The notes: generated by a model not told the origin, from the letters alone. 64,000 bases of DNA from Spirochaetia bacterium (GCA_963677925.2 CAXXYH010000004.1:288001-352000); one strand, 5' to 3'. Counted from the first letter of the stretch, positions 1 to 64,000 are shown. A program made the numbers and translations.

Positions 1-326
1 AAAACCACAGAATCTGCCGAATGACCTGGTGTCCGTAGAACCTCAACGCGGTCATCCCCCAGTGTAAAAGATTCCGGAATATCCTTGGAAGATGGATCAA
101 TTAATACTGCTGCATGTGCTGATAATTTTTCATTACCGGCTATATGATCGGAATGCATATGTGTATTTGTCATCACTTTCAGCTTCAGACCGTTTTTATC
201 ACAGAAACCAAGTATTTCTTCTGCAGCACAGCCGTCTATGACAGCAGCTTCAAAACCTGACCATATGAGATATCCGAAGACAAAGCCAAGTCCGGGATAA
301 TCAAATTTAAACTGTTCAATATTCAT
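1..326 (-). CDS. MBL-fold metallo-hydrolase (glyoxalase II/GloB-like), 3' end outside window
   Basis: Manual translation MNIEQF...VMTNTHMHSDHIAGN...VLRTPGHSADSVVF; THxHxDH and TPGH motifs; not in ORF track because truncated. Confidence 0.85.
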   Translation of the reverse strand, partial: MNIEQFKFDYPGLGFVFGYLIWSGFEAAVIDGCAAEEILGFCDKNGLKLKVMTNTHMHSDHIAGNEKLSAHAAVLIDPSSKDIPESFTLGDDRVEVLRTPGHSADSVV

Positions 327-415
327 GCTTATAAAATACTACCATTATCAGCATATAGTAAATATTTACATAGGGGTAAAATATAGAACTCCCTTTTGTT
401 TTGGATTTTATTGAA

Positions 416-444
416 TTGACGCAGGAACATATTAGAGTTAATAT
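416..444 (+). promoter_or_regulatory. sigma70-type promoter of tRNA-Ala
   Basis: TTGACG-17nt-TAATAT ending 9 nt before the tRNA. Confidence 0.65.
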
Positions 445-453
445 TTTCGAACC

Positions 454-527
454 GGGGCTGTAGCTCAGCTGGCTAGAGCGGTTGGTTCGCAATCAACAGG
501 CCGTGGGTTCGACTCCCATCAGCTCCA
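454..527 (+). tRNA. tRNA-Ala (anticodon CGC)
   Basis: Cloverleaf: acceptor GGGGCTG/CAGCTCC with G3:U70 Ala determinant, D-arm TAGCTCAGCTGGCTAGAGC, anticodon arm GTTGG-TTCGCAA-TCAAC, T-loop GTTCGA. Confidence 0.97.
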
Positions 528-586
528 GAATCCTTATATTTTCAATTAATCCCGCTCAAAGCATTATAACTATCACTAATGAGTTC

Positions 587-723
587 TTCCGGGAGTCGAT
601 CCGGAATGAGCGCTGTCGCAAGACAGGAAGCGAGGCAGGATGCCGAGCGCGAGTGAATGAAGGCGGCCTGGAGCCGGACAACACGAAGTTGGGCGGCGGA
701 AGGGACTCCCATCAGCTCCAGAA
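587..723 (+). repeat. tRNA-linked structured element ending in a 20-bp direct repeat of the tRNA 3' end
   Basis: GACTCCCATCAGCTCCAGAA at 511-530 and 704-723; GGGAGTCGA (591-599) is the reverse complement of tRNA 509-517; several short hairpins inside. Confidence 0.8.
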
Positions 724-770
724 ATATTTCTTGCGGAATCAGCAGCTAACACCTTATAATTCTGTTAGTT

Positions 771-2564
771 ATGAAAAAAAAGATCCTGCTTGTTGAGGAT
801 GAAGCAATTCTGGCTATGTCGGAAGCTTCATCCCTTGAAATGGCCGGATTTGATGTGATCACTGCAGCCGACGGAGATGAAGCCCTCAGTTATATCAAAA
901 CCGACCATGAAATATCCCTCGTACTGATGGATATTGACCTGGGTTCCGGTATCGACGGAACAGAAACCTCACGTCTCATTCTAAGCTTCAAGCAGATTCC
1001 TATTATTTTTCTCACAAGTCATTCCGAAAAGGCAATGGTTGAGAAAGTTAAGGATATTACAAAATACGGTTATGTTCTTAAAAACTGCGGCGAATTCGTT
1101 CTAATTGAAGCTATCAAAATGGCGTATGAACTTTTTGAAGCGAACAGCAGCATCACCACAAGGGAAATTGAATACAGGGAAATTGTAAATGATCTTGAGG
1201 CTGCTATTCTTAAATTCAACGAACAGGGAGAAATAATATTCTTCAGCCGCGGAGCGGAAAACATCTTCGGCTATAAGGCTGAGGAAGTGATTGGAAAAAA
1301 AAGCATTGAAACAATAAATCCCAGAATTGATAAATTTGGAAACGACCATTCGTTAATGATAAAAAACATTTTCTCCTCCCCTGATAAATTCCGATTCCAC
1401 CGAAACGAAAACCGGACTAAGGACGGCACCAATTTATGGATGAGCTGGAACAATAAACTTGTAAAGGATCAGTACGGAAATAATCTTTACATGCTGTGCA
1501 TCGGTAATGATTTGAGTGATCAGAAAAGGGCAAGAGAAACACTCAAATATACCGAGGATATTCTCTCAAAGATATCTGAAAGTGAAAGAGTCTGGCAGGC
1601 TGCAATTGAAAGTGCAGGCGACGGAGTCTGGGACTGGAACACAATCACAAATAAAGTGTTCTTTTCAAAAACCTGGAAAAATATGCTTGGATATTCCGAA
1701 GAGGAAATCGAGGACAACGTTGAAGAATGGATTTCAAGGATCCATCCGGATGATAAGGAAAGGAGTCTTGAAGCCGTCAGGAATTACATTTCAGGAATAA
1801 CCGATCACTATGAGAGCATCCATCGTCTGAGAGGCAAATACGGAAAATACCACTGGATCCTGGACAGAGGTAGGATTATAGAAAGAGATCCCGAAGGAAG
1901 AGTTCTCCGAATGGTCGGAACGCATACCGATATATCAGCCCAGAAAGAAACGGAAAAACAGCTTCTTCAGCTCAATGATGAAAAGGGTTTTTTATTAAAA
2001 GAAATCCACCACCGGGTTAAAAATAACCTGTTGATTATATCATCACTTATCAGTCTTAAAGAGGGCGTGAGCGGAGATAATCTTGCAGATATTAAAAACC
2101 AGATTGACGCCATCCGTATCATCCACGATAAGCTCTACAGGGGAAATTCGCAAACAAACGTACTCTTCGGTGAATATTGCACCGATCTTCTGTATACAAT
2201 TTTTGAAACATTTCTTGATACAGGAATCAAAATAAACATAGACTCAGAAGAAATCTCTATACCCGAAGATAAAATAGTCTCTTTAGGATTGTTTATAAAT
2301 GAAATAGCAACAAATGCAGTCAAATATGCATTTCAGAACAACGAAGATCCGGAATTTTCAGTAAGTCTGAAGCCGGATGAAAAGACAGATGCGCATATTC
2401 TTAAAATTAATAATAACGGGCCAGAACTGCCTGACAGCCTCATAATAGAAGAAGCGGAAACGCTGGGAATGAGGCTTATGACCTCTCTGGCACTGCAGCT
2501 GAAAGCTGATCTGAGGGTGGAAAAATCTCCTCATCCGCAGTTTTCACTAACCTTTAAATTATAA
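771..2564 (+). CDS. Hybrid sensor histidine kinase: REC-PAS-PAS/PAC-HisKA_2-HATPase
   Basis: N-terminal LLVEDE...LMDID receiver; PAS repeats (IFGYKAEEVIGK, DGVWDWN...IHPDD); LLKEIHHRVKNNL H-box; NEIATNAVKYAF N-box. Confidence 0.9.
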   Translation: MKKKILLVEDEAILAMSEASSLEMAGFDVITAADGDEALSYIKTDHEISLVLMDIDLGSGIDGTETSRLILSFKQIPIIFLTSHSEKAMVEKVKDITKYGYVLKNCGEFVLIEAIKMAYELFEANSSITTREIEYREIVNDLEAAILKFNEQGEIIFFSRGAENIFGYKAEEVIGKKSIETINPRIDKFGNDHSLMIKNIFSSPDKFRFHRNENRTKDGTNLWMSWNNKLVKDQYGNNLYMLCIGNDLSDQKRARETLKYTEDILSKISESERVWQAAIESAGDGVWDWNTITNKVFFSKTWKNMLGYSEEEIEDNVEEWISRIHPDDKERSLEAVRNYISGITDHYESIHRLRGKYGKYHWILDRGRIIERDPEGRVLRMVGTHTDISAQKETEKQLLQLNDEKGFLLKEIHHRVKNNLLIISSLISLKEGVSGDNLADIKNQIDAIRIIHDKLYRGNSQTNVLFGEYCTDLLYTIFETFLDTGIKINIDSEEISIPEDKIVSLGLFINEIATNAVKYAFQNNEDPEFSVSLKPDEKTDAHILKINNNGPELPDSLIIEEAETLGMRLMTSLALQLKADLRVEKSPHPQFSLTFKL

Positions 2565-2644
2565 ATAAAAAACATTAAAAATTTGAATGCTTAATTCCCG
2601 TTTACTACAATTAAAGCAAACGCATAATCCAGGGGGATTAAAGA

Positions 2645-4717
2645 ATGTTGAAAAACCTGCGGATGTCAGGAAAAATGCTGATTGGTTTCGGCGGTGTATT
2701 ACTAATAGTAGCTGCGGTAGTAGTTATCACTGGTCTAAATCTGTTAAAAATTGAGAATCTTGCCGAATCAATGGAGAATGAATACATACCTGAAGTAAAA
2801 ACTGCCAATTCGCTTGAAAGAGACACCCTGCATATGATGCTTGGAACAAGAAGTTACGGTCTCTCTTTTAAAAATGAATATCTTAAAGAATCTGAAAACT
2901 TTTCAAAAAAGATCGAAGAAGAACTGATAAACGCGAAAAATCTCGCTGAACAGTACCCGGAACTGGTAAAACTGAACCAGAACGTCACCAGGGCTGAAAA
3001 CAGTTACAGCAGTTATAAAAACAGTACCGTTAATACCAACAATATTATTCTTGAAATCCTTGCTGAAAGAAGAGAACTTGATTCTTCTGCTGCCGAGTTT
3101 ATGAAAGAAACTGAATCTTTTCTCAGCAGCCAGCATGAACAGTTTAATGAAGATCTGGTACTTAACAAGACAGATGCGGCAATGAGGGAAAGACTGACAA
3201 AAATTGACCTTATAACTGAAGTTACAAATCACGGGAATGAAGCCCGGGTGAAAGCTTTCAAGGGTCAGTTAAATGCTGATGTAAACATCATATCTGAAGC
3301 TGTTGCTGAACTGGATAATGCCCTTGAGAATATCACCGATACCAGATCGCTAACCCGTAAACAGCAGAATATTAACGAGCTTAATAACATTTATTCCGCT
3401 GCGGAGCGATATAAGACTGCACTTCTCAAGATGGTCGGATTTTACAAAGAAATGGATTCAATATTTGCTGAGCGCAACAAAACTGCCGATGAGTTTCTTT
3501 CCGCAGTGCAGACAATAAGTACTGCAGGACTTACAGAAACAGCAACCAGAGCGGGCCTTACTTCTGAAACCATTGCATCAACACTGCAGGTGCTGATGTT
3601 CGGTTTCATCACGGCTCTTGCTGTTTCAATACTTATTGCAGTACTTATTACAGTTTCAATAGTTAAGGCTCTCAAAAAGGGGGTGGAATTCGCTACAAGC
3701 ATGTCAGACGGTGATCTAATGGCCGTTCTTGATATTGATCAGAAGGATGAAATCGGCATACTTTCAGAAGCATTGAAAACGATGCGGAACAGGCTTAAGG
3801 ATGTAGTTGTAGAAGTACGTGATTCAGCGAGAATGGTTTCACAGGGCAGTCAGCAGCTTGCGACAACTGCAGAACAGATCTCACAGGGAGCAACGGAACA
3901 GGCATCAACCGCCGAGGAAGTATCCTCTTCAATGGAGGAAATCGGGGCTTCAATCAGACAGAACACCGACAATGCCTCACAAACCGAAAAAATTGCATCA
4001 AAGGCTGCTGAAGATGCAGAGACCGGCGGAGGTGCAGTACTTGATGCAGTTGAGGCCATGAATTTAATTGCAGAAAAGATCAAGGTAATAGAAGAGCTTG
4101 CCAGAAACACCAATCTGCTTTCTCTAAATGCCGCTATAGAAGCAGCCCGAGCCGGAGAGCATGGAAAAGGCTTTGCAGTAGTAGCGTCAGAGGTTGGTAA
4201 ACTTGCCGCAAACAGCCAGAGCGCGGCGAACGAAATTCTTGAACTGGCCAATTCAAGCGTTTCAAAAGCTAACACTGCAGGAGAAAAAATTCAGGAAATT
4301 ATCCCTGATATAAGAAGAACTGCAGATCTGGTTCAGGAAATCAGTGCCACCAGTATTGAACAGAATACCGGTGCTGATCAGGTGAACCAGGTAATGCTCC
4401 AGCTTGACCAGGTTATTCAGATGAATGCCGCCTCAGCCGAAGAAAGCTCATCAATGTCTGAAGAATTATCAAGCCAGGCGGAGAAGCTTCTGGATATGAT
4501 AGGATTTTTCAAGGTTGATGAAGGCCGCAGCACCTCATTAAAACCGCCAAAACCGAAAAAAACAGAACAGACATCAGTAACATTAAAAAAAGAATCGCCG
4601 GCATTGCCGCAAAAAAAGGAACCGGAACCGCTTAAGAATGATGACGAATCCTTTTTCAGGCCGGAAAAAAACAGTATCCAGGCAGACAGTCTGGACGATA
4701 ACTTCGAAGATTTTTAA
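2645..4717 (+). CDS. Methyl-accepting chemotaxis protein (2 TM, HAMP, signalling domain, C-terminal pentapeptide NFEDF)
   Basis: [29 protein letters not shown] hairpin tip; [12 protein letters not shown]; two hydrophobic segments. Confidence 0.95.
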
Positions 4718-4747
4718 TCTGCTATAATTAAGACCAGGAGGTAAGTA

Positions 4748-5233
4748 ATGCAGGAAAATAAGATTAGCAATCAGTTTGTGACTTTCAGGATTGAAGAGGA
4801 AACCTATGCAATTGATGTCTTCAAGATCAGAGAAATTCTGGAGGTTCCTGATATAACAAAAGTACCCGGAATGCCAAAAATGATTAGGGGTGTAATAAAT
4901 ATCCGCGGAGCGGTTGTGCCGGTTCTGGATTTAAAGATGAAATTCGGGCAGACAGAGACATCAAAAACTCAGGATACCGCCGTAATAGTAACAGAGATAG
5001 ATTCGGAAGGTGAAACTGTCCTGATGGGGATTATGGTTGACGCTGCTCAGGAAGTTATAACCCTGGAGCAGGAAAATATTGAAGAACCGCCAAAGCTGGG
5101 AATCTTCATTGATAATAAATACCTTCTTGGAATGGGGAAAATAGGAGATAACTTTGTCATTATACTCAACATAGATAAACTGATGTCTAATGAAGAGCTA
5201 AGCATGGTTAACGCTCCGAAGGCAGAAGATTAG
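4748..5233 (+). CDS. cheW: Chemotaxis coupling protein CheW
   Basis: FVTFRI..ETYAI, ITKVPGMP..IRGVINIRGAVVPVLDL, GIMVDA motifs. Confidence 0.95.
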   Translation: MQENKISNQFVTFRIEEETYAIDVFKIREILEVPDITKVPGMPKMIRGVINIRGAVVPVLDLKMKFGQTETSKTQDTAVIVTEIDSEGETVLMGIMVDAAQEVITLEQENIEEPPKLGIFIDNKYLLGMGKIGDNFVIILNIDKLMSNEELSMVNAPKAED

Positions 5234-5236
5234 ACA

Positions 5237-5268
5237 ATAAAACCGGCTGTAAAAACAGCCGGTTTTAT
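5237..5268 (+). terminator. Intrinsic terminator after cheW
   Basis: Perfect 14-bp inverted repeat ATAAAACCGGCTGT-AAAA-ACAGCCGGTTTTAT. Confidence 0.8.
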
Positions 5269-5334
5269 ATAAAAATCGGAGAAAATGGAGAAAGATCCAT
5301 CTAAAGAAAAATTGTGATAAGTCGAAATATAACT

Positions 5335-5844
5335 ATGACTACTGTCAAAGAAGATAAGATTGCTAAAGCCTGTAACATCCTTTTTGGCGAAGATTTTACA
5401 GTAGATAAAGACACTATAAATTACATCCAGATCTCCGGTATAAAAAGAGCATTCAGAACAAAAGTAAAGGAATGCCATCCGGATATAGCCATCCAGCGGG
5501 GTGAACCGGAAAATGCTGAGAAGCAGTTTATTACGCTTAAAGCTGCATATGATTTTCTGGTCTCTGTAAAAACAACACCTGCAGCGGAACGCTCCTACGC
5601 TAAAAAAGAAAGTTCAGCACGCAGCGTTCCCAGACGAAGACTTAGACTTGGAGAATACCTTTACTATGCAGGAAAAATTGACTGGAACCAGTTTATTTCA
5701 GCAATGGCATGGCAGAACATCTCTGAAAAAAAGAACAGCCGTAAACCAAGAATCGGAGACTACTTCATTATTAATAGTATTCTCTCACCATCAGAGATCG
5801 GTTTTTCAGTTTTCAAGATGAATATTCATAATTCTAATTATTAA
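5335..5844 (+). CDS. J-domain (DnaJ-like) protein with C-terminal MshEN-like motif
   Basis: IKRAFRTKVKECHPD...F..LKAAYDFL J-domain; RLGEYLYYAGKIDWNQFISAMAWQ motif; ATG 5335 chosen over GTG 5314. Confidence 0.75.
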   Translation: MTTVKEDKIAKACNILFGEDFTVDKDTINYIQISGIKRAFRTKVKECHPDIAIQRGEPENAEKQFITLKAAYDFLVSVKTTPAAERSYAKKESSARSVPRRRLRLGEYLYYAGKIDWNQFISAMAWQNISEKKNSRKPRIGDYFIINSILSPSEIGFSVFKMNIHNSNY

Positions 5845-6431
5845 AAAAGGACTACCCGACCACCGTCTTCCGTACCGCTTAAACGTTCCTTGTATTCTTT
5901 CATGAGTCTGTCGAGGTTTGTTCGGTCGGTTTTTATTTTTCTAACTTTAACCCGGAAATCCTTAACATCCAGATAAATTTTTCTGGCCAAAACCCCGCCG
6001 GTATCTTCAGCAGCTACAGGGATTCTTTCAGTTTTAAGAAATTCGAAGGCAAACTTGATGTTTTCTTTTCCAATTTCCATGTGACTTGATTTGGTTTCAA
6101 GAACACTGCTGCCGCCGAATACCTTGGCTACAAAATTACTTTTCCGCCCTCCGGCTTTCAGAAGCAGATTTATAAGTGCCTCCATAGCAAAGACTCCGTA
6201 TCTTTCCAGGTTAAAATATTTTTCACGGCTTTTTATTGATTCCATATCAACAGTCTTTGTAAGCATGAAATGATTAAGCCCGCTGAATTTTATTGAAGGG
6301 TCTGTCAGCGCCACAGCTACACATGAGCCAAGAACAGTATTTATCATTATATCTTCCCCGGAAGCAAAGAATTCTCCCGGGGCAATGTTCATTGTCTGTT
6401 TCTGAAACTTGCTGTCAAAATACTGATACAT
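5841..6431 (-). CDS. cheD: Chemoreceptor glutamine deamidase CheD
   Basis: TVLGSCVAV, GLNHFML, AKVFGG, EDTGG..ARK motifs. Confidence 0.95.
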   Translation of the reverse strand: MYQYFDSKFQKQTMNIAPGEFFASGEDIMINTVLGSCVAVALTDPSIKFSGLNHFMLTKTVDMESIKSREKYFNLERYGVFAMEALINLLLKAGGRKSNFVAKVFGGSSVLETKSSHMEIGKENIKFAFEFLKTERIPVAAEDTGGVLARKIYLDVKDFRVKVRKIKTDRTNLDRLMKEYKERLSGTEDGGRVVLF

Positions 6432-6447
6432 TATCTGATTACTTTTT

Positions 6448-6813
6448 TCAGCCTATAACCTTTTTCACAGTGGCAATAAGTTTGTCGTTGGAAAAAGGCT
6501 TTACTATCCATCCGGTTGCACCGGCATTTTTGCCTTCCTGCATTATAGAAGCCTGAGATTCAGTTGTAAGAACCAGAATAGGTGTAAATTTATGTATATC
6601 CGTAGCCCTCAATTCTTTTACCATGGTTATACCGTCCATATTAGGCATGTTCACATCTGTAATTATCAAATCAACCTTTTCAGACTTCAGCTTGTTAAGC
6701 CCATCCTGCCCGTCACAGGCTTCCATGGTTTCATATCCATTCTCTTTCAGTATAAAACTGACACTCTGTCTTATAGCATTTGAGTCATCTACTATTATTA
6801 TTTTCTGGGCCAT
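6448..6813 (-). CDS. cheY: Chemotaxis response regulator CheY
   Basis: IVDDS, ITDVNMPNMDG, LTTES, GATGWIVKPF; inside che operon. Confidence 0.92.
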   Translation of the reverse strand: MAQKIIIVDDSNAIRQSVSFILKENGYETMEACDGQDGLNKLKSEKVDLIITDVNMPNMDGITMVKELRATDIHKFTPILVLTTESQASIMQEGKNAGATGWIVKPFSNDKLIATVKKVIG

Positions 6814-6827
6814 TCTGTACTCCTTAT

Positions 6828-8603
6828 TTAAAACAATGTAATCTCACCTGCTTCCAGAGCAGATTCTTCAACTTCAAAGCCGCTGATATCACCGGCCGTC
6901 TTTTTATGAGTGTATATAGTAAATTTGTTTATAACCGTATTCAGCGAATCATTTTCAATCCGCCATTCGGAAAGCCCCCGGCTTTTCAGATTATTCAGAT
7001 AAACCGGTTCGACAGTCTGTTTCAGTTTTGAAAGCTGAGTAATAACATCACCCATATCCTTTGCCAGAACCTTCAAATCTTCCATTTCCTGCACTGAGAG
7101 ACTGAACAGATCCCTGAACTCCTGAGTAAAAAAATTGAGTTTATTCAGCGTAGAAGAGAAGTTTACATTTATTTCATGAAAATTAGCAGAATGCACTTCT
7201 ACATCCTTTGTAAACAGACCTAAAAACTGTTTTTCTACTTTCAGATATTCATTGTATTCCGAATATATTTCACCTGTTGTGCCTATGAATTTTCCTGTAA
7301 ATCTCTGCCCATCCTTTATCTGCTCCTGAATTCTGGTTACAAGCTCAGTCATATCGTCTACAGATCCGACCATCTCACTCAGCATTCTACTCTTTGTTAG
7401 CTCAATACGGGAAAGAACAGTAACGTTCTGCAGCCAATCTGAAATTTTTTCGAAATTAACAATATCATCGGATATGCTGCGGACATGAGACAGAATTTCT
7501 GTAATTATCTTAAGATGCTCTCTCCGTTTTTCAGACAGGCTGTTGATATTATTCTGAAGTTTAAGAAATATATCTTTTGCCAGACCAATGGTAGAGACTT
7601 TCTGTTCAAAAGAACTCACAGCCCTGCTTTTATCAGTCTGGATAGATTCGAGTTTGTTACTTGCATTATTAAAATTTTCAATAAAAACGCTTATCGTAGC
7701 ATTTAGCCTTTCAGTAACCTCTTCAACCATCGATACCGCAAGATCAATAAGTCTCAATCCAAACATAACCCTGTCCATCTGCTCATCTGAAAGAGGCTGC
7801 GCAGAGTTCAGCACCGGATCAAAATCAGGAAGCTCTTTAATAGAAAGCAGGATCTGGTCTATAGTCTGCCGGATTATATCCTGCTGCTGAAGTTCCTGCA
7901 TGATGCGCAGAATATCTGCTCGGACATCATCAGATTCTCTTCTGAGCTGAAGCAGAAGAGTACTGATTATTTCCGACTCATTCTGAAAAGTATCCAGATT
8001 TGCCATTATTTGTCTTTCAACAGTATCCAGAAGAACTTTACGATCTTCATTAAGAGCCTTGTCTATAAGCAGAAACTCATCAAGATGCCGTTTCACCTCT
8101 TTACCCTTAAGCTCAAGCAAATCTGTGTTGTTTATTGTGTCGCCGGTTACCTTTTTCAGGTTATCCGTTATTACCGAAAAGCCTTCTCCGCCTTTCCCTG
8201 CCCTCACAGCATTAATCAGGGCATTCAGCGAAACTATCTGAAGAGATTCTGAAATTTCCCGTATTTCATCAATGTAAATCTGGGAATCCGCATACTCCTG
8301 TATAGAGGAAGTCAGCCTGTCGGTTATATCCTTGTCCTTCTTTTTATTCTCGTCCAGCTCAAGAAGGTAATTTCTTGATGAAGACTTCTGCTCCTCGATA
8401 TAGGAGAGTAAGGTTTTTGATTTTTCAAATTCACTATTGCCGCCCGAAATCTGAATAATTGATAAATTCTGAATAAGCGATTCGGCAGTTTTTATTCCCG
8501 ACTCCAGAGTGCGCAGCAGCTCGGGATAATGTTCAGCAATCCTGCCGAAAATATCTTCAGTTTCTTTTACAACTTTTTCCAGGCTCACGTCAGTTAATTT
8601 CAT
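6828..8603 (-). CDS. Soluble atypical MCP-like coiled-coil protein
   Basis: No TM segment; SLNALINAVRAGKGGEGFSVI hairpin-tip-like motif; LQQQDIIRQ; C-terminal GEITLF; between cheB and cheY. Confidence 0.7.
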   Translation of the reverse strand: MKLTDVSLEKVVKETEDIFGRIAEHYPELLRTLESGIKTAESLIQNLSIIQISGGNSEFEKSKTLLSYIEEQKSSSRNYLLELDENKKKDKDITDRLTSSIQEYADSQIYIDEIREISESLQIVSLNALINAVRAGKGGEGFSVITDNLKKVTGDTINNTDLLELKGKEVKRHLDEFLLIDKALNEDRKVLLDTVERQIMANLDTFQNESEIISTLLLQLRRESDDVRADILRIMQELQQQDIIRQTIDQILLSIKELPDFDPVLNSAQPLSDEQMDRVMFGLRLIDLAVSMVEEVTERLNATISVFIENFNNASNKLESIQTDKSRAVSSFEQKVSTIGLAKDIFLKLQNNINSLSEKRREHLKIITEILSHVRSISDDIVNFEKISDWLQNVTVLSRIELTKSRMLSEMVGSVDDMTELVTRIQEQIKDGQRFTGKFIGTTGEIYSEYNEYLKVEKQFLGLFTKDVEVHSANFHEINVNFSSTLNKLNFFTQEFRDLFSLSVQEMEDLKVLAKDMGDVITQLSKLKQTVEPVYLNNLKSRGLSEWRIENDSLNTVINKFTIYTHKKTAGDISGFEVEESALEAGEITLF

Positions 8604-9706
8604 TATGATTTAATCATCGCCTCCCTCAGCATATCCTGAGCAATTTTAGTAAGCGGAAGGATATTATCCACCCCTCCTTTTTTAACAGCCTCATTGGGCA
8701 TGCCGTATACAACACAGCTTGCTTCATCCTGAGCAATATTGTATGCTCCCGCCTGCTTCATTTCAAGCATCCCTGCAGCTCCATCGTCACCCATGCCGGT
8801 CATGATAATACCTATAGCATTCTTGCCTGCATACCTTGCTGTTGATCTGAAAAGTACATCTACCGACGGCCGGTGCCTGCTGACAAGCGGACCGTCCTTT
8901 ATTTCTACATAATATCTTGCGCCGCTTCGTTTAAGAAGCATATGCTTATTACCAGGTGCAATTAAAGCATGTCCGCGAAGGACCGTATCGTTATTCTCTG
9001 CTTCCTTAACTGTTATGGCACAAAGGGTATTAAGTCTCTCGGCAAAACTTCTGGTAAATTTCTCAGGCATATGCTGAACAATCACAATTCCGGGACTGTT
9101 TGCCGGCAGAGATTCAAGAAAAAGTTTCAGCGCCTCAGTACCTCCGGTGGAAGCCCCAACTGAAACGACCTTTTCAGTTGTTTCAATAACCTTGTAGTTT
9201 GCCTGCCCGGGGATGATTACATCTGCCGTAAGTTTCGGGGCAACCCTGTGCTTGTCCATTACAGCGGTCGGTGTAATAGTTCCGCCTGATTTTCTGCTGA
9301 CACGAGAGGCGGCAGCGCTCCTTACGGCATCACTGATTATTATTTTCGACTCTTCAATAAACTGTTTTGTCCCCAGCTTGGGTTTTCTGATAATATCCAC
9401 AGCCCCTGCTTCAAGTGCATTTATTGCATTCTGGGAATTAGATTCCGCCTGACTTGAACATATTATCACAGGAAGAGGGTTTGTGCTCATTACCTGACGC
9501 AAAAAGGTTATCCCATCCATCCTCGGCATTTCAATATCCAGAGTAATTACGTCCGGCTTTACAGTCTTCAGCTTATCTGCGGCGACCAGAGGATCCCTTG
9601 CAACACCGATTACTTCAATATCATCAGTGCTGTTCAGTATTTCGGTCATTGACTGTCTGACTACAGCTGAATCATCAACTACAAGCACTTTAATCTTGTC
9701 TTTCAT
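8603..9706 (-). CDS. cheB: Chemotaxis methylesterase CheB (REC + methylesterase)
   Basis: VVDDS/TLDIEMP receiver; [25 protein letters not shown] motifs. Confidence 0.97.
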
Positions 9707-9713
9707 ATTTTAA

Positions 9714-10556
9714 CTACTCCTTAAGATAGACAGAAGATCCGACAGTCTCAAGATTATTTCTCATACCGGCAAGACTTTCTGAATGGCCGAGAAAAAGATA
9801 AGAATGCGGATTCATATGGTTTACAAGTCTTCTGATAACATCGGTCTGATTTTCCTTACTGAAATAGATCAGGACATTCCTGCAGAAAACAATATCGTAA
9901 TGATCTTTGAGTCCATACTGTTCCTTCTTAAGATTAATCTCCCGAAACCTGACCCGGTTACGGATAAAAGGCTTAACCCTTACAAATGACGAGTTTTCAC
10001 CCTTACCGCGCATAAAATATTTTTTCTTGAATGCATCTGAAACTACATCAATTTCATGCATCGGATAGATAGCTTTTTTTGCCTTCTCCAGCACCGTCGG
10101 GCTTATATCCGTGGCTGTTATTGAATAATCCAGATGCCCGTGTTTTTCTATAAATTCTTCCATGAACATCGCCATGTTATAAGGCTCCGGTCCCGTGGAA
10201 CAGGCTACCGACCATAGCTTTATCTCACGTCTGGTTTTTACAATCTCGGGAAGTGCCGTATGAAGCATAAACTCAAAGTGAGCAGGCTCCCTCATGAAGT
10301 CCGTCTTGTTAGTCGTGATGGCATCTATCATCTCAATGATTTCTGACTCACCCTGAGGAGTGTTGAAGACAAAATCAACATATTCCTTAAATGTCGGTAT
10401 ATTCAGGAGCTTCAGTCTTTTCTGAAGCCTTGATTCAAGCAGAGTTCTCTTTACCGGAGGAAGTTTAATTCCTACTTCCTCTTCAATGAAAGCACTCAGT
10501 CTGGAAAATTCCTTATCTCCAATTTTTTTAATTCCAAGTTCAGCTGTGTTTTCCAT
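9714..10556 (-). CDS. cheR: Chemotaxis methyltransferase CheR
   Basis: TTNKTDFMREPAHF, WSVACSTGPEPY, ATDIS, FCRNVLIYF, LGHSESL. Confidence 0.95.
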   Translation of the reverse strand: MENTAELGIKKIGDKEFSRLSAFIEEEVGIKLPPVKRTLLESRLQKRLKLLNIPTFKEYVDFVFNTPQGESEIIEMIDAITTNKTDFMREPAHFEFMLHTALPEIVKTRREIKLWSVACSTGPEPYNMAMFMEEFIEKHGHLDYSITATDISPTVLEKAKKAIYPMHEIDVVSDAFKKKYFMRGKGENSSFVRVKPFIRNRVRFREINLKKEQYGLKDHYDIVFCRNVLIYFSKENQTDVIRRLVNHMNPHSYLFLGHSESLAGMRNNLETVGSSVYLKE

Positions 10557-12690
10557 TTACAAAGTTCTCTTCTTTAAGCTTTGATGTTTTTATCAAACCT
10601 TCCGTATCAAGTATTAAAGCAACCGTCCCGTCTCCAAGAATTGTTGCTCCCGAAAATCCTTTTGCATTCTTAAAAATTGATGATAATGACTTTATAACTG
10701 TCTGATTTTCACCTATTACCCTGTCTACACAGAAACCTACCTGCTGGCCTTCAGATTTCACTACTACAATCTGTTCAATCTCAGGCCGTTCGTCATCAAT
10801 ACCGAATTCTGTTCTTAAATCGATATAAGGAAGCAATGCCCCTCTGAACGGAATCATTTTTCTGCTGGAACTGCTGGGCCTGTCTTCGGCCTTGCTTTCA
10901 ATACAGGCTTCAACAACACCAAGCGGGAATATATAGTTGTGGTCTGAAACACTGACTAGAAATCCGTCGATAATGGCCAGGGTAAGAGGCAGAGACAATG
11001 ATATTCTTGTAAACTCGCCTTCTGAACTCTCTATACGGACAGTACCGTTCAAACTCTCGATCTGCCTTTTTACAACATCCATACCTACTCCGCGGCCTGA
11101 CACATTGGTAACCTGGGCCGCGGTTGAAAATCCCGGAGCAAAAATCATCTGAAAAATTTCTTCTTCAGTAAGACCGTTCTCGGTAGTTATAATCTTGTTT
11201 TTTAAAGCCTTGTCCAGTATTTTACGTTTATTGAGTCCAGCCCCGTCATCTTCAATTATGATGCGTACCGAAGCTCCTGCATGTTCAGCCTTTAAGGTCA
11301 GCGTTCCCTCAGCAGGCTTCCCGGCAGCTCGGCGGATATCAGGGGCTTCAATTCCGTGATCCAGTGAATTTCTGATAAGATGAACCAGCGGGTCATTGAG
11401 TTTCTCGATAACTGTCTTATCGAGCTCTGTTTCCTCACCCTCTGTTACCAGATTTACAGTTTTTCCCATATCATTTGAAAGATCACGAACCAGACGCTTG
11501 AATCTGCTGAATGTAGTTCCAATCGGAAGAAGTCTCATACTCATTGTATTCTCACGCAGACTCTCGGTTATCCTTCCAAGCTGTTCAACCATCGAATGCA
11601 GTTCCGCATTAGTACTGGCACTTTCACGGTCAATCCTTGCGTGAACAGTTACAAGCTCACCTACCAGATTTACCAGCTCATCAAGCTTGTCGGAATTAAC
11701 CCTGAGTGAAGCGGTTCCGGCTTTTTCCTTCTCCGCCCGTTTTTCGTTTACGGTTTTTATAAAGTTCTGTTCTGAAAGAGCCTTTTCAACAGCCTCCTCG
11801 GTAGCAATGTTATTTTCAAGTATCAGCTCTCCCAGCCTTTTCTGTTTGCCAAGAAGGTTTCTGAGTGCATCCTCATCAATATCGCCTCGATCAAGAAGTA
11901 TCTGGCCCAGCTTGGGAGTTGAGCCGTCTACGCCTTCAAGGTTTGCATCCGGAACCATTTCAATGATCAGCTCGGATTCATTTTCAACAAAGATAAATAC
12001 ATCCCTTATTTCATTGCCGCCTTTGGAGGAAAGAAGAAGAATATCCCAGAAGATATAGCATTTTTCCGGATCAATTGAATCAAGATCCGGAATACCGTTG
12101 ATGTCGGGAAGAACCAGGGTTTCCCCGAGTTCCGCCAGCTCCTGGATAAGCAGAATTGGATTAGTCCCGTTCATAAAGATATCTTCTGACGGCTTGAATT
12201 TTATGCGCCACAAATTTTCAGGTTCTTTCCGCAGTTCGGGCTCAGATTTCTTTGCAGGGCTGCCGCCTTTCTCATCCCCGGAGTCCTTTCCTGCAATATC
12301 CTGAAAATTAACCGCAGCCTGAAACTTTGCAACTATTTCAGATGATTTTTCAATCAAAGCCTTCCTGACGTCAGGAAGCTCATCGGCCTCAATAAGTGCG
12401 GTTATGTGATCTCCCGATTTAAGGGTCCAGTCAATAAGTTCCCTGCTCACTGCAAGCTTATCTTCCCTGACAGCATCAAGGATATTTTCAATGTGATGGG
12501 TAAACTCCGATACATATTCAAAGCCGAACATGGCCGAAGACCCCTTAATCGTGTGAATTATTCTGAATACAGCTGAAACTTTCTCTTTATCATCCGGGAA
12601 CTCTTCCATCTCCAGAAGTTTAGATTCAAGCGAGCTTAGTAACTCTGTGGCTTCTTCAATAAATGCCGTTTTAAACTGATCAGCGTTCAT
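10540..12690 (-). CDS. cheA: Chemotaxis histidine kinase CheA
   Basis: HPt FRIIHTIKGS; HLIRNSLDHGIE; DDGAG; SGRGVGMDVV; C-terminal CheW domain; start reassigned to ATG 12690 (AGGAG RBS). Confidence 0.96.
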   Translation of the reverse strand: MNADQFKTAFIEEATELLSSLESKLLEMEEFPDDKEKVSAVFRIIHTIKGSSAMFGFEYVSEFTHHIENILDAVREDKLAVSRELIDWTLKSGDHITALIEADELPDVRKALIEKSSEIVAKFQAAVNFQDIAGKDSGDEKGGSPAKKSEPELRKEPENLWRIKFKPSEDIFMNGTNPILLIQELAELGETLVLPDINGIPDLDSIDPEKCYIFWDILLLSSKGGNEIRDVFIFVENESELIIEMVPDANLEGVDGSTPKLGQILLDRGDIDEDALRNLLGKQKRLGELILENNIATEEAVEKALSEQNFIKTVNEKRAEKEKAGTASLRVNSDKLDELVNLVGELVTVHARIDRESASTNAELHSMVEQLGRITESLRENTMSMRLLPIGTTFSRFKRLVRDLSNDMGKTVNLVTEGEETELDKTVIEKLNDPLVHLIRNSLDHGIEAPDIRRAAGKPAEGTLTLKAEHAGASVRIIIEDDGAGLNKRKILDKALKNKIITTENGLTEEEIFQMIFAPGFSTAAQVTNVSGRGVGMDVVKRQIESLNGTVRIESSEGEFTRISLSLPLTLAIIDGFLVSVSDHNYIFPLGVVEACIESKAEDRPSSSSRKMIPFRGALLPYIDLRTEFGIDDERPEIEQIVVVKSEGQQVGFCVDRVIGENQTVIKSLSSIFKNAKGFSGATILGDGTVALILDTEGLIKTSKLKEENFVNGKHS

Positions 12691-12994
12691 ATCCGGTTCT
12701 CCTGATGTTATAACAGTCATCCTGCCCCGATTTACTGCAGAGACAGAATCCGTTTGCAACTACCTTCTGATAGATGTCTTCGTTCAGCTCTCCGGTAAAA
12801 CAGTAAGCAGAACCGCCCTTTTCAGCTGATTTTTGAGCAGATATCAGCAGCTGAATCCCTGATAAATCTATTTTTTCAACCTCACTGAGGTTTATTGATC
12901 CTTCCTTAGCCTTTTTCAGGCCTTCCTTTAAAACATCAAGGACTTCGGCTGTATTGGCAACAGTAAGATCTCTAAGGATTTTGCCCTTTTTCAT
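12680..12994 (-). CDS. STAS domain protein (first gene of che operon)
   Basis: DLTVANTAE...INLSEVEKIDLSGIQLLISA STAS signature; overlaps cheA start. Confidence 0.85.
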   Translation of the reverse strand: MKKGKILRDLTVANTAEVLDVLKEGLKKAKEGSINLSEVEKIDLSGIQLLISAQKSAEKGGSAYCFTGELNEDIYQKVVANGFCLCSKSGQDDCYNIRRTGYER

Positions 12995-13064
12995 CAAAAT
13001 TTCTCCATCGAAAATCTCAGAAATCTACGATTTCTGAAGTTCCCTATTATTATTCCTGACTTAA

Positions 13065-13093
13065 ATTATGGTGGATCCAAATTCCAATGTCAA
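13065..13093 (-). promoter_or_regulatory. sigma70-type promoter of STAS-cheA operon
   Basis: Minus strand TTGACA-17nt-CATAAT. Confidence 0.7.
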
Positions 13094-13096
13094 AGA

Positions 13097-13132
13097 AAGA
13101 GGATCCTAAAAAAATAATTTTAGAATCCTCTT
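13097..13132 (-). terminator. Probable terminator hairpin downstream of vWA gene
   Basis: AAGAGGATCCTAAAA...TTTTAGAATCCTCTT inverted repeat with one mismatch. Confidence 0.5.
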
Positions 13133-13211
13133 GTAATAATTTTAAATTTCTATGGCGCAAATAAATATTTAAAGACCCCAATGCTGAAAATACGGCACAG
13201 AGGTCCTTATT

Positions 13212-15233
13212 TTAATATTCTGACGCTTCCATCAGAGCCCTGGTTTTATATAGCAGGGTCAGAAACTCTGCACGGTATCCGTAAGGATCTTCGCCAAGGG
13301 ATTTCTTGACAGCATTGATTACATGCTCAATCGAAGCCTCCGGAGCATGTTCCGAATGCCTTAATATCATACCCCATTCGGCAACAGCCGAGGCAAACCT
13401 AAGATTTTCAGAAGGATTTTCAGCCATGCTGCTGCCGATCACTTTTTCGCTAAGAAGACTTTCTATTTCACCCGGATTTTTATACCTGAACTTAAGGTAT
13501 CCAAGCTCGCCGTTGCCTTCAGCTCCGTCTGCGGTTTTCAGAGTCTGATATCTCAACTCAGAGGTTTCCATGCCGGCAGCAGGCTTAATCTCATAAAGAG
13601 CTGTAACGCTGTGTCCGGCACCTATTTCACCGGCATCTTTTTTATCATCATCAAAATCCCGGGCATCCATAACCCTGTTTTCATAACCGATGAGCCTGTA
13701 TTCGCCGACATATGCCGGGTTGAACTCTATCTGAATCTTTACATCAGAAGCTATTGTGAACATGGTTCCGGAAAGACCTTCAACAAGAACCTTTCTGGCT
13801 TCATTCAGGGTATCAATATATGCATAGTTTCCATTGCCCTTGTCCGCAAGGCTTTCCATTCTGGAATCCTTATAGTTTCCCATACCGAAACCAAGAACCG
13901 TAAGATAGATGCCCTGATCCCGCTTGCTTTCAATAAGCCTTGTAAGTTCACCCTCTGATGATGCGCCGACATTGAAATCACCGTCGGTAGCAAGGATAAT
14001 CCGGTTATTGCCGTTTTTAAAAAGATTTTCGGTTGCCACACTGTAGGCAAGCTCAATTCCTTCGCCGCCGGCTGTAGATCCGCCCGCATCGAGGTTATCA
14101 ATTGCCTCAAAAATCGCATCCTTATCATTTCCTGAAACAGGCGGGAGGACAAGACCGGCAGACCCAGCATAAGCAACAATTGAAACACGATCTTCCGGAC
14201 GAAGCTGCTCTGTAAGCATGGCCATAGCCTGTTTGAGAAGAGGAAGCTTGTTTTCATCCTGCATGGAGCCGGAAGAATCTATCAGGAAAACTATATTAGA
14301 TTCGGGAATCTCTTCGAACTCCACGGTTTTTCCCTGAAGACCGACCATCAGCAGCAGACTTTCCTCATTCCAGGGACAGGCGGCCAGTTCGGTATTCAGA
14401 CTGAAGGGAGAGCTTCCCTCCGGCTGGGGATAGTCGTAGTCAAAGTAGTTTATAAGCTCCTCAATCCGGACTGAATCGGGATAAGGAAGACTTCCGTTAT
14501 TAAGAAACCGCCGCACATTTGAATATGATGCAGTATCAACATCTATCGAAAAAGTTGAGAGCGGCTGTTCTGCAGGGCTATAGAACGAATTCTCATAGAT
14601 TCTGCGGTATTCCTCGGTATTAAAATCCTCAGGTTCTGCTGCACCAATCATGCCTTCGTCAAAATAGTCGGCAGATATCTCTTCATCAGCCATAACCAGA
14701 CCCATAGGCGAATTCATCCGCTTCATCTCTGCTGCAGGCACTGGTGCTTCGGAAAGGTATACCGCTTCAGGAGCCGACAACTGTTTGGCCGGCTTATCAG
14801 CCGCTTCCTCTTTTCTCTGGGCGTTTTTGTTCTCTGTCCGGACAGCAGGCAGGGAATCCTCTGCAGCAGTATAATCACGCTCCTGTCCGGATAATCCTAC
14901 TTCGGCTGACTCGGCAGCCCCTGAGCCCCTGAAAACCCGGCTGAGTTCAGGCCTTACGGCAAAGGTTAGTACGAGAACAAGCGCTGCGGCAAGTCCTGCG
15001 GCACCGACAAAGGCTTTTCTGTGCATTATGAAAAATGAAACTTTCTTATGATCTTTTTTTTCCATTTTTGAGAGAAGCTCAGCCTTAAGCCTGGCCTTGA
15101 AATCGGCGTCAGGTTCAGCATCCGGTCTGCTTTTTATAAGTTCGTCTATCAGCTTTTTCAATTCAGCCTCCTCATTTCTGAGTGAAGGGTCTATACGGTA
15201 TAAATCTTCAAGAATCTCATTGATATTCATCAT
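13212..15233 (-). CDS. Membrane-anchored vWA domain protein (YfbK-like), putative anti-sigma fusion
   Basis: N-terminal soluble region, one TM, then PLSTFSIDVDTASY, LIDSSGSM MIDAS, LATDGDFNVG, DAGEIGAGH; start ATG 15233 after AAGGAG. Confidence 0.88.
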   Translation of the reverse strand: MMNINEILEDLYRIDPSLRNEEAELKKLIDELIKSRPDAEPDADFKARLKAELLSKMEKKDHKKVSFFIMHRKAFVGAAGLAAALVLVLTFAVRPELSRVFRGSGAAESAEVGLSGQERDYTAAEDSLPAVRTENKNAQRKEEAADKPAKQLSAPEAVYLSEAPVPAAEMKRMNSPMGLVMADEEISADYFDEGMIGAAEPEDFNTEEYRRIYENSFYSPAEQPLSTFSIDVDTASYSNVRRFLNNGSLPYPDSVRIEELINYFDYDYPQPEGSSPFSLNTELAACPWNEESLLLMVGLQGKTVEFEEIPESNIVFLIDSSGSMQDENKLPLLKQAMAMLTEQLRPEDRVSIVAYAGSAGLVLPPVSGNDKDAIFEAIDNLDAGGSTAGGEGIELAYSVATENLFKNGNNRIILATDGDFNVGASSEGELTRLIESKRDQGIYLTVLGFGMGNYKDSRMESLADKGNGNYAYIDTLNEARKVLVEGLSGTMFTIASDVKIQIEFNPAYVGEYRLIGYENRVMDARDFDDDKKDAGEIGAGHSVTALYEIKPAAGMETSELRYQTLKTADGAEGNGELGYLKFRYKNPGEIESLLSEKVIGSSMAENPSENLRFASAVAEWGMILRHSEHAPEASIEHVINAVKKSLGEDPYGYRAEFLTLLYKTRALMEASEY

Positions 15234-15240
15234 CAGCTCC

Positions 15241-15840
15241 TTATTCAATGAATGTTGTGAAACCGATGAACAACAGGTAAAGAGAAAGCGGTGCGGTATC
15301 TTTGAGGTGCTTTAGAGTTCTTCCGAAATTCATCTTGCAGGAAGCTTCGGACTTTCCTGTTACCGCAGCAATTTCAGTAAAGCTAAGGTCATCCCATATT
15401 CGAAGCATGATCAGCTCACGTTTGCCCGCAGGAAGTTCCATCAGTACAGGCTTCAGTTTTTCCCAGTAGATACGGTTATGTACATCAACTACATGATCTT
15501 CTTCAGAAGGAATTTCCCAGACATCGGCAGGGCTTTCCCTTCTTTCAGCAGATCTGAAGTGGTCGCTTACAGTATTGGCTGCAATCCTGTAAAGCCAGGT
15601 ACTGAAACTCCCCCTTCCGGGCTTAAAACTATCAAGACTGTCCAGAGCCTTCAGAAATGTTTTTGAGCACAGATCTTCGGCCGTTTCTCTGTGCATTGTC
15701 CGGTAGTAAATGTAGCGGTAAATTCTGTCAAAAAACAGTTCATACAGCCTGCCGAATGAATCTGTCGATCCGTCCTGAGCAGCCTTGACCAGTTTTTCCG
15801 TTTCTCTAACCATAACAATATTCCTTTTGTCGTTCATCAC
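15241..15840 (-). CDS. ECF RNA polymerase sigma factor
   Basis: AEDLCSKTFLKA, FSTWLYRIAAN region 2; LSFTEIAAVTG region 4. Confidence 0.92.
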   Translation of the reverse strand: MMNDKRNIVMVRETEKLVKAAQDGSTDSFGRLYELFFDRIYRYIYYRTMHRETAEDLCSKTFLKALDSLDSFKPGRGSFSTWLYRIAANTVSDHFRSAERRESPADVWEIPSEEDHVVDVHNRIYWEKLKPVLMELPAGKRELIMLRIWDDLSFTEIAAVTGKSEASCKMNFGRTLKHLKDTAPLSLYLLFIGFTTFIE

Positions 15841-15844
15841 AGAA

Positions 15845-15873
15845 TACTACGGAGCTGTCTGAAAAAGGTAACA
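15845..15873 (-). promoter_or_regulatory. Putative autoregulatory ECF promoter
   Basis: Minus strand TGTTAC-16nt-CGTAGTA just before the start codon; resembles ECF TGAAAC-N16-CGTA. Confidence 0.6.
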
Positions 15874-16033
15874 GAAATATTTGAAAAAAAACTCGACCGT
15901 TTTTTCTATATAGACCATTTCCTATGTTGCTTTTTTTTCGTATATTGATATACAAGCTTATATTAAAACAAACCATTATTCTTCTTATTTGAAAGGATTT
16001 GTGTTAAATTAATTCTATACAGGAGTGTTATCT

Positions 16034-16975
16034 ATGAAAAAAATTATCATTGTCGGATCGGGACCTGCCGGTCATACTGCAGCAATATACAGCGCCCGGG
16101 CAGGAATGGACCCGCTTATGTACGAAGGCTGGATGGCCGGAGGTATAGCCCCGGGGGGACAGCTTACAACTACCGGAACAGTAGAAAACTTCCCCGGATT
16201 TCCGGACGGAGTAGGCGGAACAGAACTTATGATGATGATGCGTGCACAGGCTGTTAATACCGGTGTTGAGATTCTTACCGAAACAGTTGATTCTGTTGAC
16301 CTCTCAAAACGCCCCTTCAAAGTGGTCACATCTGAAGGAGAACAGGAGGCGGAAGTTCTCATAATATCAACAGGAGCAATTGCTAAACGGATGAGAGTTC
16401 CGCATGAAGATGATTTCTGGCAGAGAGGAATTTCAGCATGCGCCGTCTGTGACGGAGCCCTTCCGGTATTCAGAAATCAGCCCCTCGTTGTTGTAGGCGG
16501 CGGAGATTCGGCCATGGAAGAGGCCATGCATCTTTCCAAATTCGGAAGCAAGGTTTATATCGTTCACCGGAGAGACGAATTAAGAGCCAGCAAGGCAATG
16601 CAGGAGAGAGTTTTAGCCAACCCGAAGATCGAAGTACTATGGAGTACCACCCTGGTTGATGTTAAGGGTGATAATGCACTGACTCATGTGGTTCTTGAAG
16701 ATGTAAAAACCGGCGAACAGCGGGATCACGAGGCAAAGGGTCTTTTCTATGCAATAGGACACAAGCCCAACACTGATTTTCTTGCAGGACAGCTTGAACT
16801 TGATTCGGAAGGGTATATAATAACAAAAACCGGAACAACAGAAACATCGGTAGAAGGCGTTTTTGCCGCCGGTGATGTTCAGGATAAAAAGTACAGACAG
16901 GCTATTACATCTGCCGGGTCCGGCTGCATGGCCGCGCTTGAAGCAGAAAAATATATATCAGCTAACCCTCTTTAA
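16034..16975 (+). CDS. trxB: Thioredoxin-disulfide reductase
   Basis: GSGPAG, GGQLTTT, CAVCDG redox motif, [18 protein letters not shown]. Confidence 0.97.
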
Positions 16976-16993
16976 AAGAAGGCGATAGAAATT

Positions 16994-18925
16994 ATGGGCA
17001 AGAGGCCTCCGGAAAGATACAATCCGGGAGAACTTGACAAAACCAGAGCAAATCTCGGATCTCTTTCCAAGGAAGAAGCGGCCAGAATGGCCGCCCTTCT
17101 GGGCGGAGAGGTCGGCGTTGAAAAAACTTCAGATAAAATGAAGGAAAAATACGACGATCTTAAAAAACGCACCGAAAAAAAGAGACAGGTCAGCTATAAA
17201 CCGGCCTCCCAGTTTAAGGCGCCTAAAGTTCATACAGGCGGCTATAAATCGGTTTCCGCCCGCAAACGGAAGATAAGCTATATAGACCGTATCAGAATGG
17301 ATCTGCTGGCAGCCCGTCCCGAACACCGTATTAAAACCAGGGGTTCAATTATCCATGCCTATCTCAGGTTCATTTCCGGAGGTAAGGACATAATAAACCC
17401 CAACTTCCTGATACACGGAGACAGGTACTTCTTCAGCCATATCCAGACCCTTCAGGCCTCAACAGCAAAACTGCTGGCCTTTGTTGAACCGGCTACCCTG
17501 AATATCTACGTGAACCCGTTTTACCGAAATATCCTTAAAAGCCTTGTCAGGTGGGATCTTGAATATCTCAACAATGAAATGGGCAGCCTTCAACGCTCTC
17601 CTCGGAACAAGAATATTATTGAATGTTCCGAACTCTGCCGTCTCATCTACAAACCTATAATCAGACTGAGCAGAATAAATATCGATCACATCTTCGCGGC
17701 TCTGGATAGACTGAACAGCCTTATCCTTATCCTTACTAAATTTACCCCTGATGAATATAAGAACCTTGAACCATATTACCTGAACGCCCGTGACAAGATT
17801 CCGGTTGTATTCAAGGATGTGGCCTACACCTGCTACCCTCTTCTGCTTAAACTCTCAGGATCACAGTTTCATTTTTACAAGGATTTTCTTAAAAAGGACC
17901 GGCGGCATATCACAGGATTTCTGGCCCTTGCAAAAGAAGACCTTATTTCACCTCCGATGGATCTGAATGCGGAGCTCAAAAAACAGAAACCGCTGGGACA
18001 GCTTGAAGAAATCCTTAAAAAGCAGGAAGAAGAGCGGCTGATGAAAAACAGCATTCAGGATATGGAGAGGGATGAATCTGAAATCGTACCCGGCATAGAA
18101 CTGCTTGAAAAACTTTTTCCTGAAGCAGGCTGGAAACAGTACAGGGAGTTTCCTGATCTTTACCAGTATTTTCAGCCTCTTTATGACTTCCCCAAGGGTG
18201 TGGAACTTATTCCGCCTGATGACCCGCTGCATCAGATAATAACCCTGGCTGACACAGTGCAGGAGCTTCTATACGGCTTCAGAAATGTGAATATACTTTC
18301 CTCGCTGGGAGCCGATATCGATGAAATAACCGATAAGTGGCATCTGTTTATCGACGAAATGATTCAGAAAAGCTACTGCAAAATGCTTCTTGAATACGCA
18401 AGGGCTGTTGAAAAAGGAGCCGCCCAGAACTCGGACAGCTTCGGTATGAGGCTTCTTACCGACCTGCTCTGGTACAGAAGAAGGTTCATCCTTCCTAAGC
18501 AGAAATTCAAGACTCTGTACAAATCACAGGTCATTACAATGAAGGCGCCTAAATTCTACCTGTCAGTCAGAAAACTCTACAGCCTTCTTGATACCCTGCT
18601 CAAAGATTTTGACGAGAGTCATGATAAATCAATGGTTATAGAAAACTTCGCCGGACCCTTCAAGTTCGAGATAAAAAATATTACTGCAATCAGGCTTAAA
18701 CAATACCTGAACAGAGAAAAGGTTGCTGCAACCAACGAAAACCTCCTGAGATACACCCTGATGATCCTCTCTGTCCTTGATTTTCTCATCAACAGCGAAA
18801 AAAGTATTACCTATCAGGACTTTGCCGAAGACCTTGTGCTGTTCCGTCATGATCCCGTTTACCAGAACAAACCCTTATATTCTGTTAATCTCCTGGACAC
18901 CCACGAGATTCTGAAAAAATACTGA
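16994..18925 (+). CDS. Hypothetical cytoplasmic helical protein
   Basis: 643-aa ORF co-oriented 18 bp after trxB; no motif recognised. Confidence 0.75.
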   Translation: MGKRPPERYNPGELDKTRANLGSLSKEEAARMAALLGGEVGVEKTSDKMKEKYDDLKKRTEKKRQVSYKPASQFKAPKVHTGGYKSVSARKRKISYIDRIRMDLLAARPEHRIKTRGSIIHAYLRFISGGKDIINPNFLIHGDRYFFSHIQTLQASTAKLLAFVEPATLNIYVNPFYRNILKSLVRWDLEYLNNEMGSLQRSPRNKNIIECSELCRLIYKPIIRLSRINIDHIFAALDRLNSLILILTKFTPDEYKNLEPYYLNARDKIPVVFKDVAYTCYPLLLKLSGSQFHFYKDFLKKDRRHITGFLALAKEDLISPPMDLNAELKKQKPLGQLEEILKKQEEERLMKNSIQDMERDESEIVPGIELLEKLFPEAGWKQYREFPDLYQYFQPLYDFPKGVELIPPDDPLHQIITLADTVQELLYGFRNVNILSSLGADIDEITDKWHLFIDEMIQKSYCKMLLEYARAVEKGAAQNSDSFGMRLLTDLLWYRRRFILPKQKFKTLYKSQVITMKAPKFYLSVRKLYSLLDTLLKDFDESHDKSMVIENFAGPFKFEIKNITAIRLKQYLNREKVAATNENLLRYTLMILSVLDFLINSEKSITYQDFAEDLVLFRHDPVYQNKPLYSVNLLDTHEILKKY

Positions 18926-19061
18926 ACACCAAATCACACTTCCCCTGCACTTAATACACATAGTCCTATAGCATCTTTGCTTTTCTGTTGTTAATATTTA
19001 TGTTAATATTTTTTAATATTTCGAAAAATATACAGGCTGTGATAAGCCGGGGAGAATTAGC

Positions 19062-19925
19062 TTGAAAGAATATCTTGATCTTGTTAAGTACGTTATGGAA
19101 AACGGACAGCTGAAAAAGAACCGGACAGGGGTAGACACCCTGAGCTGTTTTTCATATTTCTACCGCCTGGATCTACAGAAAGGCTATCCTCTGCTTACTA
19201 CAAAGAAGGTATTCTTCAACTCAATGCTCCATGAACTTATCTGGTACCTCTCAGGAGAGGAACATATCAAAAACCTCAGAACCCATACCAAGATTTGGGA
19301 TTCCTGGGCCGATGAGGAAGGAAGGCTGCAGACAGCATACGGCAGGTTCTGGAGAAGATACCCTGTACCGGAAAACGGTCTGCCCGGGGAAAACTGGGGT
19401 AAAAAATGGGTTCATCGTGACGAGCAGTCCGGCGGACTGGTCTTCGATCAGATCAGCTACATCATCGATACTCTTAAAGAACTTAAAACCAATCCTGAAT
19501 CACCCAACCTGAGGCGGATGATTGTAGTCGCCTGGCATCCCGGAAACGCCGCGGAGAGCCTGCTGCCGCCCTGTCACTATACATTCTGCTTTAATGTTAC
19601 TGACGGAAAACTCAACTGCCACCTTACCCAGCGCTCAGCCGATATAGCACTGGGTGTGCCCTTTAATATCGCCTGCTACAGCCTTCTAACCTTCATGCTG
19701 GCAAAAGAAACAGGCTTCGAAGTGGGTGAATTTGCCCACACAATGATAGATGCTCATATCTATGTCGATCAGATCGAAGGGCTTAAGGAACAGCTGACAA
19801 GAACTCCGAAAGAACTGCCCCGATTGAATATAGCAGATAAACCGATGCTGGAACTTACAGTTGATGATATCAAAGTTGAAGGTTACGATCCTTATCCTGT
19901 TATAAAGTTTCCGGTGGCTGTATGA
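19062..19925 (+). CDS. thyA: Thymidylate synthase
   Basis: NRTGVDT, PLLTTKKV, LPPCH catalytic Cys, QRSADIALGVPFN. Confidence 0.97.
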   Translation: MKEYLDLVKYVMENGQLKKNRTGVDTLSCFSYFYRLDLQKGYPLLTTKKVFFNSMLHELIWYLSGEEHIKNLRTHTKIWDSWADEEGRLQTAYGRFWRRYPVPENGLPGENWGKKWVHRDEQSGGLVFDQISYIIDTLKELKTNPESPNLRRMIVVAWHPGNAAESLLPPCHYTFCFNVTDGKLNCHLTQRSADIALGVPFNIACYSLLTFMLAKETGFEVGEFAHTMIDAHIYVDQIEGLKEQLTRTPKELPRLNIADKPMLELTVDDIKVEGYDPYPVIKFPVAV

Positions 19926-21187
19926 ATACTCTGGTGCTGCTGATCATAATTCATTCAGTTGTTACTGCAGCATTAATTGTTTTACTGGTTATTTTTTATT
20001 TGAAATCAAGAATGCTCAAAAACCTCAGCTCGATGGTCAACCATGATCTGCGCTCACCGCTGAATGCAATTCTCGGATTCAGCAATCTCCTTATGCAGAC
20101 AGAAAAAGACGAGGAGAAGATTAAATTTCTCACGGCAATAAATTCCGGAGGGAAAACTCTGCTTTCAACCCTGGAGGATGTTGAACACCGATTGAAGAAA
20201 AAATACAGCCCGATGGTTTTCAGCGGTATCAGAGAAATTCCTGAAAGAAGAATATTTTCAGGCAGTCTCGAATTTGACAACTCAAAAGAGCCACAGATAA
20301 TGATTGTAGATGACGTTTCCGAGAATATTGACTTTCTTGAAAACATCCTGCAGAAATCCGGGTTCAGAACTATTTCGGCATCCAGCGGCGAGCAGGCTAT
20401 TGAACTGCTGAAAGAGCACACCCCAGATCTGATACTCCTTGATATTGTAATGCCCGGCCTTTCAGGGTTTGAAACCTGTGCCAAGATTCAAAGCAACCGG
20501 GACTTCATAGATATACCGGTAATCTTTTTAAGCGCAAAAAAGGACGAGAAAACAATAATTGAAAGTTTCATCTACGGCGGAATCGACTATGTAGTCAAAC
20601 CCTTCAACAGCCCCGAGCTGCTTGCAAGAGTAAACACACATCTTCAGCTTAAATCAGCCAAGGAAAAACTCAATATACTCGCTTTTTCAGACAGCCTGAC
20701 AGGGCTCTATAACCGCAGAAAAATAATTGAAACCCTTGATCATGAAATGGCCCGCTCAAAACGCTATGGAGAGAACATGTCTTTTATCATGATCGATATT
20801 GACCTCTTCAAAAAAGTAAATGATACTTACGGCCATAATATCGGCGACAAAGCCCTCATACGCTTCGCGGAAATTGTAAGAAGCAGTCTTAGAGAAACCG
20901 ACTTTGCAGGACGGCTGGGAGGTGAGGAATTCGGAATAATCCTTCCTCAGACAAACAGGGATCAGGCGATGATCGTAGCAGAACGAATCAGGAGCAGAAT
21001 TGAAAAAGAAGCTGCAAACAAGGCTAAAGGAATCCCGCCGTTTACCGCAAGTTTCGGTGTTGCCGAATATGAAAAGAAAAACATCAGCTCCGATCTGCTG
21101 ACACAGAAGGCGGATAAAGCCTTATACAGGGCTAAAGAACTGGGCAGGAACAGGGTTGAATGCTTTATACAGGAGACAGCAGAGTGA
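19922..21187 (+). CDS. Diguanylate cyclase: TM-HisKA(DHp only)-REC-GGDEF
   Basis: NHDLRSPLNAILGF H-box; IVDD/LLDIVMP receiver; DSLTGLYNR, RETD I-site, GGEEF. Confidence 0.9.
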   Translation: MNTLVLLIIIHSVVTAALIVLLVIFYLKSRMLKNLSSMVNHDLRSPLNAILGFSNLLMQTEKDEEKIKFLTAINSGGKTLLSTLEDVEHRLKKKYSPMVFSGIREIPERRIFSGSLEFDNSKEPQIMIVDDVSENIDFLENILQKSGFRTISASSGEQAIELLKEHTPDLILLDIVMPGLSGFETCAKIQSNRDFIDIPVIFLSAKKDEKTIIESFIYGGIDYVVKPFNSPELLARVNTHLQLKSAKEKLNILAFSDSLTGLYNRRKIIETLDHEMARSKRYGENMSFIMIDIDLFKKVNDTYGHNIGDKALIRFAEIVRSSLRETDFAGRLGGEEFGIILPQTNRDQAMIVAERIRSRIEKEAANKAKGIPPFTASFGVAEYEKKNISSDLLTQKADKALYRAKELGRNRVECFIQETAE

Positions 21188-21696
21188 AAAAATACAGCCT
21201 GATATGCGCAGTGGCGGAAAACATGGTCATTGGAAAAGACAACAAAATTCCCTGGCATATCTCTGAAGATCTGAAACACTTTAAAAGGCTTACTACCGGA
21301 AATATTGTTGTAATGGGAAGAAAAACCTTCGAATCAATCGGAAAGCCTCTCCCGGGAAGAATATCAATCGTTATATCTTCTTCATATAAAGAACCGCAGA
21401 ACTACACATCCGATACTCAGCTTTATAAATGCGGTTCGCTTGAAGAGGCTCTTAATACTGCATCAGAAATTGTAGAAAAATCGGCCGAAAAAGATTCTGC
21501 TGATAAGGAAATTTTTGTCGCCGGAGGCGCGAGCATCTATAAACAGGCAATCGAAGGTGCCGAAAAACTTTATATCTCGAGAATTCCGGGAACTTTTGAG
21601 GGCGACACATTTTTTCCGGAGATTCAGGATCATATCTGGAACCTTACTTCTGAAACAGATTATGAAAAGTTCAGGTTTCAGATATATTCAAGGTAA
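21184..21696 (+). CDS. folA: Dihydrofolate reductase
   Basis: VIGKDNKIPWHISEDLKHFK, MGRKTFESIGKPLPGR, GGASIY, GDTFFP; GTG start overlaps upstream TGA. Confidence 0.95.
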   Translation: MKKYSLICAVAENMVIGKDNKIPWHISEDLKHFKRLTTGNIVVMGRKTFESIGKPLPGRISIVISSSYKEPQNYTSDTQLYKCGSLEEALNTASEIVEKSAEKDSADKEIFVAGGASIYKQAIEGAEKLYISRIPGTFEGDTFFPEIQDHIWNLTSETDYEKFRFQIYSR

Positions 21697-21708
21697 TTCG
21701 GCAGTACT

Positions 21709-22302
21709 TTAAATTATCTCAATTTCAGCAGTTCCGTTTGTTAAATCAATACAACGGGATTCAAACTCTGAGGCCTTATCCTCCGGAACATTTCCCGTTA
21801 TCCTGATATCAGTTCCGAAATTCTCTTCGAGGTCGGCAGTTTCAAGTTCTTCAAGCAGACTCTTTATAAGATTGAAAAACTGATAATCAGCCTTCAGTTC
21901 AAATCTGCTGTAATGAATAAGCTCAGCGGTCTTAAGTTTGTCCAGAACCCCGGAAGCAGCCTCTGAATAAGCCCTTACAAGTCCGCCTGTCCCGAGCTTT
22001 GTTCCGCCGAAGTAACGGACAACCGTGATAATAATATTGGTGATACCCCTGCCTTTTAGAATTTCAAGAACAGGCTTTCCTGATGTCCCGGAAGGCTCAC
22101 CGTCATCACTCATCCCCATAAACTGCCTCTGGTCGCCGCAGATAAATGCATGTACAACATGAGCAGCATCGGGATGTTCCGCCTTCTTTGCTTTCAGTAC
22201 AGCTCTTGCTTCCTCAGGATCCGTTACAGGTGTGATCTCGGAAATGAATCGGGATTTTTTAATAATTATCTCATGAATTCCTGAGCCGGCCGGTACGAGC
22301 AT
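21709..22302 (-). CDS. YigZ/IMPACT family protein
   Basis: IKKSRFI, SDDGEPSGTSGKP, VVRYFGGTKLGTGGLVRAY. Confidence 0.92.
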   Translation of the reverse strand: MLVPAGSGIHEIIIKKSRFISEITPVTDPEEARAVLKAKKAEHPDAAHVVHAFICGDQRQFMGMSDDGEPSGTSGKPVLEILKGRGITNIIITVVRYFGGTKLGTGGLVRAYSEAASGVLDKLKTAELIHYSRFELKADYQFFNLIKSLLEELETADLEENFGTDIRITGNVPEDKASEFESRCIDLTNGTAEIEII

Positions 22303-22387
22303 AGGCCATACTAACCTGATTACACTTAAACTGAAAAGAGCGGGCACCTTGCCTCACTATTATTTTTCAGATATTGTAAAACCGCAG

Positions 22388-24079
22388 ATGAAAAGAAACA
22401 GAATTATCATCTTCATTTCACTTCTATTCAGTATTGCAGCAATAGCCGCACTGCCTTTCCACCCGGAGGGACTGATATACCGGATAATTGCCGAATCATT
22501 TGATTACGCGGCAGTTTTTTTCATGCTCTTTTATCTTACAGCTGAACTGACCGCGGCTGTTTATAAAAAGCAGTACCTTATAAGAAATCTTTTCACTGTT
22601 ATCTTTATAATTTTTTATACTATCGTTTTTATTACATTGAAACTTCTGCCGGGACTGCCTGAGGAACTGAAAACAGCAGTCTTTACATTACGGGGCCTTT
22701 TCCTTGTTTTTAAGGCAGTGGAAGAGATACGCTCAGTCAGAACCCTGATCCAGAATATTTCCGAACATCCTGCAGGCTCAATACTGCTGAGTTTTCAGCT
22801 TGTAATAATAACCGGCACTCTGCTCCTTATGCTTCCCTTTGCCTCTGCAGACGGAAGCGGTCTCAATTTTATTGATTCCTGGTTTACCGCAACCTCGGCT
22901 GTGTGTGTAACAGGCCTTATAGTTGTCGATACTGCTGTATATTTCAGCTTCTGGGGAAAACTGATTATCCTCGTTCTTATACAGATAGGCGGACTGGGGA
23001 TTATGATAATGTCATATTTCTCTGCATTTATTCTGAGAAGAAAGATGAGTTTTACAGAAAAAAGAAGACTCTCCTTTGCGATCAGTGATAATGATTATTC
23101 AGGGATAATAAGACAGCTGAAATCTATCATATACCTCACCTTTACCATTGAGTCTGTCGGTGCGCTTGTCCTGTTTGCAGGACTCGGAGGAAGACTCGGA
23201 TACACTGCAGAAACGCTTTTCAACGCAGTTTTCCACTCAATCAGCGCCTTCTGCAACGCCGGGTTTTCGCTGTTCTCAAACAGTCTGGAAGACTTTTTTG
23301 CAAGTCCGCTGGTCATGCTCACCGTCAGTCTTCTGATTATTCTCGGCGGGCTCAGTTTTGCTGTAATCATAAATATTGGAACAAGTATCACAGGCAGAAA
23401 AAAGGGATTGCGCCTGAGTATTAACAGCAGGATTGTTCTAATCTGGTCTATTGTGCTTATCGTAACCGGTATGTACCTCTTTTACGGTACAGAGCACCGG
23501 AACACACTTCTTCATCTGAAACCGGGAGAACAGCTGCTTGCAGCCTTCTTTCAGTCGGTTACTCTCAGAACCGCCGGATTCAACTCAGTCCCATTTTCGG
23601 GGCTGACAACAGGAACTCTGCTTATAATGTGTTTTTTCATGTTCACCGGAGGTGCTTCCGGCAGCACGGCCGGAGGAATAAAGGTAAATACCATGGCGGT
23701 CCTGACAGCATACATCAAAAGCCTTTTTACAGGCTCCCCAAGAACAACCATTTACCGATATCAGCTGTCCAAAACAAATGTCCTCAGGGCTTTTTCAATT
23801 TTTCAGTACGGTCTTACAGCAGTATTTCTGGGTGTGGTCGGTCTTGTCCTTACGCAGGACCTGCCGCTTGATAAAATTATATTTGAAACAGTGTCCGCCT
23901 TCGGAACGGTAGGGCTTTCCGCGGGAATAACAGCCGCGTTAAACACACCTGGAAAGCTTATAATAATACTTCTGATGTTCAACGGACGAATCGGTCCGCT
24001 GACAATTATTGCCTCATTCTCCAACAGGCAGAAAACCGGCACAATTCAGTATCCGCAGGCGGATATTTCAATAGGATAA
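22388..24079 (+). CDS. TrkH/KtrB family cation transporter with extra N-terminal TM region
   Basis: SAVCVTGL, SAFCNAGF, RTAGF, GSTAGGIK, SAFGTVGLS filter motifs. Confidence 0.92.
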   Translation: MKRNRIIIFISLLFSIAAIAALPFHPEGLIYRIIAESFDYAAVFFMLFYLTAELTAAVYKKQYLIRNLFTVIFIIFYTIVFITLKLLPGLPEELKTAVFTLRGLFLVFKAVEEIRSVRTLIQNISEHPAGSILLSFQLVIITGTLLLMLPFASADGSGLNFIDSWFTATSAVCVTGLIVVDTAVYFSFWGKLIILVLIQIGGLGIMIMSYFSAFILRRKMSFTEKRRLSFAISDNDYSGIIRQLKSIIYLTFTIESVGALVLFAGLGGRLGYTAETLFNAVFHSISAFCNAGFSLFSNSLEDFFASPLVMLTVSLLIILGGLSFAVIINIGTSITGRKKGLRLSINSRIVLIWSIVLIVTGMYLFYGTEHRNTLLHLKPGEQLLAAFFQSVTLRTAGFNSVPFSGLTTGTLLIMCFFMFTGGASGSTAGGIKVNTMAVLTAYIKSLFTGSPRTTIYRYQLSKTNVLRAFSIFQYGLTAVFLGVVGLVLTQDLPLDKIIFETVSAFGTVGLSAGITAALNTPGKLIIILLMFNGRIGPLTIIASFSNRQKTGTIQYPQADISIG

Positions 24080-24089
24080 GGATTTAGCT

Positions 24090-24779
24090 ATGAATGAAAA
24101 TGTTTTTCTTGTTATAGGACTCGGAACCTTCGGTTGGGAAACCTGCGAGGAGCTGGCCGCCCGCGGTGCAAAGGTAATAGCCGTGGACAACAAACCGGGC
24201 CGGATTGAAAAAATTAAGGAGATCGTTACCCAGGCAATCCTTCTCGATTCAACCGACGAGGAAACTCTGTCCACCCTTCCATTTGAAGATGTTGATCTTG
24301 CAGTAATCGCAATCGGAGATAACATTGAGGCAAATATCCTTACAACAGCGCTTCTTAAAAAATCCGGAGTACCATACATCATAGCCAGAGCTGCAACGGA
24401 ACTGCACGAGCAGGTTCTTAAACAGGTAGGAGCAAATGAAATAATCAATGTTGAAAAGGAAGCTGGGATTCAGCTTGCCGAGAAGATAATTGCGCCTGAC
24501 ATCCTCGATAAGGTTCCGGTAACTGCAGACATCAGCGTTGCCGAAGTTTATGTTCCGGAAGCCTTCATCGGTAAAACCCTTCAGAATGTAGACCTTCCGG
24601 GAAAACTGGAACTGACAATAACCGCAATCAAGAGGACTGCCTTTACTGTTGATGAAGAGGGAAACCCGATTATGAATGAATCGGTAGTTTTTCCCGACGG
24701 AACAACCGAATTCAAAACCGGCGACATCCTGCTGGTCGTCGGAAAGAACGATAAGATAGATTCTTTAAAGGGCATTTAA
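24090..24779 (+). CDS. TrkA/KtrA family RCK regulatory subunit
   Basis: VIGLGTFG Rossmann motif, AVIAIGDNIEAN, RCK_C tail. Confidence 0.92.
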   Translation: MNENVFLVIGLGTFGWETCEELAARGAKVIAVDNKPGRIEKIKEIVTQAILLDSTDEETLSTLPFEDVDLAVIAIGDNIEANILTTALLKKSGVPYIIARAATELHEQVLKQVGANEIINVEKEAGIQLAEKIIAPDILDKVPVTADISVAEVYVPEAFIGKTLQNVDLPGKLELTITAIKRTAFTVDEEGNPIMNESVVFPDGTTEFKTGDILLVVGKNDKIDSLKGI

Positions 24780-24780
24780 A

Positions 24781-25578
24781 ATGATCCAGATAAGAAAAAG
24801 CGTACTGATAATCCTTATAGTAATGGCAGCTGCATCAGTCTGCGGAATCGCCCTGTATGCCTGGTCGCTGCTGAATAATTCCGCCGGGTTTTCAGCAGAT
24901 GATATTAAATACTATTCCGAACAGATCGTCTTCGCCGCGGTTGTTCTTGCAAGCCTGCTTATCCTGTTTGTCATCTTAATCTTTTTAAGAAACCGTAATT
25001 TCAACAGGGATCTGGATCGTCTGATTAAACTTGATACAATCAACCCGGCATCAACTGAGAACAACCTCAGACGGCTGGGCAGTCTTGGAAAAAAACTGAG
25101 CCTCCTCTACAGGCAGATAAACGACATCAGCGAGAAAAGAGGCCTCAAGATCGGGGCGCTGACCGCTCTTACTGAATTTCTCTGCATGAACACACAGCTT
25201 CACATCATTCTTACCGACATCACAGGCAGAATCCTCCAGGTCAGCCGCGGATATCTCGATGAAAAGCAGGCTGTCCGTTCTGAACTTGTACTGAAAAATA
25301 TTAGAGCCGTGATGCCGGAAGTCAATTTTCCGGGAATCGTTTCGGAGCTTGAAAAGAGACACCTTCCGGTTGAAGCCGAATCAGGGAATGAAAAAATCAG
25401 GTGGGTACCCATTCACAACCGCAATAATGAAATCAGTTATATTGCTGCAATACCATCCAAAGTTGAGCTGAAACTTCCTCAGTTCAATCCCCAGACAAAA
25501 AAGCCGGCGGACAGAAGACATAATTCTGTTTCCGATTTTATTCACAGGGTAAGAGGAGTCTCAAAAAAGGTCTTTTAA
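24781..25578 (+). CDS. Hypothetical 2-TM membrane protein with possible HAMP/PAS-like cytoplasmic region
   Basis: Two hydrophobic helices then IILTDITGRILQVS PAS-like start; 1 bp after ktrA-like gene. Confidence 0.6.
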   Translation: MIQIRKSVLIILIVMAAASVCGIALYAWSLLNNSAGFSADDIKYYSEQIVFAAVVLASLLILFVILIFLRNRNFNRDLDRLIKLDTINPASTENNLRRLGSLGKKLSLLYRQINDISEKRGLKIGALTALTEFLCMNTQLHIILTDITGRILQVSRGYLDEKQAVRSELVLKNIRAVMPEVNFPGIVSELEKRHLPVEAESGNEKIRWVPIHNRNNEISYIAAIPSKVELKLPQFNPQTKKPADRRHNSVSDFIHRVRGVSKKVF

Positions 25579-25594
25579 AGAATAACGGCAGCGG

Positions 25595-27370
25595 CTATTC
25601 CCCGAACTGAAGCGAGTACAGACTGCTGTAAAGACCCTCCGATGCCAGCAGCTCATCGTGACTGCCGCTCTCTGCAATCCGCCCTCCGGAAAGAACGATT
25701 ATACGATCAGAATCTGTTATTGTTGAAAGCCGGTGTGCAATGACTATTGATGTGCGGTTTTCAAGGATGTTCTTCAGACCCTTCTGAATATATTTTTCGG
25801 TTTCTGTATCAATGCTCGCAGTTGCTTCATCCAGAATCAGGATCGGCGGATCATGGGCAAGTATACGGGTAAAGGCAATCAGCTGTCTCTGGCCGGCGGA
25901 TAGATTAGAACCGCCTTCCGTCAGCTCAAAATCAAAACCGTAGCCAAGCTTTTCAAGCACGGGTTTCAGGCAGGCAGTTTCTGCGGCCTGTTCCAGTGCC
26001 TCATCAGAAATATCCTTTCCAAGAGTAATATTATCCCTTATTGAGCCTGAGAATATAAAAACGTCCTGGGCAACAGCCTGTACAGTCTGCCTCAGTTTTT
26101 TCAGCGGAAATTTTCGGATATCCTCACCGTCAATCTTTATGCAGCCCGAATCGACATCCCAGAACCTGGCTGCCAGGTTTGCTATCGTTGACTTTCCGGC
26201 TCCGGTATATCCGACAATAGCTACTGTCTCTCCGTGTCCGGCAGAAAAACTCACATGCTTAAGCACAGGTTCGCCCTCTTTGTATCCGAAGCTTACATCA
26301 TTGAAAGTCAGCCTTGATTCTTCTGCCGGGACCGTTTCCGGACATCCTTCCGGCTCTTTTCCGGAGTAATCGGGAATATGATCTTCAGTTTCAAGAAGTT
26401 CAAATATTCGCTCGGCACCGGCCATTGCGGACTGCATAACCGTGAACTGTTCAGACAGCTGCTGAAGCGGCCGGTAAAATTTCTGAACTAAATCCAGATA
26501 GGCGATAAGAACTCCCAGGGTAAGAATTCCCTTTGCATGCATTCCGGCACCGAAGTAGATAATTACCGCAAGAGAAACTGTCCCAAGCATACTTATGAGG
26601 GGCCGGAAAACCGCAAATACATACATCTCACCCATATTTGCCCCAAGCAGTTTGTCATTGTTTTTTCTGAAGTTCTCATCTGTGTAATCTTCGTGGGCAA
26701 AGGACTGAACAACCCTTATCCCGGAGATTCTTTCCGACAGAAATGCATTAAGCATAGACACACGCTTTCTGACCCTGCGGTAGGCATCACGCGCCTTTAC
26801 CCTGAAAAAAACAGTAATCAGGATTACCGGAGGCAGAGTCAGTACAGTCAGAGCACCCAGCCTTACATTCAGAAAAAAGAGGACACCTATTACGCCGGCC
26901 ATTACTACAAAATTCTTGATTAACGTCATAACCACCGAAGAGAAGAATTCACTTATTGTCTCAACATCATTCGTTGCCCTCGTCACAAGTGTTCCGACCG
27001 GACTCTTCCCGAAAAAAGACAGGGACTGCCCGGCAGTATGGGAAAGAAGCTCCATCCTGAGAGTTTTCATAATTCCCTGGGCTGCTGCTGACATCAGATA
27101 AACCTGAGCGAATGATGCTATAAGACCTAGCCCCAGAAGGCCTAAGAGAATCAGACTGTTTCCGGCAAGTCCTGAAACAGAGGGGTTTTCACTTAAAATA
27201 TTGGTATCCACACTCCTCTGAATAATCACCGGGGCAAGCAGTTCGGAAACAGTTACCGCGACAAGGGCTGCCAGAGATACAGCGGTATGCACAGAATAGG
27301 GCTTAAGATATGCCAGAAGCTTGCGCATCAAATGAGGGTTATATTTTACAATTATTTTCTCATCTTCCAT
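25595..27370 (-). CDS. ABC exporter permease/ATP-binding subunit (MdlB-like)
   Basis: TM domain + GYTGAGKS, LSAGQRQ, ILDEAT, IAHRLST. Confidence 0.93.
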   Translation of the reverse strand: MEDEKIIVKYNPHLMRKLLAYLKPYSVHTAVSLAALVAVTVSELLAPVIIQRSVDTNILSENPSVSGLAGNSLILLGLLGLGLIASFAQVYLMSAAAQGIMKTLRMELLSHTAGQSLSFFGKSPVGTLVTRATNDVETISEFFSSVVMTLIKNFVVMAGVIGVLFFLNVRLGALTVLTLPPVILITVFFRVKARDAYRRVRKRVSMLNAFLSERISGIRVVQSFAHEDYTDENFRKNNDKLLGANMGEMYVFAVFRPLISMLGTVSLAVIIYFGAGMHAKGILTLGVLIAYLDLVQKFYRPLQQLSEQFTVMQSAMAGAERIFELLETEDHIPDYSGKEPEGCPETVPAEESRLTFNDVSFGYKEGEPVLKHVSFSAGHGETVAIVGYTGAGKSTIANLAARFWDVDSGCIKIDGEDIRKFPLKKLRQTVQAVAQDVFIFSGSIRDNITLGKDISDEALEQAAETACLKPVLEKLGYGFDFELTEGGSNLSAGQRQLIAFTRILAHDPPILILDEATASIDTETEKYIQKGLKNILENRTSIVIAHRLSTITDSDRIIVLSGGRIAESGSHDELLASEGLYSSLYSLQFGE

Positions 27371-29123
27371 TTTCAGCCTGCTGCAGATTATAAATTGTCC
27401 TGTACAGCCCCTTCTCTGACAGAAGCTGCTCATGCGTGCCCTGCTGCGTAATGCAGCCGTCTTCGAGCACTATTATGTTATCGGTATGTGAAAGGGTACC
27501 GATCCTGTTTGAAATAATAATAGAAGTCCTCCCGGCTCTCTTTTCAAGAAAACTCCGGATTATTGAAGCCTCGGTCTCGGAATCAACCGCGGAAAGGCAG
27601 TCGTCGAATATCAGTATTTCCGGATTGGTCAGATAAGCTCTTGATATTGCAACCCTCTGCTTCTGACCGCCGCTTAAAGTATGGCCCCTCTCGCCGACCA
27701 TGGTATCCCAGCCGAAGGGAAATTCTTTAAGATCCCTGCTGATGGTTGAAAAATCCGCGGCCTCCCTTATAAGCTCATCCCCGGCATCAGGAACTGCAAA
27801 CCTGATATTCTCCTTGATTGTCTCGGAAAACAGAAAAGTATCCTGCATAACCACACCGACGTTTTTACGGAGTTCTGAAAGGTTATAATCCCTTATATCC
27901 CGGCCGCCTATAAAAACGGTTCCGGCAGGGACTTCATAAAGCCTTGGAAGCAGACTTATCAGGCTGGTTTTTCCCGAACCGGTCCGGCCGAGTATTCCCA
28001 GCGAATGCCCCTGCTTAAGCTGAAAACTGATATCGGTTAAAACCGGAACGGTAACAATTTCTTCCTTTTTTTCATTATAAAAATCACGTGAATATGAAAG
28101 GCCCCGGACTTCAACATCACCCGCCGGTTTAACATCTATTCCCGCACCGGAGACTATATCCGGCTTCTCATCCAGAAATTCTCCTATTCTTGCAAGTGAA
28201 GCTCCGCCGCGTTCGAGCCAGTTGATGGTAAACCCCGCGCCCATCATCGGCCAGACAAGAAGCCCCAGATAGCTCAGCACCGCGGCAAAGTCACCCGGAG
28301 AGATAATTCCGTTAATTACCTGCTGCCCTCCGAACCAGAGAAGCAGAAGGGAGGTAACTCCGGAAAGAAAGTTGATAAGCGGAAAGAAAAATCCCCATAC
28401 CCTGATAAGAGACATTGCGCGCTGCAGATAAATATCATTTGCAGTTTTAAATTTTTTAGCCGCAAAATCTTCACAGGCGAAGGTTTTGTATACCCTGATT
28501 CCTGCAAAAGTTTCCTGGGTATGAGCGCTCAGGTTTGAAAATCCTTCCTGAACAAGCTTCGATCTTCTGCCCAGCAGTCTTCCTGCGCCAACTACAAGGA
28601 TAAACAGAAGCGGCAGTGGTATCGCAATCCATCCGGCAAGGCCGGGATAATCCCTGAAAAGGATGACAAGAATTAAGGTTGCCATGAACAGCCCGTCAAC
28701 AATAGAGACAACCGCCATCCCGCAGGCCATTCTTATTGCATTCATATCATTTGTGAACCTCGACATTATATCGCCGGTCCTTCTTTTTTCATAAAACCCG
28801 GGAGAAAGTCCCAGAAGATGACGGAAAAGTTTCTGCCTTAGATCACTTTCAATTCGTCTCGCAGTCCCGCCTATAAAAAAGCGCCATCCGAATCGCCCCG
28901 CTGCAATAAAAACGGCAATCACAACCATAATTACCGCAATGTTTAAAATGAGACCGGTACTGCCCTCGCCCGAAGAGATCAAATTTACGGCCCTCTTTGT
29001 AAGCTGGGGAATGTAAATCTGTCCGGCATCTGTTACAACCAGACAGATCAGCCCGGGAATGTAGAAAAGAAGATTCTTTCTGAGAAATGGAAGAAGTCGT
29101 TTGTATTCACCAAGATAAGACAC
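27360..29123 (-). CDS. ABC exporter permease/ATP-binding subunit (MdlA-like, degenerate Walker B/H-loop)
   Basis: GRTGSGKT, LSGGQKQR, IFDDCLSAVD, ISNR; heterodimer partner of downstream gene. Confidence 0.93.
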   Translation of the reverse strand: MSYLGEYKRLLPFLRKNLLFYIPGLICLVVTDAGQIYIPQLTKRAVNLISSGEGSTGLILNIAVIMVVIAVFIAAGRFGWRFFIGGTARRIESDLRQKLFRHLLGLSPGFYEKRRTGDIMSRFTNDMNAIRMACGMAVVSIVDGLFMATLILVILFRDYPGLAGWIAIPLPLLFILVVGAGRLLGRRSKLVQEGFSNLSAHTQETFAGIRVYKTFACEDFAAKKFKTANDIYLQRAMSLIRVWGFFFPLINFLSGVTSLLLLWFGGQQVINGIISPGDFAAVLSYLGLLVWPMMGAGFTINWLERGGASLARIGEFLDEKPDIVSGAGIDVKPAGDVEVRGLSYSRDFYNEKKEEIVTVPVLTDISFQLKQGHSLGILGRTGSGKTSLISLLPRLYEVPAGTVFIGGRDIRDYNLSELRKNVGVVMQDTFLFSETIKENIRFAVPDAGDELIREAADFSTISRDLKEFPFGWDTMVGERGHTLSGGQKQRVAISRAYLTNPEILIFDDCLSAVDSETEASIIRSFLEKRAGRTSIIISNRIGTLSHTDNIIVLEDGCITQQGTHEQLLSEKGLYRTIYNLQQAENGR

Positions 29124-29209
29124 ATGCTACTTTACACATTATATCGGGCAGAATCAACAAACAGAAAAAAAACCTTGATTTATTGTTTTTCTGCTAATAT
29201 AAATATTGA

Positions 29210-30370
29210 ATGATTATAGAAAAAGCGTTTATCCACTATTTGAACATCCCTTTTAAAATGACATTCAGCCACTCTAAAGCAGACAGAGCCCACTCGGATT
29301 CCATAATTCTTGAAATACAGGCCAAATCTGCCAGCGGTAAAGAGATATTCGGTTACGGCGAAGCTGTAATACGTGAATATGTTTCCGGAACTATTGAGAA
29401 TTCAGACACCGAAGAAGAGGCGGTTACTTCGGTATTCAATGAATTCCTTAACGAATTCAGAAGCAGGGAACTTTCTCCCGACAATGTTCTGAATGAGCTT
29501 AAGGCTTTCAATCCCGAAGCTGAAAAACTGCCTGTCCTCTGCGCAGTTGAAACCGCAATGCTGGACCTCCTCTGCACCGAGACCGGCTCGGATATTTATA
29601 ATCTGCTTGGAGTCGAGCCGCAGAGAGAAACAATCGTATACGGCGGTACGCTGCCTGTCCTCCCGATTCCGGCGGCCCGCAAACTTATGGGCGCATATAA
29701 ACAGATGCAGATTCCTAACCTGCGCATCAAGGTCCTTGATGATACCGCCTACAATACCGAAATACTGGCTCTGGGCCGTGAAATCTTCGGTGATGATTAC
29801 CCGCTTAAAATTGACGCCAATGCGGCCTGGACAGCAGAGACTGCAGTAGAAAATTTTCCGCTGCTGAAAAAGTTCGGAATAACGATCATTGAAGAACCCT
29901 TCGGCAGAAATGAGTCCGAAATGGATAAGATCAAAAAGCATGAGGCATTTGATGATTTTATTTTTATGGCGGACGAATCGGCACTTAACATGGAAGATCT
30001 GAAGGCTGCAGTCAAAAACAAAACATATAAAATGATAAATATCCGGCTCGCAAAAAACGGAGGCCTTTTAAAAGCTCTTGACTTAGCCGCTTTTTCTGAC
30101 AAAAATGGTATGAAATATATGTCCGGATGTCATGTCGGAGAAACAGGAGTACTCAGTGCTGCCGGAAGAGCGGCCGCATCCATAATGAAAAATCCTGTCT
30201 TTACCGACGGGTCGTTCGATGCCCATTTACTTGAAGGAAATGTAACCGAAGATGATTTAAGCTTCGGCCTCGGCGGTATCGCCGGTATAATAAGGAATAA
30301 AAACCTGGGTTTTAAACTCAGCAGAAAAAATCTGGAAGGGTACACTATTGAAAAAAGAACTTGTTTTTGA
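29210..30370 (+). CDS. Enolase superfamily enzyme (muconate lactonizing/dipeptide epimerase-like)
   Basis: GYGEA capping domain; metal ligands in IDANAAW, IEEPF, MADES; RIK on beta2; NIRLAKNGG; GCHVGETG. Confidence 0.88.
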   Translation: MIIEKAFIHYLNIPFKMTFSHSKADRAHSDSIILEIQAKSASGKEIFGYGEAVIREYVSGTIENSDTEEEAVTSVFNEFLNEFRSRELSPDNVLNELKAFNPEAEKLPVLCAVETAMLDLLCTETGSDIYNLLGVEPQRETIVYGGTLPVLPIPAARKLMGAYKQMQIPNLRIKVLDDTAYNTEILALGREIFGDDYPLKIDANAAWTAETAVENFPLLKKFGITIIEEPFGRNESEMDKIKKHEAFDDFIFMADESALNMEDLKAAVKNKTYKMINIRLAKNGGLLKALDLAAFSDKNGMKYMSGCHVGETGVLSAAGRAAASIMKNPVFTDGSFDAHLLEGNVTEDDLSFGLGGIAGIIRNKNLGFKLSRKNLEGYTIEKRTCF

Positions 30371-31163
30371 ATTCTGGCTTGAAAGCAACCGGAATTGGCT
30401 GGAAAAATGCGACGGTAAAACTCTCGGAATGACTTTCTCTGCAGGCAAGGACTCATCTGTCTGCCAGTATTTTCTTAATGAGGTAAAAGAACAGTTCAAT
30501 TTTAAGCTGAAATCCTACCTCTGCGCATATCCGAGGCACAGATATTCTGATGAAGTGAATAAAAAGCTTCAGGACTACTGGGCTTCAAAGGGTGTCGATA
30601 TCTATGTACAAATACCCGAAGAGGGCGATGATCTCATGGAAAACACAAAAAACCCCTGCAGACCATGTCAGAATATTAGAAAAAGCGCTCTTCCGGAAAT
30701 TTTCAGCCTGATGAAAACTCCGGTATCAGATATTGTAATTGTTTCCGGTCACAGCCTTTGGGATATAGCAGCCTATGCCTTAAATGCCAACATTGCAAAA
30801 GAACTGGCGATCCCAAACGAAGACGATGAAACCCTAACAGACAAGCGCCTTCTTGAGGTTTCACAGAGGTTTTATCCCTTCTTTACAATGCCGGAAGGCT
30901 ACTCAGTTTACCGCCCCCTGCTGTACCTGAATCAGGCTGATATTCATCAGTTCTGCAGCGAATTTTCAATTCCAGTTATTGAGGAAGAATGCCGATATTC
31001 GTCTTGGAGGCCTAAGAACAAATTATCCGAATATTTCAGTATGTTCGGTTACAATTTTGAATATGAGCAGGTTTTTAATTACGCACAGAAATATCTTAAC
31101 ATTATTCCTCTTGACCATATTCAGACTATCAAAAGCAAAGAATATCTGTCTGAGCATTTTTAA
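30348..31163 (+). CDS. PP-loop ATPase, TtcA/Ctu1-like
   Basis: FSAGKDS PP-loop, PCRPC, SGHSLWD, VYRPLLYL. Confidence 0.8.
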   Translation: MKKELVFEFWLESNRNWLEKCDGKTLGMTFSAGKDSSVCQYFLNEVKEQFNFKLKSYLCAYPRHRYSDEVNKKLQDYWASKGVDIYVQIPEEGDDLMENTKNPCRPCQNIRKSALPEIFSLMKTPVSDIVIVSGHSLWDIAAYALNANIAKELAIPNEDDETLTDKRLLEVSQRFYPFFTMPEGYSVYRPLLYLNQADIHQFCSEFSIPVIEEECRYSSWRPKNKLSEYFSMFGYNFEYEQVFNYAQKYLNIIPLDHIQTIKSKEYLSEHF

Positions 31164-31184
31164 TACAGGAAAAGGTCCCGGCAG

Positions 31185-33083
31185 ATGGTGATAAATACGT
31201 CCTTTGTCGAAAACCGGCAGGAAAATGATATAAAGTTTACAGCAACAACAGAGCAGGCCCTGAATGAGGTAAACTGTACAAACAGCAAGGCTGTATATCA
31301 CTATGTCAGAAGGCATAAGCCGGACAGACTAAAGGACCTTTTTACGAATCTGCCCGAACCATATGATTCAATATCAAATATTGAAGCTTATCTGACCGAT
31401 GAGAACAACTGGGTCTCCTCCGAACTGATTACAAAACTGTTTGATAACGCATCAGATATTTTTGAGGATCCCGGTGTTGCATTCAATATCGGAATGGAAA
31501 CAATCACCACAAAAACAATAGGAACCCTTCAGAGCTTCTTTCTTACAACCTTTGCTACACCAAAAAGTGTAATTAAAAGACTGAATCAGATTAATCAGCA
31601 GTTCAATACAACCAAGGTTATCGAAACAGTATATATCTCAAGCAAACGGACAGTTGTAAGGCTTCACTGGAAGGAAAACAGCAAGCTGAGCAAGAATATC
31701 TGCCTTTACAATCAGGGTGTATATGCTGCAATCCCTACACTCTGGGGACAGCCGCCGCAGACGGTTACAGAAACAGAATGCTACTTCAACGGAGCCCCCT
31801 ACTGTCAGTACAACGTCACCTTCAATAAAAAAAATATATTCAAGTTCAGCTTCAAGAATCAGATTAAATCACGGAAATCCAGACTTCTGTTAGCCCTTGA
31901 AGAGATTGAAAACGACAAGCTTCTGCTTAAAAAGAAGAATGATGAAGTTATAAAACTCAACCTGGAACTGAAAGAGAAAGTCGAGCGGCTTAAAGCCATT
32001 AATGAAGCCTCCCGCCTGCTTGTTTCAATGGTTGATGCAGATGAAATACTAAAAACCACAATGAACATCATCGTGGATGTTTTAAAGTTCGACCGGGCGC
32101 TTCTCATGCTTATAGACAACAACAATGAGTATCTGGAATACATACACTCCACAGGCGCAAAGAAAGAAGAAGTCGATCTTAAACTGAAAAACTACCGCAT
32201 ACCGCTGTCAAGAAAAGAAAATATCCTGATAAGAACTACACTTGACGGCAAACCGGTTCTTATAAAAAATGCAGTTAGGGCCGGCCTCAACCCGAACAAC
32301 CTTATCATCCGCGAATTCAGTCCTAACTCTATAGCATTCTGTCCGCTGATAACCTCCAAGGGTGCAATCGGTATTCTTGCAGCCGACAGGATGGTTTCCG
32401 ATAAGCTCATCACAAGGAAAGAACTCGAACACCTGTCCATCTTTGTAAACAACATGGCTGTGACCCTTCACAAGGTCCGTCAGGACGAAGAAATCGAACG
32501 CAGCTATATCAATACAGTCAAAGCCCTCGTAAAGGCCATTGAAGAGAAGGATCCGTACACTAAGGGTCATTCCGAACGCGTGTCGCTTCTTGCAACCCGG
32601 ATAGCTACAGCCATGGATCTGTCCAAGGAAGAAGTGGAATTCATCAACATCGGCAGCCTTCTCCATGATGTCGGGAAAATCGGAATTCCTGAATCAATTG
32701 TAAGGAGCCCAAAAAAGCTCTCTGCTGCAGAATACAACATTATCAAATCTCACCCTGAAAAAGGCGCAGAAATTGTCAGCCCCATCAGGAGATTCAAAGA
32801 TCATGTCTACCTGATTAAATACCATCATGAGCATTTTGACGACACAGGATACCCTGCAGGCCTTAAAGGCTATGAAATTCCCGTTGGAGCTCAGATTGTT
32901 TCCATCGCAGACACCTATGATGCCATCACATCTTCAAGAGCATACAGAAAAGGCCTGCCAATGCAGGAGGCCGCTCTACGGATTGCGCAGGCCAGGGGAA
33001 GACAGTTCAGTCCTGAAGTAACAGACGCATTTCTGCGTGTTTATGAGACCGAAATACTCTCCGGACGCCTGAAATTAGGCTAG
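31185..33083 (+). CDS. HD-GYP phosphodiesterase with N-terminal V4R/HNOB-like sensor and GAF domain
   Basis: ETECYFNGAPYCQY V4R-like motif; FDRALLML...CPL..KG.IGILAADR GAF; KDPYTKGHSERV, LHDVGKIG, HHEHFDDTGYP, IADTYDAITSSRAYR. Confidence 0.9.
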   Translation: MVINTSFVENRQENDIKFTATTEQALNEVNCTNSKAVYHYVRRHKPDRLKDLFTNLPEPYDSISNIEAYLTDENNWVSSELITKLFDNASDIFEDPGVAFNIGMETITTKTIGTLQSFFLTTFATPKSVIKRLNQINQQFNTTKVIETVYISSKRTVVRLHWKENSKLSKNICLYNQGVYAAIPTLWGQPPQTVTETECYFNGAPYCQYNVTFNKKNIFKFSFKNQIKSRKSRLLLALEEIENDKLLLKKKNDEVIKLNLELKEKVERLKAINEASRLLVSMVDADEILKTTMNIIVDVLKFDRALLMLIDNNNEYLEYIHSTGAKKEEVDLKLKNYRIPLSRKENILIRTTLDGKPVLIKNAVRAGLNPNNLIIREFSPNSIAFCPLITSKGAIGILAADRMVSDKLITRKELEHLSIFVNNMAVTLHKVRQDEEIERSYINTVKALVKAIEEKDPYTKGHSERVSLLATRIATAMDLSKEEVEFINIGSLLHDVGKIGIPESIVRSPKKLSAAEYNIIKSHPEKGAEIVSPIRRFKDHVYLIKYHHEHFDDTGYPAGLKGYEIPVGAQIVSIADTYDAITSSRAYRKGLPMQEAALRIAQARGRQFSPEVTDAFLRVYETEILSGRLKLG

Positions 33084-33207
33084 CCTTCTAGTACTTTTTC
33101 ATTATAACCAAAAATTAATAGAAATTCGAAAAAAACGACTTGCCACGTCCAAATTCATGTGATGAAATGATTATTACACAAAAATTAGTAAAAAAGAGGA
33201 CGTTGCC

Positions 33208-34086
33208 ATGAAATTAAACCTATCAAAGTTCTGTCAGACCCGTTTCAATGTAATGATGTTCAAAAAGTTCAACCCTTACCTGTGTTTCAGTTACATGCAG
33301 ACACTAGGAAAAATTTACTACGCGCTCAATAAAAAAGAGAGGGATCTAATCAAAACTAACATTCGGGATCTGCTTGAAGGTAGAGATGAACAATTCATCC
33401 GGAAGACAACTAAAGAGGCTTTCAGGGGTATTTTCACTCACTACTTTGAGAAAATGTTTTCAGCCTATCGTAACTATCCTGAAATAAAGAAATTCATGCA
33501 GCAGAAATTTACAATTGAAAACGAACACCTCATCCAGAATGCGCTTGCTGAAGGCAAGGGTGTTGTTCTTGTCACAGCACACTGGGGAGCAGTGGAATTT
33601 ATTCCCTGGCTTCTGGCTCTGAAAGGCTACCCCATCAGTGTTATTCTTGAATGCCAGACAGATCTCCTGATGGAATCTTTAAATGATAAAACCCGCTTTG
33701 TTGACGCGGAACTAATAACTGAAGACAACTGCAGAAATGTACTGTTTGAAGCCTTCGGATGCCTCAGCAGAAACAGGGTTCTCATGACAGAATGTGATGA
33801 AGTTGATAAATGGAGAAAAAGGAAAACCCAGACTATTAACCTCTTCGGTAAAACTCTTTATTTTGACAACACACTTGATGTTCTGGCAAGAAAGGCCGAC
33901 TGTCCGGTTATAGGAACCTTCCTAAAAAGAAACGGAAACGGAACTTATACACTGTTCTGTGAAGAAATTGAACGCGGAAGAGGGACAGCTAAGAACGCAC
34001 TTGAGATGTGGCAGAAATATGTTTCCGAGAATCCTGAACAGTGGTATCAGTGGAAAAAGTGGAACAAGATGAAGGCTGCCGTCTAA
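33208..34086 (+). CDS. Lysophospholipid/LpxL-like acyltransferase
   Basis: ALAEGKGVVLVTAHWGAVE (Hx4E), LFGK, PEQWYQW C-terminal motif. Confidence 0.88.
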   Translation: MKLNLSKFCQTRFNVMMFKKFNPYLCFSYMQTLGKIYYALNKKERDLIKTNIRDLLEGRDEQFIRKTTKEAFRGIFTHYFEKMFSAYRNYPEIKKFMQQKFTIENEHLIQNALAEGKGVVLVTAHWGAVEFIPWLLALKGYPISVILECQTDLLMESLNDKTRFVDAELITEDNCRNVLFEAFGCLSRNRVLMTECDEVDKWRKRKTQTINLFGKTLYFDNTLDVLARKADCPVIGTFLKRNGNGTYTLFCEEIERGRGTAKNALEMWQKYVSENPEQWYQWKKWNKMKAAV

Positions 34087-34862
34087 TTGAGTTTTGTATC
34101 GGCAATCTTTTTTTCAATATTCTCCTGCAGCGTTTCGAAGATAAAGGAATGGATCCGGTTTTTAGTTGCCGGGTCTGTTCTTTTATCAAAAAGAAGAACA
34201 TAGATAATATTGTTACCTTCCGCACGGCGGCCGATAACAGGCCCTGAAACCCTTGCAAGCTTTCCTTTCAGTTTGACCTGCATATCAGAAAGAACGGTAT
34301 TCTGGGGAATATTCACATCATCGGTAGTAGAAAAAGCCATACCGACAGAACTGATATCTCTTATTATTCCGGAGCGCAGGCTTCCGTTAAAATTAAAATT
34401 ATATTCAGTATTTTTAAGTTCGCTGCTGTCGATTCGGAGGTACTTTCTACGGCCTTTTGCCTCATTTGCTTCAAGAGTCTTTAAAATAATTTTTTTGCTC
34501 TGCTCAAGCCCCAGTTTAAGAATGACGTACCCGCAGGGAATCATAAGATCCATCAGGTACTTTTCAGCCATTGATTTATCTTCATTATAGGTTACTACAC
34601 CAAGCATGGCTGAATTGTCATCACTTTCCATCATCTCTTTAATATATTCAAACCAGTCATTATCTTTAAGAGCTTCATCAATATTTACAAAGACAATGGG
34701 ATCCTGATATTCGGATATCAATTTCCTGAGTCTCTGATGATCGCGTACCTGATATACTGCATACTCATTTTCAACCAGCTCTTTAACCAGTTCCTGTTTT
34801 ATCACACTATGAGGATATAAAAAGAATACCACTTTGGAATCGAAAGTGTTGCTGCCGTTCAT
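34083..34862 (-). CDS. PilZ domain protein (c-di-GMP receptor)
   Basis: RRKYLR (RxxxR) and DISSVG (DxSxxG); ATG 34862 after CAGGAG. Confidence 0.88.
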   Translation of the reverse strand: MNGSNTFDSKVVFFLYPHSVIKQELVKELVENEYAVYQVRDHQRLRKLISEYQDPIVFVNIDEALKDNDWFEYIKEMMESDDNSAMLGVVTYNEDKSMAEKYLMDLMIPCGYVILKLGLEQSKKIILKTLEANEAKGRRKYLRIDSSELKNTEYNFNFNGSLRSGIIRDISSVGMAFSTTDDVNIPQNTVLSDMQVKLKGKLARVSGPVIGRRAEGNNIIYVLLFDKRTDPATKNRIHSFIFETLQENIEKKIADTKLN

Positions 34863-34943
34863 CAAGTCTCCTGAATTAAGATTAGGCCATGTTCCAATTT
34901 CAATCAAGCTGTAATTTTTCAATTTCTGTGCTATTTTTAACTG

Positions 34944-35498
34944 ATGAAATTAATTTCTTTCCTTGGAAACAAGGGTAAAAAATATGAAAAAACAAGGCAC
35001 AACCTGGCCTGGATTGTATCAGAAGATGTAAATAATCTTAATTCTGCGGTCTGGAATTCCAAATTCAATGCAGACTTCACCAGCTTAAAAAAGAACGGCA
35101 CAATTTATCTTTTAAAACCAATGACTCTAATGAATCGAAGCGGGCAAAGTATCGCCGCGGCTATGAATTTTTATAAACTGAAACCTTCTGATCTTGTCGT
35201 TGTTCATGACGATCTTGAACTGCCGTTCGGAACAGTCCAGCTTAGAAAAGGCGGCGGCACAGCAGGTCATAACGGATTAAAATCCATTGTCAGCCAGATC
35301 GGTGCTTCAGATTTCATCCGCTTCAGACTCGGCATTTCAAGACCGCCCTCCGGCTGGAACGTTTCAGATTTTGTACTGAGCAGGTTTTCACCAGAGGAAG
35401 AGGCTGAACTTGATGACTATGCAGCTGCTGCGGCCGCAGTAATCGACAGGCTTATCGACGGGAACTCTGTCGATGAATGTAAAATCAAACTCATTTAG
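34944..35498 (+). CDS. pth: Peptidyl-tRNA hydrolase
   Basis: LGN.GKKYEKTRHN, KPMTLMNRSG, VHDDLELP, GHNGLKSI. Confidence 0.96.
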   Translation: MKLISFLGNKGKKYEKTRHNLAWIVSEDVNNLNSAVWNSKFNADFTSLKKNGTIYLLKPMTLMNRSGQSIAAAMNFYKLKPSDLVVVHDDLELPFGTVQLRKGGGTAGHNGLKSIVSQIGASDFIRFRLGISRPPSGWNVSDFVLSRFSPEEEAELDDYAAAAAAVIDRLIDGNSVDECKIKLI

Positions 35499-35544
35499 TT
35501 GAAAAGGCTATTATAATAGCATAGTCTTATATCGGAGATTATTG

Positions 35545-36096
35545 ATGTTCGTTGAAGCTGAAGTATGGAATGTAGCACACACAGATCAGGGATATGCAGT
35601 ACTGGTTAGACCGGTTGGAACAAAATCGGCTTCACCAATTTTTATTGGACAGCTTGAAGCCCAGTCCATTCTGGTCGGCATGAGCGGAATCCCGATGCCC
35701 AGACCTAATACTCATGATCTTATGATGACCGCACTTACTGAAACCGGTTGGACAATAGAGAAAATTGAAATAAGCGAACTTAAAGAGGGAATATTCTTTT
35801 CTTCTGTAAAGATGACAAACGGCGAACAGACGCTTGATCTGGACTCAAGACCCTCTGACAGCATAGCTCTGGCAGTAAGAGCAGGATGCCCAATTTTCAT
35901 ATCAGAAGAGCTTATTGATGAAACAGCCGTTTCACTTCATTTTATATCAGATAAACTTGAAACATCAGACTCGGAAACAGAAAACCTTAAACTTGAACTT
36001 GAAAAAGCACTTGATGAAGCGGTAAAGCTTGAACACTACGAGGATGCTGCTAAAATCAGAGACCAGATAAGAAAGATGGACGAAGATCTATTCTGA
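35545..36096 (+). CDS. Bifunctional nuclease family (DUF151) protein with C-terminal UVR domain
   Basis: PIFIGQLEAQSI, RPNTHDL, DSRPSDSIALA; EHYEDAAKIRDQI. Confidence 0.9.
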   Translation: MFVEAEVWNVAHTDQGYAVLVRPVGTKSASPIFIGQLEAQSILVGMSGIPMPRPNTHDLMMTALTETGWTIEKIEISELKEGIFFSSVKMTNGEQTLDLDSRPSDSIALAVRAGCPIFISEELIDETAVSLHFISDKLETSDSETENLKLELEKALDEAVKLEHYEDAAKIRDQIRKMDEDLF

Positions 36097-36152
36097 ATAA
36101 AAAAACAGGCCAAACTTGACCAGAAAATTTTTAACATGTAAACTGTTTTCAA

Positions 36153-36797
36153 ATGGGCAAAATTAATCTTATCAGCGGCGATCAGCAGTTTTCAGAAATT
36201 TTGAAAAACAGAATCAGAAGATCTGGAGGGCTTCCCGTAAACCTTTTAGAAGAAACCGAAATTGACTCAAATATAGAGTCAGATGAAGGTGAATCACAGA
36301 TTCTATGGAATAAAAGATCATCTCTGTCGGCACGAAATGCTGTTTTAAGCTGTATAAACCGCTACGAACGCATTGACGAAGCTTTTATATGCTATCAGCC
36401 CGAAGAACTAAACCGGGCTTTTCATGAAATGTCCGCACCGGTTTACGATCTCCAGATCGACCGCTGGATACGGGGTTACGGATATCTTCTGAAGGAACTG
36501 CTGCATGTTTTTATCAAGCAGAAATCCGGCAGACTTTCACTGATACTTTCATCTGATGATTCCAGGCTTATGACCCCCCTTGAATCAGCAGTTTATTCCT
36601 ACCTGAGAACATTTATAAAAAACCTTTCATCATTCTACCAGGATGAACCTGTCTCAATACTCTGCTTCGAAACTGACAGCAGAAATACAGGAGAGTTTTT
36701 TGATTACATTTTCAGGATAATCGATGACGGAAAATACTCACCCGGAAAGGTATATAAATATTCTGAACGAAAAAGTCTTTTTGATTTTAAACGCTGA
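36153..36797 (+). CDS. Hypothetical protein (degenerate SDR/Rossmann-like)
   Basis: 214-aa ORF with own promoter; no catalytic YxxxK seen. Confidence 0.6.
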   Translation: MGKINLISGDQQFSEILKNRIRRSGGLPVNLLEETEIDSNIESDEGESQILWNKRSSLSARNAVLSCINRYERIDEAFICYQPEELNRAFHEMSAPVYDLQIDRWIRGYGYLLKELLHVFIKQKSGRLSLILSSDDSRLMTPLESAVYSYLRTFIKNLSSFYQDEPVSILCFETDSRNTGEFFDYIFRIIDDGKYSPGKVYKYSERKSLFDFKR

Positions 36798-36839
36798 GAT
36801 TTGTTGAAATTCCACTCCAATTAGGATATTGTTCTCTCT

Positions 36840-38069
36840 ATGAAAATATGGTTGAAGCTTCTAATTGGTATCGTTGCAGGCATTCTGCTGGGCATTTTTG
36901 TTCCTGATTCAAAAATTGATATTTTATTTCTTGAAAAGTTTTCTTCTCTCGCCGTAAATCTCGGCAGATACATATTGTTCCCGCTCATTCTTTTCAGCGT
37001 AATAATGGGAATTTATCATCTTAATCAAAACAAGAAGGTTCTAAAACTTTTTATAAGAACAATTATTTATATGCTAATCGCAACAGCCTCACTGGCGGCA
37101 ATCGGGACGGCATCTGTACTGGTGCTCTCACCGGAAAGAATACCTATTTTCATTGAAGAGAGCTCCAGAATAAGCCTTCCCGGATTATTTGAAACTCTGA
37201 TGACAATATTTCCGAAGAACTTTTTCAGAGCCCTGTTCATTGACGGAAACCAGCTTCTGCCGGTTTTTATAATGGCGGTACTAATCGGATTCAATCTCAA
37301 CTTTGACAAAGTAGTAACACGCACCGCAGTTCAGGTTTTCGACTCACTGAAATCTGTGTTCTATCACATCAACTCATTTATTATTGAGCTGCTTGGATTA
37401 ATCATCATTCCTTCAGTCTGGTATATAACTGCACAGATTTCAAGAACCGCAGAAATTGCTCCGTTCACACAGATGCTTCTTGCCATTCTCATTGATATCA
37501 TTTTTATAATATTTGTACTTTACCCGGTTATAATCTACCTGCTGACAGGCAGAAAAAACCCTTACCGGTACATTTATGCAGCACTTGCCCCATCCCTCGC
37601 TGCATTATCAACAGGCGACAGTCTTTTCTGTCTGGGACTTCAAATTAAAAACAGCCGTGAAAATATGGGTTCAACCCCTGATGCCGGATCCGTTAACCTT
37701 CCCTTTCTTGCCGTTTTCGGTAAGGCCGGAACTGCAATGATCACCGGCATCTCCTTTATAGTAATTTTAAAATCTTACTCCAGTCTCGGGCTTAATCTTT
37801 CAGGTGTCATCTGGGTGATTGCTTTTTCATTTCTTTCATCGTTTATAATCAGCCCCTTCCCTGGAAGCGGAGTTTTTGTTGCTGTATCAATGCTATGTAC
37901 TATTTACGGAAGAGGTCTTGAAGAAGGCTATCTGATTTTAAAACCGGTCATTCCGGTTCTCCTCAGTGTCAGCGTCATGCTTGATGCAATGACAAACTCA
38001 CTGATATCAATGCTGTCCTCCAAAAAGACCGGACTGCATGATGATATTCCAATCAGCAATTTCAGCTGA
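36840..38069 (+). CDS. Dicarboxylate/amino acid:cation symporter family protein
   Basis: Multi-TM; LLIGIVAGILLG, IFPKNFF, ALSTGDS, GKAGTAM. Confidence 0.82.
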   Translation: MKIWLKLLIGIVAGILLGIFVPDSKIDILFLEKFSSLAVNLGRYILFPLILFSVIMGIYHLNQNKKVLKLFIRTIIYMLIATASLAAIGTASVLVLSPERIPIFIEESSRISLPGLFETLMTIFPKNFFRALFIDGNQLLPVFIMAVLIGFNLNFDKVVTRTAVQVFDSLKSVFYHINSFIIELLGLIIIPSVWYITAQISRTAEIAPFTQMLLAILIDIIFIIFVLYPVIIYLLTGRKNPYRYIYAALAPSLAALSTGDSLFCLGLQIKNSRENMGSTPDAGSVNLPFLAVFGKAGTAMITGISFIVILKSYSSLGLNLSGVIWVIAFSFLSSFIISPFPGSGVFVAVSMLCTIYGRGLEEGYLILKPVIPVLLSVSVMLDAMTNSLISMLSSKKTGLHDDIPISNFS

Positions 38070-38080
38070 ATATTTTCTGC

Positions 38081-38779
38081 TTAAAGATTAAAGCGGAACC
38101 CGATTTCCAGATTGATTTTTAACTGGTCATAAAACGCGGTTCCGCTGCCGTCCCACAGATTGTAGAAAGGCAGATCGGTTCCTGCTTTAATATTCAGAAT
38201 ATATGAATCCGAAAAATTCCAGTTAAAAAATCCGCCGGTATAGAGGCTTAAAAATCTGGCTTTTGCAAAATAATACTGTCTTACAAGCGCTACATCATCT
38301 CCGGCATTATCGTAGCCAATCAGGGGCAGTCTGAACAGAAGCGAGGGAGCGCCTGTTACCCCCAGTTCAAACTCTTCAGAGAGCGGGAAGATAACACCTG
38401 CTTCCGGTCTTATATCGATAGAAAGTATTTCAATTCGGTCTGCGTCTTCCCGGGTTGCAGGAACCGGTCGCGAAACATCATCACTGAAAATAACTGTATA
38501 CGGAAAATAGAATCTGATACCGGGATCAAGATAGAAAAGATCGCCTATCCTCATAGGGACCGAAATACCGGCCGGATAAATGATAAATGGCGATGCTGCC
38601 GAACTGATATTGGCGTCAGTTTCAGAATTAAATACAAAGAAACCCGCACCGGTTACTGTTATTCCTATAATATCAAAGCCGGGTAGAATTTCAGCCTCGG
38701 CAAATATTACCCCTGAAGGAAGTATCAGGAAAAAAAGGAGAATAAACAAAAACAAAATTTTTGGGGTTCGGTTTTTCAT
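38081..38779 (-). CDS. Hypothetical exported protein, possible outer-membrane beta-barrel
   Basis: Signal peptide; alternating aromatic/Gly strands; C-terminal LEIGFRFNL. Confidence 0.6.
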   Translation of the reverse strand: MKNRTPKILFLFILLFFLILPSGVIFAEAEILPGFDIIGITVTGAGFFVFNSETDANISSAASPFIIYPAGISVPMRIGDLFYLDPGIRFYFPYTVIFSDDVSRPVPATREDADRIEILSIDIRPEAGVIFPLSEEFELGVTGAPSLLFRLPLIGYDNAGDDVALVRQYYFAKARFLSLYTGGFFNWNFSDSYILNIKAGTDLPFYNLWDGSGTAFYDQLKINLEIGFRFNL

Positions 38780-38783
38780 ATCT

Positions 38784-39968
38784 TCAGAATATATCACCAA
38801 AAGCAAGCGAGATCAGCCCGGCTCTTCCAATCTCGGGGAAACGGAATTCTTCCCAGGACAGCAGATAGTTACTGCCGTCCGACCATATTCCTGTATACCG
38901 GAAATCTTCAGGAAGAACCGGAAGCTTAATGATCCTGAGTTCATCTCCGCAGACAATAATCTTATTACTGTAAAGGATGTTCCATCTGCCCTCAGCGTAG
39001 CAGGCTTCCAGAACAAGCGGAGAACGGTATGCGTTTCGTCCATCGTCTGACCGGCTTATAACCGTAACCGGAGAAAGGTGATCCTCTAAACCGGAGAGAC
39101 CGGCACTCTCAGAATTCATGTTCAGATAAATAATCCCCGCATCTCTGATTTCATCACCTAGAAGGCCCTCACCTGCCGCCCTCCGGAATCCCCGAAGAGC
39201 AAAGGGCGTTGACTCAATATCTACAGGATTATACTTTGCTCTGAAATAAGATTCATCAATTTCATTAATAGCCTTACCCTCATTATCATGCTGAAGGTAA
39301 CGGAACAGGGTCTTCTTTTCATCTGAATATTTCCACGCAATAAAAAATCCTTCACTGGTTCTGATAATCTCTACAGGTTCCCAGCCTTCATCCATACCGT
39401 TTACGGCAATATCAATAAATTCAAAACGATCCGCACCGGATCCGGCAGCACTGTAGCGAACAAGCTGAGCAGAAGGTTTCCTGACGCCTGCATTATCTGA
39501 AAAGATATCATCCCCGAAGAAATGAAAGAGAATATCAGAACCGCTTCCAAGCAGGCTTCCCAGGCATCTATACTCTGCCTGGCGCATGAATGAAGTTTCG
39601 TTCCCGGATTTTATTTCAGGAAATATCGGAAGACCGTTTTCAAAGAAGATTACCTTTGGCAGAGCCCCGTTTATTCCGGCAACCACACCCTTTGTGCCGG
39701 ATCTAAAGTCTGCAATATGCAGCTGATCGGTCCAGGCTATGAAATCTTTAGCCGGAACAAGGCTGAGAATTCTTCCAGCATCAGGATTATCCCGCATCGG
39801 AACAGGAAGCAGCTGTCCTGAGTCGTTTAAATAAAAAATACCGACTTTTTCAGTGCTGCTTCGATAATCAAATACAGAAACATCCGCACTAACAGCTCCT
39901 GAAAGAAATATTAAAAAAAGAAGTATACAGCAGGAGACCGGAGAGAGTAATTTGCTTTTTATTATCAT
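38784..39968 (-). CDS. Hypothetical exported protein
   Basis: 394-aa ORF with signal peptide in three-gene operon. Confidence 0.7.
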   Translation of the reverse strand: MIIKSKLLSPVSCCILLFLIFLSGAVSADVSVFDYRSSTEKVGIFYLNDSGQLLPVPMRDNPDAGRILSLVPAKDFIAWTDQLHIADFRSGTKGVVAGINGALPKVIFFENGLPIFPEIKSGNETSFMRQAEYRCLGSLLGSGSDILFHFFGDDIFSDNAGVRKPSAQLVRYSAAGSGADRFEFIDIAVNGMDEGWEPVEIIRTSEGFFIAWKYSDEKKTLFRYLQHDNEGKAINEIDESYFRAKYNPVDIESTPFALRGFRRAAGEGLLGDEIRDAGIIYLNMNSESAGLSGLEDHLSPVTVISRSDDGRNAYRSPLVLEACYAEGRWNILYSNKIIVCGDELRIIKLPVLPEDFRYTGIWSDGSNYLLSWEEFRFPEIGRAGLISLAFGDIF

Positions 39969-39971
39969 ATG

Positions 39972-40661
39972 TCAGTCAAGAACAACGGTTTCAACCATAT
40001 ATCTAATACTTGGGCCGTTACCGTCGAGAACCTCTTTTTCAACAACAAAAACTAGTGATTTTTCATCAGGAGCGAACATTACCTGTTTAATCCTGTATTT
40101 CATCACATCTTTTCTTTTGTAATTGGGAAGACCTATTGTATAGGTCTTAGTATTGGTGTTTTTATCGGTAACTGAAAGGTTGATATAAAATGAAGCGCTG
40201 GGCTCCTTCTCTGTTCCAAACCTCTGTTGAATCAGAGCGACCTGATACTTACTGTTTTTAGTAAAGTCACGGAACTCCAGCTTATCTTTCGGTTCGTTGC
40301 CGTTTATAAGCAGATATACAATTCTGCCTTTGTTCAAATGATTAATACTGAACTTCTCAACCGCATCGGCGGACTCTTTCATAAGATTAAACAAGGCCCC
40401 GCTGCCGTCCTGTCCGGGCTGTGTACTTACAGAGTATTCCTTTTCCATAAGTCCGTTTTCAGCGTACCTGTTGGCTTTTACTGCTACTGTATGAAGTTCT
40501 GCATAGGGTTTAGTGGTGCTGCTGTCTATACCGTAAAGACCGAACATGAAATACTGTGAATCATCTGAAAATCCGAGATTTACGTAATTAGCCACATCAC
40601 CGGCAAACAATGAAAATGTACAAAGCAGCATCAGGATTATCATTAAATATTTCTTGTTCAT
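39972..40661 (-). CDS. DUF2259-like secreted protein
   Basis: Signal peptide then AGDVANYVNLGFSDDSQYFMFGLYG; RYMVET tail; GGAGG RBS. Confidence 0.75.
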   Translation of the reverse strand: MNKKYLMIILMLLCTFSLFAGDVANYVNLGFSDDSQYFMFGLYGIDSSTTKPYAELHTVAVKANRYAENGLMEKEYSVSTQPGQDGSGALFNLMKESADAVEKFSINHLNKGRIVYLLINGNEPKDKLEFRDFTKNSKYQVALIQQRFGTEKEPSASFYINLSVTDKNTNTKTYTIGLPNYKRKDVMKYRIKQVMFAPDEKSLVFVVEKEVLDGNGPSIRYMVETVVLD

Positions 40662-40741
40662 TAGTAGCCTCCATTTTTGAATATCGTACATTTTTACTCT
40701 TTTCTATAGTAAAAATATAAAGTCATATTTATAATATAGAT

Positions 40742-41506
40742 ATGACTTTACGGCTTCGAAACACTTCCATGCTGCTGCTTTCTGTGCTGATCTCTCTGAT
40801 GACGGCTTCTTTCATCATTCTGTTTGCAAGAAGTGCCGGAAGATCGGAGTCTGTAAACCTTCTGCAGTTTTTTTCAGTTCTAGCGACGATGGCGTTCGCA
40901 ACTGCAGCATGCTTTGTTATATTTGTATCCTTTAGAAATACCGCATCAGCAGAGATTTTCTTTTTCTTTCTCTTTCTGTGCAGTTTCTGCTTTGATATGT
41001 TCAAAGAAGGCCTGATTATAATCAACGACATCAGTCTGCCCTTCTCCTACAGTATGTTCATGACCAGAGTAGTCTATTTCGGAAGATTTTTCGGTATTGT
41101 TGCACTTTTCTGCAGCGGACTGTTTTCTACAGGATTGGAATACCAGAGAATGAGCATGATGTTTCTAATCAGTGTTATAATTGCCCTTGGCCTTGTGTCT
41201 CTTCTGCCTGTTGACTTGTCAAAAAATATTCCCGGTGGAACAAAAGAACTGGGAAGCTTCCTTGAAATTTATATTGTTCTGATTCTGCTTCAGCTGATTT
41301 CAGTAATTAACTTCATAATTGCAAGCAATAAAAATGAAAATACAGACTACCTGTTTCTTGCCGGCGGCCTTGTTCTTACAGTTGCCGGAAGGGAGCTTTT
41401 ATTTCTTCTGCCCGGATTAGTTGCTGCGTCGGCCGGATTTATCCTGCTCGCTTCAGGAACAGTTATATTCGGACTTAAAACGCACAGAATTTATCTTTGG
41501 GAATGA
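40742..41506 (+). CDS. Hypothetical polytopic membrane protein
   Basis: About 7 hydrophobic segments. Confidence 0.7.
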   Translation: MTLRLRNTSMLLLSVLISLMTASFIILFARSAGRSESVNLLQFFSVLATMAFATAACFVIFVSFRNTASAEIFFFFLFLCSFCFDMFKEGLIIINDISLPFSYSMFMTRVVYFGRFFGIVALFCSGLFSTGLEYQRMSMMFLISVIIALGLVSLLPVDLSKNIPGGTKELGSFLEIYIVLILLQLISVINFIIASNKNENTDYLFLAGGLVLTVAGRELLFLLPGLVAASAGFILLASGTVIFGLKTHRIYLWE

Positions 41507-41510
41507 TCCT

Positions 41511-42140
41511 CTAGAGAAGAAATGCGGCAGCCAGGCCGGTGCCGAGCGGAATCATGAGGTTATCCAGATCCTTGATTGGAACCAGCTCCAGAACCGTTGA
41601 AATACCCGCTATAAGCAGAGATACATATAAGTCAGAAGTTATTACCAGTGTCACTGCAAAAACAACGCTGAAGCACGACAGAGAGCCCTCAAGAGTCTTT
41701 CCGCGGAAGCCTGGCAGTTTTACACGGCCGAAGGTCTTACCGCCGAGGCTGGCGGCACTGTCACCGAAAGCAAGTGCATAGATAGCAATTGAAGCTGCAG
41801 GAAGAGGAAAAAGAATAAGGGCAAGCATGGTACCGACAGCCATTGTTACCGGACCGCCGACAAAGCCGTCCTTATCCCTTGTTCTTGCCGCACGCATCGT
41901 AATCCCGGAAATCAAAATCACCCTTTTACCTTTAATTCTCATGTATTCCGACCAGCAGTAAACAACTACAACGGCGGCAAGGAGAATTTGGGTTATAAAA
42001 AGATTAATGCCGGCCAGCAGCGGTACGAATGCCGCAAAAAGGTGTATAACCTTCCTGAAAACTTCTGTCTTTAATTCTGATGATATATATTGCAGAATTC
42101 TTTTCCCTGTTAAATTTTCGGTGAATCTGATGTTACTCAA
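41511..42140 (-). CDS. CTP-dependent lipid kinase/cytidylyltransferase family (SEC59/DGK1/VTE5-like)
   Basis: EVFRKVIH, AFGDSAASLGG, GKTLEGS, DLDNL motifs. Confidence 0.85.
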   Translation of the reverse strand: MSNIRFTENLTGKRILQYISSELKTEVFRKVIHLFAAFVPLLAGINLFITQILLAAVVVVYCWSEYMRIKGKRVILISGITMRAARTRDKDGFVGGPVTMAVGTMLALILFPLPAASIAIYALAFGDSAASLGGKTFGRVKLPGFRGKTLEGSLSCFSVVFAVTLVITSDLYVSLLIAGISTVLELVPIKDLDNLMIPLGTGLAAAFLL

Positions 42141-42177
42141 TTCCGGTACTCCAGTATATTACTTTCATTGATACTTT

Positions 42178-42193
42178 TGCAAATTCCATGCCA
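42178..42193 (-). promoter_or_regulatory. sigma54 (-24/-12) promoter
   Basis: Minus strand TGGCATGGAATTTGCA: GG-N10-GC with near-consensus flanks, 37 bp upstream of TTG 42140. Confidence 0.75.
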
Positions 42194-42317
42194 TTGCTGT
42201 TCATGATTTTACAAAAAATTATTTCATGGCTATATAAGGATTTATCGGACATTCTAAAAACAAAAAAAAGAAAAGTTTTAAAAAGTATACTTTTTTATAC
42301 AGTCAGCTGTAAAAATA

Positions 42318-42360
42318 AAAAAGAGCCGGTCAAGACGATTGCTTAATCAGCTCTTTTTTT
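42318..42360 (-). terminator. Intrinsic terminator after mrp
   Basis: AAAAAAGAGC...GCTCTTTTTT imperfect hairpin with A/T tracts. Confidence 0.65.
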
Positions 42361-42363
42361 CAA

Positions 42364-43176
42364 TTATTCTACAGACTTCACAATCCGGTCGATAATACCG
42401 CTTAACATCTTAACCGCTTCAGAGTCCGGATGCGCCTTAAACACATCAAGCCCCTTATCTTCGGCTTCCATCAGTTTCTGGTCAATTGGAATTCCGCCAA
42501 GGAATTCAACATCCATCTCTCCTGCAGCTTTTTCGCCTCCGCCCTTACCGAAAATGTAGTGGGTTTTTCCGCAGTCCGGACAAACAAAACCGCACATATT
42601 CTCTATAAGACCTATTACCGGAACCTTTACCTGCTTTGAAAAATTTATACTCTTTCTGGAATCAAGCACAGCTACATCCTGCGGTGTAGTGACAATTATA
42701 CTTCCATCTATTTCAGGTATAAGCTGACAGACAGAAAGAGGCTCATCACCTGTTCCCGGAGGAGAATCAATTATCAGAAAATCAAGATCTCCCCAGTTTA
42801 CTTCGGCCAGTATCTGTTTGATGAATCCCATTTTCAGAGGGCCCCGCCAAACAATCGGTGCATCCTGATCATTCCCTGTCATTGCAAGGCTTACAGCCTT
42901 AAGATTTTCATTAACAATCGGAGCCTCAATTCCTGTATCCGTCTGATAGAGGAGCTCGCCCTCAATTCCGAGCATTTTCGCAATATTCGGTCCATGAATA
43001 TCAGTGTCAACAATACCGACTTTATATCCCTTTTCAGCAAGCCCCCGGGCGATATTAACTGAAACCGTAGTCTTGCCTACACCGCCTTTTCCGCTCATGA
43101 TGACAATTTTATGCTTGATTCTGGCCATTCTTTCGGCCAGCTGCTTTTCCTGCTGTATCTGTTCTTCAGTTTTCAT
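42364..43176 (-). CDS. Mrp/NBP35 (ApbC) Fe-S cluster carrier ATPase
   Basis: SGKGGVGKT, DTDIHGPN, WRGP, DSPPGTGD, ENM..FVCPDCG. Confidence 0.93.
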   Translation of the reverse strand: MKTEEQIQQEKQLAERMARIKHKIVIMSGKGGVGKTTVSVNIARGLAEKGYKVGIVDTDIHGPNIAKMLGIEGELLYQTDTGIEAPIVNENLKAVSLAMTGNDQDAPIVWRGPLKMGFIKQILAEVNWGDLDFLIIDSPPGTGDEPLSVCQLIPEIDGSIIVTTPQDVAVLDSRKSINFSKQVKVPVIGLIENMCGFVCPDCGKTHYIFGKGGGEKAAGEMDVEFLGGIPIDQKLMEAEDKGLDVFKAHPDSEAVKMLSGIIDRIVKSVE

Positions 43177-43187
43177 TTATTCACCTA

Positions 43188-43556
43188 TTAATGATGATGT
43201 CCGCAGTCATCTCCGCCGTGATCATGGTTATGATCACAACCCACAGCACCGCCGGTCAGAGTACCGCTTCTGAAAGATTCAAGAACAGTGTTCACATCTC
43301 CGGAAACACTTCCAATAACATCGATGCCGTTTCTCTGCATATTAGCAACGGCACCTCCGCCGATGCCTCCGACAATCAAAACTTTTACGCCGTTATCTAC
43401 CATCATCTGCGGCAGGGTCTGGCAATGTCCGCCAGGATTAGCTTTATACTCCAGATCAGCTACACCATTTTCATTCACCTGAGCAAAAGTAAAACCGGGA
43501 GCCTGTCCGAAATGCCCGGATACCTGTCCATCAGCGGTTGCTACTGCTACTTTCAT
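43188..43556 (-). CDS. NifB/NifX-family FeMo-cofactor-binding domain protein with His/Cys-rich tail
   Basis: MKVAVAT...VSGHFGQAPGF, GGIGGGA, CDHNHDHGGDDCGHHH. Confidence 0.88.
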   Translation of the reverse strand: MKVAVATADGQVSGHFGQAPGFTFAQVNENGVADLEYKANPGGHCQTLPQMMVDNGVKVLIVGGIGGGAVANMQRNGIDVIGSVSGDVNTVLESFRSGTLTGGAVGCDHNHDHGGDDCGHHH

Positions 43557-44028
43557 TTCCTTTCTCCTTTCTGCAGTCCGGACAAACTCCATAGAACTGC
43601 ACTATATGTCTTTTTATTTCAAATCCGTGTTTTTTCGAAAGAACGGATTCAACTTTCCTGTAAAGATCTATTTCATCTTCAATAAAATCTGAATACTTCA
43701 CAACCCTGAAACATTTCTCGCACACAAGCTGATGGTGATGTGCTGCACTCTGGTCATCTGCCAGAATATATCTGGCCCGGCCCTCTCCAAAATTGTACCT
43801 GGTTACAAGGCCCATTTCATCCAGAAGAATCAGCGTCCTGTAAACTGTAGCAATTCCGGTTGCCGGAGAATCTTCTCTTATTTTTGAGAATATCTCTTCA
43901 GCACTCATATAACCGTCAGCCTGTTCAAGAACTTCAATCACCAGCTGTCTGGGAATTGTCATTCTAAGACCGCGGTCCTTAATTCCGCCCTCAAAATTCA
44001 TGCAGCATGGTTTCTTTCTGTTTTGCAT
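43531..44028 (-). CDS. fur: Fur family transcriptional regulator
   Basis: GLRMTIPR, SAEEI, GIATVYRTL, HHHQLVCEKC, GVCPDC. Confidence 0.9.
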   Translation of the reverse strand: MQNRKKPCCMNFEGGIKDRGLRMTIPRQLVIEVLEQADGYMSAEEIFSKIREDSPATGIATVYRTLILLDEMGLVTRYNFGEGRARYILADDQSAAHHHQLVCEKCFRVVKYSDFIEDEIDLYRKVESVLSKKHGFEIKRHIVQFYGVCPDCRKEKGNESSSSNR

Positions 44029-44048
44029 CAGTTTCTATCCGAACGTTT

Positions 44049-44070
44049 GATATTGAGAATCATTATCAAT
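44049..44070. promoter_or_regulatory. Fur box upstream of fur operon
   Basis: GATATTGAGAATCATTATC (44049-44067) matches GATAATGATAATCATTATC at 17/19; near-palindrome ATTGAGAAT-C-ATTATCAAT. Confidence 0.85.
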
Positions 44071-44101
44071 AAATGTATAAAAAAAACCGGACATGGTCAA
44101 G

Positions 44102-44488
44102 CTAGTTCAGGCTGACTCCGAACAGAGTTTTGACTGAACTTTGAAGTGTATTTCTTGAAAACGGCTTAATAAGCCAGGAAGCGGAAAGAAGAAGCTCAAT
44201 GGAATTAAGCTGGATTTTTTCAATTTCAAGTTTTCTGCTTTCAGAAGCGAGGAAAAGAAATTTAATCTCTTTCCCCTCATAACTCCTGAGACCCTCCAGA
44301 ACCTCTGTCCAAAGGGCCGATTTAATATCCATATCGACAATTAAAAGCTTAACTTTGGTTCTTTGAAGATACCTCTCAATCTCGGTAATAGAATCACTGC
44401 TCATGATTTCCCATCTATCCTCAAGAGCAAATCTGATATCACTAATCAAAGCTTCTGAATCAGCAAGTAGAACCAACTCAAACCTCAC
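44102..44488 (-). CDS. Single-domain response regulator (receiver)
   Basis: LLIVDMD and LIKPF; 2 bp after the sigma gene. Confidence 0.7.
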   Translation of the reverse strand: MRFELVLLADSEALISDIRFALEDRWEIMSSDSITEIERYLQRTKVKLLIVDMDIKSALWTEVLEGLRSYEGKEIKFLFLASESRKLEIEKIQLNSIELLLSASWLIKPFSRNTLQSSVKTLFGVSLN

Positions 44489-44490
44489 AA

Positions 44491-45465
44491 TTACATAACA
44501 CTCTTCAATTCCTGAATTTCCGAGAATTCTCTCAGTTTCAGGATAGCCTTATTCTGGATCTGTCTGACACGCTCCCTGGTAATTGAAAACAGTTTTCCAA
44601 TATCTTCCAAAGTAAGCGGTGCTTTTCCATTAAGTCCGAACCGAAGTTTAATAATTTCCCTTTCTCTTTCAGTGAGTTCATTAAGTGAATACTGAAGTAT
44701 TTCCTTTACATTTATCCTGAAAAAATCTTCAAAGGGACCGATATAATCTTCGCCTGAAATAAGCTCTGCCAGATTTGTACTGTTGTCATCATCCACAGTT
44801 GTATCCAGAGATGCAGTGTCGCCGGTACTGTTAAGAATGCTTTCAACCTTTTCTTCTGAAATATTCAGATAGTTTGCAATTTCGGAAGCTTTGGGATCCC
44901 TTCCAAGATCCTGTGTAAGCTCTCTAGATGCGGAATAGAATTTTCTGGCGGAGTTAAGTACATGAACGGGTATTCGTATAGTACGGCCTTTATCAGCTAT
45001 CGATTTGATAATCGACTGCTGTATCCACCAGGTTCCGTAAGTCGAAAACTTACAGCCCTTCCGGTAATCAAAGCGCTCAACAGCTTCTATAAGTCCGATA
45101 TTGCCTTCATTTATCAGATCGATAAGGTTAAGACCCCGATGCTGATATTTTTTGGCGATAGAAACGACAAGCCTTAGATTACTTGTAATCAGATGATTTC
45201 TATGGACTTCTGATTCCGCCTCAAGAAAAGATCTGGCCTTGTCATATTCCTCACGGCTAATTTCAGCGTACTGCAGTCTTTCATCAAGCTCCTGCAGACC
45301 TTTTTTTGTCTCGCTGATATTATACGCAAGATCCAACTCATCATTCCGGGACAGTAACGGATAAACCGAAATCTGCTTCAGATATGAAGACAGGGCATCT
45401 TTTTCTACAGATTCCTGCTCCCTTTCACTTTCACTGTCTATGTACCATACCTCATTCATGCTCAC
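44491..45465 (-). CDS. RpoD/RpoS-family (group 2-like) sigma factor lacking region 1.1
   Basis: YLKQIS.YPLLS, NLRLVVSIAKKY, DLINEGNIGL, KFSTYGTWWI, TRERVRQI. Confidence 0.9.
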   Translation of the reverse strand: MSMNEVWYIDSESEREQESVEKDALSSYLKQISVYPLLSRNDELDLAYNISETKKGLQELDERLQYAEISREEYDKARSFLEAESEVHRNHLITSNLRLVVSIAKKYQHRGLNLIDLINEGNIGLIEAVERFDYRKGCKFSTYGTWWIQQSIIKSIADKGRTIRIPVHVLNSARKFYSASRELTQDLGRDPKASEIANYLNISEEKVESILNSTGDTASLDTTVDDDNSTNLAELISGEDYIGPFEDFFRINVKEILQYSLNELTEREREIIKLRFGLNGKAPLTLEDIGKLFSITRERVRQIQNKAILKLREFSEIQELKSVM

Positions 45466-45535
45466 ATAATTACACGGCTAAGACCATAAAAAAATCAGGT
45501 TAGTTTGAGATATGACATAAGAACCCGCCCCATTC

Positions 45536-45558
45536 GCTATAGGGGTTTCCCCTATAGC
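45536..45558. promoter_or_regulatory. Perfect palindrome between lgt and the sigma gene (operator or hairpin)
   Basis: GCTATAGGGG-TTT-CCCCTATAGC. Confidence 0.5.
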
Positions 45559-45613
45559 TGATACAGGTATTTGAGTATCCTGCAAAATTTTTGGAGTTTT
45601 GAAATTGCCTTAT

Positions 45614-46618
45614 TTATTTAATCTTTTTTCTTTTCTTTCTAAGGCTTTCAGATTTGACAGTGGCTTCTGTGTTTTCAGCCTCTTTCAGGACCTGTTTTTT
45701 TCTGACCTGATACAGAATTACACCGGTCAAAATCATAAACAGACACAGAATCTGTCCTGTAGTAAAGTTTAGAAATGAGTTAAATAAGGCAGGATCCTCC
45801 GGGGCTGCTCCAAAATTAAGCGGAAAGCCCATATCTGAATCCGGTTCTCTGAAGTATTCAATAAAAAAGCGGACTATACCGTAGCCGATGAGATAGAAAC
45901 TAAGCATTGCCCCGTCGAATTTCTTTCTGTTTTTCAGAACAAACCACAGCACAAGCCACAAAATAACACCTTCAAAGGCGGCCTCATATAGCTGTGAGGG
46001 GTGCCGGGGCAGATTAACCAGTCCGGATTCCGGCAGTTTCATACCTACCTCGGCGGCAACTCTCTGAACCCAGTCAAGTTTTACTGAAAATCTTCCGGCA
46101 TGAGGAAATACAATACCCCAGGATTTGGTTGTAACACGGCCCCAGAGTTCTCCGTTAATAAAGTTTCCAAGACGTCCGAATGTATATCCAAGCGGAATAC
46201 CGGGCGCTGTAAAATCAGCCATCTTAAACCAGCTGATTTTTTTTACACGGCAGAAAATAAGCGTACCGACAATCGCGCCGAAAACCCCGCCGTGGTAACT
46301 CATACCCTGAAGCCCGGTAAACTGTCCGTTTCTGAAGGGTACAAATATCATCCAGGGGTGGGTAATATAATAGTGTTCAGGGTCATAAATAGTAGTTGCA
46401 AAGATCCTCGCACCAATAAGAAGTCCAAGGATACCCCAGAAAAAATAATTAACTATATCATCTTCTTTGAGATTCGGTTTTTCATCTTTTATCTGTTTCT
46501 GCATCAGAAACCAGGCAATTCCGAACGCTATGAGATACATAAGGCTGTACCAGCGGATAGGAAACCCGGGAATTATTTCAGGCTTTATCCATGATGGAAA
46601 GTTTATAAATGCAAGCAT
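45614..46618 (-). CDS. lgt: Prolipoprotein diacylglyceryl transferase
   Basis: IRWYSLMY, GMSYHGG, GRLGNFINGELWGR, HPSQLYE, RFFIEYFREPD. Confidence 0.97.
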   Translation of the reverse strand: MLAFINFPSWIKPEIIPGFPIRWYSLMYLIAFGIAWFLMQKQIKDEKPNLKEDDIVNYFFWGILGLLIGARIFATTIYDPEHYYITHPWMIFVPFRNGQFTGLQGMSYHGGVFGAIVGTLIFCRVKKISWFKMADFTAPGIPLGYTFGRLGNFINGELWGRVTTKSWGIVFPHAGRFSVKLDWVQRVAAEVGMKLPESGLVNLPRHPSQLYEAAFEGVILWLVLWFVLKNRKKFDGAMLSFYLIGYGIVRFFIEYFREPDSDMGFPLNFGAAPEDPALFNSFLNFTTGQILCLFMILTGVILYQVRKKQVLKEAENTEATVKSESLRKKRKKIK

Positions 46619-49584
46619 TATTTCTCCTTCTGCTTATCTTCCTGCTGATTATAGGGAACTTTTTCGAGAAATCCGCTTTCTTCATTAAAGATAATTTTAA
46701 TTGATTTCTCTTTTTTTGTTATATCAAGAGTTCTTCCATGACTTTCAAAAACAACTCCGGGAAAAACCTCTCCCCGTATAATTATTTCTGATGGAAAATG
46801 CTGCTCAAACCGCTCCTTCAGTGTGAAGATACGGACCCCGCGTTTTTCCATGATTTTCATTAATTTTACCTTCTCCTGCCTCAGCCTGTTTAATCCCTGA
46901 GAATCCTTTTCCTTCTCACAATTTCTCATCTCGGGATCAAGCTTAACAAGACGGTTTTTTATTTTTGTTATTTCCTTCTCTTCTATCTCAATCTGATCGG
47001 CAATCAGATAATCCTGACCGAAAGAAATCTCGGTTCTTGTTCCGGAAAGCGAGCCGATATTAGCAGCCTCAATACCCTTCCTGGCCTGAATTTTCCCGCC
47101 TACCAGGTATCCTTTTTCGGTCATTAACCTGAGTTTACCGTTGCATTTTACCTTACAGCCGAAAACCGCATTCTTTACGATGATGTCTTCAACAGCCAGA
47201 AGCGTAGCCCTTTCAGCAAATGAAACTCTAATGGAATCTTTTGCCCTAAGCAGAGCCTTACCGCCGCCCTTGATACCCTGGTTGACTGTTATGGTTTTCT
47301 CAGAGGAAAGCAGAGACATCTCCGAGTTCATTCCAATGTTTACATTCCCGCCGGCCATAATGTAGAAACCGTTTTTTACAGTTCCTTTAACCTGAACATC
47401 TCCGCTGAACTTGATGTTGCCAACACTGAAATCTACATCACCCTTAACAAAAAATCCTTCCTGAATCTCAATTTTGTTATTTTCATAGATAAGCCTTCCA
47501 CCCTTTTCAGCCATCAGGAAGGTGTTTCCCTCTTCGTCTTTTTCTTCAATGACGTTTGCACCGATTTCAACATTCAGCGGAGTCAGCTGTTTTGCGGGCA
47601 GTGTATTTCCAAGAACATCCCATCCATCCTCAGATTCTCCCTGAATGACCTGAATCTCAGCCAGGATCTCACCCTTTTTAACATTAGTTATCCGATTCTG
47701 ACTTCGATAGTTAGCCTTGCCCTTTTCGTCGATAGAGACCTTGTTTCCGTCAGCCATTTCAGCCAGGAATTTAAGTTTGTATTCTCCAGCATTCTTCGGA
47801 GCCTTTCCCATCGCAAACAGTGCACCACCCACAGACTCACCGTTCCGGGCTTTTTCAACAGCGCTCTTAACAAGATCGATATTTATTCCCGATTTAAGTC
47901 CGGCCTCGGCAATCTGCCTGTTAACCTCTTCAAGCGACGGAGGAATTCCGGTTCCGGCAGCAGGTTCAATGGAAAGGGTTGCAGTCATTTTGTCAGCAGC
48001 AACCTTTACTTCAATTTCGGCATCACGATGGCTCCTGACGCGGAGTATCGTTTTCCCTTCTGAATCGAAGCATTCAAGAAGTCCGTCTATTTCTGAAATA
48101 TACATTCCCTTTTCAAAACGGACATTCTCAAGAGATTCAATTACAGCGCCCTTCGCGGAGGTCTCAATTTCATCTCCGAATACATCGGCACCTTTTTTAC
48201 CTGATGATGAAAGAACAGATGCAAGGTTCTGATCTTTTTTTACATTGGCGGCCCCGCTGATTTCTTTCGGATGATAATCCGCGGCTGAAGGAATATCCTT
48301 AAATGCAGCGGAATCCATTCCTCCGGCCCGCTTTTTTATATCATCAACTGCGGCATCAGAAAGAAGCTGCAGTTCATACTCGACAGAACCGCCCTCACCT
48401 TCTTCAGGAGCTGTACCCTCACATAAAATGAAACGGATGTCCTTCTCTGCGCTTTTTTGAAAATCAAGAATCACTTCCTGAATTTTTTTAAGATCCATTC
48501 CCTTCAGGCCGCTGTTCTTTATTGCAGATCCGGCTTCTTTCAGAACCAGAGGCTTACCGGCGCCGCGGCCCTTATGCATTACCATTTCGGCAACAAGCCT
48601 GTTATCTGATACTTCAATTCTGAAATAACCGTCGTCATCACTGCTTATGATGACATTCTTCAGAACTTTTCCGGCTACAGCGGCAGTGGATATAATCTGG
48701 TTAATCTTCTCGGCACCGACCAGAGCCGATTCAGGACATCCCAGCATTTCCGCCCTTTTAATAATTTCAGCGGGGTCGGGAAGACTGACTTCCTCTCCTC
48801 CGGGATTGAAATTAAGAAGGCATGTGTTCTTGTCTTTTGAAAGTTCCAGATTCCAGTCATGACTTTTAAAGGGTATAACCTCAATCCAGTTCCAGCCGCG
48901 GCGGACAATACCTGTTTCAGTGGCAATAATTGAACTGCCCTTTTTCTCGGTATTTGTTCCCAGCCAGAACTCATCTTCCTGAGAAAGAGGCACAATAGGC
49001 TTTCCGTATACATCCTTGCCCAGTTTACCCGGTTTTGCTGCTATTATATCTGCAAGCTTGTCTTCCTTTTCAGCCCAGCCGGCTGCTATCACATCAGGAA
49101 TCACATTTACCCGGACTTTTTTCTCTTTTTTAACTAGATCCTTTACGGTCTCGGTTTTATCTTTTGCAAAAGGAAGAATACCTTTTTTCTTAACAGTCTT
49201 TTCTACCGGAACTTTTTCTATTTCAGTATTCCAGATTTCAGGTGCCGCCGCATTTTTTAAAAAACGCTCAACATCCTCTTCAAGGCCCTCGGGAATTTTC
49301 AGCTCGGACCACTCACGTTCTTCCGGAACGAGGGGCTCAGCATGATCACCCTCAGCGATGGTAATACTTATCTCTTCATTCGATTCGAGGAGTTTTTCAA
49401 TTTTCTGTTCAAGTTCTTTTCTGTCGAAACCGTATGTGATCTTGTTTTCCGCAATCAGCCGGTTAACGCTCTGTGCATCTATTTCTATTCCGTTTTCATC
49501 CGGAATAAAATGAAGCACGGCAAGCAGAGCCTCATCATCTGTCTCAATGCTGATTCTGCCAAGAAGTTTTTGTTCGCCCGCCAT
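46618..49584 (-). CDS. FapA (DUF342) family protein, extended
   Basis: Repeated N-terminal units (G.DVYG/G.DVFG/GWDVLG) and VKGDVDFSVGNIKFSGDV beta-helix, GG.IQA, GEVFPGV. Confidence 0.85.
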   Translation of the reverse strand: MAGEQKLLGRISIETDDEALLAVLHFIPDENGIEIDAQSVNRLIAENKITYGFDRKELEQKIEKLLESNEEISITIAEGDHAEPLVPEEREWSELKIPEGLEEDVERFLKNAAAPEIWNTEIEKVPVEKTVKKKGILPFAKDKTETVKDLVKKEKKVRVNVIPDVIAAGWAEKEDKLADIIAAKPGKLGKDVYGKPIVPLSQEDEFWLGTNTEKKGSSIIATETGIVRRGWNWIEVIPFKSHDWNLELSKDKNTCLLNFNPGGEEVSLPDPAEIIKRAEMLGCPESALVGAEKINQIISTAAVAGKVLKNVIISSDDDGYFRIEVSDNRLVAEMVMHKGRGAGKPLVLKEAGSAIKNSGLKGMDLKKIQEVILDFQKSAEKDIRFILCEGTAPEEGEGGSVEYELQLLSDAAVDDIKKRAGGMDSAAFKDIPSAADYHPKEISGAANVKKDQNLASVLSSSGKKGADVFGDEIETSAKGAVIESLENVRFEKGMYISEIDGLLECFDSEGKTILRVRSHRDAEIEVKVAADKMTATLSIEPAAGTGIPPSLEEVNRQIAEAGLKSGINIDLVKSAVEKARNGESVGGALFAMGKAPKNAGEYKLKFLAEMADGNKVSIDEKGKANYRSQNRITNVKKGEILAEIQVIQGESEDGWDVLGNTLPAKQLTPLNVEIGANVIEEKDEEGNTFLMAEKGGRLIYENNKIEIQEGFFVKGDVDFSVGNIKFSGDVQVKGTVKNGFYIMAGGNVNIGMNSEMSLLSSEKTITVNQGIKGGGKALLRAKDSIRVSFAERATLLAVEDIIVKNAVFGCKVKCNGKLRLMTEKGYLVGGKIQARKGIEAANIGSLSGTRTEISFGQDYLIADQIEIEEKEITKIKNRLVKLDPEMRNCEKEKDSQGLNRLRQEKVKLMKIMEKRGVRIFTLKERFEQHFPSEIIIRGEVFPGVVFESHGRTLDITKKEKSIKIIFNEESGFLEKVPYNQQEDKQKEK

Positions 49585-49586
49585 AC

Positions 49587-50729
49587 CTATACTTTGAAAC
49601 CCTGCCTTGCAGCCGTCAGCAGCTTTGATTTAAGCAGGTTATTCTGCTTTTTCAGTACTGAAATTTCATACTGCTGGCTTTTTACTGTCTCGATCAAATC
49701 CCCTTTTGTAAGGGTTCCGCTGTGAAGCAGGTTTTCAAGCTCCTGTATTTTATAGTCAAAATCTATCTCTGCTTCCATTTCCGCATTCTGGTAGCTTTCC
49801 TCCATGGTCTGGATCTCCAGTGCGGACTGGTCTTCGATACTTTTCTGAAGTATTCTGTCGGTCATCCGGTATACTGCCTGTGAAATTACAGATTCAGGCT
49901 TGTATTTTATTATGGGAAGCCTCGAATTGAGAGCAATGTCCTGAAGATGATCCCTGTAGATAACTCCCAGATATTCCATTTCAACTCCAAGATACTGCTC
50001 GCATGAGCGCTTTATCTTTTCAGCCTTAACAGAGTCTTTCGGATCATCGATCATATTCATAACAATCATCGGCGAAAACGCATTCATCTTTTTCTTTAAT
50101 AAATTATATTTATCAGGATCAAGAGATTCAAGTTTTTCGAGTATTCCGGGAATATAGATCCTCTGCAGCCCTTCGCCATCCGCCGCAAGCTCATCAAGAT
50201 AGGCCTTTGCGGGACTCTTACCGGTAAACCCGGTAGAGATCATCCTGAATACTACATTTTTCAGAAAAAGATAGGCATTAAGTGTTGCTGTCAGCGCCGG
50301 CGCCGTAACAATTATTCCGGTACCCGACATCAGAAAGAAATCCAGGGTATTAAAAGAAGTTCCCGCGCCAAGGTCAAGAATAAGAAAATCGGTATCAAGC
50401 TGACTTAGATGTTTTATCAGCTTCCGTTTCTGATTTATCTGTATATTGGCAAGCCCGGGAATTTCAGCATCCCCGGGGATAAACTTCAGATTTGTATAAC
50501 CGGAATCAAGAAGAATATCTTCAAATTCCACATTATTTCTTGTAAGCCAGGTGCCTATACCGGCCTGGCTTCTTCCGGAGTCAAGCATCATATGCAGGTT
50601 TGAACCGCCCAGATCAAGATCTGCAAGTACGGTTTTTTTACCAGCCTGAGCCAGGGCAATTGAAAGATTTACAGCGAGCAGAGATTTTCCGACACCGCCT
50701 TTTCCACCTGCAACAGGTATAATTTTCAT
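49587..50729 (-). CDS. MinD/FlhG-like P-loop ATPase with C-terminal coiled coil
   Basis: GGKGGVGKS, DLDLGGSNLH, LDLGAGTS. Confidence 0.85.
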   Translation of the reverse strand: MKIIPVAGGKGGVGKSLLAVNLSIALAQAGKKTVLADLDLGGSNLHMMLDSGRSQAGIGTWLTRNNVEFEDILLDSGYTNLKFIPGDAEIPGLANIQINQKRKLIKHLSQLDTDFLILDLGAGTSFNTLDFFLMSGTGIIVTAPALTATLNAYLFLKNVVFRMISTGFTGKSPAKAYLDELAADGEGLQRIYIPGILEKLESLDPDKYNLLKKKMNAFSPMIVMNMIDDPKDSVKAEKIKRSCEQYLGVEMEYLGVIYRDHLQDIALNSRLPIIKYKPESVISQAVYRMTDRILQKSIEDQSALEIQTMEESYQNAEMEAEIDFDYKIQELENLLHSGTLTKGDLIETVKSQQYEISVLKKQNNLLKSKLLTAARQGFKV

Positions 50730-50848
50730 CTAATCCTCCGGTTATTGGGAAAGTATATCATGAAGAAAAAATCACGCAAAGCCTCAGAAAAAAACATGAC
50801 TTGATGATTATCTCCCGTAACATTAAAATGAATATTGAAGAGGTTTTT

Positions 50849-52291
50849 ATGAAAAACAAAGAAAGATCAATATGGCTGATAGTTACGATAGTACTTGCAG
50901 CAGCTCTGACTTTTTCCTTAATGAGTCCGGGAAGCTCTCTGCAGCTAAGCAGCCAAAAAAATAACGACTACCTTATCAGGCTCGGCAGGCTTTTCGACAT
51001 TATCGAGCAAAATTTTGTAGAAGATGTCTCACCTGAAACACTTTATGAAGGTGCGGCGAAGGGAATGTTTGAAAGTCTGGATGATCCGTACTCGGTTTAT
51101 CTTACAGCTGACGATATGGAGGACTTTTCTGATACAACCACCGGCAGTTTCGGCGGAGTCGGGATGTTTATCTCAAAACAGAGCGGTAAGAGACCTGAGA
51201 TAACAGCAGATTCACCATTCAGAGATCGATATTTTGATTTTGTCGAGGTGATTTCACCGATCGAAGGCTCCCCTGCCTACCGTGCAGGAATATCCGCCGG
51301 TGATTTCATAATAGAAATTGACGGAGAATCGGCAGAAGGCCTGTCTACTGATGAGGTGGCGGACAGACTCAGGGGAGAACCCGGAACCGAGGTAAGTTAC
51401 AAGATACGAAGACTGGGTAATATTGAGCGTGAAATAACAGTCAAGCGGGAAGTAATTGAAGTGCCCACTGTAAAATATGCAATGATCGATGATGAAACAG
51501 CCTATCTTAAAATTGTCCGCTGGACACCATATACCGAAGAGAGTGTCAAAGAAGCGGTAACATTCTTTGAAAAAGCCGGTTATTCCTACCTTGTTGTTGA
51601 TGTACGCGGAAATCCGGGTGGTCTGCTTTCCAGTGTTGTTGATACAGCAGATTTGTTTCTCGACGACGGCATGATCGTCAGTACCAAAAACCGGGATCAG
51701 ATAAAAATTGAAGAATTCAAAGCAACCCGCAGAACCGATGTTGATGAAAGTATTCCTGTCATCCTTCTTATAGACCGAGGCTCGGCTTCTGCATCCGAAA
51801 TCCTTGCAGGAGCGCTTAAGGACAACGAACGTGCATACCTGGTAGGCGAAACCTCCTTCGGAAAGGGTTCAGTTCAGCAGATCAGCGGTTTCGGTAACGG
51901 AGGATTCAAACTTACAACATCAAGATACTATACTCCATCAGGAATAAATATTGACCATATCGGAATTGAACCTCAGAAGAAAATTAAAGAAGAGGAACTT
52001 TCCGATGATGAACTTCTGTCACTCGAAAAACTGATAGAAAATAATTATATCCCCCTGTTTGTGGCAAAATTTCCGGATGCAGGTGAATCCCGTATTTACG
52101 ACTTTATTGAAGAGCTGAAGGCAGACGGAATTGATCTTGAAGATCGTCTGCTGAGACGGCTGATAAGGGCCGAAATAAACCGAACTGAAAATGATCCTCC
52201 CATTTTTGACCTGGATTATGATATAGTACTACAGTACGCGGTTGACCTTTTCGAGTCTGGCGGGTACAAAGATTTAGATATTTTCAGATAA
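50849..52291 (+). CDS. ctpA: Carboxyl-terminal processing protease (S41, PDZ)
   Basis: LDDPYS, FGGVG PDZ, DVRGNPGG, SASASEI, SFGKGSVQ. Confidence 0.93.
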   Translation: MKNKERSIWLIVTIVLAAALTFSLMSPGSSLQLSSQKNNDYLIRLGRLFDIIEQNFVEDVSPETLYEGAAKGMFESLDDPYSVYLTADDMEDFSDTTTGSFGGVGMFISKQSGKRPEITADSPFRDRYFDFVEVISPIEGSPAYRAGISAGDFIIEIDGESAEGLSTDEVADRLRGEPGTEVSYKIRRLGNIEREITVKREVIEVPTVKYAMIDDETAYLKIVRWTPYTEESVKEAVTFFEKAGYSYLVVDVRGNPGGLLSSVVDTADLFLDDGMIVSTKNRDQIKIEEFKATRRTDVDESIPVILLIDRGSASASEILAGALKDNERAYLVGETSFGKGSVQQISGFGNGGFKLTTSRYYTPSGINIDHIGIEPQKKIKEEELSDDELLSLEKLIENNYIPLFVAKFPDAGESRIYDFIEELKADGIDLEDRLLRRLIRAEINRTENDPPIFDLDYDIVLQYAVDLFESGGYKDLDIFR

Positions 52292-52306
52292 AGTAACAGG
52301 ATAAAA

Positions 52307-53086
52307 ATGAGACAGTTTGTATTGCCTGATGAATACATCGGGTCCGGACCTATTACGCTGACCGGTGAAGAATACCGTTACCTGACCAGGGTTCTTAGAA
52401 TGGGCCCCGGTCAGATGTTCAACGGTGTAAACCAGGACGGGCGGAAGTTTATTCTCACAATAAATGCTATGGATGAGATCAGCCTCACAGCAGACTGCGT
52501 TGAGGTTGTTGATGAACGCGATGCAAAAGAAGACATGCCGGAAATCATTCTTATTCAGTGTCTTCCCAAGGGAAAGAAGCTCGAAATGATAATACGACAG
52601 GCTGTAGAAGCAGGGGTAGGGATGGTGATTCCCGTACAGAGCGAATACAGCGTACCGGTGATAAAGGAAGACCGCTCCGCCTTTAAAAATGAAAGACTTA
52701 AAAAGATTGCCGTTGAAGCTGCTCAGCAGAGCGGCAATAAGGGTGTTCCTACAATACTTTCACCGGTCAAGATGAAAGAACTTCCTGAACTGCTTCAGAA
52801 ACTTGGAAAAAATTCCGGACAGAAACTTTTTTTTCATCAGGAACCGCTGGCAAACTGGTCTCTTCACAGGTATCTAATCGCAGATACTGAATCTGTTATT
52901 ATTTTTATAGGTCCAGAAGGCGGCTTTTCAGAAAAAGAAACAGATTTTCTGCTTGCATCCGGATTCTATCCGGTATATCTTGGTGACAATATTCTGAGAA
53001 CTGAAACAGCTGCGATATACGCGCTCGGAGCAGTAAAAACAATACTGCTGGAGAGGAAAGAGTGGAAAGCATACTGCCTGGAATAA
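52307..53086 (+). CDS. rsmE: 16S rRNA m3U1498 methyltransferase
   Basis: RVLRM, EAAQQS, IGPEGGFS, LGDNILRTETAA. Confidence 0.95.
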   Translation: MRQFVLPDEYIGSGPITLTGEEYRYLTRVLRMGPGQMFNGVNQDGRKFILTINAMDEISLTADCVEVVDERDAKEDMPEIILIQCLPKGKKLEMIIRQAVEAGVGMVIPVQSEYSVPVIKEDRSAFKNERLKKIAVEAAQQSGNKGVPTILSPVKMKELPELLQKLGKNSGQKLFFHQEPLANWSLHRYLIADTESVIIFIGPEGGFSEKETDFLLASGFYPVYLGDNILRTETAAIYALGAVKTILLERKEWKAYCLE

Positions 53087-53814
53087 AAAGAATCGACTTT
53101 CTTAAAGTACCTGTAGATATAATTCCTGCCGAGGATCTTGAGGAAGTTTTTAAACATCTTGCGGATAATGGAGAGAAAAATCAGATTGTACTGATAAATT
53201 TTTTCGATCTGATGAGAGCAAGACGCAATAAGGAATACATGAAAACGCTGAACGAAGCGGCTCTTGTAATTCCGACTGCAAAATCGATAATCAGCGGAAT
53301 AAATTTTTTAAAAAAAGGTCAGGCCTTCAGATACAGGCCCTTTGATTTTGTAATCAAGGCTCTGGGTGTCATGGAAATCCAGAAAAAATCATTATACCTG
53401 ATCGGCGGAAAAACTCATTCACTCCAGACAGTCTTCAGCAATATGAAAATATCATTCCCGGGTTTAAATATTGTCGGAAGATATTCAGGCTACTATTCTG
53501 CAGCGATGGAAGAAAATATTCTCGTTGCTATCAAAAAGGCATCACCAACCTTTCTGCTTGCCGGAGACGGCCTTAAGGGTAAGGATCGCTGGCTTAATCG
53601 TCATAGAGACAGTTTCAACCCCGGAATTTTTCTGTGGTGCTCGGAGTGCTATGCTATTTTCAGCGGAAAAAAGGCCAAAGGTTCAAAGAAAAGCTGGGAA
53701 AACGGAACTGAAGTAATTTCTGAAGTACTTAGAAACCCTCTGAAAATTTTCAGAGTATTCATACGGCTTTACTACCTTATACTTTTAGTTATCTACAGAC
53801 TTTCTTCTAAATAG
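53062..53814 (+). CDS. WecB/TagA/CpsF family glycosyltransferase-like protein
   Basis: FLKVPVD, FPGLNIVGRYSGY, IKKASPTFLL. Confidence 0.8.
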   Translation: MESILPGIKRIDFLKVPVDIIPAEDLEEVFKHLADNGEKNQIVLINFFDLMRARRNKEYMKTLNEAALVIPTAKSIISGINFLKKGQAFRYRPFDFVIKALGVMEIQKKSLYLIGGKTHSLQTVFSNMKISFPGLNIVGRYSGYYSAAMEENILVAIKKASPTFLLAGDGLKGKDRWLNRHRDSFNPGIFLWCSECYAIFSGKKAKGSKKSWENGTEVISEVLRNPLKIFRVFIRLYYLILLVIYRLSSK

Positions 53815-53822
53815 AAATTTTC

Positions 53823-54269
53823 CTACTCATACAGACGCATGTATTCATAGGCTTCACGAAGTCTGGGTTCCATATTCCTTGTTATAATACGGCCGGCTAA
53901 GGATCTGATAACTGGAAAAAAGCTCAGAGCACCAATCAGATCGGTAATAAACCCAGGGCAGAGCAGCATTATACCTCCGAAAAGAGCTCCGGCAAGGGAA
54001 AGCATTTCTCTCCCAGGATACAAACCCTCTGCTGATTTTATCTTAATATGCTTTACAATTCCCCGGATATCACGGTATGCAAGAAAAAGACCTGCCAGTC
54101 CGGTTAATGCAGCAACGGCGAGGGTAAAATAAATGCCAAGAAATTCTCCAAGAAACTGAATTAGCATTATTTCAGCAAGCGGGATTATCGATATCAGTAG
54201 AAGCATAAATGCCGATTTCAAAATAAAACCGGTATCCAGCATTTTAAGCAGGAATCTTGTATTTAACAT
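53823..54269 (-). CDS. FxsA family membrane protein
   Basis: IPLAEI...TGLAG...LLCPGFITDLIG. Confidence 0.85.
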   Translation of the reverse strand: MLNTRFLLKMLDTGFILKSAFMLLLISIIPLAEIMLIQFLGEFLGIYFTLAVAALTGLAGLFLAYRDIRGIVKHIKIKSAEGLYPGREMLSLAGALFGGIMLLCPGFITDLIGALSFFPVIRSLAGRIITRNMEPRLREAYEYMRLYE

Positions 54270-54316
54270 AGGAAAAAAGATACCACAGCGTCAGAACTTG
54301 GGCAAGCAGGTGCAGA

Positions 54317-54970
54317 TTAATGAGCTTTCATATGAGAAGAAGCGGGAATACACCACCCTGAATGAGTAGAGGTAAGTATCAAATCTTCAGTTTTACAATA
54401 ATCACTGAGTTTGGAACGAAGCCTTGAAACCGCCATATCAGCAGCTCTTGAGCCGGAAACACGGGTATTTAAGGCAGAGTTAAGCAGCTCCCGGTTTAAA
54501 TAAGTTCCCCGATACATCAAAAGCATCCTCAATACTGTTCGTTCACTTTTACTTAGAAATATCCGGCAGGACTGCCTGCGTTCGGGATTATTCAGATGAA
54601 GAAATCCTGATGTCTTAAGATCCAAATCCCAGCCGGTAAACTGAAGTTTTTCTCTTTCCAGAAGTTTACCGCATCTGGCTGTAAGTTCTTCAGGAGTCCA
54701 GGGCTCACATAAATAATCAGCCGCCCCTGCAGACAACGCGGCACTAATATATTCATGCGGACCATAAAGGATAACCGGATTTAAGACTGCAAAAGACTCC
54801 GGTAAAGTCGTAAAGACAGATGTATTTAGAATGTAGACAGAATATTTTTTCTTAAGATCGGGTTTTCCAGTAAAAAAAAACTGTATACCCGGAAAGCTCC
54901 GAATATACAGTTCAATATTAGTCTTTGTTATTACGCTGCAGCCGGAAATATTAATCCTTGCAGCATCCAA
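54317..54970 (-). CDS. OmpR-type winged-helix regulator with degenerate receiver
   Basis: AGAADYLCEPW; SRAADMAVSRLRSKL wHTH; start uncertain. Confidence 0.7.
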   Translation of the reverse strand: MDAARINISGCSVITKTNIELYIRSFPGIQFFFTGKPDLKKKYSVYILNTSVFTTLPESFAVLNPVILYGPHEYISAALSAGAADYLCEPWTPEELTARCGKLLEREKLQFTGWDLDLKTSGFLHLNNPERRQSCRIFLSKSERTVLRMLLMYRGTYLNRELLNSALNTRVSGSRAADMAVSRLRSKLSDYCKTEDLILTSTHSGWCIPASSHMKAH

Positions 54971-54976
54971 AACGAA

Positions 54977-55528
54977 TTAACCCAGAAAAACCTGTCCGGA
55001 ATTATCGATCGCAAGGATGGTTCTGCATTCAGAACATCTGAACCGCCCGGCTCTGGTTGCCCGAAGTCTTCTGGAACATATAGGGCACTGAAAAATCTTC
55101 GGAAATACATCAGAATTTCTGGTACCGCCGTTTGCACCGAAAAAGTCGACAGCTTCATTAAGATTATCTTTGATGTTAAAAAACTGTGAAAACCCTAAAA
55201 GCTGGAATACTTCATAAACCTTTGGCTGAATCTCAAGCAGAACGAGGTCACCGCCTCTCGGCCTTACGGCCTTCAGAAATGCAGTAAAAGAACCTATACC
55301 TGTACTTGAAACGTAGTTAAGCCCGCTGCAGTTAAAGATAAGCTTTGTAAAACCGGCTTCAATGGCCTTCGTAACTCTCTTCTGAAAGAAGTTCGAGTTA
55401 TAAGTGTCGATATATCCTGTCAGAAAAAGAACAAGACATCCTTCAACACCTTCGACACTCTGAAGTTTAATTCGGAGACTGTCATCTTTTTCTTCATCAA
55501 ATCCGGTTACTATATCATTATTACTCAT
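54977..55528 (-). CDS. STAS anti-sigma-factor antagonist with C-terminal Zn ribbon
   Basis: LTGYIDTYN, LNYVSSTGIG, VFQLLGF; CPIC...CSEC. Confidence 0.88.
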   Translation of the reverse strand: MSNNDIVTGFDEEKDDSLRIKLQSVEGVEGCLVLFLTGYIDTYNSNFFQKRVTKAIEAGFTKLIFNCSGLNYVSSTGIGSFTAFLKAVRPRGGDLVLLEIQPKVYEVFQLLGFSQFFNIKDNLNEAVDFFGANGGTRNSDVFPKIFQCPICSRRLRATRAGRFRCSECRTILAIDNSGQVFLG

Positions 55529-55681
55529 TGTTCCTCAACCCGTGTATAATTTTATCAGTCAAATCATAGTTTTTCAATACGATATTAAATTTATACTATA
55601 TGATCGGATAGTTTTTCAAGAAATTTATAATTTATTTTTAATTTCTTGACCGATATGCCTTTAAATTTTAAAATTATGGTA

Positions 55682-56158
55682 ATGAAAAAGCAAGCAATAA
55701 AAATATCAGCAGTATTTTTCATCTTCATGGTTTTGACATGTTTTACGGTTGCGGCCGATCCTGCCGTCAATATGGCAGATCTTTCGATAACTATCAAGAC
55801 CCTTGCAGATGCCGTGAAAGCTGGCAGCCCTCCTGAACCCGGAACACAGGTAATCCTGAACGGAACAGCAATATCAAGGCTGGTTATAGAACCCGATCCT
55901 GCTAATTTCACCGGGCAGATTATTCTGGCAAACGGCAGCTGGGTTAACTCAAATCAGGTTGTGATGAATAAATGCATAGTTCTGCTTTCAGGAGCCAAAT
56001 TTTCAAAAACAATTCCTGTAAGACGTTCCAGAACAGTTGATCCTGAAGAAATTGTATTAAATTCAGAAATACTGATAACCGGATATTTTGCAGGCTCTGC
56101 CGAGACAGAGGAAGGCCTCCTTCCGGTTGTTGTGGCTACCGGCATTCGAAAACTGTAA
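55682..56158 (+). CDS. Hypothetical exported protein
   Basis: Signal peptide MKKQAIK...TVAA; TTGACC-17-TAAAAT promoter 7 nt before ATG. Confidence 0.7.
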   Translation: MKKQAIKISAVFFIFMVLTCFTVAADPAVNMADLSITIKTLADAVKAGSPPEPGTQVILNGTAISRLVIEPDPANFTGQIILANGSWVNSNQVVMNKCIVLLSGAKFSKTIPVRRSRTVDPEEIVLNSEILITGYFAGSAETEEGLLPVVVATGIRKL

Positions 56159-56164
56159 TAACTC

Positions 56165-57304
56165 TCAGAAAATAATATCTGCCGCTGAAATCTTTTCTTT
56201 TTCAGCGGAACAGGCACTCCTTAAAATAACGTTATATAGTTCTCTGATATTCCCGGGCCAGTCGTAATTAAAGAGAACTTCATATCCGCTGTCGCTCATT
56301 ATTACGTTTAACTGCAGATCATCACTGATTTCGGACAGAAAACATTCAACCAGATCCGGAATATCCTCAATTCGGTCGCGCAGCGGAGGAATATGCAGAA
56401 TCAGAACCTTTATTCGATGGAGAAGGTCTAGCCGGAAATTACCCTTTTTAACTTCCTCATCAAGATTTCTGTTAGTTGCACATATAAGTCTTACGTCAAC
56501 AGGAATCTCATTGTTTCCGCCGATACGTTTAATGGTTTTTGTTTCAAGGGTTCTTAAAAATTCAACCTGCAGGGAGACATCAAGTTCTCCTATTTCATCA
56601 AGGAAGAGGCTGCCTTTATTCGCATGCTCAAAACAACCCTTTCTTTTAACAGCTCCTGTGAATGCCCCCGGTTCGGATCCGAAAAGTTCTGTTCCGCAGA
56701 TTCCTGAAGGAATGGCGCCGGCATTCAATGCATGGAATTTTTTTCTCGCTCTTAGGGAGTAATCATGAATCAGCCCTGCCACCAGTTCTTTTCCGGTACC
56801 GCTTTCACCTGTTATCAGAACCGGAGCGGGAAATTTTGCGAGTTTCATAATATCAAGTTTTAATTTCTTAATTGCCTGAGATTTTCCGGTAAGACGGTCG
56901 ATCTTCTTACCGGAAGAGTTCAGAATTTCATACCTTCCGCTGCACAGAACCCCGCCAAGGATTAACCTGAAGGTTTCCTGCAGTCGCTCCAGATCATCAG
57001 GAATAATCAAATAATCAAGAACACCCTCTTTAAGCAGTTTTACTCCTGCTTTAGTATCAGGATTTCTTGTGAGACAGACAATAGGCGGCTGAGCAAAATA
57101 TCTGCTTGTTTTTCTAATAATCTTTATACAGCTGTGGACATCAACAATGGTCCCGGCCGCGATTAAATCAAACTCACCGTCATCAATCATTTCCAGGGCT
57201 TCCTGAAAAGATCTCACGGTTGTTACTATAAAATCCGCCGGAATAAAAGTCTGGAACAGCACACTGTCATTAAGATTACTCTCAATGTGTAATACTCTAA
57301 TCAT
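56165..57304 (-). CDS. sigma54-dependent enhancer-binding protein (atypical REC + AAA+, no HTH)
   Basis: GESGTGKE, ELFG, GAFTGA, LFLDEIG, WPGNIREL; ends 24 aa later. Confidence 0.9.
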   Translation of the reverse strand: MIRVLHIESNLNDSVLFQTFIPADFIVTTVRSFQEALEMIDDGEFDLIAAGTIVDVHSCIKIIRKTSRYFAQPPIVCLTRNPDTKAGVKLLKEGVLDYLIIPDDLERLQETFRLILGGVLCSGRYEILNSSGKKIDRLTGKSQAIKKLKLDIMKLAKFPAPVLITGESGTGKELVAGLIHDYSLRARKKFHALNAGAIPSGICGTELFGSEPGAFTGAVKRKGCFEHANKGSLFLDEIGELDVSLQVEFLRTLETKTIKRIGGNNEIPVDVRLICATNRNLDEEVKKGNFRLDLLHRIKVLILHIPPLRDRIEDIPDLVECFLSEISDDLQLNVIMSDSGYEVLFNYDWPGNIRELYNVILRSACSAEKEKISAADIIF

Positions 57305-57412
57305 TTTAAATACAGTTTTTATAATTTAATATTATTTTATGCGTAGTATTCTAAATTGAAAATATTAATCCTGCAAGGATTTTCATAATCCAGGCATACC
57401 ACTTTGATGGTA

Positions 57413-57742
57413 TTAGTTCAATTTCACAGCAGTTCCGTAAATCAGGAACTCTGCAGCCCCCTGCATCATGCTGGTAGTTGCAAATTTCAAACCGACTATA
57501 GCATCTGCACCCAAAGATTCAGCATCTTCAATCAGCCTGTCTATTGCCTGCTCACGGGACTCTGCCATCATTTTAGTGTAATCTGTAATTTCACCGCCGA
57601 CGATGTTTTTAAATCCAGCCATAATATCTTTGCCCATATGGCGGGCTCGGATAGTATTTCCACGGACAAGCCCGAAAACCTTTACAATTTCTCTTCCGGG
57701 AACAGAATCAGTAGTTACAAGAATCATTCCGCTGTCGCTCAT
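57413..57742 (-). CDS. YbjQ (UPF0145) family protein
   Basis: GKDIMAGFKNIVGGE, GADAIVG, YGTAV. Confidence 0.92.
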   Translation of the reverse strand: MSDSGMILVTTDSVPGREIVKVFGLVRGNTIRARHMGKDIMAGFKNIVGGEITDYTKMMAESREQAIDRLIEDAESLGADAIVGLKFATTSMMQGAAEFLIYGTAVKLN

Positions 57743-58173
57743 TTAATAATCTCCCTGTATTTATCAGTCTTTCTTTCACTAATCCGGTCTGTCAATGCTG
57801 TCAAAAATAAGACTATAACGGAAAACACAGAACCTGCAACCAGTATTTTTATAAAAATTCCTTCCGTGTTATCAGTAAAAAACATAAAAAGAAGGTAGAC
57901 CGCTATTAACAGGTTGAAACCAAGGACCATGAAAAAGCCCAGTCTACCTGAAAATTTGCGCTTTCTGCTTTTATAAAGTTTTTCCAGCCACTCGTCCTGC
58001 GGCGGAGCCGGAGTAAATCCGCTTAACTGTTTTTTCAGCTTAAGCATTGATTTATACTCTTCACGACATATATAACATGATTCTATATGATCTACGACTT
58101 CAGATATTTCACTTTCTTCCAGTTCATTATCTATAAGTGCCTGAGTTTTTAATTTTGCTTCATTACAGTTCAT
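57739..58173 (-). CDS. Zinc-binding (zf-HC2) membrane anti-sigma factor
   Basis: MNC...LIDNEL...HIESCYIC (HxxxCxxC) plus two TM helices. Confidence 0.88.
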   Translation of the reverse strand: MNCNEAKLKTQALIDNELEESEISEVVDHIESCYICREEYKSMLKLKKQLSGFTPAPPQDEWLEKLYKSRKRKFSGRLGFFMVLGFNLLIAVYLLFMFFTDNTEGIFIKILVAGSVFSVIVLFLTALTDRISERKTDKYREIIK

Positions 58174-58666
58174 ATTCTGCCTCCAGTTTGCTTTTAAGTA
58201 ATTTTCTGGCATTGTAGAGCCTGGACATAACAGTCCCCTTTGGAATATCCAGAATATCTGCTATTTCTTCATAAGAGCATTCATCAAAATGTTTCAGAAT
58301 TATAATTTCACGATGCTGAGGAGGAAGAGACATAACAGCCCTGTATATCTCTCGTTTTGACTCATCTCTAACCGCAGAGTCCTCAACTGAATCACGGCCT
58401 CTGCATAAATCGGGAAATTCCAGACTTGTTTCAGAACCTGATTTTTTTTTGCTTTTATTTATACATAAATTTTTTGTAATTCGGTACAGCCATGGAAAAA
58501 CCGGTCTGGATTGATCAAAATTCTTAAAGTTACGCCATGCTCTGTAAAAAACTTCCTGAGTAATATCAGCTGCATCCTCACGATTAAAAACCATTCTGCA
58601 CGCCGCCGCATAGACTCTCCGGTCATAGGCTCTGAAAATACTAATAAATGCATCTCTGTCGCTCAT
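58163..58666 (-). CDS. ECF RNA polymerase sigma factor (SigW-like)
   Basis: DAADITQEVF, WLYRITKNLC, SYEEIADILDIPKGTVMSRL. Confidence 0.93.
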   Translation of the reverse strand: MSDRDAFISIFRAYDRRVYAAACRMVFNREDAADITQEVFYRAWRNFKNFDQSRPVFPWLYRITKNLCINKSKKKSGSETSLEFPDLCRGRDSVEDSAVRDESKREIYRAVMSLPPQHREIIILKHFDECSYEEIADILDIPKGTVMSRLYNARKLLKSKLEAEYEL

Positions 58667-58757
58667 ACCTTATTATACACAGATACACACATGGAATATT
58701 CATTTTTTTTCCGGCATTCTTGCAATATGAATACCGGCATGATAAAATTCACTAATC

Positions 58758-59699
58758 ATGAATAAAACTCTGTTACTGCCTTTTAAATTTATTCTAATTT
58801 TCGTTATCAGTATGGCAGTCTTATGCCTTTTTATAATACTTCAGCGCTGGGGGATTAATGCATCTCCTGATATTAACTTTCGTATAAACCTTATTTATTA
58901 CCTTCCCGGAGCGCTGAAAAGCAGTCTTTTTCCCAGCCTATCAACTGCAGTAATTCTTACAGTTTTTGACGACCCAAAGAACAGCGGCAGGTTTTTATCC
59001 ATTATAATAATAGCCGTTTTGTCATTTATTATATTATTTTTCGGGTTTAAAACAATTTCTCTTATTCAGGAATCTTCCGCCGGATACAGTTATCAGCCGC
59101 TTCAGGCCGGTAAATTGCTGAGCACTGAGGACGGAATTATCTATACTTCATCTGTTTCCGACAATGGTTATTCTGGTGTCATAACAAGAAAACCCGGTCC
59201 GCTGAACCTTTTTCAATACTATCAGTCCGGCTATATTAATCCGGAAAATATTGAAAATATCATCCTTGATAACAGCTCTTTTTTTAAGATTGAACCCAGG
59301 AATCCTGAATATAACACTGTTTTTAAATCAAGAGGTCTTTTAAATCAGTACTTTAGCGATATCGAGTTTGTGACTGAATCTATTTATAAAACGGAAAGTA
59401 CAGGCAATAAAGATCTTATATTTATATCTGCAGCTTTCAGCTTATTTTTAGCCGTATGCCTGCTTTTTCTTAATATTACCATCTGGCCGATGTTTAATAT
59501 TATGCTGATTCTGTTTATCCATCGAATGGGATATTATATCTTCAGACTGTTTACATCTGAACTGGATTTTATTACTGACACATTTTTCGGCGGTAACATC
59601 CCTTTTAATCTTCCGCTGATGACAATACTGGCAATAACTGTACTTATTTTGATAGTCGGCGTTTTGTTCAGACCATATAGAAAAAAGAGGGACAACTGA
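58758..59699 (+). CDS. Hypothetical membrane protein (3 TM-soluble loop-3 TM)
   Basis: Hydrophobicity pattern; own promoter TTGCAA-17-TAAAAT. Confidence 0.65.
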   Translation: MNKTLLLPFKFILIFVISMAVLCLFIILQRWGINASPDINFRINLIYYLPGALKSSLFPSLSTAVILTVFDDPKNSGRFLSIIIIAVLSFIILFFGFKTISLIQESSAGYSYQPLQAGKLLSTEDGIIYTSSVSDNGYSGVITRKPGPLNLFQYYQSGYINPENIENIILDNSSFFKIEPRNPEYNTVFKSRGLLNQYFSDIEFVTESIYKTESTGNKDLIFISAAFSLFLAVCLLFLNITIWPMFNIMLILFIHRMGYYIFRLFTSELDFITDTFFGGNIPFNLPLMTILAITVLILIVGVLFRPYRKKRDN

Positions 59700-59700
59700 T

Positions 59701-61419
59701 ATGAAAATGTCGCTTCCTAAACGCTTTCTTATTATCAGTATTGCCTGCTATGCAGCTGCATTTATTCTTTTAATCGGCGTCAGCTTTTTCCAGTTTGCTC
59801 CGAAAGAAATTGATACAAGCTTTCGAACAGTATGGGTTTTCAATAACAGTCTGCTTCTGTTCTTTAATAATCTGATCTCTATACAGGGTCTTGCAGTACT
59901 GCTTACTTTTTCAGTCTTCTACCCCACCGGTGAATACGGAATAAAAGCCCTTACTTTAAAAGCATTTAATCAGACTATTACAATAATTATTGTGATCCTG
60001 CTCTGTTTTACCGCATTATTTTTTACCGGTAATGAAATATTCAAACCCGGAATATATTCAAGACTTGATCTGCTGAAAATACAGACTGAAACCAGCAGAA
60101 CCTACTATGAACAGGCTTTAAAATACCGTGAAGCTGACGAACTTGTAAAAGCAAGGGAGATGATTGAAAGATTTCTAGCTGTAAAACCGGAGGACCCCGC
60201 CGGAGAGGAACTCTATGAAGATATCACCGAAAGGATAAATATACAGTTTGCGGAATCATCAGATGAATATACAGCAAGACCCGGAACAATCGAAACATCT
60301 GAATTGACTTACGAGCAGGCTGTTCTGCTGGCAAGAAATTACCTGAAGAAGGATGATTACTACTCAGCCTACTACTATGCGTCTATTGCTTCAGGCTTAT
60401 CAAACTCTTCAAAAGAAGCAAAAGAACTTTCTGCACAGGCTTGGATTGGCCTTTCTGATGATGCTCCCGACAGAGAAGAAGAAGATGAATACCTCCTTTT
60501 CAGCCGGAAAAAACATGGTGCTGAACTTCTCCTCAGCGGAAGGTCTATCGATGCATATTATCTGTATAAGGAACTTTCAGTTGATTATCCAAACGATCCG
60601 GACGTAAACAAATATTTAAGAGAAAGCCTGTCCGCCGCTGTTAAACTCACATATTTCATAGATGATGCAGCAACTGCACTGAAATTTCCCGGAATAAACG
60701 ATATCTGTTTTATTAATTTAAGTGACGAAACAGAAAAAGAAATTGTTTATATTGAAAAAATGGTCAGGACCGCGGAGGGGATATTCTATAAAGGTATAGA
60801 AGTCCTCGATTTTAAACATGGCACCGGAATTACAGGACACTTCACTGCGCTTTACGGTAAGGCAGTCGGGGATCATATAGTCCTGAACGGTATAGACAGG
60901 GAAAATCCAAATATAAGAGTTTATCCTGAGTACCTGGTAACTGATAAAATGCCGGAGATGTATAACACACTTAAGCTCTACCCCGCGCCCGAGCAGCTTC
61001 GAGGCTTAAGCGCCGATAAGAACATCTATAAGAAGCTGAATCTGCCTGAGCTTCTGGAATTCGAAAAAACGGTCGGCAGCTACGGCTGGAATTCTCAGCA
61101 GATATATTTTGAAATTTTCACACGAATCCTTAATCCCTGCGGTTTTCTGCTATTCTCTTTCTTAATGATCGCACTCGGCTGGAAGTACAGACGGGCACAG
61201 CGGAAATTCCCTCTTGCATCGTTTATACTGCTGCCGATAACAGTTTATATCACCTACCTGGCAGCTGAAACTTATACTTTCACTATAAACACTATCGGAG
61301 CCTTCATGCTGCTTAGGTTCGGCAGCACCTTTTCGATAGCGCTGACGGCGGTCAGCCAGGTTCTTCTGCTTTTAATCACATTCCTGATGATTTCCGGACT
61401 TAACTTAAAGGATGATTAA
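59701..61419 (+). CDS. Hypothetical membrane protein with TPR-like loop (possibly LptF/G-like)
   Basis: 3 TM, helical repeats, beta-rich region, then FEIFTRILNP + 3 TM. Confidence 0.6.
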   Translation: MKMSLPKRFLIISIACYAAAFILLIGVSFFQFAPKEIDTSFRTVWVFNNSLLLFFNNLISIQGLAVLLTFSVFYPTGEYGIKALTLKAFNQTITIIIVILLCFTALFFTGNEIFKPGIYSRLDLLKIQTETSRTYYEQALKYREADELVKAREMIERFLAVKPEDPAGEELYEDITERINIQFAESSDEYTARPGTIETSELTYEQAVLLARNYLKKDDYYSAYYYASIASGLSNSSKEAKELSAQAWIGLSDDAPDREEEDEYLLFSRKKHGAELLLSGRSIDAYYLYKELSVDYPNDPDVNKYLRESLSAAVKLTYFIDDAATALKFPGINDICFINLSDETEKEIVYIEKMVRTAEGIFYKGIEVLDFKHGTGITGHFTALYGKAVGDHIVLNGIDRENPNIRVYPEYLVTDKMPEMYNTLKLYPAPEQLRGLSADKNIYKKLNLPELLEFEKTVGSYGWNSQQIYFEIFTRILNPCGFLLFSFLMIALGWKYRRAQRKFPLASFILLPITVYITYLAAETYTFTINTIGAFMLLRFGSTFSIALTAVSQVLLLLITFLMISGLNLKDD

Positions 61420-62176
61420 CTCTCTGCTTAAAAAGCATATTCTCAAAATTGTGCTGCCTCTAATCGGCCTTATCGCAGGACTGGGAATCTTTGGAATAGT
61501 TTTCGGCCTGATAGCCGGAATCTTTCTGGACAAATTATTATCCGGCCTGATACAGAAAAACCGGATACTGCAGCAGTACAACCGGATAAACCCTGATTCG
61601 GATTATGATGATGAAACCCTGAGACTGTCAGCATCCTATGTATTATGGGCTGTTTACAGCTACAGCGGAATTCCTGATTCAGTCATTCAATACAGCACCA
61701 GGGAAATGTCGGATGGAATATCAATTGATGCAATTCATAATCTCGAAACACTCAAACACAAACTCAACGATGAACAGAGCCTGCAGATTGCTGAATATTT
61801 CGGAACCCACGCAGATAAGGCCCTCAAACGAACGATTGTGGAACATCTGGGAAACGCCGGTTGGGCAAGTGTAATCACAAGAGCCCCTTCGGTAAATAAA
61901 TCAAATATGGTTCTTAAAATAATTCATCTTGCAGGGTTAGGCAAACTGATTCTTGAGAGTCAGAACAGCGACAAAATCGAGGATGACTATCTTATACTCG
62001 GACTATCACCTGATGCGGGCTGTGCTGAGATAAAGAAGGTCTACCACAGATTGGCAACAGAGTTTCATCCTGATAACAGCCACGGACTGACCGAGGCTGA
62101 AACCGAATTGAAAACTAAAGCTTTTATAAGGATAAAAGAAGCCTGTGACAGGCTTCTTGAAATATGCGAAGATTAG
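61412..62176 (+). CDS. DjlA-like membrane-anchored J-domain co-chaperone
   Basis: N-terminal Gly-rich TM; DYLILGL...IKKVYHRLATEFHPD. Confidence 0.82.
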   Translation: MINSLLKKHILKIVLPLIGLIAGLGIFGIVFGLIAGIFLDKLLSGLIQKNRILQQYNRINPDSDYDDETLRLSASYVLWAVYSYSGIPDSVIQYSTREMSDGISIDAIHNLETLKHKLNDEQSLQIAEYFGTHADKALKRTIVEHLGNAGWASVITRAPSVNKSNMVLKIIHLAGLGKLILESQNSDKIEDDYLILGLSPDAGCAEIKKVYHRLATEFHPDNSHGLTEAETELKTKAFIRIKEACDRLLEICED

Positions 62177-62201
62177 CTGAGGCTTAATTTTCTTTAAACG
62201 G

Positions 62202-63482
62202 TTAATTATCAACCCGCTGAATACGCGCACCGAGAGATTTTAGCCTCTTGCACAGCTTTTCATAGCCGCGCTCAATCTGGTAGACATTTCCGATAACGCT
62301 CTGGCCCTCTGCACAAAGGGCTGCTATTACCATTGCCATACCGGCACGGACATCCGGAGAAACCAGATATGAAGCTTTTAGCCGTGAGGGCCCGCTAACA
62401 ACAGCCCTGTGCGGATCACAGAGTATGATTCTGGCACCCATGCCGATAAGCTTATCTACAAAAAACATTCGTGACTCAAACATCTTCTCATGAATGAGGA
62501 TTGTTCCGTCCACCTGGGTTGCAACTACCGTCATTATACTTGTTAAATCAGCCGGAAAACCGGGCCAGGGAGCATCGTCTATCTTTGGTATCATGCCGCC
62601 CATATCCGGGACGACCTTTAGATCAAGCCCCTTGGGAATATGGATATCAGAACCGTCGGTTTCCCAGTGGATTCCCATTTTGGCAAAACCGAGCTTCGTC
62701 ATTCTGAGATGTTCAGGAGCCGCTTTTTTTATCGTAAGCTCTCCCCTTGTAACAGCAGCAAGACCGATAAAAGAGCCGACTTCCATAAAATCGGAGCCTA
62801 TGTCGAACTGAGCACCGTGAAGCTTGCGTACACCCTCTATATAAAGGACATTCGAGCCGATCCCGGTAATATCAGCACCCATTGCATTGAGCATATTGCA
62901 GAGATCCTGGACGTGCGGCTCAGAGGCGGCATTGCGGATAATACTTTTTCCCTTAGCCATAACGGCAGCCATAATTGCATTCTCAGTTGCTGTTACCGAA
63001 GCCTCATCGAGGAAGATATCCTCTCCGACCAGCTTATTTGCAACTAGTTTAAACACACCGTCAATCTCAACACGGGCTCCAAGTTCGGTAAAAGCCATAA
63101 AGTGAGTGTCGAGTCTTCTGCGGCCTATGACATCTCCCCCCGGCGGAGGCAGAATGACCTTTCCGGTTCGTGCAAGCAGAGGCCCTGCAAATAAAATGGA
63201 AGCGCGGATAGATCTGGCCTTCTCAGGCGGGATTTCGCTTTTAGAAATATTTTGAGTCTTAACCCTATACCGGCCGTGTGCGTCTTCCTTGACATCGGCG
63301 CCCAGATCGGCAAGAATCTCTAGCATTACCCTTACATCTTCAATATCAGGAAGATTTCCCAGCAGGATTTCTTCATCTGTAAGCAGACAGGCGGCTATGC
63401 ACGGCAGTGCCGCATTCTTGTTTCCGCTTGCTGTAATTTCTCCGTTTATAGGAAAACTTCCGTCTATAATATATTTACTCAA
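62202..63482 (-). CDS. murA: UDP-N-acetylglucosamine 1-carboxyvinyltransferase
   Basis: SGNKNAALP, RASIL, PGGDVIGRR, SVTATEN, PWPGFPAD, IERGYE. Confidence 0.97.
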   Translation of the reverse strand: MSKYIIDGSFPINGEITASGNKNAALPCIAACLLTDEEILLGNLPDIEDVRVMLEILADLGADVKEDAHGRYRVKTQNISKSEIPPEKARSIRASILFAGPLLARTGKVILPPPGGDVIGRRRLDTHFMAFTELGARVEIDGVFKLVANKLVGEDIFLDEASVTATENAIMAAVMAKGKSIIRNAASEPHVQDLCNMLNAMGADITGIGSNVLYIEGVRKLHGAQFDIGSDFMEVGSFIGLAAVTRGELTIKKAAPEHLRMTKLGFAKMGIHWETDGSDIHIPKGLDLKVVPDMGGMIPKIDDAPWPGFPADLTSIMTVVATQVDGTILIHEKMFESRMFFVDKLIGMGARIILCDPHRAVVSGPSRLKASYLVSPDVRAGMAMVIAALCAEGQSVIGNVYQIERGYEKLCKRLKSLGARIQRVDN

Positions 63483-63500
63483 AAAATTAACTCCTGAATG

Positions 63501-63998
63501 CTATTGTCCCGGACAGAAACAAAACTGATTCTGCTGAAAGGGATTTTTGTTCATTTTCAAATTCGCAAGACAAATACGACTCTGGCCGTCTGCTGTAAAC
63601 CTGACAGAAACCCTGTGGTTGAAATTACCGCGATCAGCGTAGGAAAATGGAGTCTCCATAATTTCAGGAAAAATTACCCCAGAAAATCCGTCTCGATCGA
63701 AAAAATTATCTTCTCCCCACTCTTGACTATCGGCAGGTTTAAAAATCTTTTCAAGGATTTCATGGTCTTTATAACCTTCAGCCCTAAGCTTATCCAGATA
63801 TTCAGCCTCAACAGCCATATCGAGAAATCCTGAATAATCTCCGGACCATAAAAGAGCTGAACACCTGTCAAAAAAAGATTTCAGATTTCTGACGATATTT
63901 GTATTTCTGTATTCTGTAAATTCCCTGCTGTTCCATTTATACCAGGTAAGAAAGGTTTCAAATCCTGTACCTTCCTCAAAGCCCTGTTCATGAACAAC
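63501..63998 (-). CDS. Hypothetical protein, 5' end outside window
   Basis: Open frame from window edge: VVHEQGFEEGTGFETFLTWYKW...KSFFDRCSALLWSGDYSGFLDMAVEAE...FCPGQ. Confidence 0.7.
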   Translation of the reverse strand, partial: VVHEQGFEEGTGFETFLTWYKWNSREFTEYRNTNIVRNLKSFFDRCSALLWSGDYSGFLDMAVEAEYLDKLRAEGYKDHEILEKIFKPADSQEWGEDNFFDRDGFSGVIFPEIMETPFSYADRGNFNHRVSVRFTADGQSRICLANLKMNKNPFQQNQFCFCPGQ

Positions 63999-64000
63999 AA

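Follow-up and report, generated by a model that had tools for sequence, protein, structure and literature searches.

A four-gene spirochaete cassette joining enolase-superfamily, PP-loop and acyltransferase genes to a c-di-GMP sensor of predicted H-NOX/V4R fold suggests an undescribed circuit for making or modifying, then sensing, a small molecule

In DSF signalling, the crotonase-family synthase RpfF operates with RpfC/RpfG or with RpfR, RpfG being an HD-GYP enzyme, and a lipid-like signal tunes c-di-GMP. H-NOX sensors pair with histidine kinases or c-di-GMP enzymes, and are recognized by a conserved proximal His and a YxSxR haem-propionate motif. The locus described here resembles the DSF arrangement in that a small-molecule enzyme gene lies beside the gene for a sensor controlling c-di-GMP turnover, but it has no crotonase-family RpfF: a Pfam search of the 17 proteins encoded between 22349 and 40691 returned no member of the crotonase/ECH family. 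Its enzymes belong instead to the enolase superfamily (ENO), the PP-loop proteins (PPL) and the LPLAT acyltransferases (ACT), and its sensor is a one-component H-NOX/V4R-GAF-HD-GYP protein, rather than a REC-HD-GYP or PAS-GGDEF-EAL protein. The resemblance to H-NOX systems lies in a whole-domain fold match and in the outputs of the sensor family, which are HD-GYP domains or hybrid kinases; unlike stand-alone H-NOX, the domain is fused to its output.

The window, by which we mean the whole stretch of 64,000 nucleotides analysed from a Spirochaetia bacterium, carries the following features.

25595-27433 and 27360-29123, minus strand: ABC exporter half-transporter pair (MsbA/SmdAB-like), ABC_membrane plus ABC_tran twice (Pfam)
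29210..30370, plus strand: ENO gene, 386 aa, enolase superfamily, MLE subgroup
30348..31163, plus strand: PPL gene, 271 aa, TTG start, PP-loop ATP pyrophosphatase
31185..33083, plus strand: sensor gene, 632 aa, with predicted H-NOX/V4R-fold N-domain, coiled-coil linker, GAF and HD-GYP
31269..31829, plus strand: sensor ligand-binding domain, residues about 29-215, predicted H-NOX/V4R fold
32523..33020, plus strand: sensor HD-GYP catalytic domain, Pfam HD_5
33208..34086, plus strand: ACT gene, 292 aa, LpxL/LPLAT-family acyltransferase, HX4E dyad
34083..34922, minus strand: PilZ-domain gene, 279 aa, Pfam PilZ 7.9e-5

An earlier note on this DNA had described four co-oriented genes, the first two overlapping by 23 bp and the others following after gaps of 21 bp and 124 bp, with an ABC pair diverging from ENO across 86 bp and a convergent PilZ gene. 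The ORF listing and coordinates agree on every point, and add that PilZ shares 4 bp with the stop end of ACT. The TTG start of PPL, and hence the 23-bp overlap, is supported by the conservation of its first 27 residues in an alignment of 15 homologues. The 124-bp gap ahead of ACT carries its own ribosome-binding site.

Gene order was surveyed in 22 loci having PPL at 36% identity or more, 21 of which are assessable for ENO. ENO lies directly upstream of PPL on the same strand in 18 of the 21, with a conserved overlap of 23 or 41 bp. An HD-GYP sensor gene occurs 3' of PPL in 13 loci, and ACT then follows the sensor in 13/13, such that the order ENO-PPL-sensor-ACT is kept in every sensor-holding spirochaete locus. 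Within the window's own family this conservation is uninformative by itself, because synteny there runs through the full 18 kb between TrkH and DUF2259. The 13 four-gene loci, however, span at least five unrelated flanking contexts, and the recurrence of the same genes in the same order across them implies a more-than-chance arrangement. The co-occurrence across genomes anticipated by the earlier note is therefore supported, as is its remark that no characterized pathway has this gene set, insofar as literature searches found no published description of the cassette.

A sister genome of the same family, G004, is 100% complete (the window genome is 99.6% complete) and lacks all four cassette genes at the syntenic site, where PilZ ends 17 bp before ABC_A. 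A genome search found no PPL and no ENO orthologue (best match E 1.9e-5) in G004; one sensor homologue and one ACT homologue are all that it has, both of them paralogues, the first 25% identical and the second 37% identical and on a different contig. The latter adjoins a PlsC-type acyltransferase. Since G004 keeps the series PilZ-ABC_A-ABC_B with the cassette absent, the ABC pair and PilZ do not count as core parts of the circuit. The ABC pair adjoins the cassette in 5/11 assessable four-gene loci, PilZ does so only in the window's near relatives (L010-L013), and a 36-42%-identical ABC pair lies 5 kb from a more distant system in L031 and L033. Both are context, not core.

The linkage extends across phyla. 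In Desulfobacterota, an overlapping enolase-like/PP-loop pair occurs beside the same sensor domain, there fused to a hybrid histidine kinase and not to HD-GYP. In L037, the sensor N-domain and GAF are fused to PAS-HisKA-HATPase-REC (33% identity over residues 30-452), and this kinase-form gene sits between an ACT homologue (35%) and FadL on one side and ENO-PPL on the other. Loci L022 and L023 open with the tail of the orthologous kinase, at 58% and 86% identity. Sensor homologues are also present in four of the seven loci bearing a 25-30%-identical PPL-like gene (L031, L033, L034 and L035). The family sizes are alike, with 45 PPL and 49 sensor-subfamily clusters in the same collection of 5.8 billion clusters. 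We regard it as very probable that the four genes (ENO, PPL, sensor and ACT) function together as a single cassette.

ENO matches MR_MLE_C (1.2e-24, Pfam), and its best solved relative is the dipeptide epimerase 3jva (2.3e-23), with which the segments lkikv/lrikv and niklmkcgg/nirlaknggl align. The Mg2+ ligands D202/E228/D255 are in register with those of 3jva; in an alignment of 15 ENO sequences, all share D202 and E228, and 14 share D255. Like the dipeptide epimerase/N-succinylamino-acid racemase/o-succinylbenzoate synthase branch, ENO thus keeps the D/E/D ligands and also the second Lys of the strand-2 KxK, which reads R172-I-K174. Unlike that branch, it has Arg at the first KxK Lys and again, as R279, at the strand-6 catalytic Lys of 3jva (niK/niR), and it falls far below cut-off for the nearest NCBIfam models, equivalogs for DgcA racemase, OSBS and dipeptide epimerase (DgcA, OSBS, AEE). 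R279 is kept in 14/15 family members, Lys appearing only in the 28%-identical protein of L026. ENO therefore lacks one of the two catalytic Lys residues required of MLE-subgroup racemases and epimerases. With Arg at the second of these positions in 14/15, the reaction of ENO cannot be read from its relatives. Judged by its sequence, ENO could even be a binding subunit, not a catalytic one.

PPL matches ATP_bind_3 at 2.8e-6, with 27.6 bits against a Pfam cut-off of 27. Its PP-loop reads SAGKDS, and the homologue alignment shows S31, G33, K34, D35 and S36 to be invariant, together with three Cys residues, C104, C107 and C215, the first two within a PCRPC motif in the window translation. When its profile is compared with PDB sequences, NcsA 6scy ranks first (5e-4), followed by TilS and TtuA, and the PCxxC aligns to the cluster cysteines of NcsA. 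An AF2 model (pLDDT 90.9) returns NcsA (1.4e-8), TtuA, TilS and LarE as Foldseek matches. PPL thus pairs its CxxC with a third, distal Cys, and its predicted fold is that of the [4Fe-4S] thiolases NcsA, TtuA and TtcA, the cluster itself being putative. The label 'TtcA-like' in the earlier note is apt at the superfamily level, where NcsA/TtuA are the closest folds, but not at that of the TtcA equivalog, for which PPL scores 15.9 versus 272 bits (NCBIfam); the TilS N-domain equivalog is likewise missed, at 35.5 versus 93.6 bits. PPL further differs from NcsA, TtuA and TtcA, and from the sulfur insertases LarE, CtaC and YcfA, in its length of 271 aa and in the coupling of its gene to an enolase-superfamily gene. 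Such translational coupling is not known among the tRNA-modifying PP-loop enzymes. Because the nearest folds are tRNA-modifying enzymes, the substrate of PPL may be a nucleic acid. PP-loop/[4Fe-4S] enzymes that insert sulfur into small molecules are described in reports on LarE (PMC9283937), the closthioamide enzyme CtaC (PMC6772006) and YcfA (PMC12494993).

ACT matches Lip_A_acyltrans (PF03279; 4.2e-11, 43 bits versus a cut-off of 22.3, Pfam), and its HX4E dyad, HWGAVE, is in register with HfGtwE of LpxM 5kn7. In these respects it is like LpxL/LpxM. It differs in that all LpxL/LpxM equivalog models fall far below cut-off (NCBIfam), in that its gene is always beside the sensor gene, and in its genomic setting: LpxC (PF03331) was not found in the 99.6%-complete window genome, while control genomes matched, and ACT is the sole PF03279 gene. 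A role for ACT as a lipid A enzyme is accordingly ruled out, since lipid A cannot be the acceptor in a genome without LpxC.

The sensor has Pfam matches to GAF (284-428) and HD_5 (447-612; 3.5e-35). Its N-domain is not so readily named: the sequence profile found no PDB relative, no HNOB match was returned for the sensors scanned, and four of four sensors fall short of the Pfam V4R gathering score (12.2-23.8 bits versus 31; 18.4 for the window sensor). The AF2 model of this domain (pLDDT 76.2), on the other hand, gives Foldseek matches to Nostoc H-NOX (9e-7) and to DmpR, MopR and PoxR (3e-4 to 1e-3), and VIA-align superposes it on Nostoc H-NOX over 169 of 182 residues (Z 14.9, rmsd 2.9 A), followed by the VirS N-domain (Z 12.4), Bet3 (about 10) and MopR/PoxR (9.5-9.8). 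'V4R', as the earlier note had it, therefore holds for the fold and fails for the Pfam model. The columns invariant among 17 sensors are N33, P46, D72, W76, G103, P126, C173, G178, C199 and C207. Neither a His nor YxSxR is among them, which sets the domain apart from H-NOX, as does its Cys triad. The C173/C199/C207 spacings of 26 and 8 (Cys-x25-Cys-x7-Cys) equal those of C151, C177 and C185 in the zinc site of DmpR, whose ligands are given as C151/E172/C177/C185 in PMC7264223; a Glu stands 3-4 residues ahead of C199, compared with 5 in DmpR. The same paper describes a hydrophobic ligand pocket that is enclosed and leads on to a coiled-coil linker, both of which are predicted for the sensor. 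The superfold is thus shared with DmpR/XylR/MopR/PoxR, although those proteins have a sigma54 AAA+ activator as output in place of HD-GYP or a kinase. On these models, the sensor N-domain adopts a non-haem version of the H-NOX/V4R fold and carries a Cys triad like that of DmpR.

The N-domain subfamily comprises 49 homologues, 44 in HD-GYP form and 5 in histidine-kinase form. All 44 of the former have the motifs HHExx[DN]GxGYP and LHD[VI]GK, which with the HD_5 match identify the HD-GYP family by sequence. The window protein reads LHDVGK and HHEHFDDTGYP, with GYP intact and a single Gly to Asp change at a position that is Gly in 44/44 homologues. We count this change, as well as the 124-bp gap and ribosome-binding site before ACT, against the mechanism proposed below. 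For the family as a whole, fold and motifs uphold the description of a soluble, ligand-sensing c-di-GMP phosphodiesterase as the probable one. A wider family of this sensor domain has 2,399 representative clusters at E<=0.001, mostly hybrid kinases and HD-GYP enzymes. Set against 45 PPL clusters, this number implies that the domain does not generally depend on ENO, PPL or ACT.

From the observed gene linkage, domain folds and motif states, we infer a series of chemical steps, a type of ligand, and its identity with the enzymes' product. ACT would move an acyl chain from acyl-ACP or acyl-CoA to a small, carboxylate-bearing acceptor. ENO would hold the carboxylate through Mg2+ while its single remaining Lys base takes the alpha-proton, a single-base chemistry that would favor elimination or isomerization, not two-base racemization. 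PPL, translationally coupled to ENO, would adenylate a carbonyl or carboxyl oxygen and then replace it, most likely with sulfur from a three-Cys [4Fe-4S] cluster, as in NcsA/TtuA. The hydrophobic product may then enter the pocket of the non-haem H-NOX/V4R domain, from which a signal would run through the coiled coil and GAF to alter c-di-GMP hydrolysis by the HD-GYP domain. Desulfobacterota would use this ligand-binding domain to drive a hybrid histidine kinase instead. That the enzymes produce or alter a hydrophobic metabolite, which may be acylated and may bear sulfur, and that the sensor reads it in tuning c-di-GMP, is the reading we prefer, plausible if somewhat short of probable. A biosynthetic or tailoring role for the enzymes, rather than a catabolic one, is suggested by the ATP-consuming PP-loop enzyme, the acyltransferase and the partners of paralogous systems (methyltransferases and a B12-radical-SAM enzyme), and 'synthesis' of the ligand, as opposed to its modification or consumption, should be understood as conditional in the same way. 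The synthesis-and-sensing module of the earlier note thus survives in part: the four genes are conserved, lost as a unit and linked across phyla, but ENO is without one racemase Lys.

The same gene linkage might instead reflect uptake and processing, with the enzymes working on a hydrophobic compound from outside (for example a xenobiotic, or a nutrient resembling a fatty acid or an acyl-amino acid) whose presence the sensor reports to c-di-GMP or a phosphorelay, making this a substrate-sensing module and not a signal factory. A FadL-family outer-membrane channel adjoins the system in two Desulfobacterota loci (L026 and L037), a long-chain fatty-acid-CoA ligase lies about 75 bp upstream and co-oriented in one lineage (L015, L016, L018 and L019), a gene for a lysophospholipase-like hydrolase converges on PPL in L023, and the sensor's structural relatives (DmpR, MopR and PoxR) respond to external aromatics. 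FadL fits import of an outside compound and re-entry of a self-made one equally, a point we count against the proposed mechanism. The ligase and FadL are also what remains, as hints, of the lipid-signal idea in the earlier note. These FadL and CoA-ligase links are limited to a few related loci, however, Pfam and a reading of the neighborhood find no dehydrogenase, thiolase or other energy-yielding enzyme in the cassette, and the paralogous-system partners are typical of tailoring; we consider uptake unlikely. Nor would we give more than a small chance to membrane-lipid tailoring with feedback, in which ACT, ENO and PPL modify an envelope lipid or its head group while the sensor keeps watch on an intermediate, such that behavior under c-di-GMP control tracks the state of the envelope. 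The LpxL/LPLAT membership of ACT, the PlsC-type neighbor of its G004 paralogue, and the MsbA-like exporters found beside or near some systems (5/11 loci, and 5 kb off in L031 and L033) are all in its favor, but lipid A is excluded, the lipid must be dispensable given the complete sister genome, and the ABC pair persists without the cassette.

Cofactor maturation, whereby ENO and PPL (perhaps also ACT) supply a permanent prosthetic group for the H-NOX-like pocket and the true stimulus is a gas, redox state or metal, would account for the full-length match to a haem-binding H-NOX, the three invariant Cys and the roughly one-to-one occurrence of PPL and sensor subfamily; LarE-type PP-loop enzymes do make a cofactor, according to PMC9283937. 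The Cys spacing, being that of the DmpR zinc site, suggests a structural metal instead, the invariant columns hold no His and no YxSxR-type motif, and the majority of the 2,399 related sensor clusters have to function in the absence of ENO, PPL and ACT, which leaves this account a slim prospect. Finally, the four genes might be adjacent by shared ancestry alone, with no functional link, as the syntenic 18 kb in the window's family would allow. The unrelated contexts, the cross-phylum link with its swapped output domain, the joint loss or gain seen with G004 and the conserved ENO-PPL overlap make this very improbable indeed, and close to refuted.

Because the four genes travel as a unit across distant genomes, we take the cassette as a sign of a circuit, so far undescribed, in which a small molecule is made or modified and then sensed. 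Whatever the origin of the ligand, a widespread N-terminal sensor domain missed by Pfam, which bears a Cys triad on a predicted H-NOX/V4R fold and lacks a haem ligand, comes into view, and the Arg-for-Lys ENO and TtuA-like PPL constitute an uncharacterized enzyme pair. Subfamilies of the sensor domain pair with distinct tailoring enzymes (ENO, PPL and ACT; a PPL-like protein and a methyltransferase; a B12-radical-SAM enzyme and a methyltransferase), which offers a direct route toward the sensor ligands. Should the cassette produce the very ligand that it senses, bacterial cell-to-cell or metabolic signalling would gain a chemistry and a type of receptor that are both new, with links to c-di-GMP in spirochaetes and, in sulfate reducers, to phosphorelays. 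A bolder version, which we hold to be doubtful, is that the three enzymes produce a diffusible signal of a new class, acylated and sulfur-bearing (a thioamide or thioacid), read by the non-haem H-NOX/V4R domain into c-di-GMP hydrolysis in spirochaetes or a hybrid-kinase phosphorelay in sulfate-reducing Desulfobacterota. Were it true, anoxic sediments would host a cell-to-cell signalling system not yet described, one member of a large and unannotated sensor-domain family of some 2,400 clusters, each with tailoring enzymes of its own.

The four cassette genes encode an enolase-superfamily enzyme (ENO), a PP-loop enzyme (PPL), a sensor with H-NOX/V4R-GAF-HD-GYP architecture and an LpxL/LPLAT-family acyltransferase (ACT). 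They lie between an ABC exporter half-transporter pair (ABC_A and ABC_B) and a PilZ gene, arranged in the window as follows.

25595-27433 and 27360-29123, - strand: two ABC half-transporter genes, divergent from ENO with 86 bp between
29210-30370, + strand: ENO, open reading frame of 386 aa
30348-31163, + strand: PPL, open reading frame of 271 aa with a TTG start
31185-33083, + strand: sensor, open reading frame of 632 aa
33208-34086, + strand: ACT, open reading frame of 292 aa
34083-34922, - strand: PilZ gene, convergent on ACT

ENO and PPL overlap by 23 bp, the sensor follows PPL after 21 bp, and ACT follows the sensor after 124 bp. An earlier note had proposed, from sequence alone, a four-gene signal synthesis-and-sensing module at 29210..34086; the open reading frame listing matches the co-orientation and spacing it described, and its family calls were confirmed by Pfam and NCBIfam. 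The window translations contain the motifs SAGKDS, PCRPC, HWGAVE, LHDVGK and HHEHFDDTGYP. Because residues 1-27 of PPL are conserved in an alignment of its homologues, both the TTG start and the ENO/PPL overlap are real, and the 124-bp gap before ACT has its own ribosome-binding site. A promoter and terminator scan of 28900-35100 gave counts within shuffle expectation and no terminator-like sites in the intergenic gaps of the cassette, while an Rfam scan of 25000-36000 (E<=1) returned one chance miRNA match only, with no riboswitch and no family in the gaps. As listed, the two ABC reading frames overlap by 74 bp (27360-27433), and translation of the downstream gene (25595-27433) may actually begin further in.

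The PPL family is very small; a search of 5.8 billion clusters gave 45 proteins at E<=0.001. One genome per species, for 185,579 species, was scanned with a 15-member PPL alignment, which yielded 29 loci, and 17 window proteins were run by tblastn against all of them. The entire 18-kb region is syntenic within the window's own family, a fact that by itself is uninformative on functional linkage. Linkage was counted over the 22 loci in which PPL is at least 36% identical. ENO lies directly upstream of PPL on the same strand in 18 of the 21 assessable ones; the sequence of L028 begins inside PPL, L026 has an ENO-like gene (29% identity) downstream on the opposite strand, and tblastn found no ENO beside PPL in L027 and L030. 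An HD-GYP sensor comes after PPL in 13 loci (L010-L021 and L028), all spirochaete-labelled, and ACT comes after the sensor in every one, with an M28 peptidase gene inserted between the two in L017. ENO and PPL share 23 bp in L022 and the spirochaete loci; in L023, L024 and L037 the overlap measures 41 bp. The flanks of these loci are listed below.

Genes flanking the cassette in spirochaete loci
Window and L010-L013: TrkH...ABC / cassette / PilZ-Pth
L015, L016, L018, L019: amylase, FkbM methyltransferase, long-chain acyl-CoA ligase / cassette / two unknowns, H+-PPase
L017: FAD oxidase ... methyladenine glycosylase / cassette
L020: ABC pair / cassette
L021: rhomboid, FtsJ, unknown / cassette / aspartate kinase, GHMP kinase, threonine synthase

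A single cassette gene order is thus kept in at least five flanking contexts, and across the 13 loci the co-occurrence of the four genes on which the earlier proposal turned is borne out. In one spirochaete lineage only (L015, L016, L018 and L019), ENO is preceded at a distance of about 75 bp by a co-oriented gene resembling long-chain-fatty-acid-CoA ligases (660-686 aa; L015 5706-8776), which itself follows the FkbM-family methyltransferase gene.

G004, a 100%-complete genome of the window's family, has no PPL and no ENO orthologue (best match E 1.9e-5). Its sole sensor homologue and its sole ACT homologue are paralogues, 25% and 37% identical respectively, and both are on other contigs. The syntenic site reads Pth, PilZ, ABC_A, ABC_B, with 17 bp from the PilZ end to ABC_A and nothing between. 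Since all four cassette genes are missing from this site, they are one indel unit. The cassette is oriented opposite to the PilZ-ABC_A-ABC_B run, which it splits in the window and which in G004 is contiguous on one strand (L056, G004:C11, 9652-13917); the contiguous G004 arrangement suggests a c-di-GMP-receptor/ABC-exporter operon. Of the 11 assessable four-gene loci, five have the ABC pair next to the cassette and four have PilZ there. Being contiguous in G004 without the cassette, they were rejected as required parts and are context, not core.

Beyond the spirochaetes, loci labelled Desulfobacterota (L022-L025 and L037) retain the overlapping ENO-PPL pair, with identities of 42-48%. L037 reads FadL, an ACT homologue (35% identity, - strand), a 916-aa sensor-kinase, ParA-like and helix-hairpin-helix genes (- strand), ENO and PPL; the first 420 residues of the 916-aa protein match the N-domain and GAF of the window sensor (33%) and are followed by PAS-HisKA-HATPase-REC. 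L022 and L023 start with the tail of an orthologous kinase (58% and 86% identity). The ParA/MinD-like ATPase and helix-hairpin-helix genes (L037 5755-6967, L022 2665-3946, L023 367-1615) vary in position among these loci and are absent from the spirochaete cassettes. PPL from Desulfobacterota loci L022-L026 is 42-45% identical to that of the window, little below the 46-53% of the more divergent spirochaete copies among L014-L021, which hints that the ENO-PPL pair may have been transferred between phyla.

PPL-like genes (25-30% identity) stand beside sensor homologues in four of seven distant loci. An HD-GYP-form sensor is directly upstream of the PPL-like gene in L031 and L033, with a SAM methyltransferase downstream; L034 pairs a kinase-form homologue with a 699-aa PilZ protein, and in L035 the kinase-form homologue is fragmented. 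This distant Desulfobacterales version (L031 7842-19571; L033; L034 10001-16752) comprises a sensor with HD-GYP or hybrid kinase output, a PPL-like gene and a SAM methyltransferase; two transmembrane helices are predicted to follow its sensor domain. L031 also carries genes for an FMN reductase and a GDSL lipase, together with an ABC pair that shares 36-42% identity with that of the window. A paralogous system, found in G004 (L054, G004:C9, 5092-11372) and in another genome compared (L057, G005:C114, 1045-5195), has a 25%-identical sensor-GAF-HD-GYP protein adjoining a class I SAM methyltransferase and a B12-binding radical SAM enzyme, and in L054 a 714-aa PilZ-domain protein as well.

The closest relatives of ENO are dipeptide epimerase 3jva (2.3e-23) and the DgcA, OSBS and NSAR models. 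It retains the Mg2+ ligands and K174; R172 replaces the first Lys of KxK, and R279 replaces the strand-6 Lys in 14 of 15 family members. With arginine at both positions, a two-base racemase mechanism is unlikely. The best PDB matches of the PPL profile are NcsA, TilS and TtuA, the PCxxC motif aligning on the NcsA cluster cysteines, and the structural model (pLDDT 90.9) matches NcsA (1.4e-8), then TtuA, TilS and LarE. Sulfur insertion into small molecules by PP-loop enzymes of this type is described in published abstracts (PMC9283937, PMC6772006, PMC12494993). Prediction of an ENO-PPL complex scored 0.00 and gave no answer, a result neither for nor against binding. The HX4E dyad of ACT is in register with LpxM. 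The window's genome has no LpxC and a single PF03279 gene, ACT; lipid A is therefore not the ACT acceptor, and the lipid A/MsbA reading was rejected.

With 49 proteins, 44 with HD-GYP and five with kinase outputs, the sensor subfamily is close in size to the small PPL family. Pfam V4R was matched below threshold only, in all four sensors tested, and the sensor profile gave only coiled-coil noise against PDB sequences, so the fold had to come from structure comparison. Foldseek with an AlphaFold model built from 17 sequences (pLDDT 76.2) matched Nostoc H-NOX (9e-7) as well as DmpR, MopR and PoxR. VIA-align placed H-NOX highest (Z 14.9, rmsd 2.9 A, 169/182 residues), then the VirS N-domain (Z 12.4), Bet3 (about 10) and MopR/PoxR (9.5-9.8). 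The invariant columns are N33, P46, D72, W76, G103, P126, C173, G178, C199 and C207. Haem ligation in H-NOX features a conserved His and a YxSxR motif; neither is among these columns, and the H-NOX haem-ligation features are therefore missing. The three cysteines are spaced by 26 and 8, with a conserved Glu just before C199, and the same spacings separate the DmpR zinc ligands C151, C177 and C185 in the text consulted (PMC7264223). In OrpR the Fe-S cluster belongs to a PAS domain rather than to V4R (PMC8359166, as far as the text consulted goes), and so sets no precedent for such a cluster in a V4R-type fold. We read the sensor N-domain, from its modelled fold and conserved residues, as a probable non-haem H-NOX/V4R ligand pocket with a predicted structural metal site.

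Searched against 1.84 billion representatives, the sensor-domain profile matched 2,399 clusters at E<=0.001, 1,279 at 1e-10 and 248 at 1e-30, the domain being almost always N-terminal. Among 50 proteins of at least 571 aa, picked down the list from the 150 matches listed, 38 have histidine-kinase domains (many hybrid), seven have HD_5, and five are other or incomplete, one of them an ABC half-transporter fusion. This protein, P0139 (1040 aa), joins an ABC half-transporter (residues 4-478) and a sensor-like domain (residues 676-865) in one predicted protein and is either a true fusion or a gene-calling artefact; its ABC part, 29% identical to both window ABC proteins, was rejected as their orthologue and carries little weight. 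HD-GYP motifs are intact in all 44 HD-GYP-form homologues. The window motif, HHEHFDDTGYP (about 32880-32912, sensor residues about 566-576), has one Gly to Asp change at its second Asp, a position that is Gly in 44/44 homologues including a 95-98%-identical sister (HHEHFDGTGYP); this could be a genuine substitution or a sequencing error.

The literature searched yielded no description of the cassette components or the sensor domain family, and none combining enolase superfamily, PP-loop and acyltransferase in one gene cluster. For HD-GYP with V4R, the text searched gave one alphaproteobacterial census only; the running text of a preprint on HD-GYP architectures (10.1101/2021.11.05.467447), whose tables or supplement may list the architecture, has 'V4R' zero times and 'HNOB' once.

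Taken together, ENO, PPL, sensor and ACT very probably form a functional unit, and mere neighbourhood with no functional link is most improbable. Within such a unit, the enzymes might process an imported hydrophobic compound, for which the FadL and acyl-CoA-ligase neighbours speak, but we consider this unlikely. Tailoring of envelope lipids with feedback is somewhat less likely again, and maturation of a cofactor for the sensor less likely still. We tentatively favour the reading that the enzymes make or tailor the ligand bound by the sensor, a reading whose chemical steps we infer throughout and which has a little under an even chance of being right. It is preferred because the enzymes are of ATP-consuming and acyl-transferring types, because the partners in paralogous systems are methyltransferases or a B12-radical-SAM enzyme, and because the receptor, which is cytoplasmic, keeps the same neighbours when its output is exchanged. 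Systems that pair a cognate enzyme with a ligand-sensing c-di-GMP enzyme are already known as a type, of which DSF is an example, and the spirochaete cassette may provide another.
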